Source: Alphaproteobacteria bacterium
Lineage (GTDB): Bacteria > Pseudomonadota > Alphaproteobacteria > Bin65
DNA: 64,000 bases
Direction of reading: 5' to 3'
Assembly (NCBI GenBank): GCA_022819985.1
Contig: JAJEGH010000014.1
Location: forward strand, 8,086 to 72,085
Each line of letters opens with the position of its first letter. The first letter of the stretch is position 1. Position numbers and translations under genes: made by a program. This document shows positions 1 through 64,000 of the stretch, piece by piece. The notes under the pieces are model-generated. The model was given only the letters and a program-made list of their open reading frames with translations, did not search any database and had not been told where the DNA came from.

Positions 1-1137
1 GGCGGGGCCTATCGCTGCTATTGCAGCCCTGAGGAGCTGGCCGCGATGCGCGAAGCCGCGCGCAAGCGGGGCGGCGGGCGGCTCTACGACGGCACCTGGC
101 GCGACCGCGATCCGGCCGAGGCGCCGGAGGATGTCGCGCCGGTCGTGCGCCTGAAGGCGCCGCTGGACGGCGAGACCGTCATCGACGACGCCGTCCAGGG
201 CCGGGTGGCGGTGCGCAACGACCAGCTTGACGACATGGTGCTGCTGCGTGCCGACGGCACGCCGACCTACATGCTGTCCGTCGTTGTCGACGACCATGAC
301 ATGGATATCACCCATATCGTGCGCGGCGACGATCACCTGACCAACGCTTTCCGACAGACGCAAATCTACCGCGCGCTGGGCTGGGAGGCGCCGGCCTTCG
401 CCCACATCCCGCTGATCCACGGGCCGGACGGCGCCAAGATGTCGAAGCGGCACGGCGCGCTCGGCATCGAGGCCTATCGCGATATGGGGTTTCCGGCCGA
501 AGCCGTGTGCAACTATCTCGCCCGGCTCGGCTGGAGCCACGGCGACGACGAGATTTTCTCCATGACCGAGGCCGCGGGCTGGTTCGACCTGAAGGATATC
601 GGCCGGTCGCCCGCCCGCTTCGATCTTGCGAAGCTGACCAGCCTCAGCGCGCACTATATCCGCGAAATGGCGGATACCCGCCTCGCCGGCCTGATCGAGC
701 CGCCGCTCGCCGCGCGCCTCGGGGCGCCGCTGACGGCATTGCAGCGGGCGCGGCTGGTCGCCGGCCTGCCCGGCCTGAAGCCACGGGCCAGAACCCTGGT
801 CGACCTCGCCGAGGCCGCGCTGTTCTACTGCCGGCCCCGACCGCTCCAGCCGGACGCGAAGGCAGCGAAACTGCTGGACGGCGCCGGCCGGGAACGGCTC
901 GCCCTCGCCCGCGCGGCGCTTGCCGGAATCGCCGGCTGGTCGGCCGAGAGCGCCGAAACCGCCGTCCGGGCCGCCGCCGAAGCCGCCGGGGAGAAACTCG
1001 GCGCGCTCGCCCAGCCGCTGCGCGCCGCGCTCACCGGCAGCACCGTTTCGCCCGGCATATTCGAGGTGCTCGATGTGCTCGGCAAGGCGGAAAGCCTCGG
1101 CCGGATCGACGATAGTCTCGAGCGGGCAGCCGGCTGA
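1..1137 (+). CDS. gltX: Glutamyl-tRNA synthetase, C-terminal part (5' end lies outside the window)
   Basis: The frame is open from base 1. Class I aaRS catalytic-core motifs are present ([27 protein letters not shown] and the KMSKS-type loop GAKMSKRHG), followed by an anticodon-binding-like C-terminus. Confidence 0.93.
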
Positions 1138-1310
1138 GCGCCCCATGCGCCGGGACGGCAGCGCCCCGCCCGAGGTTGCATTTGCCGAAACGGACAGGAC
1201 GGACTATTTTTCCGCACGATGCTGCGCTGCACCACGGCAGGGCCCGCAGAATGCGCCGGCCCCCCTTGCCGCCGCGCCGCGCATAACGGCACTCAGAATT
1301 CGGGAGCACC

Positions 1311-2636
1311 ATGAACGACAAGCCCACGACCGCCGACGCCGCCGCGATCCATACCCTTACCGTGACCGACAACGCCACCGGCGAGACGCTGGACCTGCCC
1401 GTCCGCCAGGGCACGGAGGGGCCGCGGGTTGCCGATATCCGCCGGCTGTACAGCGACCTGGGCATGTTCACCTACGATCCCGGCTTCACCTCCACCGGCA
1501 GCTGCGAATCGAAGATCACCTTTATCGACGGCGAAGAAGGCGTTCTGTTGCACCGCGGCTACGCCATCGAGGAACTGGCTGAGCACAGCGATTTCCTCGA
1601 GGTCTGTTTCCTGCTGCTCTACGGCCATCTGCCGGACAGGGCCGAAAAGGAGGATTTCGAACAGACCATCTCCATGCACACGATGGTCCACGAACAGATG
1701 CGCACCTTCTTCAGCGGCTTCCGCCGCGACGCGCATCCCATGGCGATCATGGTGGGCGTGGTCGGTGCGATGTCCGCCTTCTATCACGACAGCACCGATA
1801 TCGACGATCCGTACCAGCGCATGGTCGCCTCGCACCGGCTGATCGCCAAGATCCCGACCATCGCGGCCATGGCCTACAAATACTCCATCGGCCAACCCTT
1901 CATGTATCCGCGCAACGACCTGCGCTACGCGGAGAACTTCCTGCACATGACCTTCAACGTGCCGTGCGAGGACAAGCGCATCTCGCCGGTGCTGGCGCGC
2001 GCGATGGACCGCATTTTCATCCTGCACGCCGATCACGAGCAGAACGCCTCGACGTCGACGGTGCGCCTGGCCGGATCGTCGGGGGCCAACCCGTTCGCCT
2101 GCATCGCAGCTGGCATTGCCTCGCTGTGGGGCCCGGCCCATGGCGGCGCGAACGAGGCCGTACTGAACATGCTGCGGGAGATCGGCTCCAAAGACCGCGT
2201 TCCGGAATTTCTGAAACGCGCCCGGGACAGGAACGATCCGTTCCGCCTGATGGGCTTCGGGCACCGGGTCTACAAGAACTACGATCCGCGCGCCGCGGTG
2301 CTCAAGCAATCCACCGATTCTGTGCTCGACGAACTGGGCGTGCGCGAGGAGCCGCTACTGGAACTGGCGCTGGAGCTGGAGCGGATCGCCCTGGAGGACG
2401 ACTATTTCCAGGAACGCAAGCTGTTCCCGAACGTCGATTTCTATTCCGGCATCCTGCTCCAGGCGATGGGCTTCCCGACGTCCATGTTCACCGTGCTGTT
2501 CGCGCTGGCCCGCACGGTCGGCTGGATCGCCCAGTGGAAGGAGATGATCGAGGATCCGGTCCAGAAGATCGGCCGCCCGCGCCAGCTCTACACCGGCGAA
2601 GCCCGCCGCCCCTTCGTGCCGCTGGAGGAGCGCTAG
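1311..2636 (+). CDS. gltA: Citrate synthase (type II)
   Basis: 441 aa. Typical citrate synthase blocks are present ([48 protein letters not shown]). GGAG-like sequence lies upstream of the ATG. Confidence 0.95.
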
Positions 2637-2813
2637 GCCGCGAGGCGGCGCCGGACTGAATCCGCACCGTTCCAGCCCCTCCCCGCACGGATCGCGCGTG
2701 ACATAGCGATACTGCCGAACGGCTACCCGCCGCGAAGGTAGTTTGTTGCCAATGGTCCGATGGCGTATAGGATCGTTCCCAAGCTTTGTCGGCCGGGGGA
2801 TGGGTACAGCAAG

Positions 2814-4616
2814 ATGAAGCGGCGGAACCTGATCGATGTCGCGCTGGGCGTCGAACCGCCCGATCTGGTCGTCAGATCGGCGATGCTGGTTAACGTGATC
2901 AGCCGCGAATTGCATCCCGCAGACATTCTGGTCAAAGGCAGCCGGATCGCGGCGGTTCTCGAAGCCGGCGGCGCCTATGGCCGGGACGTCCATGTCATCG
3001 AGGCCGAGGGCCGGTTCGCGGCGCCGGGCTTCATCGATCCGCACGTCCATCTCGAAAGTTCCATGATCACCGTGGCGGAATACGCGCGCGCCGTGATTCC
3101 GCGCGGCACCACGATGGTCGCGGCGGATCCCCACGAAATCGGCAATGTGCTGGGGCTTCCCGGCATGAAAGCCCTCTTCGATGAAGCCGGCACGGTCCCT
3201 CTGCGGGTCAGGTTGCGGGTGCCTGGACGGATTCCTGCGGTGCCGGCGTGGATGGAGACATCCAACGGTGAACTGAGCGTCGCTGACACCCGCGCCATGT
3301 TCGAATGGCCGGAGGCCCTTTGCCTCGCCGGCGACATCAACCCGAACCTGGTCCTCCGGCAGGATCGGGAACAGCTCGACAAATTCGAACTGGCCGACGA
3401 ACTGGGCGTGACGATCTCCGGCCAGTCGCCGGGTTTGAGCGGACGGGCGTTATCCGCCTTTGTCGCGGCCGGCCCCGAAGATTCCCATGTCGCAAGCTCG
3501 GTCGACGAAATCGTGGAAAACACCCGGGTGGGGATGCGAACGGTGCTGGCGTTGCGCCCGTCCCGGAGGCTTGAAGCGGCCCACATGGCGGAACTGGCCC
3601 GGCGTGTCGCCGAGGACAGGCTGGACACCAGGCTCTTTCAGGTCTGCACGGACGACATCCATGCCCACGATCTTCTCCATGAAGGCCACCTCGACCATCG
3701 CCTGCGCGCCCTGATCGAAGCGGGTTTCGATCCGGTCGAGGTTTTTCAATTCGCCACCTTCAACGCTGCCCAGGGTCTTCGCGTCGACCGCGACTACGGC
3801 AGTCTCGGCCCGGGCAAAATGGCCGACATCGTTCTGCTCGACGATCTCCGGGCCGTAACGGTCTCGACCACAATCATCGCGGGCAAGATCGTCTATGCGG
3901 ACGGAGAATACCGCGGACCCGGCCAGAGCATGAGCTATCCCGACTGGACAAAATCGACGATCCGCTACGCTGAACCTCTGACAGCAGCCGATCTTTCGCT
4001 GCGACCGCCGAACAATACCCACACCGCCACGGTGCGTTGCATCGAGGCGCCGGCCGGCAGGGGGAAAAAGACGGCGAAGGAAATCGAACTTCCGGTCCGG
4101 GACGGAGTTATCGTTCCCGCACCCGAACGCGGCATCAACGCGCTCGCCGTTGTCGAGCGGCACAAGGCAAGCGGCGAAATCGGGCGCGGGTTCGCGAGCA
4201 GCCTCAAGCTCCGGCGCGGCGCCATTGCCTGTTCGGTCAATCACGATGCGCATAACGTGATGCTTCTGGGCGCGAACCACAGCGATATGGCGCTGGCCGG
4301 CAACCGTCTCGCGGAAATCGGCGGCGGGTACGTCCTGGCATGCGACGGCGAAATCGTTGCCGAACTTGCGCTGCCCGTTGCCGGGCTCATGTCTGAAGCC
4401 GGCATTGAGGAGGTGGCTTCGGACCTCAGATCGCTCGAGGACGCATTGAACGGCGTCCTCGGTGCGGATTTGAGCGACAAGGCGCTGATCAATATGAATT
4501 TCCTCTCGTTGCCGAACATTCCGGACTACGGCTTCACCAACAAGGGGCTCGTCGCTTCGGACAAACGCATGCAACTTGTGGAGACCGTAATCGAAGAAGG
4601 AGGGAGAGTGATATGA
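2814..4616 (+). CDS. Adenine deaminase-like amidohydrolase
   Basis: Metal-binding amidohydrolase signature GFIDPHVHLESSM, then AADPHEIGNV. Length is about 600 aa, as in adenine deaminases. The ORF opens at 2760; the start at 2814 (MKRRNLIDV) is preferred but not certain. Confidence 0.78.
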   Translation: MKRRNLIDVALGVEPPDLVVRSAMLVNVISRELHPADILVKGSRIAAVLEAGGAYGRDVHVIEAEGRFAAPGFIDPHVHLESSMITVAEYARAVIPRGTTMVAADPHEIGNVLGLPGMKALFDEAGTVPLRVRLRVPGRIPAVPAWMETSNGELSVADTRAMFEWPEALCLAGDINPNLVLRQDREQLDKFELADELGVTISGQSPGLSGRALSAFVAAGPEDSHVASSVDEIVENTRVGMRTVLALRPSRRLEAAHMAELARRVAEDRLDTRLFQVCTDDIHAHDLLHEGHLDHRLRALIEAGFDPVEVFQFATFNAAQGLRVDRDYGSLGPGKMADIVLLDDLRAVTVSTTIIAGKIVYADGEYRGPGQSMSYPDWTKSTIRYAEPLTAADLSLRPPNNTHTATVRCIEAPAGRGKKTAKEIELPVRDGVIVPAPERGINALAVVERHKASGEIGRGFASSLKLRRGAIACSVNHDAHNVMLLGANHSDMALAGNRLAEIGGGYVLACDGEIVAELALPVAGLMSEAGIEEVASDLRSLEDALNGVLGADLSDKALINMNFLSLPNIPDYGFTNKGLVASDKRMQLVETVIEEGGRVI

Positions 4617-5599
4617 AACCGAAGAAATTCTGGAAACTGGGCCTCGCTGCTGTCGCGATGACGGCTTCGGCGGCGTCTTCGTCGTTCGGGGCGGACAACG
4701 TCAAGGTGATGTTCGACTGGATTCCCGGCGGCTGGCACGCCGCCTGGTACGCGGGCAAGGTGAACGGCTGTTTCGGCGACCGGAACCTGAGCGTTTCGCT
4801 GCAGCGCGGTTCGGGGGGCGTCGATACCGTGGCGAAGGTGGCCTCCGGGCTCGCAGACGTCGGGATGGCCGATCTCGGAACGGTGATGATCGGCGCGCAC
4901 AAGAACAAGGCCGGCGTGAAAGCGATTTTCCCCGTCTACATGGATAACCCGTTCGGGATCCTGTCGCTGAAATCCACCAAGATCGCCTCGCTGAAGGATC
5001 TGGAAGGATTGAAGCTGGCGGCCGGTCCGGGCGATTCCAACATCCAGATGCTGCCCTATGCGATGCAGCTCGCCGGAGCGGACTTCAAAAAGGTGAAGGC
5101 CGAGCGGGCGGATTTCTCCGCATTGCTCGGATTGCTTCTGCGGGAGAAGGTCGAGGCGTTCACAACGTTCCTGACAACCGCGCAAATTCTGAAGGCCGTT
5201 TCCAAGAACGCCGGCAAGGAAGTCGCGTTTTACCACTACGGCAGGGATTTGAAGATCTACGGCTCGGTCATCTTCGCGACCGACAAGTTCCTCAAGGAGC
5301 GTCCGGGGGTGGCGAAGCGGCTGATGGCCGGCATGAAATGCGCCTACGAAACGGCCCGGGCCAATCCCGATGCAGCGGCGGACGCACTGCTCGCCGCGTT
5401 CCCGTCGAAGAAGAGAGGCGCCGAACTGGCCAGCATCAGAGGCGGGATCATCCTGACCTTCGGAGCCGAAACCTACAAGAAGCACGGCTTCGACTGGGAT
5501 ATGGACCGGGTCGCCAGGACCTTTCAGCTGGCGCTGACCGCACAGGGAGAAAAGGTGGAAGGCGCAGCGGGCGCCGCCTATGTGCACATGTTCAAGTGA
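4613..5599 (+). CDS. ABC transporter periplasmic substrate-binding protein (NMT1/THI5-like, NitT/TauT family)
   Basis: N-terminal signal peptide (MKPKKFWKLGLAAVAMTASAASSSFGA). ATGA overlap with the preceding stop. Followed by a matching ATPase and permease. Confidence 0.75.
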   Translation: MKPKKFWKLGLAAVAMTASAASSSFGADNVKVMFDWIPGGWHAAWYAGKVNGCFGDRNLSVSLQRGSGGVDTVAKVASGLADVGMADLGTVMIGAHKNKAGVKAIFPVYMDNPFGILSLKSTKIASLKDLEGLKLAAGPGDSNIQMLPYAMQLAGADFKKVKAERADFSALLGLLLREKVEAFTTFLTTAQILKAVSKNAGKEVAFYHYGRDLKIYGSVIFATDKFLKERPGVAKRLMAGMKCAYETARANPDAAADALLAAFPSKKRGAELASIRGGIILTFGAETYKKHGFDWDMDRVARTFQLALTAQGEKVEGAAGAAYVHMFK

Positions 5600-5633
5600 A
5601 CTGCATAACCTTCGGCGCCTTCGGATACACGGG

Positions 5634-6428
5634 ATGACGGCGGACGGAGACAGGACGCACGTCGTCATATCCGAAGTCGCCAAAGAATTCGAAACGGGGG
5701 CCACGGAACCTTTCGTGGCCCTCGACGATATCGACCTGACAATCGATCGGGGAGAATTCGTGCTCCTTCTGGGGCCGTCGGGCTGCGGCAAGTCGACTCT
5801 TTTGCGTCTGATTGCCGGCCTCGATACGCCGACGAGGGGCGATATCCGCGTCAGCGGCGACCGGATCACCACCGGGTTCGACCGCATCGGCATGGTCTTC
5901 CAGCAACCCACGCTCCTGCCGTGGCTGTCGATTCTCGAAAATGTCGTTTACCCGGCGCGGGTGCGATCCCGTCGACTGGCACAGGAAAAGCGGGGCGAGG
6001 CCCTGCGCCTGCTCGAAATGGTCGGGCTCTCGCGGGTCGCGGACCAGCCGCCGAGCAGCCTGTCGGGCGGCATGCAGCAGCGCGCCGCAATCTGCCGCTC
6101 CCTGATCCTGGACCCCGAACTCCTGGTCATGGACGAACCGTTCAGCGCGCTCGACGCCATGACGCGCGAAGAGCTGCAGTTCGAGTTGCTCCGCATCCAT
6201 GCCGACAGCGGCAAGACGATCGTCTTCGTGACACACTCCATTCCGGAAGCCGTCCTTATGTCGTCGAAGATTGTCGTGATGGCGACGTCGCCGGGAAGGA
6301 TCGCCGAGACGCTCGAAACCGGCATGCCGTACCCGCGCACGCTCGACAGCTTACGGCTCGACAGAGCCCGACAGCTGGATATCAGAATTCGCGAACTGAT
6401 TTACGGACAGGACCGGGGACAGCAATGA
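5634..6428 (+). CDS. ABC transporter ATP-binding protein (NitT/TauT family)
   Basis: Walker A GPSGCGKST, signature LSGGMQQR, Walker B LLVMDEPFSALD. The ORF opens at 5580; the start at 5634 avoids overlap with the binding-protein gene. Confidence 0.86.
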   Translation: MTADGDRTHVVISEVAKEFETGATEPFVALDDIDLTIDRGEFVLLLGPSGCGKSTLLRLIAGLDTPTRGDIRVSGDRITTGFDRIGMVFQQPTLLPWLSILENVVYPARVRSRRLAQEKRGEALRLLEMVGLSRVADQPPSSLSGGMQQRAAICRSLILDPELLVMDEPFSALDAMTREELQFELLRIHADSGKTIVFVTHSIPEAVLMSSKIVVMATSPGRIAETLETGMPYPRTLDSLRLDRARQLDIRIRELIYGQDRGQQ

Positions 6429-7186
6429 AGCTTCGGTTGATCCTGCTGCCGACAGCCAGCCTTGCGGCAATGCTGGCGATCTGGGAATTGGCGGTCTTCG
6501 GCCTCGACATTCCCGCCTATCTTCTGCCTGCGCCGAGCCGTGTTTGGTCGGCGGCGGTCGATATCGCCGCGGTGCTGCCGCGCCACATCGTTGCAACCTT
6601 GCTCACCGTGTTGTCGGGCTTTGCGCTTTCCACGGCCATATCGATACCCTTGGGTGTCGGCCTCTCGGTCAACAAAACGGTCTCTGAAGCGCTTTACCCG
6701 CTTCTGGTCTTTGCCAATGCCGTTCCGGTGATCGCCGTCGCGCCGATCATCGTGGTCATGTTCGGAACCGGTCTGGAATCGCGCCTGGTGATCACCCTGA
6801 TGGTCTGTTTTTTCCCCATCATGGTCGCCACCGCGACCGGAATTCTCGATACGCCGCGGGAGTATCTCGACCTTAGCAAATCGACCGGCGCGTCGTTCGG
6901 AATGGAACTCCTCACCATCCGCATGCCGCATGCTGCGCCCTTTATTTTCAGCGGGCTCAAGATCGGAATTACCTTGTCTGTGATCGGCGCCGTTGTCGGA
7001 GAGTTCATAACCTCGCAAAAAGGTCTCGGCTTTCTGATCGTGTCCGCTACGACAAATTTCGACCTGGCCCAGGCAATCGCCTCGGTTGTGGCCTTAGCGC
7101 TGATGAGCGTCGTGCTCTACCAGATCGTTCAACAGGTGCAGAAATTCTGGCTGCCCTGGTCGATCAAGGCCGAATCCATGACCTGA
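6425..7186 (+). CDS. ABC transporter permease (NitT/TauT family)
   Basis: ATGA start/stop overlap with the ATPase gene. Multi-span hydrophobic protein (MKLRLILLPTASLAAMLAIWELAV...). The upstream part of the 421-aa track ORF overlaps the ATPase gene and is rejected. Confidence 0.85.
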   Translation: MKLRLILLPTASLAAMLAIWELAVFGLDIPAYLLPAPSRVWSAAVDIAAVLPRHIVATLLTVLSGFALSTAISIPLGVGLSVNKTVSEALYPLLVFANAVPVIAVAPIIVVMFGTGLESRLVITLMVCFFPIMVATATGILDTPREYLDLSKSTGASFGMELLTIRMPHAAPFIFSGLKIGITLSVIGAVVGEFITSQKGLGFLIVSATTNFDLAQAIASVVALALMSVVLYQIVQQVQKFWLPWSIKAESMT

Positions 7187-7217
7187 CCGGACAAGCCGGG
7201 TACGCCCGTCGCTGGCG

Positions 7218-7622
7218 CTACTTTTCGATCAGTTCGACCTTGTAGCCGTCCGGATCCTCGATGAAGGCGATGACGGTCGTGCTGTGCTTCATCGGGCCCG
7301 GCGGGCGTGGGATGGCGACGCCGGCGGCTTCCAGCTTTGCACAGGTGCCGTAGATGTCCGGCACGCCCAGCGCGATATGGCCGTAGCCGGAACCGAGATC
7401 GTAGGGTTCTTCCTGGTCCCAGTTATGGGTCAGTTCCAGCACGGTATTGCTGGCCTCGTCGCCGTAACCGACGAAGGCGAGCGTGAAGCGACCGCCGGGA
7501 AAGTCCCGCTTGCGCAACAGGGTCATGCCCAGATGGCCGGTGTAGAAGGCGATCGACTCTTCCAGGTCGCGGACCCGCAACATGGTGTGCAGCATCCGGA
7601 AGGCGGGTTTCTCGTCGCTCAT
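7218..7622 (-). CDS. gloA: Lactoylglutathione lyase (glyoxalase I)
   Basis: 134 aa. Shows the HTMLRVRDLEESIAFY...ELTHNW...GYGHIALGV...FIEDPDGYKVELIE pattern typical of GloA. Its start overlaps the lpxB stop (ATGA). Confidence 0.9.
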   Translation of the reverse strand: MSDEKPAFRMLHTMLRVRDLEESIAFYTGHLGMTLLRKRDFPGGRFTLAFVGYGDEASNTVLELTHNWDQEEPYDLGSGYGHIALGVPDIYGTCAKLEAAGVAIPRPPGPMKHSTTVIAFIEDPDGYKVELIEK

Positions 7623-8818
7623 CGCTGGGCCCTTTCCCGAATGATCCGGAGAACGGTTTCGGCGGCAATCGCGCTCGGCTTGCGGCCGGGGACCGACAGC
7701 GTTCGCGCCACCGCACGAATACGCGCTGCCTGGGCGCGGCGCAACGCCGGATCGCGCAGCAGCGGCGCCAGGGCGTCGGCGAGAATTTCCGGCCGGCACC
7801 GCTCCAGAATGCACTCCGGCATGATCTCCTCGCCGGCCGCGAAATTGACCGCGGAAGCATAGGGCGAGTTCACGAGAAATCGCGCGAGCCGCCCTTCGAG
7901 CCGGGGCAGCTTGTAGGTCACGACCGCCGGCGTACCGGCGAAGGCCAGTTCGACCGTAACGGTGCCGGAGGCGGCGAGCGCCGCATCGGCCGCGGCGAAG
8001 GCGAGATATCTGGTCGCATCGGCGGGCAACGCAACCAGCGGCGCCGGCCAGTCCGCCGTCAGGGCAGACGCCAGGTCGCGGATCGAAGCCACGGTGGGCA
8101 TCAGGCAGACCGGCGCCAGGCCGACACTTTTCAGGCGCTGGATCGTCGCGCGGTACACGGGCAATAGCCGTCGCACTTCCTTGCGGCGGCTGCCGGGCAG
8201 CATGCAGAGCAGCGGGCTTGCGCCCTCGCCGGCATGGCGGTTGCGAAACCCGGCCACGTCCGCCGGGTCCGGCAGATCGGGCTCGGCTGCCGGGTGGCCG
8301 ACAAAGGTCACCGGCAGGCCGTGCGGCTCGAACCACGGCGCCTCGAAAGGAAAGATCGACAGCAGATGCGTCAGCCGCCCGGCGATGACCTTCGCCCGTC
8401 CGGGGCGCCATGCCCATACCGTCGGCGCCACATAGTGCACCAGCGTCTCGCCGCGCCGGGCCAGCCGCCGGCCCATATGGCCCGACAGGGCCTGGGCGTC
8501 GATCGTGACCACGCAATCGGGCCGGCGCCGGGCGATGTCGCGCTCAAGCTGCTTCATGCGCGCCAGGATGGTGCGCAACCGCGGCAGATAGTCGAGGCCC
8601 ATCACCGAAAACAGGTCGATGGAGAACAGGCTCTCCAGGCCGGCTTCCGCCATAGCCGGCCCACCGATGCCGCCGAAATCGACCTCATCTCCGGTCTGCC
8701 GCTTCAGCGCGCGGATCAGGTGCCCGCCGATCTGGTCGCCGGAAGGTTCGCCTACGATGAAATAGACGAGCGGCCGGCCGGCGCCGGGCCGGACCGGGTC
8801 ATGCGATGCGTTCGGCAT
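7619..8818 (-). CDS. lpxB: Lipid-A-disaccharide synthase
   Basis: N-terminus VYFIVGEPSGDQIGGHLIRAL is typical of LpxB. About 399 aa counted from the ATG at 8818. Sits downstream of lpxA-lpxI. Confidence 0.9.
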   Translation of the reverse strand: MPNASHDPVRPGAGRPLVYFIVGEPSGDQIGGHLIRALKRQTGDEVDFGGIGGPAMAEAGLESLFSIDLFSVMGLDYLPRLRTILARMKQLERDIARRRPDCVVTIDAQALSGHMGRRLARRGETLVHYVAPTVWAWRPGRAKVIAGRLTHLLSIFPFEAPWFEPHGLPVTFVGHPAAEPDLPDPADVAGFRNRHAGEGASPLLCMLPGSRRKEVRRLLPVYRATIQRLKSVGLAPVCLMPTVASIRDLASALTADWPAPLVALPADATRYLAFAAADAALAASGTVTVELAFAGTPAVVTYKLPRLEGRLARFLVNSPYASAVNFAAGEEIMPECILERCRPEILADALAPLLRDPALRRAQAARIRAVARTLSVPGRKPSAIAAETVLRIIRERAQR

Positions 8819-9659
8819 CCGTTTCGCCGCCGTCCGGGGCCAGCCCGACCAGGAACATCCCGGCCTTGTCCGCAGCCGCGACGACGGCATCCCGGTTGAC
8901 CAGAATCGTCCCGCCCGCTTCGACGGCAATGCCGCGCAGACCGGCCGCCGCTGCGTTTTCCACCGTCGCCGCGCCAACCGTCGGCAGGTCGATGCGCCGG
9001 TCCTGCCGGGACTTCCGGGTCTTGACCAGCACACCGCCCGGACCGGCGCGCCGGAGTCCGGCGCAGCGTTCGAGCAGGGCGTCGGTGCCCTCGATCGCTT
9101 CAACGCCCAGCACCAGCGACTGCTGCACGACCACCGCCTGGCCGACATCCAGATCGCCCAGCGACCGCGCGATCTCCAGCCCGCGCGCAATATCGCGCTG
9201 CGCCTGCTCGTCCGGCCCCGTGCGGCTGAGCGTTCCGGCAGGCGCCAGCAGCCCGGCGACGATGTCCTGGATGCCGACGACACGGAAACCAAAACACTCC
9301 AGTTCCGCCGCAACCGCCCGCAGCAGCCCGTCGTCGCCCAGCGACTTCATGGCGAACCGCGCGACGAAGGCCGCCGCCTTGGCGTCCGGCCGGATCTGCC
9401 GCAGGGCCGGCCGGCGAACCCGGCCGACCAGCACGACATCTCCGACGCCTTCTTCCCGCGCCCGTTTTACGAAACGCCCCGCAGCACCGATCCGGATGAC
9501 CTCGTGCCGCGCCGCAAAAACGGCGGGGTGATCGGCATGGCCTTCCAGCGCAAACACGAAATAGGGGCGGCCCACGCGTTCGCAGGCTTCAATGGCCAGC
9601 GCGGGGATTTCGCCGCCGCCGGCGACGATGGCGAGTGCCCCGGCCGCCGGTTCAGCCAC
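8799..9659 (-). CDS. lpxI: UDP-2,3-diacylglucosamine pyrophosphatase LpxI (DUF1009 family)
   Basis: Lies between lpxA and lpxB, as in alphaproteobacteria. Sequence LAIVAGGGEIP...DLDVGQAVVV...VEAIEGTDALL...VLVKTRKSRQDRRIDLPTVG. GTG at 9659 gives an 8-nt overlap with lpxA; the ORF maximum is 9701. Confidence 0.8.
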   Translation of the reverse strand: MAEPAAGALAIVAGGGEIPALAIEACERVGRPYFVFALEGHADHPAVFAARHEVIRIGAAGRFVKRAREEGVGDVVLVGRVRRPALRQIRPDAKAAAFVARFAMKSLGDDGLLRAVAAELECFGFRVVGIQDIVAGLLAPAGTLSRTGPDEQAQRDIARGLEIARSLGDLDVGQAVVVQQSLVLGVEAIEGTDALLERCAGLRRAGPGGVLVKTRKSRQDRRIDLPTVGAATVENAAAAGLRGIAVEAGGTILVNRDAVVAAADKAGMFLVGLAPDGGETDAERIA

Positions 9660-10449
9660 TTGTAGCCGGTGGCTGGCAGATCGGCCGGGTCGGATCCGCA
9701 CGGATGAAGTCGACGATTTCCCGTACCGCCGTGCTGCCGTTGAACATCTCGGCCACGTCGTTGGTGCGTTCGGTCAGCGTGCCTTCGGCCGCGAACAGCA
9801 ACCTGTAGGCGCGGCGCAACTCGTGGATCTGGCCGCGCGTATAGCCGCGGCGGCGCAGGCCGATCAGGTTCAGGCCCGAAAGCCCCTCGCGCACGCCGAT
9901 CACCAGACCATAGGGGATGATGTCGGCTTCCGAGGCCGACATCCCGCCCATCATGGCATGCCGGCCGACCCTGGCGAATTGCTGGATCGCCGAATTGCCG
10001 CCGAGGATCGCATAGTCGCCGATGGTGACGTGACCGCCCATAACGGCGTTATTCGCCATGATTACGCTGTTGCCGATGGTGCAGTCGTGCGCGACATGGG
10101 TGTTGACCATGAAGAGACAACTATCGCCCACCGTCGTCACGCCGCGGCCCTTGACCGTCCCGGTATGCAGGGTCGCATGTTCGCGGATGACGTTTTTCCT
10201 GCCGATGACCAGCCGGGTCGGTTCACCCCCGTAGGACAGATCCTGCGGCGGCAGTCCCACGCAGGCATGGGGGTAGATCACCGTGCCCTCGCCGACGCTG
10301 GTGTGCCCCTCGACGACGGCATGCTGCTTTACCGTGCAATGGTCTGCAAGCTCAACATGCGCACCGATCGTGGCATAGGGGCCGACGCGGACGGTGTCGG
10401 CCAGCGCGGCGGACCGGTCGACGATAGCTGTCGGATGAATATCGGGCAT
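9652..10449 (-). CDS. lpxA: Acyl-ACP--UDP-N-acetylglucosamine O-acyltransferase
   Basis: 265 aa. Starts MPDIHPTAIVD, followed by hexapeptide-repeat left-handed beta-helix sequence and a C-terminal helical domain. Confidence 0.93.
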   Translation of the reverse strand: MPDIHPTAIVDRSAALADTVRVGPYATIGAHVELADHCTVKQHAVVEGHTSVGEGTVIYPHACVGLPPQDLSYGGEPTRLVIGRKNVIREHATLHTGTVKGRGVTTVGDSCLFMVNTHVAHDCTIGNSVIMANNAVMGGHVTIGDYAILGGNSAIQQFARVGRHAMMGGMSASEADIIPYGLVIGVREGLSGLNLIGLRRRGYTRGQIHELRRAYRLLFAAEGTLTERTNDVAEMFNGSTAVREIVDFIRADPTRPICQPPATSG

Positions 10450-10462
10450 GGTGCGCCGCCGT

Positions 10463-10930
10463 TCAGCTCACTTCATCGACGATCATGGCGGTGTAGGTCG
10501 CTTCCGCAACCGTCTCGCCGTCAATCTTGCACACGCCGTCGAACTTCCAGACCAGTCGCCGGGCATGGCGCTTCTGCACATGGATGTGCATCCGGTCGCC
10601 GGGGCGGACCGGCCTGCGGAAGCGTGCGCCTTCGATCGACATGAAATAGACCAGCTTGCCCTCCATTTCCCGGCCGAGCGTTTCGATGACCAGGATTCCG
10701 GCGGTCTGCGCCATCGCCTCGATCATCAACACGCCGGGCATCACCGGCGCGCCCGGGAAATGGCCTTGGAAATAGGGTTCGTTGATCGACACATTCTTGA
10801 TCCCGACAGCGCTTTCGCCGCGCACCACATCCTCCATCCGGTCCACCATCAGGAACGGATAGCGGTGCGGCAGCACCTCCAGGATGCGCTGTATGTCCAG
10901 AACAGAGGGAAGCGTTTCGTCGGACACCAT
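10463..10930 (-). CDS. fabZ: 3-hydroxyacyl-ACP dehydratase
   Basis: 155 aa. Contains LPHRYPFLMVD and INEPYFQGHFPGAPVMPGVLMIEAMAQ (hot-dog fold catalytic region). Confidence 0.95.
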   Translation of the reverse strand: MVSDETLPSVLDIQRILEVLPHRYPFLMVDRMEDVVRGESAVGIKNVSINEPYFQGHFPGAPVMPGVLMIEAMAQTAGILVIETLGREMEGKLVYFMSIEGARFRRPVRPGDRMHIHVQKRHARRLVWKFDGVCKIDGETVAEATYTAMIVDEVS

Positions 10931-10999
10931 CGATCACCGGTTCGCCGCGGTCGCCGTGCAGGCGGCCAGGATCGGAGGCTCGCGCCAGGCAGGCGGCGA

Positions 11000-11611
11000 T
11001 TACTTCTTTTTCTGCTGCGCCTTTGCGCGCCGTTTCGTGACTGCTCCCGCGGCGCCGCCGACAGGATCCCTGTAGTCCAGCGCCAGTTTCGGCAGACGCT
11101 TGTTCAGCCGCGCAACGACCTTGTCGGTTATATCGTATTGCGGCGACGCATGAATCAGCGTGGCCTTGTTGACGATGAGCGTAAAGCCCCCTTCCACAGC
11201 CAGCGCCTTGACCACCAGGATGACTTCCTGACGGAATTTGACGAAAGACTTCTGGAAAGCCTCGTTCAGGGCGTCGCTGCGCGCCCGGGCCTGGCGACGC
11301 AATTTGACGATATCGGCCTGAAGCGTGCGCACCCGGCGTTCGTATTCGGAGCGCGACAGGTCCTTGTCTTTGCGCAGCCGGTCGTATTCCGCCTGCATTT
11401 CCTTTTCGCCGGTGCTCAGTTGCTTGTCGTACTTGTTGCGCAACGCCCGCAGCGCTTTCCGGACGCTGGCCATCGCATGCGACTGGCTTTGTACCTTTTG
11501 CACATCGACTATGGCGATCTGTGCCGCCGGCACCTTGCCTTGTGCGTTAGCCGGAGCAAGCACCGCCAATGCGAGCGCCGCGGCAAGTCCTGTGAGAGCG
11601 GTCTTGATCAT
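11000..11611 (-). CDS. skp: OmpH/Skp-family periplasmic chaperone
   Basis: 203 aa. Signal peptide (MIKTALTGLAAALALAVLAPANA), a K/E/R/Q-rich coiled body, and a position directly downstream of bamA. Confidence 0.8.
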   Translation of the reverse strand: MIKTALTGLAAALALAVLAPANAQGKVPAAQIAIVDVQKVQSQSHAMASVRKALRALRNKYDKQLSTGEKEMQAEYDRLRKDKDLSRSEYERRVRTLQADIVKLRRQARARSDALNEAFQKSFVKFRQEVILVVKALAVEGGFTLIVNKATLIHASPQYDITDKVVARLNKRLPKLALDYRDPVGGAAGAVTKRRAKAQQKKK

Positions 11612-11614
11612 GGT

Positions 11615-13912
11615 CTAAAACCTGGTGCCGAAGCTGAAGTGGAACAACCGGGTACGGTCGCTGTTTTCCTTCAGGAACGCAAATCCCAAATCGAAGGTCA
11701 GCGGCCCGAGCGGAGAAGTCCATGTCAGGCCGGCACCGGCAGACGCGCGCGGAGTGGCCGAATCGACCAGGGTCGGCCCGCTGAGGTCGATCCCGAACGC
11801 GCTGCCGACATCGGTGAACAACCGGCCCCTGATACCCAGTTCTTTCGGTAATCCGAGCGGAACGCTCAACTCGGCCGTGACGAGCCAGTAGTTGTTGGAA
11901 CCGAGCGCATCGCCCGTTGCATTGTCACGGGGGCCGACGCCGCCATACTCGAAACCGCGCAGTTTGGAGCCGCCGAGGAAAAACCGCTCGCTCAGCCGGA
12001 TATCCTGTCCGAACCCGGCAGTATGGCCCGCTTCGCCGAGGAGCGCCAGTACCCAGCCTTGGGAAACGGCGTGCCAATACCCGGCTTCGGCGGAAAGTCT
12101 GTAGAATTTTTCTGTACCGCCCAGTCCGGCTACCGTGGCGCCACCGCCAAGCAGGAAACCGTCCGTCGGCTCGAAGCGGTTGTCGCGGACGTCCCAGACC
12201 ACGCGGGAACCGAGCGCGGATTTGGTCGTTCTTCCGGCATTATCGCGCAGGTGTTGAGACGCGCCTTCATAGACGTCCCCTATCCGGCGCGTCGACAATT
12301 CGTAGGAGACGCTCTGGCGCACGTCTTCCGCCAGCGGATAGCCGAAGCGCACCCGGCCGCCGAGCGTTTCGATTCTGTAAAGGGGATTATCCGTGTAGAC
12401 GGACTGGAAGCCGCGGTCGACTCGGAACACGTCGACACCGAAGGATACATCGCGGCCCAGAAAGTGCTTGTCGGTAAAACTCGCATCGATCTGCGAAGCG
12501 CGGAGCGACAACTGGCCCGACAGCCGCACATCGTAGCCGCGGCCGAGAAAGTTGCTCTCCTGCACGCCGATGGTGCCGAGCGGCCCGTCCTGGGTGGAAA
12601 AGCCGGCGCCCAACGACAGCTGTCCGGTCGCACGCTCCAGAACCGTAATGACAAGCCGCACTCGGTCCGCCGCAGAGCCGCGCCTGCGTTCGATTTCGAC
12701 TCTCTCGAAATATCCGGTGTTGACCAAGCGCCGCCGGGACTGGCGAATTCTGGCCGAGTTGAAGGCATCGCCTTCGGCCACGAGAATCTCGCGGCGGACC
12801 ACCGAGTCCCGGGTCCGGACATTGCCAACGATGTCGATCCGCTCGATGAAGACCCGCTGTCCCCGCCCGATGACGAATTCGACGTCGACAGTCTTCTCGC
12901 TGCGGTTCAGGTCAATTCTCGGCGTCGCCTCGACGAAAACATAGCCCTCACTGCCCGCCACGTCGGTGAGCGCGACCACCGAGCGCTGGACCTTGTCCGC
13001 GCTGTACCGGTCGCCGGGCTGCGCCTTGATGGCGGCATTCAGCCGTTTGACGTCGACCCGCCGCAACTGCGATTTGACCGACAGCTCGCCGAACCTGTAG
13101 CGCGGCCCCTCCTGCACCGTGATCGTGATGAAAAAGCCGGCCCGGTCGGGCGACAGTTCGGCGACAGCGGACAACACCTGGAATTCGGCAAACCCCTGGT
13201 TCAGATAGTACTGGCGCAGTACTTCCTTGTCGGCCTCGAGCTTGGCGGGATCGTAGATATCCGTACGGCCCAGAAAGCGCCAGAAAGCCGTTTCCTTCGT
13301 GATGATGACATCCCGCAGCGTGCCGTCGGAATAGGTCTTGTTGCCGATGAAGCTGATCCGTTCGACCAGAGTCGTGCTGCCTTCGTCGATTTCGAAAACG
13401 ACGTCGACGCGGTTTTGGCTCCGAGGAATGACCTTGGGCACGATCGTGGCGGCATAGCGGCCGGCGGCGCGAAAGGCCGCCAGCATCCGCCGCACGGCCT
13501 CTTCGACCTTGGCGCGAGTGTAAACGCTGCGCGGCGCGATATTGGCCTCCGAGGCCAGGGTGGAATCGTCGAGCTTGCTGTTACCCTCGAAAGCGATCCG
13601 GTTGACGATCGGGTTCTCGACAACGCGGATCACGAGATCCCGGCCGCGGCGGCGGATCGTTACGTCGCGGAACAGTCCACTGCGGAACAGCGCCTTCAAG
13701 GACGCGTCGATCTTCGCCGCATCGAAGCGGCCGCCCTTTCTGACGACCAGGTAACCGGCGACGGCCTGGGCATCGATACGCCTGGCCCCTTCGATCACGA
13801 TATTCCGGATCGTATCGTCGCGCGCTTGGGCCGCCGCGGGTTTGACGGATACCGTCTGTGCGCTTCCGACGACCAGCGCGACGCCAAACAAAACCAACGC
13901 AAAAAACCGCAC
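11615..13912 (-). CDS. bamA: Outer membrane protein assembly factor BamA
   Basis: POTRA-repeat N-terminal part and a C-terminal beta-barrel ending ...FHFSFGTRF. GTG at 13912 is preceded by AAGGGA and yields a signal peptide (MRFFALVLFGVALVVGSAQ). Alternative starts are 13933 (GTG) and 14020 (ATG, which overlaps rseP). Confidence 0.88.
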   Translation of the reverse strand: MRFFALVLFGVALVVGSAQTVSVKPAAAQARDDTIRNIVIEGARRIDAQAVAGYLVVRKGGRFDAAKIDASLKALFRSGLFRDVTIRRRGRDLVIRVVENPIVNRIAFEGNSKLDDSTLASEANIAPRSVYTRAKVEEAVRRMLAAFRAAGRYAATIVPKVIPRSQNRVDVVFEIDEGSTTLVERISFIGNKTYSDGTLRDVIITKETAFWRFLGRTDIYDPAKLEADKEVLRQYYLNQGFAEFQVLSAVAELSPDRAGFFITITVQEGPRYRFGELSVKSQLRRVDVKRLNAAIKAQPGDRYSADKVQRSVVALTDVAGSEGYVFVEATPRIDLNRSEKTVDVEFVIGRGQRVFIERIDIVGNVRTRDSVVRREILVAEGDAFNSARIRQSRRRLVNTGYFERVEIERRRGSAADRVRLVITVLERATGQLSLGAGFSTQDGPLGTIGVQESNFLGRGYDVRLSGQLSLRASQIDASFTDKHFLGRDVSFGVDVFRVDRGFQSVYTDNPLYRIETLGGRVRFGYPLAEDVRQSVSYELSTRRIGDVYEGASQHLRDNAGRTTKSALGSRVVWDVRDNRFEPTDGFLLGGGATVAGLGGTEKFYRLSAEAGYWHAVSQGWVLALLGEAGHTAGFGQDIRLSERFFLGGSKLRGFEYGGVGPRDNATGDALGSNNYWLVTAELSVPLGLPKELGIRGRLFTDVGSAFGIDLSGPTLVDSATPRASAGAGLTWTSPLGPLTFDLGFAFLKENSDRTRLFHFSFGTRF

Positions 13913-13977
13913 GCCAATCCCTTTCGGCCGCACGCCGACACGTCCGCCGATGCCGGTGGCCGTGTCAAACGACAGGT

Positions 13978-15369
13978 TTACGAACCGTGCGCTCCGAACA
14001 GGCGGAGCAGATCGTTCCAAGTGACAACGACCATGAGGGTTAATACCAAAGCCATACCAATTCGAAAACCATATTCCTGGGCCTTTTCGCCCAAGGGTTT
14101 ACCGCGAATTGCTTCGATTCCGTAGTACAGCAGGTGACCGCCGTCGAGCATCGGCACCGGCAGCAGGTTGATCAGGCACAGGGACAGAGAAATCGCCGCC
14201 ATGAACCAGACGAACGCGTACGGTCCGATCCGAGCCATGTCGCCCGACATCTCCGCGATGCGCAGCGGACCGCCGATATCCCTGAATTCCCGCTTTCCGG
14301 CAAACATCTGGCCGATAGCGGTGCCTGTGGTGACCGTCAGCGACCAGGTTTCCTGCACCGCCGCCCACAACGCGGCGACCGGGCCGTGGCGCTTCATGGG
14401 CGGCGGCGCCACGCCGATTCCGATCCGGCCGGCCGTCTGCGTCGCGCCGGTGCCGTCCGCGTAGGAAAACCGTTGCGGCACGATCGTCAGGGCGGTCCGG
14501 CCGCCGTCGCGCAGAATGCGCAGGCGCATCGGCGTTTCCGGGCCGGCCATCACTGCGGTGCGCACTTCCTGGAAGGTCGAGACCGGGCGCCCGTCGATGG
14601 CGACGATCCGGTCGCCCGTCCTGAGGCCGGCCGCCGCCGCTGCCGAGCCGTCCAGAACCCGCCCGACGACCGGCGCGACCATCCGAACGGCGCCCAGCAT
14701 GCCAAAGGTCTCGGCGTTGCCGTGCCTGTCGCGCACGGTGCGGGGCTCCGGCGTCAGCAAATATGCGCGCTCGGCATTGTCCCGTCGGACGACGATCCGC
14801 AGCGGATCGCCGGGATGCAGCAGGGCGATCCGCTCTGCATCCTCGAAGCGGTCGATCGTCCGGCCCGCGAACCGCACGACCGTATCTCCGGTGCGCAAGC
14901 CGGCCCTCTCAGCTGCCCCGCCGGGAACGACGGCGCCCACGACCGCCGGAGTGTGGCGCTGGCCAGCGGTCATGAACAGCAAGGCCAGAACCAGGACCGC
15001 AAAGAGATAGTTGACCGCCGGGCCGGCAAACACGATCGCCGCGCGTTGCCCAACGCTCTTATGGTAAAAACTCACCTTGCGCTGCTCGGGCGTAAGCGCC
15101 GCCGCTTCCCGGCCGGGCCGGGAGGCTGCATCGGCATCGCCGTACATTTTGACATAGCCGCCGAGCGGGATGGCGCAGAATTTCCAGCGCGTGCCCCACC
15201 GGTCGTCGCGGCCGAACAGTTCGGGACCGAAACCGATCGAGAAAACCTCGACCCGCACGCCGTTGCGGCGCGCGACGGAATAGTGGCCCATTTCGTGCAC
15301 GAACACGAGGAGCGTGAAGAGAACCAGGAACGGAAGGATGTAGTTCCAGAGGACGGAGATGAATTCCAT
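13978..15369 (-). CDS. rseP: RIP zinc metalloprotease RseP (site-2 protease)
   Basis: HEMGH zinc motif at the N-terminus (FVHEMGHYSVAR), PDZ-like middle regions, and a C-terminal NLLPVPMLDGGHL motif. Confidence 0.9.
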   Translation of the reverse strand: MEFISVLWNYILPFLVLFTLLVFVHEMGHYSVARRNGVRVEVFSIGFGPELFGRDDRWGTRWKFCAIPLGGYVKMYGDADAASRPGREAAALTPEQRKVSFYHKSVGQRAAIVFAGPAVNYLFAVLVLALLFMTAGQRHTPAVVGAVVPGGAAERAGLRTGDTVVRFAGRTIDRFEDAERIALLHPGDPLRIVVRRDNAERAYLLTPEPRTVRDRHGNAETFGMLGAVRMVAPVVGRVLDGSAAAAAGLRTGDRIVAIDGRPVSTFQEVRTAVMAGPETPMRLRILRDGGRTALTIVPQRFSYADGTGATQTAGRIGIGVAPPPMKRHGPVAALWAAVQETWSLTVTTGTAIGQMFAGKREFRDIGGPLRIAEMSGDMARIGPYAFVWFMAAISLSLCLINLLPVPMLDGGHLLYYGIEAIRGKPLGEKAQEYGFRIGMALVLTLMVVVTWNDLLRLFGAHGS

Positions 15370-15485
15370 CGGTCGCCTGTCGAGCGGAATGCCGGCGGTC
15401 GCGCCGCTCAGCCGGATATAGGCGCAACCATGCCGATTTCCCCCTTCGTCGTGTCGCGCCTTGCGCCGGCCACGCCGGCCCGGGT

Positions 15486-16706
15486 TCAGCGTATCGTCAG
15501 CTCCCGTGCGATCCGCCGGGCGGTCCGGTCGACCGCCAGGACATCGTCGAGCGACCCGATCGGGTGTTGCGGCCCGCGCGACAGCGTCTCCTCCACCACG
15601 CCGGCGATTTCGAGAAATGCGATCGTTCCTTCGAGGAAGGCCGCGACCGCCACCTCGTTGGCGGCGTTCAGCACCGCGGGCGCCGCGCCGCCGGCCTCGA
15701 GCGCGGAAAAGGCCAGCCCGAGCGCCGGGAACCGTTCGAAATCCGGCGCTTCGAAGTTGAGCGTCCCGGCCGCCGTCAGATCCAGCCTTTCGGTCGGCGC
15801 CGCCATCCTTTTCGGCCAGGCCAAGGTATAGGCGATCGGGGTGCGCATGTCGGGCGTTCCCATCTGGGCGAGCGTGGACCCGTCGACATAATCGACCATA
15901 GAATGGACGACCGACTGGGGGTGCACCACAACGGTGATCTGTTCCTTTTCCACGGGGAACAGGTGCCAGGCCTCGATCACCTCAAGACCCTTGTTCATCA
16001 GCGTGGCCGAATCGACGGATATCTTCGCGCCCATGTCCCAGTTCGGGTGGGCGACCGCTTCGGCCGGGGTCGCCGCGACCATCCGTTCGCGCGGCCAGGT
16101 CAGGAACGGGCCGCCGGACGCCGTCAGAACGATGCGCGCCACCCGTTCCGGCTGGTCGAAATCGAATACCTGGAAAATAGCGTTATGCTCGGAATCGACC
16201 GGCAGCAGAGTCGTGCCGCAGCGCCGGACCTCGGCCTGGACGAATTCGCCGGCGCACACCAGGCTCTCCTTATTGGCGAGCGCAACGACCGTCCCCTGCC
16301 GGACCGCACGCAGGGTCGGCTCCAGGCCGGCGGCGCCGACAATCCCGGCCATCACCCAATCGACCGGCCGGCCTGCCGCCTCGGCAACCGCTTCCGGCCC
16401 GGCCGCCGTCTCGATGCCGGTCCCGGCAAGCCCGTCCCTCAGCGCGCCGTAGAGCGCCGGATCGCCGATCACGGCCAAGCGTGCGCCGGTCTCCCGCGCT
16501 TGCCGGACGAGGAGTTCAACATTGCGGTAAGCGGTCAGCGCCTCGATCTCGAAATCGTCCCGCTGGCGGACGACCAGATCCAGCGTGCTCTGGCCGATCG
16601 AGCCGGTCGCGCCGAGGATCGTCAGGCGCCGCGGTGGCGGCGCAGTTCCGGCCGCACCGCCCCGCTGCGCACGGCGCAGCGCCGTATCGGGTCCCCCTAG
16701 AGCCAC
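15486..16706 (-). CDS. dxr: 1-deoxy-D-xylulose-5-phosphate reductoisomerase
   Basis: ILGATGSIGQSTLDLV NADPH-binding start, VDSEHNAIFQ, and NKGLEVIEA. GTG at 16706 overlaps the cdsA stop by 10 nt. The long upstream part of the track ORF is antisense or overlap noise. Confidence 0.9.
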   Translation of the reverse strand: MALGGPDTALRRAQRGGAAGTAPPPRRLTILGATGSIGQSTLDLVVRQRDDFEIEALTAYRNVELLVRQARETGARLAVIGDPALYGALRDGLAGTGIETAAGPEAVAEAAGRPVDWVMAGIVGAAGLEPTLRAVRQGTVVALANKESLVCAGEFVQAEVRRCGTTLLPVDSEHNAIFQVFDFDQPERVARIVLTASGGPFLTWPRERMVAATPAEAVAHPNWDMGAKISVDSATLMNKGLEVIEAWHLFPVEKEQITVVVHPQSVVHSMVDYVDGSTLAQMGTPDMRTPIAYTLAWPKRMAAPTERLDLTAAGTLNFEAPDFERFPALGLAFSALEAGGAAPAVLNAANEVAVAAFLEGTIAFLEIAGVVEETLSRGPQHPIGSLDDVLAVDRTARRIARELTIR

Positions 16707-17575
16707 GGCGTTTCCACCCCACCGCGCAGCGACGCCAGAACCGCGACGAGAATCAGGACCGGAACGACGCCGTCGACCCGGTCGAGCAATCCGCCGTGCC
16801 CGGGAATCGACTTTCCGGAATCCTTGGCGCCGAACCGGCGCTTGAGCAGCGATTCGAACAGATCGCCGCCCTGCGCCACCAGGCTCGCAACCAGGGCGGC
16901 GGCGATGTGGAAGCCGGCAGCCGGCCGGTCGGCGACCAGGGCGAACAGCAGCCCGGCAAGAGCGGCGAAGGCCAGTCCGCCGAAAAAGCCCGACCAGGTC
17001 TTGTTCGGGCTCAGCCGCGGCGCAAGCCTGGCGCCGCCGAACGCCCGGCCGGCGAGAAACGCGCCGATATCGGTGAGCGCGACGACCCAGAATATCCAGG
17101 CGACTGCCCAAGCCCCGTCCCGGAACAGGTCGAACAGCGCGACAGCAGCCCAGGCGGCGCCGCCGACATAGAACGCGCCCGCGCCCAGCCAAACGGCATC
17201 GGAAGCGCGTTCGTGCCACGCCAGCAGCGCGACCGCCGGCGCCCCGAGGATCAGAACCAGCGACGCTTCGCCCGGCATGGCGAACGAGGCGAGCGCGACG
17301 ACGACCGCGCAGACGGCCATCAGGGCGAAGCCGGCACGGCCGGCCGTGCCCCGGCCGCACAGGCCGGCCCATTCCCAGGCCATCAGGCCGGCGGCGCCGA
17401 GGATCAGCAAATGAAAATACGGCCAGCCGAAATAGAGGCATGCAGCCAGCAGGCCCGACAGGCCGCCGGCGGACAGGGTTCGGGCCAGAACTTCGCGCGG
17501 CCTGCCCGTCCCGTCCGCGGCTGTCGGGGAAGCGATGGTCGGCTCCGTGGCAGCCCGGTCAGCCAACAGCGCCAA
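16697..17575 (-). CDS. cdsA: Phosphatidate cytidylyltransferase
   Basis: Polytopic membrane protein with the C-terminal CDS signature (SLLKRRFGAKDSGKSIPGHGGLLDRVD). The start is uncertain: TTG at 17575 or 17566, while ATG at 17671 would overlap uppS by about 110 nt. Confidence 0.85.
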   Translation of the reverse strand: MALLADRAATEPTIASPTAADGTGRPREVLARTLSAGGLSGLLAACLYFGWPYFHLLILGAAGLMAWEWAGLCGRGTAGRAGFALMAVCAVVVALASFAMPGEASLVLILGAPAVALLAWHERASDAVWLGAGAFYVGGAAWAAVALFDLFRDGAWAVAWIFWVVALTDIGAFLAGRAFGGARLAPRLSPNKTWSGFFGGLAFAALAGLLFALVADRPAAGFHIAAALVASLVAQGGDLFESLLKRRFGAKDSGKSIPGHGGLLDRVDGVVPVLILVAVLASLRGGVETPWL

Positions 17576-18290
17576 AACGGCGGTCCCGCCGGTAATATTC
17601 CGAGACCGCGGCCCGCAGGGTGTTGGCGTCGAAATCCGGCCACAGGCATTTGGTGAAGACCAGTTCGGCATAGGCCGACTGCCAGAGCAGGAAATTGCTC
17701 AACCGCTGCTCGCCGCTCGTCCGGATTACCAGATCCGGATCGGGGATATCGCAGGTCAGCAGGTGGCGGGAAAATTCCTCCTGCCCGATCGCGTCGGGAT
17801 CGAGGTCGCCGCGCGCTGCCCGTACGGCCATCCGGCGCACAGCGGCCAGGATTTCGTCCCGGCCGCCATAGCTGAGGGCGATGACCAGGGTGAAGACGCC
17901 GTTGCCGGCGGTGCGCCGCTCGGCATGGTCGATCTGCGCGACGATATCGGCGGGCAGCCGCGCCCTGTCGCCGATAAACCGGAGCCGGACTCCCTGTTCG
18001 TGCAACTCGTCGACTTCGCTGCGCAGGTAATGGCGCAGCAATTTCATCAATTCGTCGACCTCCGAGGCCGGGCGGTTCCAGTTCTCGGAAGAAAAACCGT
18101 AAAGCGTAACGAAGCGGATGCCGTTCTCGATCGCCGCCTCGACCGTCCGGCGCACCGCCTCCACGCCGTGCCGGTGCCCGGCCGTGCGCGGCAGGCCGCG
18201 GGCCTTGGCCCACCGGCCGTTGCCATCCATGATGATCGCAACGTGGCGAGGCGGCGTCCGCTCGATCGCGCAGGGCGAAAGGGCATCCAT
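17559..18290 (-). CDS. uppS: Undecaprenyl-diphosphate synthase (cis-prenyltransferase)
   Basis: HVAIIMDGNGRWAKARG, SSENWNRP and ELVF...WPDF motifs. 243 aa. Confidence 0.93.
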   Translation of the reverse strand: MDALSPCAIERTPPRHVAIIMDGNGRWAKARGLPRTAGHRHGVEAVRRTVEAAIENGIRFVTLYGFSSENWNRPASEVDELMKLLRHYLRSEVDELHEQGVRLRFIGDRARLPADIVAQIDHAERRTAGNGVFTLVIALSYGGRDEILAAVRRMAVRAARGDLDPDAIGQEEFSRHLLTCDIPDPDLVIRTSGEQRLSNFLLWQSAYAELVFTKCLWPDFDANTLRAAVSEYYRRDRRFGAVG

Positions 18291-18302
18291 CTCCGGCAGA
18301 CT

Positions 18303-18860
18303 CTAGACCTGCATGATCTCGCCCCGTTTCTGGGCGAGCAACGAGTCGATGTCCTCTATATGGGCATCGGTTGTTTTCTGGATATCCTCGGCCCGGGCGT
18401 GCTGTTCGTCCTGCGAAATCTCGCCGGCCTTCTCGGCTTTCTTGAGCTGCTCCATGCCGTCGCGGCGGACGTTGCGCACCGCAACCCGCGCCTGTTCCGC
18501 ATAATTGCCCGCCACCTTCACGAGCTCCTTGCGGCGCTCTTCGGTCAGGTCGGGCAGCGGTACCCGGATCACCTGCCCCTCCGTTTGCGGGTTGAGGCCG
18601 AGATCGGAGGCGCGGATGGCCTTCTCGACGACCGCGACCAGCGAGTTGTCCCAGACCTGCACCGTGAGCAGGCGCGGCTCGGGCGCGGAAATGTTGCTCA
18701 CCTGGTTGAGCGGCATCTGCGTGCCGTAAGCTTCCACCGTTATCGGCTCCAGCAGGCCGGTCGACGCGCGCCCGGTGCGCAGCCCCGCCAGATCGCCGCG
18801 CAGCGCTTCCATCGCGCCGTCCATCCGGCGCTTGATGTCTTTAAGAACGGGATCCCTCAT
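18303..18860 (-). CDS. frr: Ribosome recycling factor
   Basis: 185 aa from the ATG at 18860 ([20 protein letters not shown]...). Conserved block [15 protein letters not shown]. Confidence 0.95.
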
Positions 18861-18976
18861 GGCCCGGCCTCTCGTTCCGTTTCCACGCACGGCGGCGGCG
18901 TTGCGTTTCGCCGGCTCTTCTTCCCGCGCGTTTCCCGATACACTTTTTTATCAGAATGTTCGAAGCGGGGAATGCC

Positions 18977-19696
18977 TTATTCGGCGATGATGGTGAACGC
19001 GCCCCGGCCGCGTACCACTTCGGCGATCGCGCCGGGCGTCTGGATCGAAAAGACGAGGATCGGGATGCCGTTCTCCCGCGCCAGGGCGATGGCGGTGGCG
19101 TCCATGACCTTCAGGTTGCGGTTCAGCGCCTCGGTAAAGGACAGCCTGTCGAACCGCTCCGCCGCCGGATTGCCGGCGGGGTCGTCGCTGTAGACGCCGT
19201 CGACCTTGGTGCCCTTGAACAGCGCATCGCAGTTCATCTCCGAGGCGCGCAGGGCGGCAGCAGTATCCGTAGTGAAGAAGGGGTTGCCGGTTCCGGCGGC
19301 GAAGATCACCGCCCTGCCCTTCTCGAGATGCCGGACGGCGCGGCGCCGGATATACGGCTCGGAGACGGTCGACATCGGAATCGCCGACTGGACGCGCGTA
19401 TCGACCCCGAGCTGTTCCAGCGCGCCCTGGATCGCCAGCGAGTTCATCACTGTCGCGAGCATACCCATATAGTCGCCGGTCGCCCGGTCGATGGCATGGG
19501 CGGCGGATTGGATGCCCCGGAAAATGTTGCCGCCGCCGATGACGAGGCAGACTTCGATCCCGATATCGTGGATCGATTTGACCTCTGTGGCGATACGCTC
19601 CAGCGTTGCCGGATCCAGTCCGAAGCTGCGCTCGCCCATCAGCGCCTCGCCGGACAGTTTCAGAAGGACGCGCCTGTATTTCGGGTCGTTTTTCAT
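18977..19696 (-). CDS. pyrH: UMP kinase
   Basis: [22 protein letters not shown] and [17 protein letters not shown]. 239 aa. Confidence 0.95.
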
Positions 19697-19759
19697 CAGG
19701 GGGCCTTCATCGGCGAAGGCCTCCCGGCGCCGGCGGTCCTTTCTCGCGCTGCTGCGGGG

Positions 19760-20683
19760 TCAGCCGGCAAGCTGCGCCACTTCCGCGGCGAAATCGTCCG
19801 CCTTGCGTTCGACGCCTTCGCCCAGCCGATAGCACGCGAAGCCGGCGATCTCTACCGGCGCGCCGAACTCCTTTGCCGCCGCCGCGATGACCTTCGACAC
19901 TTTCGATTCGCCGTCGATCACCCAGGTCTGGTTCATCAGAACGACCTCTTCGTAGAACTTGCGGAGCCGGCCTTCGATCATCTTCTCGACGATCTCCGGC
20001 GGCTTGCCGCTGCCGGCGGCCTGTTCGCGCAGGATTTCGCGCTCTTTCTCGACAGTCCCGGCGTCCAGGTCCTCGGCGGTGACCGCCCGGGGGCTGCTCG
20101 CCGCGATGTGCATGGCGACCTGCTTGCCAAGCTGCTGCAACGCTTCGGGGTCGGCGGAGGATTTCATGCCGACCAGGACGCCGATCTTGCCCAGGCCGGG
20201 GCCGGCCGAATTGTGCATGTAGGAGGCGACGATCCCTTCATCGACGCTCAGGCCGGCCGAGCGGCGCAGGGTCATGTTCTCGCCGACGGTTGCAATCAGA
20301 TTGGTGAGTTCGCCTTCGACCGTGCGCCCGCTGTCCGGATAATCCGCCGCCTTGAGGGCCGCCGGATCGCCGCCGACCGTCAGCGCGATATCGGAAACCG
20401 CGCCGACGAATTCCTGGAAGCTCTCGTTGCGCGCCACGAAGTCCGTCTCGGCGTTGACCTCGACCAGGGCGCCCCGCCCGCCGGCGGTGCGCAGCCCGAC
20501 AAGGCCTTCCGCCGTCACCCGCCCGGATTTCTTCGCCGCGGCCGCCAGGCCCTTCTTGCGCAGCCATTCGCCGGCCGCCTCGATATCGCCGCCGGATTCG
20601 ACCAGAGCCTTCTTGCAGTCCAGCATGCCGGCGCCGGTGCGCCCGCGCAGTTCCTTCACCATGGACGCACTGATCTGAGTCAT
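19760..20683 (-). CDS. tsf: Translation elongation factor Ts
   Basis: MTQISASMVKELRGRTGAGMLDCKKAL UBA-like N-terminus. 307 aa. Sits downstream of rpsB. Confidence 0.95.
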   Translation of the reverse strand: MTQISASMVKELRGRTGAGMLDCKKALVESGGDIEAAGEWLRKKGLAAAAKKSGRVTAEGLVGLRTAGGRGALVEVNAETDFVARNESFQEFVGAVSDIALTVGGDPAALKAADYPDSGRTVEGELTNLIATVGENMTLRRSAGLSVDEGIVASYMHNSAGPGLGKIGVLVGMKSSADPEALQQLGKQVAMHIAASSPRAVTAEDLDAGTVEKEREILREQAAGSGKPPEIVEKMIEGRLRKFYEEVVLMNQTWVIDGESKVSKVIAAAAKEFGAPVEIAGFACYRLGEGVERKADDFAAEVAQLAG

Positions 20684-20768
20684 CTTATCCTCGTGTTCGC
20701 TGGGTCTTTGCCGGGCGTTCGCCGGCTTCCCTGCAGCGGGCTGCGCGGCGCCTGCCTGCGGCCGGCGT

Positions 20769-21875
20769 TCAGCCGGCAGCCTTTTCTTCGGCGGGCTGTT
20801 CTTCGGCCGCTTGCCCGCCCGCGCCCGGCGCTTCGGTGTCCTTCGCCTCGCCGTCCGGCGGTTCGGCGTCCTGTCCTTCCGCTTCCGGCGTTTCGGCAGT
20901 TTCCGCTGCGGCGTCAGCAGCCGTGTCCGGTACGCCTTCCGCCGCCGTTTCCCCGGCCGGCTCCGGAGCCGATTCCGAATCCGCTTCGGGGACCGTTTCC
21001 GGGGCAGCTACCGGGGCACCCTCCGGAGCCGGGCCATCGCCTTTTTCCGGTGCGCCGCCGGGCTCGGCGGACTCTGCCGGCTCGGTCCCGGCTGCGGCGG
21101 CCTCGCCCTCCGCGGAGGCGTCGGGCAACTCTTCGGGCAGCGGCGCCTCGGCCTCGCCCAAGTCGCCGCCGGACAGCGCCACTTCCTGCGCCAGCCCGTC
21201 CAGCACCGCGCCCCAGAAGAGTTCCATATAGATTTCGATGGCGCGCAGCGAATCGTCGTTGCCGGGCACCGGAAAGTCGATGCCGTCCGGGTCGCTGTTG
21301 CTGTCGATCACGGCGATCACCGGGATTTTCAGCTTGTTCGCCTCGGCAACGGCAATCGCTTCCTTGTTCGTGTCGATCACGACGACGATGTCCGGCAGGG
21401 CGGACATTTCCTTGATGCCGCCCAGCGCCTTTTCCAGCTTGTCGCGCTCGCGGGTGAGCTGGAGCAATTCCTTTTTGGTCAGGCCCTGGGTCTCTTCCTC
21501 GTTGCCGAGCTGTGCATCGAGGGCCTTCAGGCGGGCGATGGACCGCTGGATGGTCGCCCAGTTGGTCAGCATGCCACCGAGCCAGCGGTGGTCGACATAG
21601 AACTGGCCGCAGCGCTCGGCGGACTGGGCGATCATGCGCGACGCCTGGCGCTTGGTGCCGACGAACAGCACCCGGCCACCCGCCGCCGCCACCTCGCGCA
21701 CCGCATTCATGGCGCGCTGGAGCAGCGGCACGGTCTGCTGCAGGTCGATGATGTGGACATTGTTGCGCGCGCCGAAGATGTAGGGCGACATCTTCGGGTT
21801 CCAGCGGCGCGTGTTGTGTCCGAAATGAACGCCAGCCTCGAGCAGCTGGCGCATGGTGAAGTTCGGCATCGCCAT
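20769..21875 (-). CDS. rpsB: 30S ribosomal protein S2 with an unusually long acidic A/E/P-rich C-terminal tail
   Basis: [29 protein letters not shown] is a canonical S2 start. The conserved core ends near ...GAVLDGL and is followed by about 130 low-complexity residues. The ORF opens at 21911. Confidence 0.92.
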
Positions 21876-22248
21876 GGCATGTTCCTTTACCGGTTCGGCC
21901 GCCGCGGACATTCATCCGGCCCTTGGCCGTTTCGGCCATCGGAGTCCGGACACCGGAACGACAGAACCGGATTTCCCGGCCGCCGCAAATCCGCGTGAGG
22001 GGTTGACGGCGCAAGACCTAGGCTCGCAGCGGTCGAAGCGCAACGCCCGCGCGGCGGCATGCGGCAAATCTCCTGCCTGCGGGCCCGTCCGTGCTGGCGC
22101 GGCGCTCCCGGCGGGATCGTGCGGGGGGTGCCTGGGTCGCCGGCGCGGCCGGCCCGTTGCTTGGGCGCCGGCCGCCATGCTCTGCTGCGGCGCGAAGGCG
22201 CACTATTACAAAATGTTGACGATTCTGGGCGTGCGCCACAAAATCTTG

Positions 22249-22277
22249 TTGACAAATTTTCCTGTCGCCTTTATGGA
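22249..22277 (+). promoter_or_regulatory. Sigma70-like promoter candidate (TTGACA-N17-TATGGA), preceded by a second TTGACG copy inside a direct repeat
   Basis: TTGACA at 22249-22254, a 17-nt spacer, TATGGA at 22272-22277. ACAAAAT..TTGAC occurs twice (22208-22220 and 22238-22253). The patch is AT-rich within GC-rich DNA. Confidence 0.35.
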
Positions 22278-22283
22278 GACGCC

Positions 22284-22359
22284 GCACAGGTGCGAAAGAC
22301 GCGGACAGGCCCTGGCACAGCAAACCCGGCTGCACCCCGGTGCGGCCGGGTTTTGTTTT
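22284..22359 (+). ncRNA. Candidate small RNA of about 75 nt (promoter to intrinsic terminator); family not recognised
   Basis: Bounded by the promoter candidate above and a strong terminator hairpin. There is no ORF or RBS inside. The 5' end is only predicted. Confidence 0.25.
22325..22359 (+). terminator. Rho-independent terminator
   Basis: An 11-bp stem (CCCGGCTGCAC / GTGCGGCCGGG, with one G-U pair), loop CCCG, followed by TTTTGTTTT. Confidence 0.55.
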
Positions 22360-22390
22360 ACGGTATCGGCGGCGAAAACGGACGGTCCTG

Positions 22391-22826
22391 TCCTTCGGCG
22401 GGGCAGCAGGCTCCCCGGTCCGAAGGCAGTGCTCCAAACGCAAAGAAGGCGCCAGGTGCTTCGACGCGGACGTCCCTGCATGGCTCCGAAGAGCCCCCTG
22501 ACACCTTCTCTGCGGGTTTGCCCCGAAGGGCTCCCCACACGGTCTCGAACCCGAAGGTCCGGACCACGGGCTCGCCCTTGCAGGCTGCCCTACCGGTCCG
22601 CGTCCCCGAAGGTCCGCTTTCCGGCTGCCGGCTCGCCCGAAGGCTCCCCGGCTCCCGACCTCGACGACCGAAGCCGCCTGGCCGTTCCGCCTTCGATCCG
22701 GTCCCGAGGGCTCGGCTCTCCGGCTCAAGCGCCGATCGCCCGAAGGCTTTCGCCGCTTCCGCGACCGGCTTCCTTGCGGTCACCCATCGCGTGAATGGAT
22801 ACTGCTTCGCCCCCGCCGCCGAAGCA
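22391..22826. repeat. Dispersed array of CCGAAG(G) motifs (CCTTCGG on the minus strand) in non-coding DNA
   Basis: CCGAAG starts at 22420, 22486, 22523, 22551, 22606, 22637, 22668, 22740 and 22819, and six of these are CCGAAGG. There is one inverted copy, CTTCGG, at 22393. Several copies sit in short stems (GGCTC-CGAA-GAGCC, GCCC-CGAA-GGGC). Confidence 0.6.
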
Positions 22827-22857
22827 ACAAAAAATTACACCGGATCTTCGAAATTTC

Positions 22858-22964
22858 GGTGGATAACCAAGTAGTTAGCGGACAAATGACCTAAAATTTT
22901 TCCACAATTCGACACAAGCTCGGCAGATTTCCGCCGATTCCGCCTGTGGATAAAGTTATCCCCA
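22858..22964. promoter_or_regulatory. Cluster of four DnaA-box-like 9-mers in an AT-rich patch
   Basis: GGTGGATAA at 22858-22866 (reverse complement TTATCCACC), TTTTCCACA at 22898-22906, TGTGGATAA at 22945-22953 (a perfect TTATCCACA on the other strand), and TTATCCCCA at 22956-22964. Flanked by A/T runs (AACAAAAAATTACA, CTAAAATTTTT, AGAAATTTTCA). Confidence 0.5.
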
Positions 22965-23034
22965 AGAAATTTTCATCGGGAAGCGAACGGCGGCGCAGCG
23001 GGTGCCGGACAGCCGGCCGGGCAGGCGCGACCCG

Positions 23035-23826
23035 TTACCCGCCGTTCCGGTTCACAAGGGCGCGCGCATAGAGCGGATGGTGCAGGCTACGCACTTCGTG
23101 CTCGATGGCGAACAGCGGTGCCTCCGCCCCCGGCGCCGCGATTTCCACGAAGCGGTACTGGCTCGCATTGTCCTCGGCAGTGATGAGGCTGCGTTCGGCG
23201 AGCGCACGGTACGGGCCGGAAAAGTCCGCGGCGTAGACCGCCACATGGTGCCCGTCGTATTCGGCTGCGGGCGCATCGCTCTCGCGGAACAGGAAATGCT
23301 GGCCCGGCCCCACCGTCACCCGCGCGCAGCCGCCGTCGACCGCCGCCGGCGCCCCCATCACCGCGCAGTAGAACTGCGCGATGCCCGCCGCCGCCCGCTC
23401 GGGAACCGGCATGTCGAGGTAGGGAATACCCAGCGGACCGAAGCCGCCGCCGGCCGCGTGCGCCCGGAAGCGGTTGCCCCACGGGCAGGTCAGCGCGACA
23501 TGGCCGTTTTCGCGGCGCCACGAGAACTGCGTTCCGTCGAGCCGGGCGGCGACCCGGCGCAGCCGTTCCTCGAGCGCGTCCAGATCCGGCAGAACCAGGC
23601 CGATGACCCCGCGGAAGCGCTGCGGGTTTCCCCTCGGCAGGTGGAATTGCTGGCGGCCGGCGTTGATCCACATATTGTCGGTGCCGACCATCATATAGGG
23701 GTCGCGGGTCAGTCCCAGTCCGGCGACGTAGAAGTCCGTCGCCGTCTCCTGGTCCGGGACGGTGAGGTTGACATGCTCGAAGCAAACGATGTTGCCGACG
23801 TCCTGGGAAGCGGGATCGAAGCGCAT
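23035..23826 (-). CDS. Hypothetical protein, possibly a VOC (glyoxalase/dioxygenase-fold) family member
   Basis: 263 aa with coding-like composition. The N-terminal FEHVNLTVPDQETATDFYVAGLGLTRDP resembles a VOC beta-alpha-beta-beta-beta module. The family call is tentative. Confidence 0.55.
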   Translation of the reverse strand: MRFDPASQDVGNIVCFEHVNLTVPDQETATDFYVAGLGLTRDPYMMVGTDNMWINAGRQQFHLPRGNPQRFRGVIGLVLPDLDALEERLRRVAARLDGTQFSWRRENGHVALTCPWGNRFRAHAAGGGFGPLGIPYLDMPVPERAAAGIAQFYCAVMGAPAAVDGGCARVTVGPGQHFLFRESDAPAAEYDGHHVAVYAADFSGPYRALAERSLITAEDNASQYRFVEIAAPGAEAPLFAIEHEVRSLHHPLYARALVNRNGG

Positions 23827-23911
23827 GTGCTGCTCCTCGCTCTTTTTTGCCCGGATCGCCGGCCCGGCCCTCCAGGTCAGGCCCGCCAGCCCGGCTACGC
23901 GTCGGGCGCCC

Positions 23912-24460
23912 CTACGGCACAGTGCCGATCCGGCCGAAATCGGTCGAGGCGATATGGGCCATCAGGGTCGTCCGGTCCGACGTGCCGAAAAAGAGCACCG
24001 AATAGCGGCCGCCGACGAAAGTGGCGGCGGTGTACTCGCCCTGAATCTCCACGATCGCAAATCGCTGGCCCGCAATGTCCCGGAATTCGCCCTTCCTGGC
24101 CCGGACCACGGCGGGGTCCATGAAGGTCCGTTTCCGCTTTTCCAGCGTCTCCGGCGTTTCGCTGCGCACCGCGATCGCGATAACGGGCTTGCCGTCCGCA
24201 TCCAGATAGACCCGCTGGACGCGAACCTGCCCGGTTTCGGCATTGTCCTCGATCCGCTCGCGCGCGGTATAGCCGTCCAGGGGCGCCGGCAGCGCCCTGG
24301 CCAGCCTGTCGCCGCGGGTCGGCGCCTCCCGGCCCGCGGTCCCGGATTCGGTCCCCGCCCGGGACCCGGACGCGGATTGCGCTTCGGCGAGGGCGACCGC
24401 GCCGACGACGAGGACGGCGGCGGCGAGATGCAGGAACAGCAGGCGGCCCCAACGGGACAT
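23912..24460 (-). CDS. Secreted hypothetical protein
   Basis: The ATG at 24460 is preceded by GGAGAA. Signal peptide MSRWGRLLFLHLAAAVLVVGAVALAEA. No family recognised. Confidence 0.6.
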   Translation of the reverse strand: MSRWGRLLFLHLAAAVLVVGAVALAEAQSASGSRAGTESGTAGREAPTRGDRLARALPAPLDGYTARERIEDNAETGQVRVQRVYLDADGKPVIAIAVRSETPETLEKRKRTFMDPAVVRARKGEFRDIAGQRFAIVEIQGEYTAATFVGGRYSVLFFGTSDRTTLMAHIASTDFGRIGTVP

Positions 24461-24630
24461 GCGGTTCTCCGGCGTTGGCGGATCGGGAGCGTGTTCGGCC
24501 GGCGGTATAGCATCGCCCCCGGTGCGACGCCACAGCCGCACAGCGCTTCCGACGCGCGGCGACCCGTCTGCTGGCGGCGGGCGGCCTTCCGGTGTAGCAG
24601 CGACTGCCAGCCTCCGACAGGAGCCCGTTC

Positions 24631-25941
24631 ATGATTCCCCGCTATACCCGCCCGGCCATGGCCGCTGTCTGGGAACCGGCCAGCCGCTTTCGCATCTGGT
24701 TCGAGATCGAGGCCCATGCCTGCGACGGGCTGGAGAGGCTCGGTGCGCTTCCCGAAGGCACGGCGGCGGCGGTGTGGCGCAACGGCGACCGGCCCTACAC
24801 GGCGGAGCGGATCGCCCGCATCGACGCCATCGAGGCCGAGGTCAAACACGACGTCATCGCCTTCCTGACCGAGCTGGCCGAACAGGTCGGCCCGGAAGCG
24901 CGTTTCGTCCATCAGGGCCTCACCTCGTCCGACATTCTGGATACCGGCTTTGCGGTGCAGCTCACGCGGGCGAGCGATCTGTTGCTGGCCGGCCTCGACG
25001 GCCTGCTCGCCGCGCTCAGGCGCCGGGCCGAAGAGCACAAGTTCACCCGGACGATGGGCCGGAGCCACGGCATTCACGCCGAGCCGACCACCTTCGGCGT
25101 CAAGCTGGCCGGCCATTATGCCGAATTCGCCCGCTGCCGGGCGCGGTTGGAAGCGGCGCGGGCGGAGATCGCGACCTGCGCCATCTCCGGCGCCGTCGGC
25201 ACCTTCGCCACCGTCGATCCGCGTGTCGAAGCGCATGTCGCGGAAAAGCTCGGCCTGACGCCCGAGCCCGTTTCCACCCAGATCATTCCGCGTGACCGCC
25301 ACGCCATGTATTTTGCCACCCTCGGCGTCATCGCCGGCGCCGTCGAGCGGCTGGCGGTTGAGATTCGGCATCTACAACGCACCGAGGTGCGCGAAGCGGA
25401 GGAATTCTTCTCCGAGGGCCAGATGGGCTCCTCGGCCATGCCGCACAAGCGCAATCCGATCCTGACCGAGAACCTGACCGGCCAGGCCCGGATCATTCGC
25501 GGCATGGTCCTGCCGGCACTGGAAAACGCCGCCCTGTGGCACGAGCGCGACATCTCCCACAGCTCGGTCGAGCGGCAGATCGCCCCGGACGCCACGGTGG
25601 CGCTGGATTTCTCGCTGGCCCGTCTGACCGGCGTCGTCGACAAACTGGTGGTCTATCCCGAGCGCATGGCCGCCAACGCCGACGCCCTGGGCGGCCTGCA
25701 CAATTCGCAGCGGGTCCTGCTGGCGCTCACCCAGGCCGGGATGAGCCGGGAAGACGCCTACCGCGCCGTCCAGCGCCACGCCATGACGGTCTGGCAGGAC
25801 GGCGGCGACTTCGCGGCTTCGCTCAAGGGCGACGCCGAAATCGCCGTCCGTCTGACCGCCGACGCCATCGACGCCCTGTTCGACCCGGCCTTCCACACCC
25901 GGCACGTCGAGACGATCTTCGAGCGGGTGTTCGGCGGGTGA
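24631..25941 (+). CDS. purB: Adenylosuccinate lyase
   Basis: 436 aa. Starts MIPRYTRPAM, contains the fumarate-lyase signature GSSAMPHKRNP, and has an ADSL C-terminal region. Confidence 0.95.
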   Translation: MIPRYTRPAMAAVWEPASRFRIWFEIEAHACDGLERLGALPEGTAAAVWRNGDRPYTAERIARIDAIEAEVKHDVIAFLTELAEQVGPEARFVHQGLTSSDILDTGFAVQLTRASDLLLAGLDGLLAALRRRAEEHKFTRTMGRSHGIHAEPTTFGVKLAGHYAEFARCRARLEAARAEIATCAISGAVGTFATVDPRVEAHVAEKLGLTPEPVSTQIIPRDRHAMYFATLGVIAGAVERLAVEIRHLQRTEVREAEEFFSEGQMGSSAMPHKRNPILTENLTGQARIIRGMVLPALENAALWHERDISHSSVERQIAPDATVALDFSLARLTGVVDKLVVYPERMAANADALGGLHNSQRVLLALTQAGMSREDAYRAVQRHAMTVWQDGGDFAASLKGDAEIAVRLTADAIDALFDPAFHTRHVETIFERVFGG

Positions 25942-25969
25942 TTTGGCAGCCGGCGAGGCGGGCGGCGGC

Positions 25970-26194
25970 TCAGTCCGGCAGGTCGATTGCCGGCCGGAAC
26001 GGGTCGTCATAACCCAGGACCGAGCCTTCCATCGCGCCGATGATCGAGGAGGCTTTCTCCGCCGGCGGAGCAGGCGACAGCACGGCCAGCGGCCGGCCGC
26101 GTTCGGTGATCGTAACCGGCTCGCGGTCCTCGCACATCTGTTCGATCACACGGAGGCATGTGGCCTCGAATTCGGCCGCGGCTATCGTTTTCAC
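25970..26194 (-). CDS. Phd/YefM-family type II antitoxin (no adjacent toxin gene)
   Basis: 74 aa. MKTIAAAEFEATCLRVIEQMCEDREPVTITERGRPLAVLSP is a typical Phd/YefM N-terminal domain. Only 28 nt separate its stop from the convergent purB stop. Confidence 0.8.
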   Translation of the reverse strand: MKTIAAAEFEATCLRVIEQMCEDREPVTITERGRPLAVLSPAPPAEKASSIIGAMEGSVLGYDDPFRPAIDLPD

Positions 26195-26318
26195 CGTCGT
26201 CCCCGTTGCAGCGTCGTGCAGGTTTCTAACTTACCGGCGACCCAGTCAAACCTGATTGGTTTCGGCAAGACGGCAAGTCCGGTCTTTGTCGTTCATAGGC
26301 TCTGAACCGATCACTTTG

Positions 26319-26347
26319 TTGTCAATTTTTGCCAAAGCCGTTAGTCT
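26319..26347 (+). promoter_or_regulatory. parDE promoter candidate (TTGTCA-N17-TAGTCT) placing the TSS at or next to the parD ATG
   Basis: TTGTCA at 26319-26324, a 17-nt spacer, TAGTCT at 26342-26347. The ATG is at 26354, and no Shine-Dalgarno sequence lies in between. Confidence 0.4.
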
Positions 26348-26353
26348 CTTTGC

Positions 26354-26593
26354 ATGAGCACCATGAACATATCGCTGTCCGAATCTCTCAAGTCCTTCGT
26401 TGAAGATCAGGTTGGCGCAAACGGTTACAGCACATCCAGCGAGTATGTCCGCGAACTGATTCGCAAGGACCGAGACCGCCTGCGCCTGCGCGCCCTCCTT
26501 CTCGAAGGCGCGGCCTCGCCGAAGGCCGGCATGGCCGATGCAGACTATTTCGACGAACTCCGTGCCCGGATCCACGAAGCCGGCCAGCCGTGA
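26354..26593 (+). CDS. parD: ParD/CopG-type ribbon-helix-helix antitoxin
   Basis: 79 aa. MNISLSESLKSFVEDQV...YSTSSEYVRELIRKDRDR is typical of ParD-like RHH antitoxins. Its stop overlaps the parE GTG start (GTGA). Confidence 0.85.
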   Translation: MSTMNISLSESLKSFVEDQVGANGYSTSSEYVRELIRKDRDRLRLRALLLEGAASPKAGMADADYFDELRARIHEAGQP

Positions 26594-26919
26594 GCGGAAA
26601 ACCGGTCGTATTGCGCAAGCGGGCGCAGCACGACATCGACGAGGCTGTAGGGTATTATCTGGCCGAGGCTGGACCGACCGTTGCGCTGGCTTTTGTCGAC
26701 GCACTGGAAGACGCCCGCCGGAGTATCGGCGAGCTGCCGGCGATCGGCTCGCCCCGCTATGCACTCGAACTGGATATTCCCGGCCTGCGCGTCCGGTCTG
26801 CCGGAAGGTTTCCGTATCTGATCTTCTATGTCGAGAGAGAGACGGAAATCGAAGTCTGGCGCGTCCTCCACGGCGCGCGCGACATACCCTCCAGGATGAT
26901 GGAACTACGCGAGAACTGA
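26590..26919 (+). CDS. parE: ParE/RelE-family toxin
   Basis: 109 aa. A...RAQHDIDEAVGYY... start and C-terminal FPYLIFYVERETEIEVWRVLHGARD, typical of ParE toxins. Translationally coupled to parD. Confidence 0.85.
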   Translation: MSGKPVVLRKRAQHDIDEAVGYYLAEAGPTVALAFVDALEDARRSIGELPAIGSPRYALELDIPGLRVRSAGRFPYLIFYVERETEIEVWRVLHGARDIPSRMMELREN

Positions 26920-27145
26920 TATGCCGTGCGCTGGCGGCAAACCGCTGATCCGACCGGAATCACGGCGCGTCGCGGGCGCGAATCCGACCGGCCCTGCTCC
27001 GACGCCGCAGGTTGCGCCCCGATCACGCCGAATTTAGCGTGGATTCCCGCCGGTCGGGCATAGTATCCCGCGCCTTTACCGGCCGGCCGCGATCAGGCGG
27101 CAGACGGCAGGTTCGGCGGGCAGCGAAGATAGGGAGGCCCTGCGG

Positions 27146-29590
27146 ATGAAGGACCAGGCGCGCGTTGTCGTCATCGGCGGCGGAGTGGTCGGCGTTTCGA
27201 CCCTCTACCATTTGGCGAAAAAGGGCTGGACCGACGTCGTGCTGCTGGAACGGACCGAACTGACGGCGGGCTCGACCTGGCACGCCGCCGGCCTGCTGCC
27301 GCTGTTCAACATGAGCTATTCGGTCGGCCAGCTGCACCAATATTCGGTCAACCTCTACAAGACGCTGGAAGCCGAGACCGGCCAGGACGTCAGCTTCCAC
27401 GTCAACGGCAACCTGCGCCTCGCCACCAACCGCGACCGCATGGACGAATACCGCCTCTACCAGTGCACGGCGGAGACCATCGGCGTCGAATGCGAAATTA
27501 TCGATGTCGAGCGCATCAGGAAGCTGTGGCCGCTGATTAACGCCGAGGGCCTGGTCGGCGCGCTGTGGCACCCGACGGACGGCCATATCGCGCCGGTCGA
27601 CGTCACGATGGCGCTGGCCAGGGGCGCCCGCAACCGCGGCGCGGAGATCCACCAGCACACGACCGTCACGGGGATCGAGCGCGACAGCAGCGAATGGATC
27701 GTCAGGACCGACAAGGGCGACATCCGCTGCGAGCATGTCGTGAGCGCGACCGGCAACTATGCGCGCACCACCGCCCGGATGGTCGGCCTGGAAATCCCGG
27801 CGATCCCGGTGCAGCACCAGTATATCGTCACCGACGTCGATCCCGTCCTGAAGGAATACCGCGAGGCCGGCAATACGGAACTCGCCGTGCTCCGGGAATC
27901 CGACGCCTCCTATTATCTGCGCGAGGAGCGCATGGGCTGGATTCTCGGCCCCTACGAGCGCCACGCGCCGGCCTGCTTCGTCGACGGCGTGCCGGAGAGT
28001 TTCGAGAAGGACCTGTTCCCCGGCGAGCTGGACCGGCTCGTACCCCATGTCGAGGCCGCCATGAACCGGGTGCCGAGCTTCGAGAACGCCGGCATCAAGG
28101 ACATCGTCAACGGCCCGATCGCCTATACGCCCGACGGCAACCCGATGGTCGGCCCGGCCTTCGGCCTGGAGAATTTCTGGCTGTCGGAAGGCCACAGCTT
28201 CGGCATCACCGCGGCCGGCGGCGCCGGCTGGCAGCTCGCCGAATGGATCGTCGACGGCGAACCGACGGTCGACATGATCGGCGTCGATCCGCGACGCTTC
28301 GGCGTGGTCTCGAAGAATTTCGCGAAGATCAAGAACGAGGAGGCCTACGAGCACGTCTTCATCAACCACTATCCGATGGAGGAGCGCGGTCTCGGCCGGC
28401 CGGCCAAGGCGCCGCCCTGCTACGAGCGGCTGGACCGGGCCGGCGCCGTCTGGGGCGCGCGCTTCGGCTGGGAGCGGCCGAACTGGTTCGCGCCCGAAGG
28501 CGTCGAGCGCAAGGACGACTACTCCTACCGCCGTTCCAACTGGTTCCGGCATGTCGGCAACGAGGTCCGCACCATGCGCGAGCGGGTCGGGCTGATGGAG
28601 CTGTCGAGCTTCGCGAAATACCTGGTTGAGGGCCCGGGCGCGCGGGCCTGGCTCGACGGCATGGTGGCGAACAACGTGCCGCGCAAGGTCTCGCGCATGA
28701 CGCTCGCCCACGCGCTCAACCCCTCGGGCTCGGTGCGCAGCGAATTCACCATCCTGCGCCTGCCCGACGGCCTCTATGGCGAGCGCTTCTACCTGGTCGG
28801 CCCCGGCGCGGCCCACGACATGGACTGGGACATCCTCACCCGCCGGGCGCCGCGCGACGGCTCGGTCTTCCTGCAGGACCTGACGACGCAATACGGCGTG
28901 TTCGTGCTCGCCGGCCCGCAGGCCCGCAAGGTGCTGGAGAAGCTGGCCGACGCCGACGTTTCCAACGAGGCCTTCCCGTGGCTGACGGGCCGGGACATCC
29001 CGGTCGGCTACTGCCCGGACGTGCGGGCGCTGAGGGTCAATTTCGTCGGCTCCCTCGGCTGGGAGCTGCACCATCCCATCGAATACCAGATCCATCTCTA
29101 CGACGCGTTGATGGCGGCCGGCGCCGAGTTCGACATCGGTCCCGTCGGCATGCGCGCGATGGATTCGATGCGGCTGGAGAAGAGCTACCGCCTGTTCGGC
29201 ACCGACCTGAACGCCGAGAACAGCGTCCTGGAGGCCGGGCTGGACCGTTTCGTGCGCTTCGACAAGAACGCCGACTTCACCGGCCGCGCGGCGCTGCTCG
29301 CCCAGAAGGAACAGGGCGTGCCCAACGCCTACCGCACCATCGAGATCGACGCCGACGACGCCGACCCCTTCGGCAACGAGCCGGTCTATATCGACGGCGA
29401 GGTGGCCGGCCGGGGCACCGCCGGCGGCTACGGCCACCATGTCGGCAAGAGCCTGCTGCTCGGCTATGTGCGCAGCGACGCGGCGGAGATCGGCCGGGAG
29501 TGCGAAGTCCGGGTCCTCGACCAGCGCCGCCCGGCCCGGATTATCGCCGAAAGCCCCTACGATCCGGACAATGAGGCGCTGCGGGCGTAG
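27146..29590 (+). CDS. Dimethylglycine/sarcosine dehydrogenase-family enzyme (FAD oxidoreductase fused to a GcvT-type folate-binding aminomethyltransferase domain)
   Basis: 814 aa. N-terminal dinucleotide fold VVVIGGGVVGVSTLYHLAKKGW and STWHAAGL. The C-terminal half resembles GcvT (LMELSSFAKYLVEGPGA..., GSLGWELHHP, GYGHHVGKSLLLGYV). Confidence 0.88.
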   Translation: MKDQARVVVIGGGVVGVSTLYHLAKKGWTDVVLLERTELTAGSTWHAAGLLPLFNMSYSVGQLHQYSVNLYKTLEAETGQDVSFHVNGNLRLATNRDRMDEYRLYQCTAETIGVECEIIDVERIRKLWPLINAEGLVGALWHPTDGHIAPVDVTMALARGARNRGAEIHQHTTVTGIERDSSEWIVRTDKGDIRCEHVVSATGNYARTTARMVGLEIPAIPVQHQYIVTDVDPVLKEYREAGNTELAVLRESDASYYLREERMGWILGPYERHAPACFVDGVPESFEKDLFPGELDRLVPHVEAAMNRVPSFENAGIKDIVNGPIAYTPDGNPMVGPAFGLENFWLSEGHSFGITAAGGAGWQLAEWIVDGEPTVDMIGVDPRRFGVVSKNFAKIKNEEAYEHVFINHYPMEERGLGRPAKAPPCYERLDRAGAVWGARFGWERPNWFAPEGVERKDDYSYRRSNWFRHVGNEVRTMRERVGLMELSSFAKYLVEGPGARAWLDGMVANNVPRKVSRMTLAHALNPSGSVRSEFTILRLPDGLYGERFYLVGPGAAHDMDWDILTRRAPRDGSVFLQDLTTQYGVFVLAGPQARKVLEKLADADVSNEAFPWLTGRDIPVGYCPDVRALRVNFVGSLGWELHHPIEYQIHLYDALMAAGAEFDIGPVGMRAMDSMRLEKSYRLFGTDLNAENSVLEAGLDRFVRFDKNADFTGRAALLAQKEQGVPNAYRTIEIDADDADPFGNEPVYIDGEVAGRGTAGGYGHHVGKSLLLGYVRSDAAEIGRECEVRVLDQRRPARIIAESPYDPDNEALRA

Positions 29591-29912
29591 AGCGCCAATT
29601 CCATGTTTGCGGCTATCCTGCCCTGAAATCCCCTGGAGCGAACCTTTCGAATTATGGTTCTTCCGGCGGCCTCCGCGACAAATGAAAAAGATGGGGTTGT
29701 GAGCTGATTTGAAATTCCGGTCCGGGCAGAGCCCGATGTCGCCCCGGCGGGCCGCCGTTTTCCCCTCGTTGCCGCCCCGGCCGGAGCGGAGCGGAGAGCC
29801 GGGGCCCAGTGTCGCCGGCACGGCCTGCGCTTGTGGCTCTGGGCCCCGGATCGTCGCTGCGCTCCGTCCGGGGAAGCAATAATGGGAGGGGTGGCGATGA
29901 GGAAGCGGCAGT

Positions 29913-30695
29913 TCAGACTTTCGAGAAATCCGGACACCATTTCAGGATGCCGTCCCTGTAGCTCTGCCTGTCCCGAACGGCCGCCGCCCAGCGCGAGATG
30001 TTCGGGTAGTCCTCGAACGGATAGCCGCATCCAATGAGCACGAAGTGCAGGGGGATCCAGGAAATATCGGCCAGGGTGAACCGGTCGCCCATAATCCATT
30101 TCCGGTCCTCCAGCGTGTTTTCGAGCCTGGCGAAACACGTCTCCAGTATCCCGCGCGCCCTGGCGATATCCGCCTCGCCGAACGCGCTGTCGCCGGCATG
30201 CTTGGCGTGAAACTCTTTCAGCTCCTCGTTTTTCTGTAGTTCGTCGTACTTTTCCTGTTCCTCGGCGGTCTTCTTCAGCTTCGTCTGCATCCTGGTCGCG
30301 TAGACATACGGCTTGACGGCCGGCACATGGATGGACGCGGCAAGACGAAGCCACTCCAGCATCCCGTCTTCCCCGTCTTCCCCGTCTTCATGGCCTGTCG
30401 CGCGCAGCGAGGGTTCGGGGTAAGTCCGGTCGAGATAGTCGATGATGTCGTTGGACTCGATATGGACGACGCCGTTGTCGATCAGGGTCGGCACCAGACC
30501 GTTGGGATTGATGCCGAAATACGCATCCGAAACGTTCTCTTTCCGCTTCAGGTCGAGGTGATGGCTGGTCCACGGCAGACCCTTCTCGATCAGCGTCATG
30601 CGGACCCGCATCGAGCAGTTCGAGATATCGCCGTGGTAAAGGTGGATCCCCTCGAGCGTTTCCACGGACTTGTCGGCCGGGACGATCACCGCCAT
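29913..30695 (-). CDS. Glutathione S-transferase family protein
   Basis: The ATG at 30695 gives MAVIVPADK.... The N-terminal thioredoxin-like domain contains INPNGLVPTL..VHIESNDII, and there is a C-terminal helical domain. Contains an EDGEDGEDG insertion encoded by a 9-nt tandem repeat. Confidence 0.82.
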   Translation of the reverse strand: MAVIVPADKSVETLEGIHLYHGDISNCSMRVRMTLIEKGLPWTSHHLDLKRKENVSDAYFGINPNGLVPTLIDNGVVHIESNDIIDYLDRTYPEPSLRATGHEDGEDGEDGMLEWLRLAASIHVPAVKPYVYATRMQTKLKKTAEEQEKYDELQKNEELKEFHAKHAGDSAFGEADIARARGILETCFARLENTLEDRKWIMGDRFTLADISWIPLHFVLIGCGYPFEDYPNISRWAAAVRDRQSYRDGILKWCPDFSKV

Positions 30696-30804
30696 GGGAA
30701 GGCTCTCCGATGCTTTTGCGCGGCGGATCCCGAAGACGGCGCCCCGCACGGCCCCTGCAATCGCCGTTCAATCCGCTCGACCGAAAGGGACGCGATGAGG
30801 GAAG

Positions 30805-31380
30805 CTACTCGTTCTTGGTCATCAGATCCGCGACGTTGAGGTTCTTGCCGACCCGGTGGAACGGGCGGCCGGCATCGCTGACCGCCACGACGACGACGAT
30901 TTCGTCGCCCCGCGGAGCGTCCGTGACCGAAACCTGCATCGCGTCGAAATGGCTGAATGTCCACATTTCGTCCTTGTGATGCAGCGGGCAGTCGATCGCC
31001 GTGCCCGGCCCGCCGATCTTCTTGGTCGACGGCATGATCGACTTCGCCGGGCCGACGATCTCGCGCACCGGCTTGCCCATCGTGGGATGCATCACCGCCG
31101 CCGCGTGTTCGCGTTCTCCCTTCACACCGACGATCGCCGCCTTGCCGTAGCTCGTAACCGACGCCCCGTCGATGCCAAGCGCGTCGATCGCGCGCTGCAC
31201 CAGGAGAGCGCCGAGCGCGGCGCCGGCCTGCTGCAACTCCTCCAGTTCCTCGTCGTAGATCCCGGCATAGGGGTTCGCGATCACGGCGATCGCGGCGGCC
31301 TGGCGGGTCGCCGGCTCCACCGGCCGGTCGAGTTCGCGCCGGGTCTCCTCGACGACGGTGACGATCTTGCGGATCTTCAT
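30805..31380 (-). CDS. Amino acid synthesis family protein (DUF1185-like)
   Basis: 191 aa. MKIRKIVTVVEETRRE...AAIAVIANPYAGIYDEEL...YGKAAIVGVKGEREHAAA matches my recollection of this family. Assigned from memory only. Confidence 0.65.
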   Translation of the reverse strand: MKIRKIVTVVEETRRELDRPVEPATRQAAAIAVIANPYAGIYDEELEELQQAGAALGALLVQRAIDALGIDGASVTSYGKAAIVGVKGEREHAAAVMHPTMGKPVREIVGPAKSIMPSTKKIGGPGTAIDCPLHHKDEMWTFSHFDAMQVSVTDAPRGDEIVVVVAVSDAGRPFHRVGKNLNVADLMTKNE

Positions 31381-31505
31381 CCCGTTTTCTCCCGATCGTG
31401 GCAGGCATGACTCGTCCCGGGCACTATGCCATCGCCCAGGCCCGTTGCAACGCCTGCGTTAGGCAAATTCCGACCCCGTCGCTTTCGCAGCGCCAGGCAA
31501 AGGCC

Positions 31506-31976
31506 TCAATCCCCCGCAAAGGCGATCAACCGCCCGCAGACGAGCGCGCCCGACCAGCAGACCGTCGAGAGGATGGCGTGACCGGCCAGGCGGGCGCGCG
31601 GAGCGTCCTTGAGCAGGAACCCGTGAGCCCGGCACAGCGCGAGCGTGGACAGGACCCCGACCGCGATGAAGATCAGCTTGAGCTGGAGGAATCCGATATC
31701 GCTGTATTCCCGCGCCCGGACTGCGAACAGCAGCGGTCCCGTGAGCAGGGCAAGAACCAGCCCGGCGGCCGCGACCGGCGCGAGCACCCGCACCACCGCT
31801 TCGCGGGAGATGCCGCGCCACACGCCGAGAAGTCGCAGATTGAGCGGGACGACGGACCCGACCAGCAGGGCGATGGCGAAGATGTGCGCCGCGTTGACGC
31901 CGGCATAGAGCCAGCGGGAACTCCGCAGGGATTGCGCCAGGGTCGTCCCCTCGAGCGCTGCGAACAGGACCTCCAA
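31506..31976 (-). CDS. Hypothetical integral membrane protein (about 4 TM segments)
   Basis: 156 aa of hydrophobic segments. A 4-nt gap separates it from the upstream small secreted protein gene, suggesting an operon. Confidence 0.6.
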   Translation of the reverse strand: MEVLFAALEGTTLAQSLRSSRWLYAGVNAAHIFAIALLVGSVVPLNLRLLGVWRGISREAVVRVLAPVAAAGLVLALLTGPLLFAVRAREYSDIGFLQLKLIFIAVGVLSTLALCRAHGFLLKDAPRARLAGHAILSTVCWSGALVCGRLIAFAGD

Positions 31977-31980
31977 GATC

Positions 31981-32349
31981 TCAGTCGCGCCCGGGATAAA
32001 GGACGTATTCCCGTTTGCCGAGGAACAGCCGTTCCACCTTCACCCGTTTTTCCGACACATCGGCGGCCGGCTCGCCGATCACCCGGATTTCGACCCCTTC
32101 GGCCAGATCGCCGTCCCTGAGGCCGGCGCGTCGGTTGCGCCAGGGCTGGCCGACCTCGACCGTCCACTCCTCGCCCTCCACATCGACCTTCAGGACGCCG
32201 TGGGGATTGCCCAAGCGGACGGTCTTGATAATGCCGGTCAGATCGATATTGCCGCCGGTCGTCCACGACCAGCCGTGATGGGCCAGGACCCCGGCCGCCG
32301 GAGCCGCGAGCCCCAGGGCCAGGACCGCGATGAACAGGAACCTCGTCAT
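31981..32349 (-). CDS. Small secreted hypothetical protein
   Basis: The ATG at 32349 gives the signal peptide MTRFLFIAVLALGLAAPAAGVLA, followed by HHGWSW. The ORF opens at 32370. Confidence 0.6.
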   Translation of the reverse strand: MTRFLFIAVLALGLAAPAAGVLAHHGWSWTTGGNIDLTGIIKTVRLGNPHGVLKVDVEGEEWTVEVGQPWRNRRAGLRDGDLAEGVEIRVIGEPAADVSEKRVKVERLFLGKREYVLYPGRD

Positions 32350-32568
32350 GGTGCGCCTCCGATGCCTCAAGCGTTACCGGCAAGGTTGCGTCACACGGCC
32401 GGACATTCAAGCCGGCGCGTCCCGGATAACCTTCACGACCGTGGCGATCGTACCCGACCCGCCCGGGAACGGGGTGCCGCGAGATCCGGCATCGGCTATT
32501 GGACGGGGCCGGACATCTCGAACGGGGCGGTCCGGGTCAAGCCGCAGCTCGAAGGCGAACCGTTATCG

Positions 32569-33444
32569 ATGGAGCATTCTTCAATGACCGAATCCCGTCC
32601 CAGACTCACGATTCCGGATCTCGCCGCCAAAAAGGCGGCGGGCGAGCGCCTCGCGATGGTGGCGGTCGGCGAATGCCTGACCGCGGCTTGGGCGGAGCGG
32701 GCCGGAATCGATATCCTGGGCGTCGGAGACAGCCTCGGCATGACGCTCTATGGACACGAGAACACGCTGCCTATGACCGTCGACCAGATGATCGAGCACA
32801 CCAGGGCCGTCCGCCGCGGCGCGCCGAACACATTCTGCCTCGTTTCCATGCCCTACGGCTCCTACGCCACCGCCGACCTGGCGGTGACGAACGCCGTGCG
32901 GATGATGAAGGAAAGCGGCGCCGAGGCGGTGAAGCTGCAGGGCGGGCGCGAGATGTTCGACGTCATCAAGGCCGTCGCCGACGCCGGCGTGCCGGTCATG
33001 AGCCATGTCGGGCTGCTGCCGCACTATGTGCATCGGTTCGGCGGCTTCAAAATGCAGGGCCGCACCGTGGAGGACGCGCTGAAGATCGTCGACAACGCCC
33101 GGGCTATCGAAGAGGCCGGCGCCATCGGCCTGGAGATCGAGGCGATGCCCTACGAGGTCGGCAAGGCCGTCGACGACGCGGTGAGCATCTTCACTTTCTC
33201 CATCGGCGCCGGCTCCGCGGGCACTTGCCAGCTCCTCAACGGCTACGACCTGATCGGCGCCTTCGATACGTTCAAGCCGAAATTCGCCAAGCGCTACGGC
33301 AACATCGCCGAAATCGCGACCGAGGCCTTCGCCCGGTACGCCGGGGAGGTCCGGGCCGGAGCCTTCCCGGACGAGGACCACAGCTACAAGATGAAGCCCG
33401 AAGAGGCGGCCAGGTTCGCCGAAGCCCTGAAGGCGGGCATCTGA
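32569..33444 (+). CDS. panB: 3-methyl-2-oxobutanoate hydroxymethyltransferase (PanB family)
   Basis: MVAVGECLTAAWAERAGIDILGVGDSLGMTLYGHENTLPMTVDQMIEHTRAVRRG..., KLQGG, HVGLLPH. Start is 32569 or 32584; the upstream part of the track ORF is rejected. Confidence 0.86.
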   Translation: MEHSSMTESRPRLTIPDLAAKKAAGERLAMVAVGECLTAAWAERAGIDILGVGDSLGMTLYGHENTLPMTVDQMIEHTRAVRRGAPNTFCLVSMPYGSYATADLAVTNAVRMMKESGAEAVKLQGGREMFDVIKAVADAGVPVMSHVGLLPHYVHRFGGFKMQGRTVEDALKIVDNARAIEEAGAIGLEIEAMPYEVGKAVDDAVSIFTFSIGAGSAGTCQLLNGYDLIGAFDTFKPKFAKRYGNIAEIATEAFARYAGEVRAGAFPDEDHSYKMKPEEAARFAEALKAGI

Positions 33445-33544
33445 CGCGCCGGCCGAAAGTCCGATCGCTCATACGATACGGTGTCCGGGAAATGCATTAC
33501 GGGGCGCCCCACCGTATGTTGCGCGCCCGAGGAGGAACACTGCC

Positions 33545-34183
33545 ATGGACGACAAAGACAAACCCGGCCTCGACGCTTCCTACGGTTCGGGCTCGGCGGA
33601 AGAAAACCGCCGCGTCTATCGCGACTGGGCGGCGACCTACGACGAGGAATTCGCCGGGCACAGCGGATACCGGTTCGGCAGGCTGATCGCCGAGGCCTTT
33701 GTCGATGCGGGCGGAAGCGGTCCCGTCCTCGACGCCGGGTGCGGGACGGGCCTGGTCGCCGATCGCCTGCCGGCCTCCATCGTCGTCGATGGCGTCGATC
33801 TTTCGCCGGACATGCTTGCCGTCGCCGACGGCAAAGGACGGTACCGAACGCTCGTCGAGGCCGACCTGACGAAGCCCCTGCCGTTCGAAGACGGCGCGTA
33901 CAATGGCCTGACCTGCGCGGGCACGTTCACGCAGGGCCATGTCGGACCGGAGGCGCTGGCCGGGCTGCTGCGCGTGCTCCGGCCCGGCGCGGTCTGCGCG
34001 ATCAGCATCAAGCTGCCCTTTTACGACACCGCGGGATTTGCCAGGGAGTTCGAGGCGCTTGGTTCCGGGAAGGTCATATCCCGGCCGGCCGTCCGCGAGG
34101 AGCGCGTCTACAGCGCCGACTCGACGCCGCCGGCAGGTCACGAGAACGATCTCGCCTACATCGTCACGTTCCGGAAGACCTGA
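33545..34183 (+). CDS. Class I SAM-dependent methyltransferase
   Basis: 212 aa. Motif I VLDAGCGTGLV, followed by GVDLSPDML and the post-I/II pattern. Confidence 0.8.
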   Translation: MDDKDKPGLDASYGSGSAEENRRVYRDWAATYDEEFAGHSGYRFGRLIAEAFVDAGGSGPVLDAGCGTGLVADRLPASIVVDGVDLSPDMLAVADGKGRYRTLVEADLTKPLPFEDGAYNGLTCAGTFTQGHVGPEALAGLLRVLRPGAVCAISIKLPFYDTAGFAREFEALGSGKVISRPAVREERVYSADSTPPAGHENDLAYIVTFRKT

Positions 34184-34247
34184 CTTGCCGCGCAATTGCA
34201 GAACATGCATTTCCTGACATCGCTGCACTCGAAACGGAGGTCCGGCC

Positions 34248-35828
34248 ATGAGCGAAGAACGCGGCAGGAAGCCCGGAGAGCGGGCCGGACGGGCCGGGCG
34301 GCGGTCCGGCAGGGCCGGCGGCGGCCGGGAAAGCCGGCGCGCGGCGCGGACCGCCGGGCCGGTCGAGCAGCTGCGCGCGATCCGGCGCAAAATCCCCAGG
34401 GTCGAGCTGCTGTCGGCCGAGGGGCTGGAGCTTATCGAGCATAACGCCGACACGATCCTGGAAGAGGTCGGCATCGAGTTCCACGACGATCCGGAATGTC
34501 TGGAGATGTTCCGCGATGCCGGCGCGGACGTTGACGAAACGCGCGTCCGTTTTCCGCGCGGCCTCGCCCGGCAACTGTGCTCGACCGCGCCGGCGCAATA
34601 CACCCAGCACGCGCGCAACCCGGAACGCTCGGTGGAGATCGGCGGCGACCACACGGTGTTCGCGCCGGTCTACGGCCCGCCCTTCGTGCGCGACCTCGAC
34701 CGGGGCCGGCGCTACGGCACCATCGAGGATTTCCGCAACTTTGTGAAGCTCGCGTACCTGTCGCCCGCCCTGCACCATTCGGGCGGGACGGTGTGCGAGC
34801 CGGTCGACGTGCCGATCGCCAAGCGGCATCTCGACATGGTCTACGCGCATATGCGCCTTTCGGACAAACCCTTCATGGGCTCGGTCACCCATCCGGAGCG
34901 CGCCGCCGACACCGTCGCCATGGCGAAGATCCTGTTCGGCGACGACTTCGTCGACGAAAACTGCGTCTGCACCAGCCTGATCAACGCCAATTCGCCCATG
35001 GTGTTCGACGCCACCATGCTGGGCGCGCTCAAGACCTATGCCAAAGCCGGCCAGGCGACGGTGGTCAGCCCCTTCATCCTGGCCGGCGCCATGGCGCCCG
35101 TAACCGTCGCCGGCGTGATGGCCCAGACGCTGGCCGAGGCGATGGCCGGCATCGCCGTGACCCAGCTCTGCCGGCCGGGGACGCCGGTGGTGTTCGGCAG
35201 CTTCTCGAGCTCGATCTCCATGCAGTCCGGCGCGCCGACCTTCGGCACCCCGGAGCCGGCGCTCGCCCTGTTCGGCCTGGCGGCGCTGGCGCGCCGGCTC
35301 GGCCTGCCCTTCCGCAACGGCGGTTCGCTCTGCGCCTCGAAGCTGCCGGACGCCCAGGCAGCCTACGAAAGCGCGAACACGCTGATGCCGACGGTATTGG
35401 CCGGGGTGAATTTCGTGCTCCACGCCGCCGGCTGGCTCGAAGGCGGGCTGGCGTCGAGCTACGAGAAGCTGGTCATGGACGCCGACCAGCTCGCCCTGCA
35501 CCAGGTGATCGCCGGCGGCTACGACCTGTCGGAGAACGGCCAGGCGCTGAGCGCGGTGCGCGAGGTCGGCCCGGGCAGCCACTATCTCGGCTGCCAACAT
35601 ACCCAGGACAATTTCGAGACCGCCTTCTGGCGCTCGGCGGTCGCGGACAACAACAGCTTCGAGCAATGGCAGAGCGACGGTTCGAAGGACATCGTCGCGC
35701 GCGCCAACGAGCGCTGGAAGGCCATGCTGGCGAGCTACGAGGCGCCGCCGATCGACCCGGCGATCGACGAGGCGCTGATCGCGTTCATCGCGAAGAAAAA
35801 GGAGAGCCTGCCCGACGGGATCGGGTGA
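34248..35828 (+). CDS. MttB-superfamily (trimethylamine methyltransferase family) protein, non-pyrrolysine type
   Basis: 526 aa, uninterrupted (no in-frame TAG). Family-typical blocks: LSAEGLELIEHNADTILEEVGIEF, FAPVYGPPFV.D, NANSPMVFD, SPFILAGAMAPVT, GAPTFGTPE, KLVMDADQL, GPGSHYLG..HT. Arg-rich N-terminal extension. Confidence 0.9.
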   Translation: MSEERGRKPGERAGRAGRRSGRAGGGRESRRAARTAGPVEQLRAIRRKIPRVELLSAEGLELIEHNADTILEEVGIEFHDDPECLEMFRDAGADVDETRVRFPRGLARQLCSTAPAQYTQHARNPERSVEIGGDHTVFAPVYGPPFVRDLDRGRRYGTIEDFRNFVKLAYLSPALHHSGGTVCEPVDVPIAKRHLDMVYAHMRLSDKPFMGSVTHPERAADTVAMAKILFGDDFVDENCVCTSLINANSPMVFDATMLGALKTYAKAGQATVVSPFILAGAMAPVTVAGVMAQTLAEAMAGIAVTQLCRPGTPVVFGSFSSSISMQSGAPTFGTPEPALALFGLAALARRLGLPFRNGGSLCASKLPDAQAAYESANTLMPTVLAGVNFVLHAAGWLEGGLASSYEKLVMDADQLALHQVIAGGYDLSENGQALSAVREVGPGSHYLGCQHTQDNFETAFWRSAVADNNSFEQWQSDGSKDIVARANERWKAMLASYEAPPIDPAIDEALIAFIAKKKESLPDGIG

Positions 35829-36008
35829 GCGGCCTTCGGGACGGCACCGGCGCGCTCTTTTGGCGCCCTCCTCAGGATTGCTCTGCGGAAGGGAGCGCCG
35901 GCCGCAGGTTGGCATTCTTTTTTTGAACAATCATTCCAGTATATTTTCTCCGCAAACGCTGTTTTTTCCGCAGTTTTCCATCGTTTTTCCGCGGTCATAC
36001 CGAATTAG

Positions 36009-36022
36009 ACAGACCGGTCTGT
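36009..36022. promoter_or_regulatory. Perfect 14-bp palindrome ACAGACCGGTCTGT in an AT-rich patch with phased T-tracts
   Basis: Read directly from the sequence. Embedded in TTAGACAGACCGGTCTGTATTTTGATATTTTTTTGCA. T-tracts around 35962, 35974 and 35984 are spaced 10-12 nt apart. Confidence 0.4.
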
Positions 36023-36184
36023 ATTTTGATATTTTTTTGCACTTTGAAGCTCTCGAATCGCTCGAAGACCGCAGAAACGCTGGGAAGTCGCGATTCGGGG
36101 GGCCGCAAAAAAATTCCTGGCAGGAAATATTCCATATTCCGCTCCGAGCGATGGCCCGCGTCCCGAACCCGCCTCCCCCTTTAT

Positions 36185-36362
36185 CGTCATTTCGACCGGA
36201 GCCCCGGCCCCCGGCCGGGGCGGAGTGGAGAAATCTGGCCCGCGCTCCATCGACGCCGCAGGGCTGTGCCTGTGGCCGGCCTTCGTCGCCGGCCGGATTT
36301 CTCCGCTCGCTTCGCTCGGTCGAAATGACGGGTGGGCGGTGCGCTCCGGTCGGAATGACGGA
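36185..36362. repeat. REP/MITE-like inverted-repeat element (CGTCATTTCGACCGG ... CGGTCGAAATGACG) with an extra half-site
   Basis: The left arm at 36185-36240 (CGTCATTTCGACCGGAG...GGAGTGGAGAAATCTGGCC) pairs with the right arm at 36291-36330 (GGCCGGATTTCTCCGCTC...CGGTCGAAATGACG). A third copy, CGGTCGGAATGACG, lies at 36347-36360. Confidence 0.6.
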
Positions 36363-36617
36363 AGGGAGCGAGTCGCCAGCGGAGCGGACGCACTTCGGGT
36401 GCTGGCAAAAGCACATATAAGGAACATGATTCGCAATGTCAAGGACAATTATCGAAAAAAAGGAAATATTTTGAAGACTGCCCCGGCGAACCCCGGCGCA
36501 CCCGCCGCATGCAGGGTGCAGGGCGGCGGCCGAATCTCCCTTTTCGCAGAGAAATCGTGAGGAGCGGTTCCCCTCGGCTTCGCTCGGGGCGGGCTCCGCA
36601 CTCCGTCCCGAAGCCCC

Positions 36618-36650
36618 GTCTCGAAGGCGTCTCGAAGGCGTCTCGAAGGA
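36618..36650. repeat. 11-nt tandem repeat x3 (GTCTCGAAGGC) immediately 3' of the activase gene stop
   Basis: GTCTCGAAGGC GTCTCGAAGGC GTCTCGAAGGA. The last unit forms the hairpin GGCGTC-TCGAAG-GACGCC, a possible terminator for the minus-strand operon. Confidence 0.7.
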
Positions 36651-36654
36651 CGCC

Positions 36655-38706
36655 CTATCTGCGCCGTCGGCGCCCTCTCCGGCCCGAACTCTCCGCCGCG
36701 CCGCCGTCGTCCGCCAGCCGCGCCGGCAGGGTCACCTGCTCCGAGAGATGCGGATAGTCTGCGGTGGCGTGGGGCAGCGCCATCGCGTCGACGAAATGAC
36801 GCTGGAATTCGGGTTCGACCGCGGTCTCGACCTTTTCGATGCCGCGCACGACCCGCTCGATCTCGTCGCGCGCCGCCTGGTCGAGCAGGGCAATGCGCGC
36901 GCCGGTGCCGGCCGCGTTGCCCGCCGAAACCACCTTGTCGAGGGCGCAATCCGGAATCATGCCCAGGACCATGGCGTATTTCGGCTCGATATGGGTGCCG
37001 AAGGCGCCGGCCAGCACGATCCGGTCCGGCGCCGCAATGCCCTTGCGGTCCATCAGCAGGCGCGCGCCGGCATAAAGCGCCGCCTTGGCGAGCTGGATGG
37101 CGCGGACGTCGACCTGGTAGATGCGGATGTCGCGTGCGCCCGCCTTGAACAGACGATAGCTGAACGTCCTGTCCTCTGCCTGGAGCCGATCGGTCCTACC
37201 GCTCAGGGCGCCGTCGATCGTGCCGTCGGGTTTAATCAGGCCGGCGAGATACATTTCGGCCAGCGCTTCGATGATACCGGAGCCGCAGATGCCGGTGACC
37301 CCGGTATCGCCCGCCGCCTGCTCGAAGCCGGGTTCGTCGGACCATAATTCGCAGCCGATCACCTTGACCCGCGCCTCCAGGGTTTCGGAATCGATGCGCA
37401 CCCGCTCGATGGCGCCGGGCGCCGCGCGCTGGCCGCAGATTATCTGTGCTCCCTCGAACGCCGGGCCGGTCGGCGACGAAGCTGCGAGGATCCGTTCCCT
37501 GTTGCCGAGCACGATCTCGGCATTCGTTCCGACATCGACGATCAGCACGGTTTCGTCGGAGAGGTAGGGCGTTTCGGAGAGGATCACGCCGGCGGCGTCG
37601 GCGCCGACATGGCCGGCGATGCAGGGCAGGAAATAGACCCGCGCATCCGGATTGACCGCCAGCCCGATCTCGGACGCCCAGAGCGTCTGCGCCCGGTTGG
37701 TCGCGAGCGCAAAGGGTGCGCCGCCCAGCTCGACCGGGTCGATGCCGAGCAGCAGATGATGCATGATCGGGTTGCCGACGAAGGTCGCGTTGAGGATGTC
37801 CTCGGCCGAAATCCCGGCCTCGGCCGTGGCGTCGGCGACCAGCCGGTTGACCGCCTCGCGCACCGCTTCGGTCAACTCGGCATCGCCGCCCGGATTCATC
37901 ATGGCGTAGGAGACCCGGCTCATCAGGTCTTCGCCGAAGCGGATCTGCGGGTTCATGACTCCGACCGAGGCAACGACTTCTCCGGTCGAAAGGTCGGCCA
38001 GATGCGCGGCCACGGTCGTCGATCCGACATCGTAGGCAAGACCGTACGCCTTGTCGCGAAAACCCGGCCAGATCGCGATGATCCGCTCTCTCCGGTGAAT
38101 CGCGACGGTCGCCGTCCAGTCGCCGTCGCGCAGTATTTTCTGCAACCCCTGCAGGGTACGGATATCGCCCTCGAGATCGCCGAGGCCCCACTGGTCCCGC
38201 AGCGCCACGGCGAGCCGTTCGAAATCGCCGGTCGGGCGGTGCATGTCGGGCTTCTCGACCTCGACATAATGCAGCCGGACAGCCGGGTTGACGGTGATAT
38301 CGCGGACTTCGGCCCGTTTGCGGACCACCTGCTTGTGGACCTGGCTGTCCGGCGGCACGTCGATCACCAGATCGCCCTGCACCGTGGCGTGGCAACCCAG
38401 CCGCCGTTCCTCGGCCAGCCCACGCCGGTCCTTGTAGCGCTGCTCGTTGGCGCTGAAGGCGCTCAGATGGCTTGCTGCGCTTTCGAGCCCGAACTTGGCG
38501 AAGCGGCCGGTGCCGATCGTGATCTGGCAGCGGCCGCAGATGCCGCGGCCGCCGCACACCGAATCCAGATCGACGCCGAGGTCGCGCGCCGCCTGGAGGA
38601 GATTGGTGCCAACCGGAAAGGTGCCGCGCCTGCCCGACGGCGTAAAGACGATCTTCGCCTCCCGCCCGGCGGTCGTGTCCCCGGTGCCCGGCCGGCTCTC
38701 AGGCAC
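36655..38706 (-). CDS. Corrinoid reductive activase-like protein (N-terminal 2Fe-2S ferredoxin domain plus ASKHA ATPase domain; RACo/RamA-like)
   Basis: 683 aa. Plant-type ferredoxin cysteine pattern SVCGGRGICGRCQ...LGCH. ASKHA-like phosphate motifs (GLAYDVGSTTVAAHL, LIVDVGTNAEIVLG, GICGSGIIE). Overlaps the stop of the upstream methyltransferase gene by 8 nt. Confidence 0.85.
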   Translation of the reverse strand: MPESRPGTGDTTAGREAKIVFTPSGRRGTFPVGTNLLQAARDLGVDLDSVCGGRGICGRCQITIGTGRFAKFGLESAASHLSAFSANEQRYKDRRGLAEERRLGCHATVQGDLVIDVPPDSQVHKQVVRKRAEVRDITVNPAVRLHYVEVEKPDMHRPTGDFERLAVALRDQWGLGDLEGDIRTLQGLQKILRDGDWTATVAIHRRERIIAIWPGFRDKAYGLAYDVGSTTVAAHLADLSTGEVVASVGVMNPQIRFGEDLMSRVSYAMMNPGGDAELTEAVREAVNRLVADATAEAGISAEDILNATFVGNPIMHHLLLGIDPVELGGAPFALATNRAQTLWASEIGLAVNPDARVYFLPCIAGHVGADAAGVILSETPYLSDETVLIVDVGTNAEIVLGNRERILAASSPTGPAFEGAQIICGQRAAPGAIERVRIDSETLEARVKVIGCELWSDEPGFEQAAGDTGVTGICGSGIIEALAEMYLAGLIKPDGTIDGALSGRTDRLQAEDRTFSYRLFKAGARDIRIYQVDVRAIQLAKAALYAGARLLMDRKGIAAPDRIVLAGAFGTHIEPKYAMVLGMIPDCALDKVVSAGNAAGTGARIALLDQAARDEIERVVRGIEKVETAVEPEFQRHFVDAMALPHATADYPHLSEQVTLPARLADDGGAAESSGRRGRRRRR

Positions 38707-39607
38707 GGCGGCGGCGACGCCCTTCCCGACCGCGGCGGCTCTCGCTCTCGGCGGCGGGATCGCGAAACTTCTTCAGCCAGCGCCGGCAGTCGGGATCGTT
38801 GCCATTCATCACATCGGCCGCCATCACGGCATCGACTTCATGGGAATGCAAGGGATTCATGATTGCCGAGGTCATGCCCGAACAGGCCGCCATGCCGAGG
38901 AAGGCCGCATTGAGCCCGGGCCGGTTCGGCAGGCCGAAGCCGATATTGGACGCGCCGCAGGTACTGTTGACGCCCAGTTCGTCGCGCAACCGGTTCAGGA
39001 TGTGGAAGACCTGCCGGCCCGCCCGGTTGATGGCGCCGATCGGCATGACCAGCGGATCGACCACGATATCCTCCTTCGGGATGCCGTAGTCGGCCGCGCG
39101 GCGCACGATCTTCCGGGCGACCTCGAAGCGGACGTCGGGATCTTCGGAAATGCCGGACTCGTCGTTGGAAATGGCGACGACGGCGCAGCCGTATTTCTTC
39201 ACCAGCGGCAGGACCGCCTCCAGCCGTTCCTCCTCGCCGGTCACCGAATTGAGCAGCGGCTTGCCCCGGTAGACCGACAGCCCCGCCTCCAGCGCCGCGA
39301 CGATCGAGGAATCGATGGAAAGCGGCACGTCGACCAGCGACTGCACCAGCTCGATGCAATCGGCCAGGATCTTCGGCTCGTCGGCCAGCGGCACGCCGGC
39401 GTTGACATCGAGCATATGCGCGCCGGCCTCGACCTGGGCGACGGCGTCGGCCTCGACCCGACTGTAGTCGCCGGCGCGCAACTCTTCCATCAGGATCTTG
39501 CGCCCCGTGGGATTGATGCGTTCGCCGATGATGCAGAATGGCCGGTCGAAACCGATAACGACCTCCCGGGTCGCGGAACTGACGACGGTTCGGCTCATGT
39601 CGGGCAA
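38699..39607 (-). CDS. Methyltetrahydrofolate:corrinoid methyltransferase (pterin-binding, MtrH/AcsE/MetH-like domain)
   Basis: 302 aa. IIGERINPTGRK, MLDVNAG, PLSIDSS, LNSVTGEE and GASNISFGLP-like (CGASNIGFGLPNR) blocks typical of pterin-binding methyltransferases. Confidence 0.85.
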   Translation of the reverse strand: MPDMSRTVVSSATREVVIGFDRPFCIIGERINPTGRKILMEELRAGDYSRVEADAVAQVEAGAHMLDVNAGVPLADEPKILADCIELVQSLVDVPLSIDSSIVAALEAGLSVYRGKPLLNSVTGEEERLEAVLPLVKKYGCAVVAISNDESGISEDPDVRFEVARKIVRRAADYGIPKEDIVVDPLVMPIGAINRAGRQVFHILNRLRDELGVNSTCGASNIGFGLPNRPGLNAAFLGMAACSGMTSAIMNPLHSHEVDAVMAADVMNGNDPDCRRWLKKFRDPAAESESRRGREGRRRRRA

Positions 39608-39625
39608 ACTCTCCGGTCCGGATGT

Positions 39626-39934
39626 CTAGACGGTCGCTTCGTCGATGCCGTTCGACCGGACGATCCGCTCGACCCGGTCTTCGGGATAGTCCCGCTCGAT
39701 GCGGCCGGCGGCCTCAGCGGCCGCCGTTTCCAGATCGTCGCCGCAATCGACCGGCGCGCTGCGGCGCCACTGTTCGAGATAGTCGTCGGTGCCGTGCAGC
39801 TTTGCGCGGATGGCCGCCCGGTCGATCGCCTTCTCGAACCGCACGTCCAGCTGCCGGCGCGCCCTCTTCCGGCCGGCGGACACGATGATCTGGGCCGGTA
39901 TATCGCGCCAGTAGATGATCTGGAGCTTCGCCAT
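39626..39934 (-). CDS. Small conserved hypothetical protein (resembles proteins annotated as 'virulence factor family'); function unknown
   Basis: 102 aa, MAKLQIIYWRDIPAQIIV.... Sits 3 nt downstream of the DUF1638-like gene inside the corrinoid operon. The family name comes from memory only. Confidence 0.6.
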   Translation of the reverse strand: MAKLQIIYWRDIPAQIIVSAGRKRARRQLDVRFEKAIDRAAIRAKLHGTDDYLEQWRRSAPVDCGDDLETAAAEAAGRIERDYPEDRVERIVRSNGIDEATV

Positions 39935-39937
39935 GCT

Positions 39938-40696
39938 TCAGGCCCCGGGTTCCGGCTCGGAATCGGCCGCGCGGCGCAGGAATTGTTCCAGTTCGCCGTA
40001 GCCGACATAGCGGTAGGCATAGCCGAGGCCCAGCCGCGCCGCAGCCGCCTGCGCCTTGACCTGGAGCCCGGCATCGCGGGTCTGGGCGATATAGAGGCAG
40101 CGCGTGTAGTGGCGGAAATAGTCGTCGCGCAACTCGGGATGGCGGTCGAGGCCGAGGCCCTGGACGATCAGCCGGTCGAAATGCCGGACCATGTAGTCGG
40201 TCAGGTAGAACGTGCCGGTTTCCGCTTCCGCCAGGTCCGCGAAAGCCTGCCGGCCGGTGTAGAAGGCGTAGCAGTGCGGCCCGTCGATGCGCTCGGCGCC
40301 CTCTTCGTCCAGCACCCGGTCGAGCAGCCCGCCGGTCCCGCAGTCGGCGTAGGCCACCAGGACCCGGCCGTAAGCCTTGCGGTATTCTCGGATCTTCCCG
40401 CGCACCCGGTCGGGAATCAGGTGCGGCGCGTTATGGAGCCACGCCGGCACGCAGGCGACATCGAAGGCGGGGACGGCGTTCATGTTTCTGAAATGGACGA
40501 TTTCCCGGGCCAGGGCGCCGCAGGCGATCACCATGGTGCCGGCCCGGCTCCGCCCGGCAAGGACCGCCTCGCTGTCCGGTGCGATATCGGGCGCCGCATC
40601 GGGCGGGCCGGCAGCGACGGCCGGCCGCGTGGCGCTCCGGGGGCGTCCGCTCCTGCCGGTTCGTGCGGTCGGGCGACGCGCCAGCGCAGCCTCCAT
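39938..40696 (-). CDS. DUF1638-like protein; function unknown
   Basis: The core MVIACGALAREIV...AWLHNAPHLIP...VAYADCGTGGLLD...GPHCYAFY...FYLTDY matches my recollection of DUF1638. The ATG at 40696 lies 3 nt after the corrinoid gene stop; an alternative start is 40534. Confidence 0.7.
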   Translation of the reverse strand: MEAALARRPTARTGRSGRPRSATRPAVAAGPPDAAPDIAPDSEAVLAGRSRAGTMVIACGALAREIVHFRNMNAVPAFDVACVPAWLHNAPHLIPDRVRGKIREYRKAYGRVLVAYADCGTGGLLDRVLDEEGAERIDGPHCYAFYTGRQAFADLAEAETGTFYLTDYMVRHFDRLIVQGLGLDRHPELRDDYFRHYTRCLYIAQTRDAGLQVKAQAAAARLGLGYAYRYVGYGELEQFLRRAADSEPEPGA

Positions 40697-40699
40697 GAT

Positions 40700-41410
40700 T
40701 CAGTTGATCGTCGCGCCGCCAAGCAGGTTGTGCTTGCGCTTCATGAAGTCCTTGGCGATTTCAACCGCAACCGCGGCGTCCGGGCAATAGGCATCGGCGC
40801 CGACCGCCTGGGCGAATTCCTCGTTCAGCGGCGCACCGCCGACCAGAACGGTATAGTCCTCGCGGATGCCCTTTTCCTTCAGGGTTTCGATCACGACCTT
40901 CATATAGGGCATCGTCGTCGTGAGCAGCGCCGACATGCCGAGGATGTCGGGCTCGTGCTCCTCGATGGCGGCGAGATAGTTCTCGACCGGATTGTCGATC
41001 CCGATATCGACCACCTCGAAGCCGGCGCCCTCCATCATCATCGACACCAGATTCTTGCCAATATCGTGGATGTCGCCCTTGACGGTGCCGATCACCATCT
41101 TGCCGACCCGGGGCGCGCCGGTCTCGGCGAGCAGCGGCCGGAGGATCGCCATGCCGGCCTTCATCGCGTTCGCCGATTGCAGCACCTCCGGCACGAACAG
41201 GATGCCGTCGCGGAAATCGATCCCGACGATGCGCATGCCCTCGACCAGCGCTTCGGTCAGGATATTGTAGGGCTGCCATTTGCGTTCGAGCAGGATGTTG
41301 ACGCCCTCTTCGATCTCCTCGCGGAGACCGTCGTAGAGATCGTCGTGCATCTGTTCGACCAGCTCTTCGTCGTCCAGTTCGCTGAGAACGAGATCGTCGT
41401 CGTCGGACAT
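40700..41410 (-). CDS. Corrinoid (cobalamin-binding) protein, MtbC/MttC/MetH B12-domain type
   Basis: 236 aa from the ATG at 41410. B12-binding cap helix region, then the DxHxxG motif (KGDIHDIGKN), ...SALLTTT... and ...GGAPL.... First gene of the minus-strand operon. Confidence 0.9.
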   Translation of the reverse strand: MSDDDDLVLSELDDEELVEQMHDDLYDGLREEIEEGVNILLERKWQPYNILTEALVEGMRIVGIDFRDGILFVPEVLQSANAMKAGMAILRPLLAETGAPRVGKMVIGTVKGDIHDIGKNLVSMMMEGAGFEVVDIGIDNPVENYLAAIEEHEPDILGMSALLTTTMPYMKVVIETLKEKGIREDYTVLVGGAPLNEEFAQAVGADAYCPDAAVAVEIAKDFMKRKHNLLGGATIN

Positions 41411-41664
41411 GGCGGTTCCATCCCCCGGAATGCGCCCCGGAATTGCACAGGGGCGCCTGGCAACCGGCGCGCACGGCGGCGCGGGAACATGCACATAACG
41501 GTCTGCCGGGTCACGAAAAATCGGCAGCGGGCAGATGACAATTTCGTGCGGCGCGCTGTCGCTGACGCCGGCCCGCCCCCCGCACCGCCATTCGGCGGCC
41601 TTTCGGCACTGGCGCCGCGGTGCTACAGCCCCGGCGAACGGGACCCGTCGCAAAGGAGAATATC

Positions 41665-42477
41665 ATGTCCGGAAACCGTTACGACGCCTACGAACGCCTG
41701 AAAATCGACTGGCCGGCCGACGGCGTGTTGCGGCTCACGATGCACAATCCGGATAACCCGCTGAATTCCGTCGACGGGCAGATGCACAGGGAACTGGTCT
41801 CGATCTGGCCCGAAATCGACGCCGACCGCGATGTCGGCGCGGTCATCCTGTGCGGCGCCGGCCGGGCCTATTCGGCGGGCGGCGACTTCGGCATGATCGA
41901 CGAGATCATCGGCGACCACGGCGTCCGGATGCGCGCGATGAAAGAGGCGCGCGACATCGTCTACAACGTCATCAACTGCTCCCGGCCGACGATCGCCGCG
42001 ATGCACGGGGTCGCCGTCGGCGCCGGCCTGGCCGCCGGCATGGTCTGCGACATCACCATCGCCACGAAGAGCTGCCGCATCATCGACGGCCACACCAATC
42101 TCGGCGTCGCGGCAGGCGACCACGCGGTGATCGCCTGGCCCCTGCAGTGCGGCATGGCCAAGGCGAAATACTATCTGATGACCTGCGAGCCGATGACCGG
42201 GGAGGAGGCGGAGCGGATCGGGCTGATCTCGCTGGCGGTCGAGGACGACGCCCTGGAGGCCGAAGCGCTGCGGGTCGCGCGCCGGCTCGCCGGCGGCGCC
42301 CGCACCGCGATCAGCCACACGAAGATGGCCCTGAACAACTGGTACCGCATGAACGGGCCGGGCTTCGATGCCTCGCTGGGCTACGAATTCCTGGCTTGGG
42401 ACGGCCCGGAGGCGAAGGAAGGCGTCGCCGCCCTCAAGGAAAAGCGCAAGCCGCAATTCGGCCGGATGCCGGTGTAG
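41665..42477 (+). CDS. Enoyl-CoA hydratase/isomerase (crotonase) family protein
   Basis: AAAGGAGAA RBS before the ATG at 41665. Oxyanion-hole regions GAGRAYSAGGDF and AAMHGVAVGAGL. Confidence 0.88.
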   Translation: MSGNRYDAYERLKIDWPADGVLRLTMHNPDNPLNSVDGQMHRELVSIWPEIDADRDVGAVILCGAGRAYSAGGDFGMIDEIIGDHGVRMRAMKEARDIVYNVINCSRPTIAAMHGVAVGAGLAAGMVCDITIATKSCRIIDGHTNLGVAAGDHAVIAWPLQCGMAKAKYYLMTCEPMTGEEAERIGLISLAVEDDALEAEALRVARRLAGGARTAISHTKMALNNWYRMNGPGFDASLGYEFLAWDGPEAKEGVAALKEKRKPQFGRMPV

Positions 42478-42487
42478 GGGGCGGCAG

Positions 42488-42648
42488 CCCCTCGATACGC
42501 CCCGGCCTGGCGGCCGGGGCTACTCGGGATGAGGGGAATATGTTCGGGACACATCTGCACCCTCCTCCTTGCCTGCACCCTCATCCTTTCCTGCACCCTC
42601 ATCCCGAGTAGGCGCGCCAGCGCCGTATCGAGGGGGCCGTATCGAGGG
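42488..42648. repeat. Composite palindromic element between convergent genes, with an internal 18-nt tandem repeat
   Basis: The outer inverted repeat is CCCCTCGATACG (42488-42499) paired with CGTATCGAGGGG (42624-42635), plus a further CGTATCGAGGG copy at 42638-42648. The inner perfect 16-bp inverted repeat is CTACTCGGGATGAGGG (42520-42535) paired with CCCTCATCCCGAGTAG (42596-42611). There is a hairpin CCCCGGCC-TGGC-GGCCGGGG (42500-42519). CTGCACCCTC recurs at 42555, 42573 and 42591. Confidence 0.65.
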
Positions 42649-42649
42649 A

Positions 42650-43201
42650 TCAGGCCGCCAGGGCCTGCGGCTCCCGAGCGTCGAGAAAGCCGCGCAGCCA
42701 TTCGAGCATCGTATCGGCGTCGGAGACCTCGAAGGGATCGGCCGGGCATTCGTCGTCGAAGCCCGGCTCGACGAACATTTTGACGATCCGGCCGTCGTCG
42801 ACGAAGGCGGAATAGCGCCAGGACCGCATGCCGAAGCCGAGATTGTCCTTCGAGACCAGCATGCCCATGCGGCGGGTGAAGGCGCCGGAGCCATCGGGCA
42901 GCAGGGTGACTTTCTCGACGCCCTGGTGCTCGCCCCAGCGGAACATGACGAAGGCGTCGTTGACGCTGAGGCAGATGATTTCGTCCACGCCCAGCGCGGC
43001 GAATTCGTCGTGCAGTTCCTCGTAGCGCGGCAGATGGGTCGAGGAGCAGGTCGGCGTAAAGGCGCCGGGCAGGGCAAAGAGCACGACCTTCCGGCCGCGG
43101 AAAATGTCGGCGCTGGTAAGGTCCTGCCAGCGGTAGGGGTTCGGCCCTTCGACATTCTCGTCGCGGACGCGGGTCTTGAAAGTCACGTCGGGTACGCGCA
43201 T
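42650..43201 (-). CDS. Peroxiredoxin, Prx5-like subfamily
   Basis: 183 aa. LFALPGAFTPTCS peroxidatic-cysteine motif and overall Prx5 architecture. Confidence 0.9.
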   Translation of the reverse strand: MRVPDVTFKTRVRDENVEGPNPYRWQDLTSADIFRGRKVVLFALPGAFTPTCSSTHLPRYEELHDEFAALGVDEIICLSVNDAFVMFRWGEHQGVEKVTLLPDGSGAFTRRMGMLVSKDNLGFGMRSWRYSAFVDDGRIVKMFVEPGFDDECPADPFEVSDADTMLEWLRGFLDAREPQALAA

Positions 43202-43358
43202 GGATCGGGTTCTCCGGTATGAAGCGACGATCCATATTTATAATTATTCTAAATTAAATCAATAGCGCACTTCCCTACCCTGTTGACATTTTTGTGACAG
43301 TACCGGGCGAGACATCGGCTAACCGCGCCCGCCAGGCCGCGCCCCTCCGCTTCGCAGG

Positions 43359-44279
43359 TCAGCCTTGCCGTCCGCCGGGCGGACGTCCCGTACGCCTCAT
43401 GAAATCGCGGAGCGCCGGCACGACCCTGTCGGGCGCTTCTTCCGCCAGGAAATGCCCGCAATCCTCGAACTCGTGCAGCTCGAAATCCGGCAGGGTGCGC
43501 TTCCACCGGTCGAGTTCCTTCCTTCGGAACGCAATATCCTTCAGGCCCCACAGGAGGAGCGCCGGTTTGCCGGCAAAGGACGCGCGGCCGTCCCAGATCG
43601 AGCGCAGCCAGTCGCCCGCCCCCACGATGTATCCCGGCAACGCGGCGCTGGCTGCGCGCGCGGCAGGCGATGGCTGCGCGTTGCGGTAATGCGCCATGAT
43701 CTCGGGCGTCAGGATGCTCCGGTCGCCCACCGCCCTGGGCATCACCGAATTGACGAACAGGTTGCGGTGCCGGATCAGATACTGGCCGATCCAGCTCGAC
43801 ATCAGGAAGCTGAACGCCGCAAAGTGGAAATCGCCCCCGACCGGCCAACACCAGGTATTCGCAATGACGAGACGGCGGACGCGCTCCGGATGCCGGCGGG
43901 CGAAGTCGATGCCGATCGGCCCGCCCCAGTCGTTCATGAACAGGGTGATGCCGCGAAGGTCGAGGCTGTCGAGCAGGGCGGCGAACCGGTGCGCGTGACT
44001 CTCCGGATGATGGTCCTCGCGCCGGCTGCTGCGCGACGACAGGCCGAAACCGATATGGTCCGGCGCGATGCAGCGGAACTCCGGGCGAAGCTCCCGGATC
44101 GCATGACGGAACTCGAACGACCAGGCCGGGTTGCCGTGCACGAACACGATCGGTTCGCCTTCGCCCTCGTCCACGAAGTGCATCCGGTGTCCCGACGCAG
44201 TGGCGAAGAACCGGCTCTCGAAGGGATACAGGTCGTCCGACACCCAGTCCGGACGGAGGCTCGACGCACTCCGGTTCAT
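43359..44279 (-). CDS. Alpha/beta hydrolase, haloalkane dehalogenase-like
   Basis: 306 aa from the ATG at 44279. VHGNPAWSFEFRH, the nucleophile elbow NDWGGPIG, and a C-terminal DCGHFL histidine motif. ATGA overlap with the upstream gene. Confidence 0.85.
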   Translation of the reverse strand: MNRSASSLRPDWVSDDLYPFESRFFATASGHRMHFVDEGEGEPIVFVHGNPAWSFEFRHAIRELRPEFRCIAPDHIGFGLSSRSSRREDHHPESHAHRFAALLDSLDLRGITLFMNDWGGPIGIDFARRHPERVRRLVIANTWCWPVGGDFHFAAFSFLMSSWIGQYLIRHRNLFVNSVMPRAVGDRSILTPEIMAHYRNAQPSPAARAASAALPGYIVGAGDWLRSIWDGRASFAGKPALLLWGLKDIAFRRKELDRWKRTLPDFELHEFEDCGHFLAEEAPDRVVPALRDFMRRTGRPPGGRQG

Positions 44280-44737
44280 CCCGGCCACAGGTCCTCGAGC
44301 TTCGCGAAGCATCCGTTCCAGCCCTGCACATGCTCGTCGCGGGCCTCCTCTCCGGCAAACCGGGCGTGCGTCAGGGTCAGGCGGGTCCTGCCGGCCGCCT
44401 CGGGCTCGAATTCGACGGTGACCAGCGTCTCGGCATCGCTGCCGTCCCAGCGCCAGGTGTGAACCAGGCGGCGGAGGGGCACGACATCCCGGTACCGGCC
44501 GCGGGTGAGCCATTTCCGGCCGTCCGCTCCGCGCATCTCGATCAGGAACGTCCCGCCGACGGTCGCTTCGGCAACGGCGCGCACGACCGTGGCATTGCCG
44601 GGCGCCAGCCAGCGGCGCAGCATCTCCGGCTCGGTCCACGCGGCGTAGACAGCTTCGACCGGCGCGTCGATAACGCGATACAGCGTCAGGGAGACGTCCC
44701 GTTCGGCGGCTCCCGCCGGTGGCTTCGACCCGGTCAT
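44276..44737 (-). CDS. SRPBCC-superfamily protein (AHSA1/START-like)
   Basis: 153 aa, ...LTLYRVIDAPVEAVYAAWTEPEMLRRWL.... ATGA overlaps at both ends link it to the arsR-like and hydrolase genes. Confidence 0.8.
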   Translation of the reverse strand: MTGSKPPAGAAERDVSLTLYRVIDAPVEAVYAAWTEPEMLRRWLAPGNATVVRAVAEATVGGTFLIEMRGADGRKWLTRGRYRDVVPLRRLVHTWRWDGSDAETLVTVEFEPEAAGRTRLTLTHARFAGEEARDEHVQGWNGCFAKLEDLWPG

Positions 44738-45075
44738 CGCGTTTCGTCCGGGCCGTCCGGGGCGCTTCCGACCAGCGCCTCGAGCGCATCCAGGCGGTCC
44801 GTCCAGAAGCGTTCGTGGAATTCGAGCCAGGCGCGGGCGTCGGCGAGCGCCGCCGGATTGATCCGGCACAGCCGCTCCCGCCCCCGCGCCCGGCGTGTCA
44901 CCAGACCCGCATTTTCGAGCACGCCGAGATGCTTCGACACGGCGGCGAACGAGAGGTCGAAAGGCCGGGAGAGACGGCTGACGGTCGCCTCCCCGGCGGC
45001 CAGGCGATCGAGGATGGCGCGGCGGGTCGGATCGCCGAGCGCGTGGAAGACGCGATTCAGATCATGCTCAACCAT
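44734..45075 (-). CDS. ArsR/SmtB-family transcriptional regulator
   Basis: 113 aa. FHALGDPTRRAILDRLAAGEATVSRLSRPFDLSFAAVSKHLGVLENAGLV winged-helix region. Confidence 0.88.
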   Translation of the reverse strand: MVEHDLNRVFHALGDPTRRAILDRLAAGEATVSRLSRPFDLSFAAVSKHLGVLENAGLVTRRARGRERLCRINPAALADARAWLEFHERFWTDRLDALEALVGSAPDGPDETR

Positions 45076-45321
45076 GCGGTTGAATATACCAGCCTCCGGC
45101 CAATGCTCAACCCATTGGTAAAATATTTTTCGAGATGCGCCCGGGGGCGCATCGGCACCCGGATCCGGCGAGGCGACGTGGCCCTCGATCTCCTGCGGGC
45201 CGTTCTCTTTCGCCATGAGCGGAACGATCGTGCTATACGCCGCACTTCCGATCGCCGGTCCGGTCCTGTCGTTCGCAGGACGGTCGGTACAACACCCGGT
45301 ACAACGTAAGGAGAGAGTGGA

Positions 45322-46077
45322 ATGAGCAGGCTTGACGGAAAGGTCGCGATCGTAACCGGCGCCGCCCAGGGCATCGGCGAGACATATTCGAAGGCGCTCG
45401 CCGAAGAGGGCGCCCGGGTGGTGGTGTCGGACATCGCCGATCCGTCGCGCGCGGTCGACGAGATAACGGGCGCCGGCGGCGAGGCCATCGGCAGCATCGC
45501 GGACGTGACCGACGACGCGTCGCTTTCGGCTCTCGTCGAGGCGGCCGAATCGGCGTTCGGGCCGGTCGATATCCTGGTCAACAATGCGGGGCTTTTCACG
45601 GAATTGCGCCTGACCCCGATCATGCAGCTCACGAATGAGGAATGGGACCGGGTCATGACCGTCAACATGCGGGGCACGTTCCAGGCCACCAAGGCCGTCG
45701 TTCCCAGCATGCTCAAGAACGGAGGGGGCAAGATCATCAATATCAGTTCGGGCACCTTTTTCTACGGCGGGCCCGGCATCGCGCACTATGTCTGCTCGAA
45801 GGGCGCCGTCATCGCCTTCACGCGGTCGGCGTCGCGGGAATTCGGCGACAAGAACATCCAGGTGAACTGTATCGCGCCCGGCCTGGTCGAGACCGAGGGC
45901 GTCCAGAACCACCCCGATCTTCACGTCGCCCGGGCGCCGACGCTACAGGCGCGCGCCATCAAGCGGGAGATGGTGCCGGAAGACCTGATCGGGACGCTGC
46001 TGTTCCTGGCGAGCGAAGGCAGCGACTTCGTGACCGGACAGACCTTCAACATCGACGGCGGCAGGCACAACTATTAG
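45322..46077 (+). CDS. SDR-family oxidoreductase
   Basis: GKVAIVTGAAQGIG Rossmann motif, NNAG, and the catalytic YxxxK (YVCSKGAV). AAGGAGAGAG RBS. Confidence 0.9.
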   Translation: MSRLDGKVAIVTGAAQGIGETYSKALAEEGARVVVSDIADPSRAVDEITGAGGEAIGSIADVTDDASLSALVEAAESAFGPVDILVNNAGLFTELRLTPIMQLTNEEWDRVMTVNMRGTFQATKAVVPSMLKNGGGKIINISSGTFFYGGPGIAHYVCSKGAVIAFTRSASREFGDKNIQVNCIAPGLVETEGVQNHPDLHVARAPTLQARAIKREMVPEDLIGTLLFLASEGSDFVTGQTFNIDGGRHNY

Positions 46078-46137
46078 GCCGCGCGCGCCGGCTGTCGTAG
46101 GGGGGCCGGACCTGTCGCGGGACGGTCCGCCTGCCCC

Positions 46138-46866
46138 TTACGCCGCCCGTGGCGAGTCCGGCCCGACCTCCCCGGCGCGCCGGGCCTCGCGCAGCCAGAA
46201 ATACGCCGCCAGAAGGCCGAGCACGGCCCAGGCGACCAGGCCGACGCCGAGCGCCCTGGCGGCGAACAGGCTCGCCAGTTCCGGCGGCGCCGGGCCGATG
46301 AACTCGTCCGGATGCGGCGCGCCGATCAGGTGCGGCGCCAGGAGCAGCGCCGCGGCTACGGCCCGGAGCGCCCAGCCGCGGCCGAACGCGATCAACGCCA
46401 ACCCGGCGGCGGTCGCGCCGACCGTGCCGAACCACCAGATCTGGCGCAGATCGATTTCCGCCGCCGCCGAGCCCGGCAGTTCCGGCGGGGCGCCGAGCGC
46501 CGGGGCGAGCTGAAACGCCAGGAAGCCGGCCACGCCCCAGACCAGCCCCTGCCGGACCGTCACCCGCCAGCCGCGGTCTTCGGCCAGCGCCATCGCGGCA
46601 ACCAGCAGGAAGGCAAAGCCGGTGTAGGTCAGGGCCGTGAACAGCACGCTCAACCCGTCGCGCTCCAGATCGATGCCCGGGACGGCCGCCGTGGCGCCGG
46701 CCCCCCCATTGCCGGCCCCGCCGTCGCCGAAATGGTTCAGCGTCCCGCTCTCGTACAACTCGGCATGAAGCAGGACGGGCTGCACGAAGGCGAGTTGCAG
46801 CAGGGCCGCCACCACGCCCGCCAGAAAGCCGGCGAACAGCGCGCTGACCGCTATGCGGGAAAACAT
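46138..46866 (-). CDS. cbtA: Cobalt transporter subunit CbtA
   Basis: 242-aa polytopic protein (MFSRIAVSALFAGFLAGVVAALLQ...) directly downstream of cbtB and a B12 riboswitch. Confidence 0.8.
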   Translation of the reverse strand: MFSRIAVSALFAGFLAGVVAALLQLAFVQPVLLHAELYESGTLNHFGDGGAGNGGAGATAAVPGIDLERDGLSVLFTALTYTGFAFLLVAAMALAEDRGWRVTVRQGLVWGVAGFLAFQLAPALGAPPELPGSAAAEIDLRQIWWFGTVGATAAGLALIAFGRGWALRAVAAALLLAPHLIGAPHPDEFIGPAPPELASLFAARALGVGLVAWAVLGLLAAYFWLREARRAGEVGPDSPRAA

Positions 46867-46880
46867 GGCCAGCGGAAGGG

Positions 46881-47051
46881 TCAGTGGCAGGGGAAGCCCA
46901 TGGCGTGGCGCGAATCGTGCGCTGCGTCATGCAGGGCGGCGGTCTGGACGTGGCCGGCCAGCGTGACGATCGCCAGGCCGATGAAAGCAGACAGCGCGAT
47001 GGCGGCAAGCTTCGCCGAAATTCCCGTCCTGCTCTGGGTTTGGGCAGTCAT
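46881..47051 (-). CDS. cbtB: Cobalt transporter subunit CbtB
   Basis: 56 aa with a single TM segment and a His-rich C-terminus (HDAAHDSRHAMGFPCH) typical of CbtB. Its start lies just 3' of the riboswitch. Confidence 0.75.
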   Translation of the reverse strand: MTAQTQSRTGISAKLAAIALSAFIGLAIVTLAGHVQTAALHDAAHDSRHAMGFPCH

Positions 47052-47067
47052 TCGATACTCCGTCGTA

Positions 47068-47255
47068 ACACCCGACAACGATACTTCCCGGTTGCGTGGC
47101 AGGTTTCCTGGCTCACGGTTACCGGCCCTGGTGCGCTCGCCTTCCCGGCTTCTTGTCCAGTGGCGTTCGAGCGCGGCCAACCGTCTACAGTTGCGGGGAC
47201 AGCTCCGGACTCGATCGGCCGATCTCACCGGATTCCCTATTAAGCCCCTCCCCTT
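47068..47255 (-). promoter_or_regulatory. Cobalamin (B12) riboswitch controlling cbtBA
   Basis: The minus strand reads AATAGGGAATCCGGTGAGATCGG...CCGGAGCTGTCCCCGCAACTGTA...GCCACTGG...GCCGGGAAGGC...GCCAGGAAACCTGCC. This includes the conserved core and the B12-box (GCCACTG). It ends about 15 nt before the cbtB ATG. Confidence 0.9.
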
Positions 47256-47513
47256 CCGGTTCGGGACGCCAAGCCCGCAAGGATTTGCCCCATGACTCGA
47301 ACGCCGTCAAGCGTCCGGTCGCGGGGCGGCTCGAAATCGGGGGGCTTGTTCCTGTCGCGCGTTCCGGCAATTGACCGGGCGCGCCCGAATCCCTAGCGTC
47401 CCGGCCGCAGGGTCCGACGAAGGGCGCCGGTCGCCGGCAAAGAGCATTGGGCGCCCGCGCATTCGCCCGAGGCCTCGACCGGAGGCGCATACGGAAAGGG
47501 AGCGGCAACCGCA

Positions 47514-48266
47514 ATGAACGAATTGGCGAACCAGGTGGCCTGGGTTACCGGCGGCGGCACGGGGATCGGCGCCGCCGCGGCCGAAGCGCTGGCGGCGGAC
47601 GGCGCCGCCGTCGTCCTGTCCGGCCGGCGCCGGGACGTGCTGGACGAAGTGGCGGCGCGGATCGCGGCGCGCGGCGGCGCGGCGGACGTAGAGCCGGTGG
47701 ACGTCGCAGACGGCGCGGCCATGGCGGCTGCAGCCGACGAAATTCGCGGTACGCACGGCAAGATCGACATTCTGGTCCATTCCGCCGGCACCAATATCCC
47801 CGACCGGTCCTGGAGCAGGATCGAGCCGGAAGGCTGGAAGCTGATCGTGGATGTCAACCTCAACGGCTCCTACAACGCGGTGCAGGCGGTGCTGCCCGCC
47901 ATGCGCGAGGCCGGCGGCGGTCTCCTCATCCTGATTTCCTCCTGGGCCGGCCGCTACGATACGCTGCTCACCGGCCCCGGCTACAACGCCACCAAGCACG
48001 GCATGCGCGCCATGGCCGCCCATCTCAATCTCGAAGAGGGAAAAAACGGCATCCGCTGCTGCACCGTCATGCCCGGCGAGGTGAACACGCCGATCCTCGA
48101 CAAGCGGCCGATTCCGGTGCCGGAGGAAGAGCGCGTGCGCATGATGCAACCGGAGGACATGGGCGAGACCGTCCGCTACGTCGCCCGGCTGCACCCGCGG
48201 GTCTGCGTCAACGAAATCCTGATTTCGCCGACCTGGAACCGGCTGAACGTCCAGCCGGCGGGGTAG
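47514..48266 (+). CDS. SDR-family oxidoreductase
   Basis: VAWVTGGGTGIG Rossmann motif and YNATK catalytic motif. 250 aa. Confidence 0.88.
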   Translation: MNELANQVAWVTGGGTGIGAAAAEALAADGAAVVLSGRRRDVLDEVAARIAARGGAADVEPVDVADGAAMAAAADEIRGTHGKIDILVHSAGTNIPDRSWSRIEPEGWKLIVDVNLNGSYNAVQAVLPAMREAGGGLLILISSWAGRYDTLLTGPGYNATKHGMRAMAAHLNLEEGKNGIRCCTVMPGEVNTPILDKRPIPVPEEERVRMMQPEDMGETVRYVARLHPRVCVNEILISPTWNRLNVQPAG

Positions 48267-48360
48267 GACGGGCGGAACAATGGGCGCAGTTGGCATCGCC
48301 GCCCGCGCGCCCTAGCTTTGCGCCGAGGCTGCAACGGTCCACCGAAGGCACAGGTGCGCA

Positions 48361-49743
48361 ATGTCTGCCGAAAGATGGTCGCCGGAATCGTGGCGCGGCA
48401 AGCCCGCGTTGCAAATGCCGGCCTATGACGACGAGGCGCAACTCCGGCAGGTCGAGACGACGCTGTCCGGCTATCCGCCGCTGGTCTTCGCCGGCGAGGC
48501 GCGGGAGCTGACGCGCCAGCTCGGCCTGGCGGCGGAAGGCAAGGCCTTCCTGCTCCAGGGCGGCGATTGCGCCGAAAGTTTCGCCGAGTTTACGCCGAAC
48601 AACATCCGCGACACCTTCAAGGTGCTGCTGCAGATGACGGTCGTGCTGATGTACGGCGGGTCGCTGCCGGTGGTGAAGGTGGCGCGCCTGGCCGGCCAGT
48701 TCGCCAAGCCGCGCTCGTCGGACGTCGAGCGGCAGGGCGGCCGGGAACTGCCGTCCTACCGCGGCGATATCGTGAACGGCATCGATTTCGAGGCGGACGC
48801 CCGCGTGCCCGATCCGGCGCGCATGATCCAGGCCTACAACCAGTCGGCCGCGACCATGAACCTCGTCCGGGCCTTCGCGCTCGGCGGCTTCGCCGACCTG
48901 CACCAGGTCAACCGCTGGACCCAGGATTTCATCCGGGACGACGCTTTCGGCCGGCGTTACCTCGAGCTGGCGGACCGGATTACCGAGGCGCTGGATTTCA
49001 TGGCGGCCTGCGGCGTCGATGCCTCGACCTCGCCCCATGTCCGCGAAGCCAGCGTCTTCACCTCCCACGAAGGGCTGCTCCTGCCCTACGAACAGGCGCT
49101 CACCCGGCAGGACAGCCTGACCGGCGGCTGGTACGACTGTTCGGCGCATATGCTGTGGATCGGCGACCGGACGCGCCAGCCCGGCGGCGCCCATGTCGAA
49201 TTCCTGCGCGGAGTCGGCAACCCGATCGCCCTGAAATGCGGCCCCAGCCTCGATCCGGACGAGCTCATCCGCCTGATCGACATCCTGAACCCCGACAACG
49301 TCCCCGGCCGCCTCACCCTGATCGCGCGCATGGGCGCCGGCAAGGTGCGCACCGGCCTGCCGCCGCTGATCCGCGCGGTCGAACGCGAGGGCCGCAAGGT
49401 CGTGTGGTCCTGCGATCCCATGCACGGCAACACGATCAAGGCGGCCAACGGCTACAAGACCCGGCAGTTCGACCGGATTCTGGACGAGGTGCGCGGATTT
49501 TTCGAGGTGCACCGGGCCGAGGGCACCTGGGCCGGCGGAGTCCATTTCGAGATGACCGGCCAGGACGTGACCGAATGCACCGGCGGCGCGCGGGAAATCA
49601 CCGAAGAGCGCCTCGGCGACCGCTACCACACCCATTGCGATCCGCGCCTGAACGCCAACCAGGCGCTGGAACTGGCTTTCCTGATCGCGGAAATGCTCAA
49701 GGCGGGCCGGCAGAATGCCGGCCTGCAGGTGGCGGCCGAATAA
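48361..49743 (+). CDS. 3-deoxy-7-phosphoheptulonate (DAHP) synthase, class II
   Basis: 460 aa. [18 protein letters not shown] start, [22 protein letters not shown]-like ([12 protein letters not shown]), and DPMHGNT. Confidence 0.93.
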
Positions 49744-49784
49744 CCCTCCCGTGAGACTGTGAGGGAATTTCCAGGGGACCGCCG

Positions 49785-50912
49785 GTGAGCGACACGCGTC
49801 CGCCCGAACCCGATGTGGCGGCTTGGACCGACGCCTATTTCAACCGGTCCAAAGGCATCGTGCGCAAATTCGGCGATGTCGCCGTCACCTATGCGATTTT
49901 CATGCGCCGTCCGGTCCTTTCGGCGCCGCGCCTGATGATCGACTGGCTGGAGGCGATGGCGGCGGCGCGCGGCATCTCCGTCGGGATCGACCTGCGCTAC
50001 CCGGAGGGCAAATGGGTCGGCGCCGGCGAGCCGATCGTCTACCTGACCGGGCCGTTCGAGCATCTGGTCGATCTCGAAACCCTGTTCCTGCAGAAGCTCG
50101 GCGCGGCCTGCGTGGCGGCCTACAACGCCGATGTCATGTGCACCGAACTGCCGAAGGTGGCCTTTCTCGGCTTCGATGCGCGGCACTGCGCCGGCACGGA
50201 CATGGCCGAGATGATGGCCTACGCCGCCAGCGTCGGCTCCAGCCGGGCCCGCCGCAAGGTCGGCGCCGTCGGCTTCGTCGGCAACGCGACCACGGCGACG
50301 GCGCATTATTTCGGGCAGGACCGGGGCCTCGGCACCATGCCCCACGCCATCATCGGCTATGCCGGCTCGACGCTCAGGGCCGCCGAAATGTTCCACGAGG
50401 CCTATCCGGACGAGGAGCTGACCGTGCTGGTCGACTATTTCGGCCGCGAAGTGACGGATTCGCTCGAAGTCTGCCGCGCTTTCGAGGCGCTCGCCGCGGA
50501 CGGACGGCTGTCGGTCCGGCTCGATACGCCGGGCAGCCGCTACATGGAAGGGCTCGATCCGTCGATCGCCTATGCGGTGCTCGACCGCAATGCGCCGGAA
50601 TCGATCCGCGGCTACCGGAGCGAGGCGGAGCTGCGCCACCTGATCGGCCCCGGCGTTTCGGCGGCCGCGATCTGGATGATGCGCGAAAGGCTCGACGAGG
50701 CCGGCTTCGGCGAGGTGCGGATCGTCGCCTCCTCCGGATTCGGCCCGGCCAAGTGCCGGGTCATGGCGATCGCCCATGCGCCGGTCGATGCGATCGGCAC
50801 CGGCAGCTTCCTGCCCGAGGACTGGCAGGAAACCTACGCCACCGCCGACATCGTCGAATACGATGGTGAGGCCCGCGTGAAAATCGGCCGCGAATTCCTG
50901 CTCCGGAAATAG
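49785..50912 (+). CDS. Nicotinate/quinolinate phosphoribosyltransferase-family protein (type II PRTase)
   Basis: 375 aa with a GTG start. TDAYFNRSK N-terminus, GTMPHAIIG, VRLDTPG, and a C-terminal TIM-barrel-like region. The exact substrate cannot be assigned. Confidence 0.72.
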   Translation: MSDTRPPEPDVAAWTDAYFNRSKGIVRKFGDVAVTYAIFMRRPVLSAPRLMIDWLEAMAAARGISVGIDLRYPEGKWVGAGEPIVYLTGPFEHLVDLETLFLQKLGAACVAAYNADVMCTELPKVAFLGFDARHCAGTDMAEMMAYAASVGSSRARRKVGAVGFVGNATTATAHYFGQDRGLGTMPHAIIGYAGSTLRAAEMFHEAYPDEELTVLVDYFGREVTDSLEVCRAFEALAADGRLSVRLDTPGSRYMEGLDPSIAYAVLDRNAPESIRGYRSEAELRHLIGPGVSAAAIWMMRERLDEAGFGEVRIVASSGFGPAKCRVMAIAHAPVDAIGTGSFLPEDWQETYATADIVEYDGEARVKIGREFLLRK

Positions 50913-51015
50913 CGCCGGGCCTCCGCCGCGCGGGATTGCGTGCCTCGGCCGTCCGGGGACCGTCCAAAGGGGCGTCCGGGAGCCGCCTGTCCGGGAGCCG
51001 CCTGTCCGGGCCGGG

Positions 51016-51573
51016 TCAGTTGAACGCGACGACGACCCTGAAAGGGACTTCGGCGACGACGCGCCGGCCATCGAGCAGCGTCATCGTCCATCGGCCTGCC
51101 GCCATTTCCCACAGATGGTCGAAGCGGAACAGCTGCCGCCGCACGATGCCGATGGCCAAGAACCGGTCGACCAGGATGTCGCCGGACCGGCCGGTTCGCG
51201 GATCGGTCATCCTCGGGAACCGCATGACGAAGGTGAGGGTCTTGCCGATCAGTGCGGGATCGCGCACGCGGAAGCGCAAGCCGAAGGCAAGTCCGGATTG
51301 CGCCAGGATCGTCTGCGTCCGCCGCAGGAGCCGGACATCGGCCGCCGCGAAGCGCCGGCCCGAAATGTCTTCGGGCGCCTCGATGACTCCGAGATCGCTG
51401 TACGCATAGATGCCGTAGTCGAAGATCCGCACGCCGTCCTGCCGGACTTGCCACGGGTTCCCGTCCTGCGCCTGCACGGCCGGAGCGCCCGCAACCGCAA
51501 ACAGCGCGAACGCCGCGAGCGCCGCGAGCGCCGGCCTAATTGAGCGGAACCACGACACGCAGCACTTCCTCAT
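51016..51573 (-). CDS. Secreted hypothetical protein, tandem paralog 3 of 3 (possibly DUF3859-like)
   Basis: Signal peptide ...RPALAALAAFALFAVAGAPAVQA. Shares DYG.Y, FG..FR, P..TDP.TG, WE.A.G.W and FRVVV..N blocks with its neighbours. The start is ATG 51573 or GTG 51558, and either overlaps the upstream paralog. Confidence 0.65.
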   Translation of the reverse strand: MRKCCVSWFRSIRPALAALAAFALFAVAGAPAVQAQDGNPWQVRQDGVRIFDYGIYAYSDLGVIEAPEDISGRRFAAADVRLLRRTQTILAQSGLAFGLRFRVRDPALIGKTLTFVMRFPRMTDPRTGRSGDILVDRFLAIGIVRRQLFRFDHLWEMAAGRWTMTLLDGRRVVAEVPFRVVVAFN

Positions 51574-52030
51574 GCAGCAGCTTCTCGCCCTCCAGAAGCT
51601 GGAAGCGCCACAGCCCCTCGGCCAGCTCCCACATGAAATCGAAACGGTAGCCGACAAAATACACGCCGTTCGACAACGGCATGAACGGGCGAGACTGCGA
51701 TGTGCCGCGGCGGCCGGTCTTCGGATCGTGCAGCGGCGGAAATGCGGTGCGCAGCGTCAGTTGCCGGCCGAACAGAGTGGGGTCGGCAATCCGGAAGCGG
51801 TAGCCGAAATTCCGGCCGAGTTGGCCGAATACGGTCCGCGTGCGCCGGAAAATGCGGATATTCGAGACGACGTTGCGCGCACCGGCGACGGTCCGCTGCG
51901 CCGTCGCCCGATGATCGACGCTGAGCTTGTACACCCCGTAGTCGACCACCGAAATTGCAGGGCCGCTCCGCGCCGGGCCGGAATGGGCGGCGAGCGGCAG
52001 GACGATCAGCAGGGCGGCGAGCGTGCGCAT
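51536..52030 (-). CDS. Secreted hypothetical protein, tandem paralog 2 of 3 (possibly DUF3859-like)
   Basis: 164 aa. Signal peptide MRTLAALLIVLPLAAHS. Carries the same conserved blocks and ends LRVVVPLN. Confidence 0.7.
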   Translation of the reverse strand: MRTLAALLIVLPLAAHSGPARSGPAISVVDYGVYKLSVDHRATAQRTVAGARNVVSNIRIFRRTRTVFGQLGRNFGYRFRIADPTLFGRQLTLRTAFPPLHDPKTGRRGTSQSRPFMPLSNGVYFVGYRFDFMWELAEGLWRFQLLEGEKLLHEEVLRVVVPLN

Positions 52031-52043
52031 CGGGCGGTGCCGG

Positions 52044-52559
52044 TCAATTCAGCGGGATGACGACCCGGAAGCGCTGCTGCGCCAGCAATCGTCCCCGGTA
52101 GAAGAACTGCCTGACCCATTCGCCTTCCGCCAGTTCCCACCTGTAGCTGAAGACATAGCCGAAAAAGACGTTTCGGCGCTCCTCGATATACCGGTCGTAT
52201 TCGCTGACCCGGGTCGTCTCGCCGGTCTCGGGATTGGTGAGGGGCGGGTGAACGGTGCGGATCGTGAGCTTCACCGGCTCCTCTCCAAATCCATGGAGGT
52301 CGATTTCGACCCCGAAATGGCGGCCCAGCTGGCCGAAAATGACGTTCGTGCGCTTTACAAGACGAGGCCGGAATACAACAACGGTCCGGCCGGCGGCGGT
52401 CCGCGGTGTGGGGAACGCTTCGCCGGTCTTTTTTGTCCGGTACTGGCCGTAGCCGACAATGGAGATGGAGGGCTGTGCCCGGACCGGGGCCGAACCCGCA
52501 GCCGCTGCGCCGGCGAGAACGCTGACGGCAAGGAGCAGGATGGCGACAGGCTGCTTCAT
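52044..52559 (-). CDS. Secreted hypothetical protein, tandem paralog 1 of 3 (possibly DUF3859-like)
   Basis: The ATG at 52559 gives MKQPVAILLLAVSVLAGAAAAGSAPVRA. Carries the same conserved blocks and ends FRVVIPLN. Confidence 0.7.
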   Translation of the reverse strand: MKQPVAILLLAVSVLAGAAAAGSAPVRAQPSISIVGYGQYRTKKTGEAFPTPRTAAGRTVVVFRPRLVKRTNVIFGQLGRHFGVEIDLHGFGEEPVKLTIRTVHPPLTNPETGETTRVSEYDRYIEERRNVFFGYVFSYRWELAEGEWVRQFFYRGRLLAQQRFRVVIPLN

Positions 52560-52809
52560 GCACCGTCCCGGTCGAGAAGCGAGGCGACGGCCGGCGCCGG
52601 GGCCGGCCACCTCTCCGACTTCGTATTATGGACGGCTTCCGGCCGTCTGCAAGCGCGGTCGTTTGCAAACGCCGCCCGGCGGCAAAGCCAGAAGCGTCCG
52701 GCATCGGCGGCATTTGCCGCCCCGCCGTTTTCGGATATCGCTACGCCTCCGGACGAACTAAACCGCTCCGTCAGTTTCTGTCCTCCGCGAACCCGTACGG
52801 AACCCGACC

Positions 52810-53643
52810 ATGCCCCTTGTCGACTGCGACGGCCGAAGCGTGAACTACGAGGCCGGCGGACCGGATGACGGAACCGCGCCGCTCATGCCGTTCCAGCCCC
52901 CCGGCGCGAGCGGCGCCCCGATCTGGCGGCCGATCGCAGCGGCTTTGCAGGACCGGTTCCGCACGGCCGCCGTCAATCCCTCGGCCTATGGCGAAACCGA
53001 AGCCTTTGCCGGTCCGGAACCGATGACCCTGCGCGACGAAGCCGCCGCGCTCGCCGCCGTAATCCGGGCGGAACTGCCGAAGTGCCGCGGCGAACGCGCC
53101 CATATCGTCGGCCATTCCTATGGCGGCACGATCGCGCTGGTCCTGGCGCTCGCATGGCCGGAACTCGCCGGCCGGCTCACCCTGCTCGAGCCCGCACCCT
53201 ATGTCCTGCTGCGCGACGCCGGAGAGATTGCGCTGGCCGACGAGATCGGCGGCCAGAACGCGCAGTTCATCGCCACCGTGAGGGCCGGCGGACGCCATGC
53301 CGAGGCGATGGAACAGTATCTCGACTATTTCAACAACCGGCCGGGTTTCTGGCGGAGCCTCGACGGACGGGCGCAGCAGAAGATGCTGGCGCTGGCCGAG
53401 CGGCTCGCCGTCGGGCTGGACGCCGTCGAGCGGCTCGACATGCGCGTCGCCGATCTCGCGGCGATCGATGTGCCGGTCACGGTCATCCGGGGCGGCGGCA
53501 CCGATCCCCTGCACGCCCGGCTCTCGGAACTGGTCGCGCAGGCGATCCCCGGCGCGACGCTGATCGACCTGCCCGGCGCCGGCCACATGATGAGCCTGAC
53601 CCACGGCGCGGAGATTGCCGGGATGCTGCGGGAGACGGCCTGA
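52810..53643 (+). CDS. Alpha/beta hydrolase
   Basis: 277 aa. Nucleophile elbow GHSYGG and a C-terminal GAGHMM histidine motif. Confidence 0.8.
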   Translation: MPLVDCDGRSVNYEAGGPDDGTAPLMPFQPPGASGAPIWRPIAAALQDRFRTAAVNPSAYGETEAFAGPEPMTLRDEAAALAAVIRAELPKCRGERAHIVGHSYGGTIALVLALAWPELAGRLTLLEPAPYVLLRDAGEIALADEIGGQNAQFIATVRAGGRHAEAMEQYLDYFNNRPGFWRSLDGRAQQKMLALAERLAVGLDAVERLDMRVADLAAIDVPVTVIRGGGTDPLHARLSELVAQAIPGATLIDLPGAGHMMSLTHGAEIAGMLRETA

Positions 53644-53669
53644 CCGGGGCCTGCCGGTTTAACCCGGGG

Positions 53670-54377
53670 TTAAAGCCCCAGATAGGCCTCGCGGACCCGG
53701 TCGTCCTGCAGCAATTCCTCGCCCGGCCCGCTCAGCACGATGCGGCCGTTTTCCAGCACATAGGCCCGGTTCGCCATCTTGAGCGACAGGGCGACATTCT
53801 GTTCGACCAGGACGATCGGGGTGCCGTCGGCGTTCAGGCGCTCGACGATGCCGAACACCTCCTGGACAATGGTCGGCGCCAGGCCGAGGGACGGCTCGTC
53901 GAACATGATCAGCTCGGGCTGGCCGAGCAGGCAGCGGCCGATCGCCAGCATCTGCTGCTCGCCGCCGGACAGCGTGCCGGCCTGCTGTTCGGCGCGCTCG
54001 CGCAGGATCGGGAACATGCCGAACACCCGCTCCATGGTCTCGGCGCTCCTGGCCCGCCCGCGCTCCAGATAGGCGCCGACCTCCAGATTCTCGCGCACCG
54101 TCAGCCCGGCGAAGATCTGCCGGCCTTCGGCGACCTGGCCGACGCCGAGGTTGCAGATGCGGTGGCTCGGCCAGCCGGTGATGTCTTCGCCCTTGTAGAC
54201 GATCCGCCCGGAGCGCGGCTTCTCGATCCCGGCGATGGTGCGGATCAGCGAACTCTTGCCGGCGCCGTTCGAGCCGACCACGGCGACGATGTCGCCTTCG
54301 TCGACCTCCAGCGACACGTCGTCGAGCGCCTGGGCGTCGCCGTAGAACAGGTTCAGGCCGCTGACGCTGAGGATCAC
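53670..54377 (-). CDS. livF: Branched-chain amino acid-type ABC transporter ATP-binding protein (LivF-like)
   Basis: Walker A GSNGAGKSS, LSGGEQQML, LIMFDEPSLGLAP. GTG at 54377 overlaps the livG-like stop (GTGA); the ORF maximum is 54401. Confidence 0.88.
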   Translation of the reverse strand: MILSVSGLNLFYGDAQALDDVSLEVDEGDIVAVVGSNGAGKSSLIRTIAGIEKPRSGRIVYKGEDITGWPSHRICNLGVGQVAEGRQIFAGLTVRENLEVGAYLERGRARSAETMERVFGMFPILRERAEQQAGTLSGGEQQMLAIGRCLLGQPELIMFDEPSLGLAPTIVQEVFGIVERLNADGTPIVLVEQNVALSLKMANRAYVLENGRIVLSGPGEELLQDDRVREAYLGL

Positions 54378-55099
54378 AGGTCCTGGTCCCCGAGATAGCA
54401 TTCGAGCACTGCCGGATCGCGGACGATCGTCTCCGGCGTGCCCTCGCTGATTTTCTCGCCGTGATGCAGCACGGTGATATGCTCGGACAGCGCCATCACG
54501 GCGCGCATGACATGTTCGATCAGCAGAATGGTGAGCCCGGTATCGTCGCGCAGCCGGCGCAGAGTGGCGACCATGCGGTCGGTCTCCGACGGCCGCAGGC
54601 CGGCCATCACCTCGTCGAGCAGCAGCAGGCGCGGCCCGGTCGCCAGCGCCCGGGCGACCTCCAGGCGCTTGCGGTCGGGCAACGTCAGATTGGCGGCATG
54701 CTGGGCGGCCCTGGTGTCGAGTTCGAGCATTTCCAGGAAACCGCGGGCCGACTGCGTGGCCTCCGCGACGGTGCCGGCGCCGTGCAGCGCCGCGACCGTC
54801 ACATTTTCCAGCACGGTCATCTGGGCGAAGGGCTTGACGATCTGGAAGGTACGGCCGATGCCGGCGTGGCAGATCCGGTCCGGCCGCTCGCCGGTGATAT
54901 CGGCCTCGCCCAGGCGAACATGGCCGCTGTCCGGCGGGAACACGCCGGCGATGACGTTGAACAGCGTCGTCTTGCCGGCGCCGTTCGGGCCGATCAGGGC
55001 GGCGATGCCGCGCTCTACAACGTCGAACGAGACGTCGTTCAGGGCGAGCAGGCCGCGAAAGCTCTTGCTCACGCCCTCGACCCGGAGCAGCGGCGCCAC
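54374..55099 (-). CDS. livG: Branched-chain amino acid-type ABC transporter ATP-binding protein (LivG-like)
   Basis: LLRVEGVSKSFRGLLALNDVSF, GPNGAGKTT, LLLLDEVMAGL. The start is GTG 55099 or TTG 55108. The long upstream part of the track ORF overlaps the permease gene. Confidence 0.88.
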   Translation of the reverse strand: MAPLLRVEGVSKSFRGLLALNDVSFDVVERGIAALIGPNGAGKTTLFNVIAGVFPPDSGHVRLGEADITGERPDRICHAGIGRTFQIVKPFAQMTVLENVTVAALHGAGTVAEATQSARGFLEMLELDTRAAQHAANLTLPDRKRLEVARALATGPRLLLLDEVMAGLRPSETDRMVATLRRLRDDTGLTILLIEHVMRAVMALSEHITVLHHGEKISEGTPETIVRDPAVLECYLGDQDL

Positions 55100-55104
55100 G
55101 GCGC

Positions 55105-56151
55105 TCAACCTTCCGCCTCGGGCCGGGTCAGGCGCAGCCGGACGCACACCCAGGGCCACAGGCCCTTCGGTTTGAACAACACGATGAGCACGACGATGAA
55201 GCCCCAGATCAGCAGCTTCAGGCCGTCCAGCTTGGTTTCCGGATCGATGACATGCCAGTGTTTCAACAGGTCGATCGCCTCGGTCACGATCTCGCCCAGC
55301 GGCGTCAGGATGAAGGTGCCGAATATCGGGCCGAACAGGGTGCCGACCCCGCCGACGATGGAGCCGAGGGTGGCCTCGATCGAACGTTCGATATTGAACA
55401 CGATCTCCGGGAACAGGCTGTTCTGGTAGAAGGCGTAGAACACGCCCGCGACCCCCGCCATGCCGGAGGAGATCGCCACCGCATACATCTTGTAGCGCAG
55501 CACGTTGACGCCCAGCGCCTCGGCCGCGCCGGCATCGTCGCGGATCGCCTGCCAGTAGTAGCCGAGCCGGCTGCGCAGCAGGTAGCGGCACAGCACGAGG
55601 GCGCCGAGGGCCAGCGCCATGATCAGGTAGTAGTACATCTCCGGCGCGCCGCGCAGGTTCGCCAGGTCGATGCCGTGCCGGTCCGCCTCCGACACCTTCA
55701 GGAAGAACCCCTCGGTGGCGCCGAGCCACGACACATGGTCGATCACGACGCGCACGAACTCGGCGAACGCGATCGTCAGCAGGGCGAAATAGACTCCGCC
55801 GATGGCGAAGCGGAATCCCAGATAGCCGATCAGCAGACCCATCAGGACCGCCAGGCCGATGGCCGGCAGGACGCCGACGGCGGGCGGCAGGCCGACCGCG
55901 GCGAACAAGTAGGCCGCGGTATAGGCGCCGATGCCGACGAACAGGGCGTGGCCGATCGAGAGCAGCCCGGCAAAGCCGAGCATGAGGTTCCAGGACTGGC
56001 CGACCAGCGCCAGGTAGAAGACGGTCGTGGCGACCGTCATGATGTAGGAACCGCCCCACCAGGGCAGCAGCAGGAGCAGCAGGAGGAACGCCCCGCCGAG
56101 CCAGAGCCCGGCCGGCGAGAGCGGGCCGAAGAACCGGCGGACCGCCGTCAT
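55105..56151 (-). CDS. livM: Branched-chain amino acid-type ABC transporter permease (LivM-like)
   Basis: 348-aa polytopic protein. GFAGLLSIGHALFVGIGAY motif. 4-nt overlap with the livH-like gene. Confidence 0.88.
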   Translation of the reverse strand: MTAVRRFFGPLSPAGLWLGGAFLLLLLLLPWWGGSYIMTVATTVFYLALVGQSWNLMLGFAGLLSIGHALFVGIGAYTAAYLFAAVGLPPAVGVLPAIGLAVLMGLLIGYLGFRFAIGGVYFALLTIAFAEFVRVVIDHVSWLGATEGFFLKVSEADRHGIDLANLRGAPEMYYYLIMALALGALVLCRYLLRSRLGYYWQAIRDDAGAAEALGVNVLRYKMYAVAISSGMAGVAGVFYAFYQNSLFPEIVFNIERSIEATLGSIVGGVGTLFGPIFGTFILTPLGEIVTEAIDLLKHWHVIDPETKLDGLKLLIWGFIVVLIVLFKPKGLWPWVCVRLRLTRPEAEG

Positions 56152-57020
56152 CGCACGGCCTTGCCCAGCAGGCCCTGCGGCCGCAGCAGCAGGACGAGGA
56201 TCAGCAGCGCGAAGCTGAAGGCGGTTTTCATCGACGGCTGGAACAGCACCGCCGCCAGGGCTTCCGACACGCCGATCAGGATGCCGCCGACCAGCGCGCC
56301 GAACAGGCTGCCGAGGCCGCCGATGATGACGATGACGAAGGCGAGCAGCGTGTAGCCCGGCGCGAGGTAGGGATGCGCCTCGAACAGCAGCAGGATTATC
56401 GCGCCGGCGGCGCCGAGGCAGGCCGCCCCGATGCCGAAGGTGAGCGCATAGAGCCGGCTGACATTGAGGCCGACGACCTGCGCCCCCATGCGGTTGTCGG
56501 CGCAGGCGCGGATCGCCTTGCCGGTGGTCGTGTATTTGAAGAAGGCGAGCAGCAACGACGCGACGACGATGGCCCCGATCGCGGCGAACATCTTGGGATA
56601 GTCGATGATGAGCTCGCCGACGGCGAAGCTGTCCCAGGCGTAATCGACCTCAACGCCCTGCGCGTCGGGCCCGAAGACCAGCAGCAGGGCGCTGACGATC
56701 ATGATTGCGATGGCGGCCAGCAGCAGGAACTGCATATGCTCCGGCAGGTGGGACACCCGGCTGACCACGGCGAGCTGCAGGACATAGCCGAAGCCGAACA
56801 TCAGCGCCGCCGCCAGCGGCACCGACAGCAGCGGATCGAGCCCGAGCCAGCGGAACATCAGCAGGGCGAAGAACATGCCCATGACCATGATCTCGCCATG
56901 GGCGAAGTTGACGATGCGGATGACGCCGAAAATGACCGAGAGGCCGAGCGCGCTGAGGCCGTAGACCAGCCCGATCAGCAACCCGCTCGCGACCGCATTG
57001 GCCAGAGTCCAGAAATCCAA
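56148..57020 (-). CDS. livH: Branched-chain amino acid-type ABC transporter permease (LivH-like)
   Basis: 290 aa. GLVYGLSALGLSVIFGVIRIVNFAHGE motif. Confidence 0.9.
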   Translation of the reverse strand: MDFWTLANAVASGLLIGLVYGLSALGLSVIFGVIRIVNFAHGEIMVMGMFFALLMFRWLGLDPLLSVPLAAALMFGFGYVLQLAVVSRVSHLPEHMQFLLLAAIAIMIVSALLLVFGPDAQGVEVDYAWDSFAVGELIIDYPKMFAAIGAIVVASLLLAFFKYTTTGKAIRACADNRMGAQVVGLNVSRLYALTFGIGAACLGAAGAIILLLFEAHPYLAPGYTLLAFVIVIIGGLGSLFGALVGGILIGVSEALAAVLFQPSMKTAFSFALLILVLLLRPQGLLGKAVR

Positions 57021-57097
57021 GTCAGCTTCCCCCGGTCCGGCCTAGGGATTCCCCGGTGCAAAGCGGTGAATCGGACCCGACAGGCAAAGCAACGCGT

Positions 57098-57220
57098 CCC
57101 CCCTCCCCTTGGGGGAGGGGGTCAGGGGGAGGGGTATGCGGCGATTGCAGCAGCACCGAAAGCGTCGTCGTTGCAACGGCGGGCGACCCCTCCCCTAGCC
57201 CCTCCCCCTGGGGGAGGGGG
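57098..57220. repeat. G/C-homopolymer-rich nested palindromic element (CCCCTCCCC..GGGGAGGGG hairpins) inside the operon
   Basis: Hairpin 1 is CCCCCCTCCCC-TT-GGGGGAGGGGG (57098-57121). An arm AGGGGGAGGGGT (57124-57135) pairs with ACCCCTCCCCT (57186-57196). Hairpin 2 is CCCCTCCCCC-TG-GGGGAGGGGG (57199-57220). Confidence 0.65.
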
Positions 57221-57382
57221 ATTCGGTCAGTGCCCATTTCGCAGCGCAATTCGAGCGGACGGGGGAACCGGCGGCGCATTTTGGCGGGCGATCCTGAGGC
57301 GGGAGCAGACCGGGTTTCGCGCACCGTCCCGCCGCCGCCCGCGCCGGCGCGTCATGCAGCCGGCGCGGGCATTGGCTGCCGG

Positions 57383-58612
57383 CTAGCGTTTGTTCCAGGG
57401 CCGCATCGGCCAGATCGGCTTGGCGACAGCCGCGAATTCCGGCAGCACGACCAGCGTCTTGCCGCCGCGGTTCTGCACCGCGCCGCACGGCACATAGGGC
57501 ACCTGGCCCTTCTCGTTGAACTTGATGCCGTGGCCGATGGTCGTGTTGTTGGTGATGTTGGTCTTTTGCAGCGCCGCCTGCAGATCGGTGTTCTTGGTCG
57601 AACCCGCGCGCTTGAAGGCGTCGGCGACGATCAGCATCGCATCGAAGGTATAACCCTGGTTCGCCGTGATGCTGCGGCCCGGGAACTTCTTCTGGTAGGC
57701 GTCGCGCATCTTGCGCGCCATTTCCTTCTTGTAGTCGACCCACGGCACGAGGTTGACGACGTCGTCGCCGTATTTGCCGGTCGCCTTGAGATACGGGTCC
57801 TCGTACCAGCCCGGCCCTGTGGACAGGACGCCCATCAGGTCGACGCGCTGGCGCACCAGTTCCTTGGTGATCGCGATGGCGTCGTTCAGACGGCTGACCG
57901 CCCACAATGCGTCCGGCTTGGCGCCCTTGACCTTGCGCACCTCGGCCGAGAAATCGCGGCCGTAGGGATCGTAGGGAATTTTCTCGACGATCTTGTAGGG
58001 CATCTTGAACTTCGGCGTCAGCGCGGCCAGGGCGCCGGCGAGGCTGGTGCCGAACGTATCGTTGACGTGCAGCAGCGCCACGCTCTTGGGCGTCGCGCCG
58101 CCCGCGGCAAACAGCTTTCTCTGGTTCTTGAACGCATCCCCGACGATCATCGGTCCGGTCGGGAAATTGCGGAACACCCACTTGTAGCCGAGCTCGGTGA
58201 GCTTGGTGACCGCCGCGATATTGACGACCAGCGGAATGTTCTTCTGCTCGCACACCTGGGCCGCGGCCATGGTCTGGCCGGAATCGAACGCGCCGACGAT
58301 GACGTGCGCGCCGGCGTCGATCAGCTTCTCGGCTTGGGCGCGAGCGACGTCGACCTTGGTCTCGGTATCGCCGAGCATATACTCCATCTCGGGATAGCCC
58401 ATCGCGCTCAGCACTTCCGGCGCAACGTCCGCGCCGCGCTGACAATCGATGCCGATCTGCGCCTGCGGCCCGGACCGCGGCAGAAGAATGCCGACTTTGA
58501 TCTTGCCGGCCGCCAGGCCGTGACGCAGCGGGACGGCCGAGGCGACAGCGCCCGCGCCGGCGCCGGCCAGAACGGTGCGGCGGCTCACCGCCGGGGTTTT
58601 CGGAGTCTTCAT
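57383..58612 (-). CDS. ABC transporter substrate-binding protein (Leu/Ile/Val-binding family) with a Tat-type signal
   Basis: The ATG at 58612 is preceded by GGAGGGAGGAAACG. Twin-arginine signal MKTPKTPAVSRRTVLAGAGAGAVASA. Periplasmic-binding-protein type I body. Confidence 0.88.
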   Translation of the reverse strand: MKTPKTPAVSRRTVLAGAGAGAVASAVPLRHGLAAGKIKVGILLPRSGPQAQIGIDCQRGADVAPEVLSAMGYPEMEYMLGDTETKVDVARAQAEKLIDAGAHVIVGAFDSGQTMAAAQVCEQKNIPLVVNIAAVTKLTELGYKWVFRNFPTGPMIVGDAFKNQRKLFAAGGATPKSVALLHVNDTFGTSLAGALAALTPKFKMPYKIVEKIPYDPYGRDFSAEVRKVKGAKPDALWAVSRLNDAIAITKELVRQRVDLMGVLSTGPGWYEDPYLKATGKYGDDVVNLVPWVDYKKEMARKMRDAYQKKFPGRSITANQGYTFDAMLIVADAFKRAGSTKNTDLQAALQKTNITNNTTIGHGIKFNEKGQVPYVPCGAVQNRGGKTLVVLPEFAAVAKPIWPMRPWNKR

Positions 58613-58674
58613 CGTTTCCTCCCTCATCCGGGACAATACCCTCAAAGCCGAGTGTATCCGGTCGATTGGGCGAG

Positions 58675-58719
58675 GTCTATAGACTGTCGGGTCCGACAGG
58701 CCTTGACTTGTATATATAA
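58675..58719. promoter_or_regulatory. Candidate GntR/HutC-type operator sites in the divergent promoter region
   Basis: A perfect 10-bp palindrome GTCTATAGAC (58675-58684), an adjacent near-perfect 16-bp dyad CTGTCGGGTCCGACAG (58684-58699), TTGACT at 58703-58708, and TTGTATATATAA (58708-58719). Confidence 0.4.
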
Positions 58720-58819
58720 CTTGCTTTCCACTGCCGGAACGCCGCGGCGACGGGCCGGCGGCGCGACGAGGTGAACATCGGACGCAGGACCGCCTGCGCT
58801 CACCGAAGGGAGGAGTATC

Positions 58820-59965
58820 ATGACGTCCTGGAAGCTCAGCATCGCCGCCGCTGCGGCCGTCGCCCTGGCGGCATCCGCGGCCTCGGCGGACACCATCAAA
58901 ATCGGGTTCAACACGCCCCAGACGGGCTTCGCGGCGGCCGACGGCAAATCGGTCCTGACCGGCGCGCAGATCGCCATAGACACGGTGAACGCCGCCGGCG
59001 GCGTCAACGGCAAGAAGCTCGAACTCGTGGTTTACGACGATCAGGCAAAGCCGAAATTCGCCGTGCCGATCGCGACCAAGCTGATCCAGCAGGACAAGGT
59101 CGCGATGGGCATTTCGGGCAGCTATTCGGCGCCGACCCGCGCCTCCGCCGGCGTCTACCAGAACGCCAAGGTGCCCTATATCTCGGCCTATGCCGTGCAT
59201 CCCGACATCACCCGGGCCGGCGACTATGTCTTCCGCACCGGGATCCTGGGCAGCGTGCTCGGTAAGGCGGCGGCCAAGCTGGTCGGCGACAAGCTGGGCA
59301 AGAAGCGCGTCGTCATCACCATCATGAAAAACGACTACGGCAAGGCGCTCGCCGCCGGCTTCAAGTCGGTGATGGCCAACTACGGCATCGAGGTCGTCAA
59401 CGAATACCAGTACTCCCTGCGCGACCGGCAGTTCGGCCCGATCGTCTCGTCGATCAAGGGCGACAATCCCGATGCCATCTTCGACACCGGCTACTGGTTC
59501 GTCGCCGCGCCCTTCGTCAGCCAGCTTCGCGCCGGCGGCGTCAAGGCGGTGGTCGTCGCCCAGGAGGGCTACGACGGCGTCAAGTTCATCGAGATCGCCA
59601 AGAAGGCGGCCGAGGGCGTGATCATCGTCACGGCGCTGGACCGGGACAGCAAGGACCCGGCGGTCGTCAAGTTCATGACCGAATTCAAGAAGCGCACCGG
59701 CTACGGCGCGGACATGGTCGGCGCCTCGGGCCATGCCGCCGTCATGGTGGCGGCTGCGGCGCTGAAGAAGGCCGGCTCGACCGACCGGGCCGCGATCCGC
59801 GATGCGCTGGCCTCGATCAAGGTCGATGCGATCACCGGCACCCTGTCCTTCAACAAGCTGGGCGAGGTCCAGAAGTCGCTCAAGGTCCAGGAGGTCCGGG
59901 GCGGCGGCTGGCACTATCACTCGGAGATTACCGACGCCAAGCTGCTGACGCCGCCGGACAAGTAA
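58820..59965 (+). CDS. ABC transporter substrate-binding protein (Leu/Ile/Val-binding family)
   Basis: GGGAGGAG RBS. Sec signal MTSWKLSIAAAAAVALAASAASA. IKIGFNTPQTG...AAGGVNGKKLELVVYDDQ is typical of the family. Confidence 0.88.
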   Translation: MTSWKLSIAAAAAVALAASAASADTIKIGFNTPQTGFAAADGKSVLTGAQIAIDTVNAAGGVNGKKLELVVYDDQAKPKFAVPIATKLIQQDKVAMGISGSYSAPTRASAGVYQNAKVPYISAYAVHPDITRAGDYVFRTGILGSVLGKAAAKLVGDKLGKKRVVITIMKNDYGKALAAGFKSVMANYGIEVVNEYQYSLRDRQFGPIVSSIKGDNPDAIFDTGYWFVAAPFVSQLRAGGVKAVVVAQEGYDGVKFIEIAKKAAEGVIIVTALDRDSKDPAVVKFMTEFKKRTGYGADMVGASGHAAVMVAAAALKKAGSTDRAAIRDALASIKVDAITGTLSFNKLGEVQKSLKVQEVRGGGWHYHSEITDAKLLTPPDK

Positions 59966-60086
59966 TCCCGGCAGCGGCCACGGGCTCCGGGCGGCGCCCC
60001 GTTTTGCGCGGGCGCCGTCCGGCCGCGCGCGGCCGGATGTTCCATCGCGATAAACCCGACCCCAACGGCAACCGGGGCGCCCCGCG

Positions 60087-60947
60087 TTGAACTATTCCGA
60101 TCTCCTGATCCAGGGGCTGGTCGAAGGCTGCATCTATGCCCTGATCGCCGTCGGCCTGACGCTGGTCTACGGCCTGCTGCGCATCCTGCATATCGCCCAT
60201 GCCGGGATCTTCACCCTGGGCGCTTATGTCGGCCTGCTCCTGACCAACGAGACCGGCAGCTTCGCCGCCGCCTTCGTCATTACCGTCGTGGCGGTCGGCT
60301 TTTTCGGCATGGCCTTCTACCGGCTGTTCTACGAGCCGCTCCTGGACAAGCCGCCCCATGTCGCGCTGATCGCCTCGATCGGCCTGTTCGTGGCGATGGA
60401 GGAGATCTACCGGATCGTCTTCGGCGCGACGAGCATCTCCTTCCTGGCGCCGCCGCTGAAGGACACGGTGGAGGTCGCCGGCGTCCGGCTCGAGGAAGGC
60501 CGCATCGCGGTCGTTGTGCTGGCCGTCGTCCTGATCGGCGGGCTTGCCGTGCTGGCCGGCCGGACGCGCATCGGCATCGCCTGGCGCGCCACGGTATCGG
60601 ACGCCGCCATGGCCGAATCCTTCGGCATCGATCTCGCCCGGGTGCGCTACATCAATTTCTTCGTCGCCTCGGCTCTGGCCGCCGCCGCCGGCGTCATGGT
60701 CGCGCTGCTGCTCAACCAGGTGATCCCGACCATGGGCGGCGTGCCGGCCTACAAGGCGCTCGCCATCATCGTGCTGGGCGGGCTGGGCAACGTGAAAGGG
60801 ACCCTGATCGCCGCGCTGGCCCTGGGCGTCATCGAATCCTTCGGCACGATCTATCTCGACCGGGTGCTCGACCGCGACGCCATCGCCTTCGCCTTCCTGA
60901 TCGCCATCCTGATGATCCGGCCCCAGGGCCTGTTCATCCGGCGCTAG
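60087..60947 (+). CDS. Branched-chain amino acid-type ABC transporter permease (LivH-like)
   Basis: 286 aa with a TTG start. LVEGCIYALIAVGLTLVYGLLRILHIAHAG. Confidence 0.86.
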   Translation: MNYSDLLIQGLVEGCIYALIAVGLTLVYGLLRILHIAHAGIFTLGAYVGLLLTNETGSFAAAFVITVVAVGFFGMAFYRLFYEPLLDKPPHVALIASIGLFVAMEEIYRIVFGATSISFLAPPLKDTVEVAGVRLEEGRIAVVVLAVVLIGGLAVLAGRTRIGIAWRATVSDAAMAESFGIDLARVRYINFFVASALAAAAGVMVALLLNQVIPTMGGVPAYKALAIIVLGGLGNVKGTLIAALALGVIESFGTIYLDRVLDRDAIAFAFLIAILMIRPQGLFIRR

Positions 60948-60965
60948 GGGACAGGGGCGCTCGGC

Positions 60966-61820
60966 ATGTACGAAATCTCGCTCCTGACCGTGATGAGCTT
61001 CAGCGTGATCTTCGCGCTGAGCCTGAACCTGATTACCGGCTTCTGCGGCCAGATCAGCCTGGGCCACGCGGCCTTCTACGGCATCGGCGCCTATTCGGCC
61101 GCCCTGTTCACGACCGATGGCGGCTCCTTCTGGCTGGCGCTGCCGCTTGCCATGGCGGTCGCCGGATTTTTCGGCTTCATCGTCGGCTTCGCCTCGCTCA
61201 GGGTGCGCCACGATTTCCTGGCGATCACCACCATGGGCGTGGGCTTCCTGTTCACGGGATTCGTGCGCCAGCAGGACTTCCTGGGCGGCGAAGAGGGCAT
61301 CGCCGGCATCCCGGACCCCGGCATCGGCCAGATTCCCTATATGCTGTTGTGCGCCGCCCTGGCCGCCGCGGTCATCGCCTTCAGCCTTTATCTCAAGCGA
61401 TCGTGGATGGGCCATGCGTTCGACGCCATCGCGACCGACGAGGACACGGCCCGGACGCTGGGCATTGACGTGGCGCGCTACAAGCTGACGGCGTTCGTGT
61501 TCGGTACGGCGCTGGCCGGGCTCGCCGGAGCCCTGTTCGCCCACTATGTCAAATTCGTCGAGGTCGAGAGCTTCGATTTCATCGAATCGATTTCCGTTCT
61601 CGCCATGGTCATCGTCGGCGGCATCGGATCGGTCTGGGGCGTCGTCGTGGCGGCGGCGTTCCTGAGCGTGCTGCCGCTGCTGCTCCAGGTGTTCGCCGAT
61701 TTCAAGCTGCTGATCTACGGCGTTCTGCTGTTTTCCGTCATGTATTTCGCGCCCGGCGGCATCGACAGCCTGATGCGCATGGTGTGGCGGCGGATTTCGG
61801 GCCGGCGGACGGCGGCGTAG
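60966..61820 (+). CDS. Branched-chain amino acid-type ABC transporter permease (LivM-like)
   Basis: 284 aa. GFCGQISLGHAAFYGIGAY motif. Confidence 0.85.
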   Translation: MYEISLLTVMSFSVIFALSLNLITGFCGQISLGHAAFYGIGAYSAALFTTDGGSFWLALPLAMAVAGFFGFIVGFASLRVRHDFLAITTMGVGFLFTGFVRQQDFLGGEEGIAGIPDPGIGQIPYMLLCAALAAAVIAFSLYLKRSWMGHAFDAIATDEDTARTLGIDVARYKLTAFVFGTALAGLAGALFAHYVKFVEVESFDFIESISVLAMVIVGGIGSVWGVVVAAAFLSVLPLLLQVFADFKLLIYGVLLFSVMYFAPGGIDSLMRMVWRRISGRRTAA

Positions 61821-61830
61821 GAGAACGGCG

Positions 61831-62610
61831 ATGGATGCGCTCCTCTCCATTGCCGGGGTCTCGGTGCGTTTCGGCGGCGTCGATGCGCTCGCCGATGTCG
61901 GTTTCGACGTGCCGCAGGGCGCCCTGCTCGGGCTGATCGGCCCGAACGGCGCCGGCAAGACCACCATGATGCGCGCGGTCACCGGCATGGTCCGTCCCCA
62001 GGCCGGCAGCATCGTGCTCGATGGCGTCGAGATTTCCCGGCTGCCGACCCATCGCCGGGTGCGCCTCGGCCTCGGCCTGTCGCAACAGATCGTCCGGCCC
62101 TTCGCCGGCATGACCGCGGCTGAGAATGTCGCGCTCGCTGCGGGTTACGCGAAGACCGCCGATCCGCTCAGGGCGCTCGCCACCGCCTCGCGCACCGCCG
62201 AACGGGAGCGGGCGGGCGCCCTGCTCGACCTGGTCGGGATCGCCGATGCCGCCGACGCGCTGCCGGCCGAATTGCCGCTCGGCTATCTCAAGCGGGTGGA
62301 GGTGGCGCGGGCGCTCGCGCTGGACCCCAAGGTCCTGCTGCTCGACGAGCCGCTGGCCGGCCTGAACACCGGCGAGGCGGCGAGGCTCGCCGACACGGTG
62401 GTGGACCTGAACCGCCAGGGCACGACCGTCGTGCTGATCGAGCACAATCTGAGCGAGGTCATGCGGGTCTGCCGGCATCTCGTGGTGCTGGACAACGGCC
62501 GGAAGATCGGCGACGGCGACCCGGCGGAGGTCATGGCCGATCCGGCGGTGCGCGACGCCTATCTCGGCGCGGCCGAGGCTTCGGGGGAGGCGCGCGATGC
62601 TGCAGCTTGA
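61831..62610 (+). CDS. Branched-chain amino acid-type ABC transporter ATP-binding protein (LivG-like)
   Basis: GPNGAGKTT, LPLGYLKRVEVARAL, LLLDEPLAGL. Confidence 0.9.
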   Translation: MDALLSIAGVSVRFGGVDALADVGFDVPQGALLGLIGPNGAGKTTMMRAVTGMVRPQAGSIVLDGVEISRLPTHRRVRLGLGLSQQIVRPFAGMTAAENVALAAGYAKTADPLRALATASRTAERERAGALLDLVGIADAADALPAELPLGYLKRVEVARALALDPKVLLLDEPLAGLNTGEAARLADTVVDLNRQGTTVVLIEHNLSEVMRVCRHLVVLDNGRKIGDGDPAEVMADPAVRDAYLGAAEASGEARDAAA

Positions 62611-63304
62611 CCGCCTGACCTGCGGCTACGGACCCTTCCGGGCGGTCGCCGATCTGAGCCTGGAGGTTCCGGACGGCAGCGTGCTCGCGCTGATCGGCGC
62701 CAACGGAGCGGGCAAATCCTCGACCCTGATGGCGGTCGCCGGCCATGTCGCCGCGATGGACGGCCGGATACGGTTCGACGGCGCCGACATCACCGGCGAA
62801 CCGGCGCGCGCCCGGGTCCGCCGGGGAATCGCGCTGGCGCCGGAGGGCCGCCGCCTGTTCCCGGACCTGAGCGTGCAGGAGAACCTGACCGTCGGCGGCT
62901 ACAGCCGGCCGCGCGCGGCGGAAGCGCGCAATGTCGAGCGGGTCGTCACGCTGTTTCCGCGACTGAAAGACCGGCTGGCGCAACTCGCGGGCTCGATGTC
63001 CGGCGGCGAACAGCAGATGCTGGCGATCGGCCGCGCCCTGATGGCCGAGCCGAAGCTCCTGATGATCGACGAGGTCTCGCTCGGCCTCATGCCGGCGGTG
63101 ATCGACATGTGCTACGAAGCGCTCGGCCGGCTGCGCGACGACGGGCTGGCCATCCTGCTGGTCGAGCAGAGCACCCAGCGCGCCTTCGACATCGCCGATA
63201 CCGTGTGCGTCCTCGAATCCGGCAGGGCGGTCTGGACCGGCGCCGCCGAAGCCGCGCGCAAGGATCCGGGCCTCGTCGAAGCCTATCTGGGGCTGGCGCA
63301 ATGA
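62597..63304 (+). CDS. Branched-chain amino acid-type ABC transporter ATP-binding protein (LivF-like)
   Basis: GANGAGKSS, MSGGEQQMLAIGRAL, LLMIDEVSLGLMP. Overlaps the preceding gene by 14 nt. Confidence 0.9.
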   Translation: MLQLDRLTCGYGPFRAVADLSLEVPDGSVLALIGANGAGKSSTLMAVAGHVAAMDGRIRFDGADITGEPARARVRRGIALAPEGRRLFPDLSVQENLTVGGYSRPRAAEARNVERVVTLFPRLKDRLAQLAGSMSGGEQQMLAIGRALMAEPKLLMIDEVSLGLMPAVIDMCYEALGRLRDDGLAILLVEQSTQRAFDIADTVCVLESGRAVWTGAAEAARKDPGLVEAYLGLAQ

Positions 63305-64000
63305 GCGGATCGGCGCCCGCAGCGGCTTTCGACGCGGCCGGCCCGACGCCGCTTTACCAGCAGGTCAAGGACTATGTCCGCCGGTCGATCCTGACCGGGG
63401 CGTGGCCGGTCGACCACCGCATCCCGTCGGAGACCGAACTGGTCCGCCTGTCCGGCGCCAGCCGGATGACGGTGCACCGGGCGCTGCGCGAACTCAAGGA
63501 CGACGGCTGGCTGCGCCGGGTCCAGGGGCAGGGAACCTTCGTCGCCGACCCGCGGGCCCGGCTCGACCTGCTGGAAATCCGCAATATCGCCGACGTGATC
63601 CGCCGCCGCGGCGCCTACAGTTGCGACGTCATCCGCCACGAACGCGCCCTGCCGTCGGAGGAGATCGCGGAGGAACTGGAGACCGGGCCGAAGGCGGACC
63701 TGTTTCACAGCCGGCTGGTCCACCGGCTCGACGCCGCGCCGTTCCAGCTCGAGGACCGCTGGGTCAACCCGGCCGCCGCGCCGGACTATCTCGGCGTCGA
63801 TCTCACGCGCCAGACGCCGAACGAATACCTCATGCGCGCCGCACCGCTGAGCGAAGTCGAACACAGGCTCGAAGCCGTACTGCCCGGGCCGGTCGAACAG
63901 GAACTGCTCGGTATCGGCCGGCATCAGCCCTGCCTGCTGCTGCACCGGCGCACCTGGTCCGGCGGCCGGGTCGCCTCGCGCGCCTGGCTGACCCATCCGG
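63301..64000 (+). CDS. GntR-family transcriptional regulator, HutC subfamily (3' end outside the window)
   Basis: Not in the supplied ORF track because there is no stop inside the window. My own translation from the ATG at 63301 (ATGA overlap with the livF-like stop) gives MSGSAPAAAF..PLYQQVKDYVRRSILTGAWPVDHRIPSETELVRLSGASRMTVHRALRELKDDGWLRRVQGQGTFV, followed by a UTRA-like domain. Confidence 0.85.
   Translation, partial: MSGSAPAAAFDAAGPTPLYQQVKDYVRRSILTGAWPVDHRIPSETELVRLSGASRMTVHRALRELKDDGWLRRVQGQGTFVADPRARLDLLEIRNIADVIRRRGAYSCDVIRHERALPSEEIAEELETGPKADLFHSRLVHRLDAAPFQLEDRWVNPAAAPDYLGVDLTRQTPNEYLMRAAPLSEVEHRLEAVLPGPVEQELLGIGRHQPCLLLHRRTWSGGRVASRAWLTHP

Follow-up and report, generated by a model that had tools for sequence, protein, structure and literature searches.

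Two small proteins encoded between a corrinoid protein and its methyl-THF methyltransferase in an alphaproteobacterial operon probably belong to a RamA-dependent module that keeps the cobalamin bound to the corrinoid protein MtgC active; their contacts and chemical roles within this module we infer from gene neighbourhood, gene fusion and published genetics. One of the two, a member of PF13769, would, judging from gene fusions, be a detachable N-terminal domain of the RamA activase, and its interaction with free-standing RamA is predicted. The other belongs to the DUF1638 family (PF07796). The involvement of DUF1638 is already known genetically, while we found no mention of PF13769 in the searchable literature.

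The window analysed here, a stretch of 64,000 nucleotides, carries five tightly packed genes on its minus strand (positions 36655-41410) in the order MtgC-DUF1638-SMALL-MtgD-RamA, where SMALL is the name we use for the 102-aa PF13769 ('Virulence_fact') protein. The operon and the divergent methyltransferase gene adjoining it consist of the following features:

40700..41410, minus strand: MtgC-type corrinoid protein with a B12-binding_2 cap (PF02607) and a B12-binding domain (PF02310), assigned by Pfam and NCBIfam
39938..40696, minus strand: DUF1638 protein, 252 aa (PF07796)
39626..39934, minus strand: SMALL, 102 aa (PF13769)
38699..39598, minus strand: MtgD-type methyl-THF:corrinoid methyltransferase, pterin-binding (PF00809; NF005719, 364.7 bits)
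36655..38706, minus strand: RamA/RACo-type reductive activase, 683 aa (PF17650, PF17651, PF14574), last gene of the operon
34248..35828, plus strand: MttB-superfamily methyltransferase, MtgB-like, 526 aa (PF06253, 782.7 bits), divergent

The first-pass annotation had described two reading frames between the corrinoid protein and the methyltransferase, separated by gaps of 3, 3 and 18 nt, and this arrangement was confirmed. The stop codon of the corrinoid gene (TGA, 40702-40700) is followed after 3 nt by the DUF1638 ATG at 40696; the DUF1638 frame ends with TGA at 39940-39938, again 3 nt ahead of the SMALL ATG at 39934, and SMALL ends with TAG at 39628-39626. The last gap measures 18 nt if the methyltransferase starts at the TTG at 39607 and 27 nt if it starts at the ATG at 39598, which is the likelier start because a GGAGAG sequence lies about 10 nt upstream. 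The methyltransferase gene in turn overlaps the RamA-like gene (start GTG, 38706) by 8 nt. A promoter and terminator scan of the operon was uninformative. The only cobalamin riboswitch of the window (47081-47288, minus strand) lies ahead of another gene, and control of the operon by a B12 riboswitch or other RNA element was rejected, since the RNA-element search of the window found none at the operon.

By its gene set, the system is an aerobic MtgBCD(E) glycine-betaine demethylase or split methionine synthase, with the activity and the MttB substrate being predicted. All parts of MtgBCD are present, namely a non-pyrrolysine MttB, an MtgC with the DxHxxG motif (GDIHDIG), a pterin-binding MtgD and a RamA-like activase. 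The MttB gene is assigned to the non-pyrrolysine type because its frame contains no in-frame stop; it scores 273 against a cut-off of 525 with the Pyl-type model TIGR02369. MtgC stays below the cut-offs of the NCBIfam MtgC models of anaerobes, which is consistent with the distinct clade described previously (PMC12478193). The activase shows an N-terminal ferredoxin-like region followed by the RACo linker, middle and ASKHA domains; in NCBIfam it comes closest to AcsV and RamA, in both cases under the curated cut-offs, and its N-terminus gives weak ferredoxin-type matches. A dimethylglycine-dehydrogenase-like gene lies nearby (27146-29590), and neither MetF nor MetV was found in the window. The same set of non-Pyl MttB, MtgC, pterin-binding MtgD and RamA-like activase, with DUF1638 right after MtgC, makes up the MtgBCD(E) systems of P. 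inhibens and R. pomeroyi, but in the window the parts form one tightly coupled operon, and the PF13769 gene is unmentioned in the reports on these systems (PMC5764234, PMC12478193). MtgBCD was reported as a major ocean route of glycine-betaine demethylation, and many marine and soil bacteria also rely on it for methionine synthesis (PMC12478193).

Both small reading frames are real genes, as judged from their GC content by codon position (0.74/0.53/0.85 for DUF1638 and 0.70/0.46/0.88 for SMALL) and from confident AlphaFold2 models (mean pLDDT 84 and 92, respectively). The motifs VIACGAL, YADCGTGG and GPHCYAFY listed in the first-pass annotation are all present, and its description of the protein as DUF1638-like is borne out by a PF07796 match of 89.9 bits (cut-off 27) that covers the complete model (1-161 of 161) on residues 82-240. 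Ahead of this domain lies an Arg/Pro-rich N-terminal extension of about 54 residues that is predicted to be disordered (residues 1-33 have pLDDT values below 50). The extension from the ATG at 40696 is probably translated, since in five close relatives with 81-86% identity the frame is maintained and the first ~19 residues (MEAALARRPTARTGRSGR) are retained, while the internal Met55 is replaced by L or V in some of them; its flat GC profile (0.80/0.80/0.81) leaves some doubt. In more distant homologues the N-termini are shorter and unrelated, so that the extension is confined to the closest clade.

Next, we looked at the conservation of the gene order. A profile search with SMALL found relatives in at least 576 sequence stretches from species-representative genomes, and the window proteins together with MetV and MetF were mapped onto the best 80 loci, all of which come from Alpha-, Beta- or Gammaproteobacteria. 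As all loci were retrieved via SMALL, the following counts refer to SMALL-bearing mtg loci. The recurrent order on one strand is MtgC, DUF1638, SMALL, MetV-MetF or MetF, MtgD and RamA, often accompanied by a divergent MttB gene. Of 67 loci whose sequence reaches far enough upstream, 53 have DUF1638 ahead of SMALL on the same strand, 34 of them within 200 nt, and the gene after SMALL encodes MetV, MetF, MtgD or RamA in 63/68 loci. At five loci, whose downstream sequence extends over at least 2.5 kb, no partner genes follow SMALL; in three of these that were read in detail (L029, L063 and L065), SMALL lies among unrelated genes. The recurrence across three proteobacterial classes places the arrangement far beyond chance. 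Lack of such co-occurrence with corrinoid methyltransferase loci, named in the first-pass annotation as grounds for giving up the link, is clearly not what we see. Together with the fusions described below, the order in the 80 loci upholds its core claim: both proteins are conserved members of the corrinoid methyl-transfer machinery and are transcribed together with it. The stoichiometric co-expression that the annotation read from the gene spacing is a prediction.

The association of DUF1638 reaches further. This family is larger than that of SMALL, with at least 8000 candidates against 1700 SMALL clusters (90% identity), and a plasmid of the haloarchaeon Halomicrococcus carries a corrinoid protein, RamA, DUF1638 and an MtrH-type methyltransferase in this order. 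The association thus spans two domains of life, here in another aerobe. RamA homologues of Vescimonas and Thiodictyon, however, have neither DUF1638 nor SMALL nearby, which argues that neither protein is intrinsic to RamA chemistry.

In the window SMALL is neighboured by the methyltransferase, as annotated, but elsewhere its commonest neighbour is MetV or MetF and not MtgD: SMALL is immediately followed by MetV, MetF or MetF2 in 57/68 loci. On gene order, this adjacency fits equally well a role on the methyl-THF side, in which SMALL would serve the MetF or MetV-MetF reductase and MtgD as a small subunit or a coupling factor, for example for channelling CH3-THF or routing electrons from its oxidation. 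In S. meliloti SMALL overlaps the start of MetV by 8 nt, and in roseobacters it is found with MetF2-MtgD, apart from MtgC-DUF1638. However, the compact MetF-less operons, of which the window operon is one, keep SMALL without an operon MetF (also L003, L047 and L077), and two clusters with the order MtgC-DUF1638-SMALL::RamA, from Terrarubrum and locus L088, have neither MetF nor MtgD nearby. An exploratory mirror-tree analysis of 34 complete loci gave SMALL partial correlations of 0.43 with MtgC, 0.31 with DUF1638, 0.21 with RamA and -0.02 with MtgD, the last value speaking weakly against a methyl-THF role. Considering also that the fusions of SMALL found here join it to RamA and none to MetF or MtgD, we regard this placement of PF13769 as improbable.

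The fusions form the strongest link between SMALL and the activase. In the isolate Terrarubrum flagellatum, a finished plasmid encodes, after MtgC and DUF1638, a single 760-aa reading frame with the Pfam architecture Virulence_fact - Fer2 - RACo_linker - Raco_middle - RACo_C_ter, so that SMALL is placed directly before the ferredoxin domain. With this fusion as query, the SMALL::RamA architecture was found in 22 of the best 120 clusters, and hence in at least 22 clusters. Since these fusions (755-790 aa) cover 59-100% identity and lie on contigs of up to 4.7 Mb, the fusion is old and maintained rather than a product of faulty assembly. DUF1638 also lies directly upstream of the fused gene in two further contexts, once with an 8-nt overlap; one of the two, L089, has no adjacent MtgC gene. 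Similarly, a free-standing SMALL ends 14 nt before RamA in L050, and L066 shows the SMALL-RamA order too. For PF13769 as a subunit or domain of RamA, covalent fusion and a conserved neighbourhood were thus both found, and because RamA is the partner in all accepted cases and MetF or MtgD in none, we assign the family to the activase. Among the roles suggested for SMALL by the first-pass annotation, that of a partner of the activase is the best supported; for DUF1638 the same role is plausible. Other apparent SMALL fusions (P0274, P0299, P0305, P0326, P0338 and P0261) were rejected, as they look like frameshifted or chimeric gene calls, and P0241 represents a tandem SMALL-SMALL protein.

The protein annotated at first as a 102-aa basic/acidic protein matches PF13769 over almost the whole model (83.7 bits, cut-off 25; 2-81 of 81), and PF13769 relatives form 1249 clusters at 50% and 1700 at 90% identity. 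Its model shows a three-stranded beta-meander with helices. The N-terminal half is basic, with conserved residues R10, R22, R27, R32, R39 and R57/58, and the C-terminal half is acidic. A small protein with a strongly basic conserved half, often encoded as the first gene of a MetF-MtgD-RamA unit, might act as an operon regulator on nucleic acid or translation. A regulator would hardly be expected to occur fused to the N-terminus of an enzyme, as SMALL does in at least 22 clusters, and no DNA-binding family or fold matched SMALL, making this explanation extremely improbable. Searches of PDB folds with the AlphaFold2 model gave no significant hit (best E 0.7), and a profile search of PDB sequences gave no relative. 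The 'virulence factor' name of PF13769 is unsupported in every context examined. Of note, S. meliloti encodes a 112-aa hypothetical protein between MtgD and RamA, in which we could see no evident likeness to SMALL by eye; a literature search for the S. meliloti locus tags near SMc04333 returned nothing.

For DUF1638, the involvement in the pathway has a genetic basis. Transposon mutants of the P. inhibens DUF1638 gene (PGA1_c13340) are methionine auxotrophs that are rescued by methionine; the gene is co-fit with three methionine-synthase pieces and the RamA-like protein, and across Alphaproteobacteria the presence and absence of DUF1638 matches that of RamA (Price 2018, PMC5764234). As to what DUF1638 does, the authors had 'no specific proposal' (PMC5764234). 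In R. pomeroyi the DUF1638 protein SPO2162, labelled 'B12-reactivation', and RamA are more abundant on betaine (Mausz 2025, PMC12478193). The first-pass statement that neither protein has an assigned biochemical role stands, but DUF1638 is no blank: the auxotrophy, the co-fitness and the profile matching RamA were published in 2018 (PMC5764234).

The auxotrophy of the mutants would fit equally well if DUF1638 were a cofactor-loading or processing chaperone of MtgC, one that inserts the corrinoid or removes its upper ligand by thiol chemistry, comparable to CblC/CblD. CblC/CblD and MeaB/ATR, small accessory proteins devoted to delivering cobalamin to a client enzyme or repairing it there, may offer an analogy for DUF1638, with no sequence or fold similarity. 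DUF1638 may also be fused to B12-binding domains in some organisms. The DUF1638 gene follows directly on that of MtgC, and in roseobacters it is MtgC and not RamA that it accompanies (PMC5764234); its conserved Cys and His residues at a pocket-like position would suit cobalt ligation or thiolate chemistry. However, its phylogenetic profile follows RamA, its gene lies upstream of (once overlapping) the SMALL-RamA fusion even without an adjacent MtgC gene (L089), and searches of PDB folds and sequences gave no similarity to any known B12 chaperone. The corrinoid chaperone or loading factor of the first-pass annotation is, for DUF1638, a fairly unlikely reading in our estimate; nothing specifically supported protection of Co(I), which had been proposed alongside it.

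The AlphaFold2 model shows an alpha/beta, Rossmann-like DUF1638 core with alternating strands and helices. Among 62 proteobacterial DUF1638 sequences, C59, H88, C119, H141, C142, T166 and D167 never vary, and C82 and D118 hardly do. All these positions lie just after consecutive strands and, judged from topology, the Cys, His and Asp residues would form a pocket at the C-terminal strand ends, the usual ligand-binding edge. Searching PDB folds with the model gave no significant match (best E 5.6e-3, TM 0.2-0.3), a profile search of PDB sequences found no relative, and NCBIfam holds no model for DUF1638 or SMALL; for neither protein, then, can a function be read from its fold.

Since RamA in aerobes needs a physiological reductant, DUF1638 could also be an iron-sulfur or zinc redox protein that feeds an electron to the RamA ferredoxin domain, a reading that overlaps our main model. 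We know of no physiological reductant identified for RamA in aerobes. Four cysteines (C59, C82, C119 and C142) and two histidines (H88 and H141) are shared by all, or almost all, of the 62 sequences, and as they follow consecutive beta-strands in the model they should cluster. On the other hand, the haloarchaeal DUF1638 of Halomicrococcus (PF07796, 44 bits) retains C59, H88 and D118, with C82 replaced by Y and C119 by D, so that a Cys4 cluster is not a trait of the family: four ligands kept family-wide, as an iron-sulfur protein would have them, were not found, the four cysteines being conserved within Proteobacteria. DUF1638 also lacks known Fe-S and flavin motifs, and the fold search gave no structural neighbour. 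We therefore consider the redox protein quite unlikely, while a clade-specific metal site in DUF1638 is possible from the conservation pattern.

As a side observation, MtgD and RamA of the window end with C-terminal poly-Arg tails (...SRRGREGRRRRRA and ...SSGRRGRRRRR, respectively), and they are the only two among ~50 predicted window proteins that do so. Both proteins carry such a tail, e.g. ...GGRRRRRRG, in about 60 loci. The window MttB has an Arg/Gly-rich N-terminal extension, R/G-rich N-termini recur in the adjacent MttB proteins of other loci, and the S. meliloti homocysteine module (bmt/MtgE) ends with ...ARERRRRA. The N-terminus of MtgC, by contrast, is very acidic (MSDDDDLVLSELDDEELVEQMHDDLYDGL) and conserved in about 50 loci, with the consensus MSDD(D/E)..L..L.D(D/E)ELV.QMHDDLYDGL. 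The RamA homologues of Halomicrococcus, Vescimonas and Thiodictyon have no poly-Arg tail, and a literature search pairing 'arginine-rich' with 'corrinoid protein' returned no paper. On the simplest reading, the tails would tether every docking partner electrostatically to the MtgC hub, and the Arg/Pro-rich extension of the window DUF1638 may be a clade-specific instance of this device. Extending this idea, PF13769, DUF1638 and the poly-Arg tails would form an assembly and electron-input apparatus that enables a Co(I) corrinoid hub in oxygen-respiring cells: the clients MtgB, MtgD, MtgE and RamA would be tethered by their tails to the acidic MtgC N-terminus, DUF1638 would be an MtgC-bound metal or thiol centre needed by RamA, and PF13769 would couple the RamA ferredoxin domain to DUF1638, possibly with electrons from CH3-THF oxidation by MetVF. 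We offer this extended scheme as a speculation that is rather unlikely to hold in full.

For the RamA-dependent maintenance module itself, which we favour, we propose the following course. MtgC-bound cob(I)alamin would oxidise to inactive Co(II), and the RamA/RACo-type activase would return an electron to the cobalt by way of its ferredoxin-like domain and at the expense of ATP. SMALL would act as a docking domain that helps to position the ferredoxin domain, either on MtgC or towards the electron donor. DUF1638, translationally coupled to MtgC, would bind MtgC or its cofactor and would be needed for the step from Co(II) to the active state, as reactivation or as cofactor hand-over. Support for such a module comes from the gene linkage kept across loci and from the fusions, as well as from published work showing that DUF1638 is genetically required and induced on betaine. 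Counting against it are, besides the frequent adjacency of SMALL to MetV or MetF, the SMALL loci lacking partner genes, the archaeal loss of the Cys4 set, the RamA homologues encoded without both proteins and the fact that no PDB relative gives a mechanistic hint.

The activase of the window shares the layout of RACo linker, middle and ASKHA domains and a ferredoxin-like region with RACo (AcsV) of Carboxydothermus and RamA of Methanosarcina, and its job is presumed to be the same uphill Co(II)->Co(I) reduction. To our knowledge, each of the characterised RACo and RamA activators acts as a single protein in vitro. The proteobacterial RamA differs in travelling with DUF1638 and PF13769 and in carrying a poly-Arg tail, which the examined homologues from non-proteobacteria and anaerobes lack. 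The reactivation domain of classical MetH (flavodoxin and SAM) serves a shared goal, since it too rescues cob(II)alamin that an aerobe carries on a B12 domain of the His-on type (DxHxxG). It does so, however, by reductive methylation with SAM and with an unrelated fold, and neither reading frame matches PF02965.

Altogether, the finding belongs with the reductive activation of corrinoid proteins by RamA/RACo-type enzymes. Corrinoid methyltransferases depend on cobalt in the super-reduced Co(I) state. The uncharacterised PF13769 family is now tied to the RamA activase via a recurrent fusion, which removes the misleading 'virulence factor' label. Reconstitution or structural work on MtgBCD will probably fail or mislead if the two conserved components DUF1638 and SMALL are left out.

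In most operons related to the mtg cluster, a methylene-THF reductase is inserted between the genes for the 102-aa PF13769 protein (SMALL) and the methyl-THF:corrinoid methyltransferase MtgD, as found in the loci L004, L006-L008, L013-L016, L053, L081 and others. The inserted reductase takes two forms, either a pair of acetogen-type MetV (Cys-rich, MTHFR_C) and MetF or a single MetF, and both MetV and MetF are absent from the whole 64 kb window. The S. meliloti locus (L081) additionally carries a gene between MtgD and the activase gene RamA (17970-18308), encoding a 112-aa Ala-rich hypothetical protein with no evident similarity to SMALL; the MtgD-RamA junction of the window leaves no space for a counterpart. 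Within the SMALL family, one 214-aa protein (P0241) consists of two PF13769 domains in tandem, a sequence arrangement hinting that SMALL may act as a dimer.

A further gene of the window suits the later demethylations in betaine breakdown:

27146-29590, forward strand, 814-aa DAO + FAO_M + GCV_T protein of the dimethylglycine/sarcosine dehydrogenase type

The same type of gene follows a SMALL-RamA fusion in locus L089.

Matches to RNA elements in the window include:

47081-47288, reverse strand, cobalamin riboswitch (RF00174, a strong match at 101.5 bits), ahead of the gene for a 242-aa membrane protein
35331-35427, forward strand, borderline match to the pyrrolysine insertion element (Rfam PYLIS_3), within the MttB methyltransferase gene
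21877-21999, reverse strand, rpsB leader/sRNA element (RF01815, 40.5 bits), upstream of the rpsB-tsf-pyrH-frr cluster

The riboswitch lies outside the mtg operon, and the membrane protein encoded downstream of it (46138-46866) is possibly a cobalt or B12-related transporter. The PYLIS_3 match is borderline (38.3 bits, cut-off 38) and, despite it, MttB contains no in-frame stop; rather than a functional element, the match probably reflects mttB gene homology. The RF01815 element is ordinary.

Across the window and loci L001-L081, we observed an arginine-rich tail on every protein required to dock on the corrinoid protein MtgC. In the window these tails, and the N-terminus of MtgC itself, lie at:

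38699-38740, MtgD C-terminus, ending ...GRRRRRR(G/A)
36655-36690, RamA C-terminus, ending ...GRRRRRR(G/A)
34248-34370, Arg/Gly-rich extension at the N-terminus of MttB, which adjoins the operon
41310-41410, MtgC N-terminus, very acidic and conserved

Similarly, S. meliloti bmt/MtgE, of the homocysteine module, ends in ...ARERRRRA. No such tail occurs in the haloarchaeal, Vescimonas and Thiodictyon RamA homologues that were examined, and our literature search found no description of this pattern. Taken together, the arginine-rich tails of the docking partners and the acidic MtgC N-terminus suggest that these partners are electrostatically tethered to MtgC as a hub.
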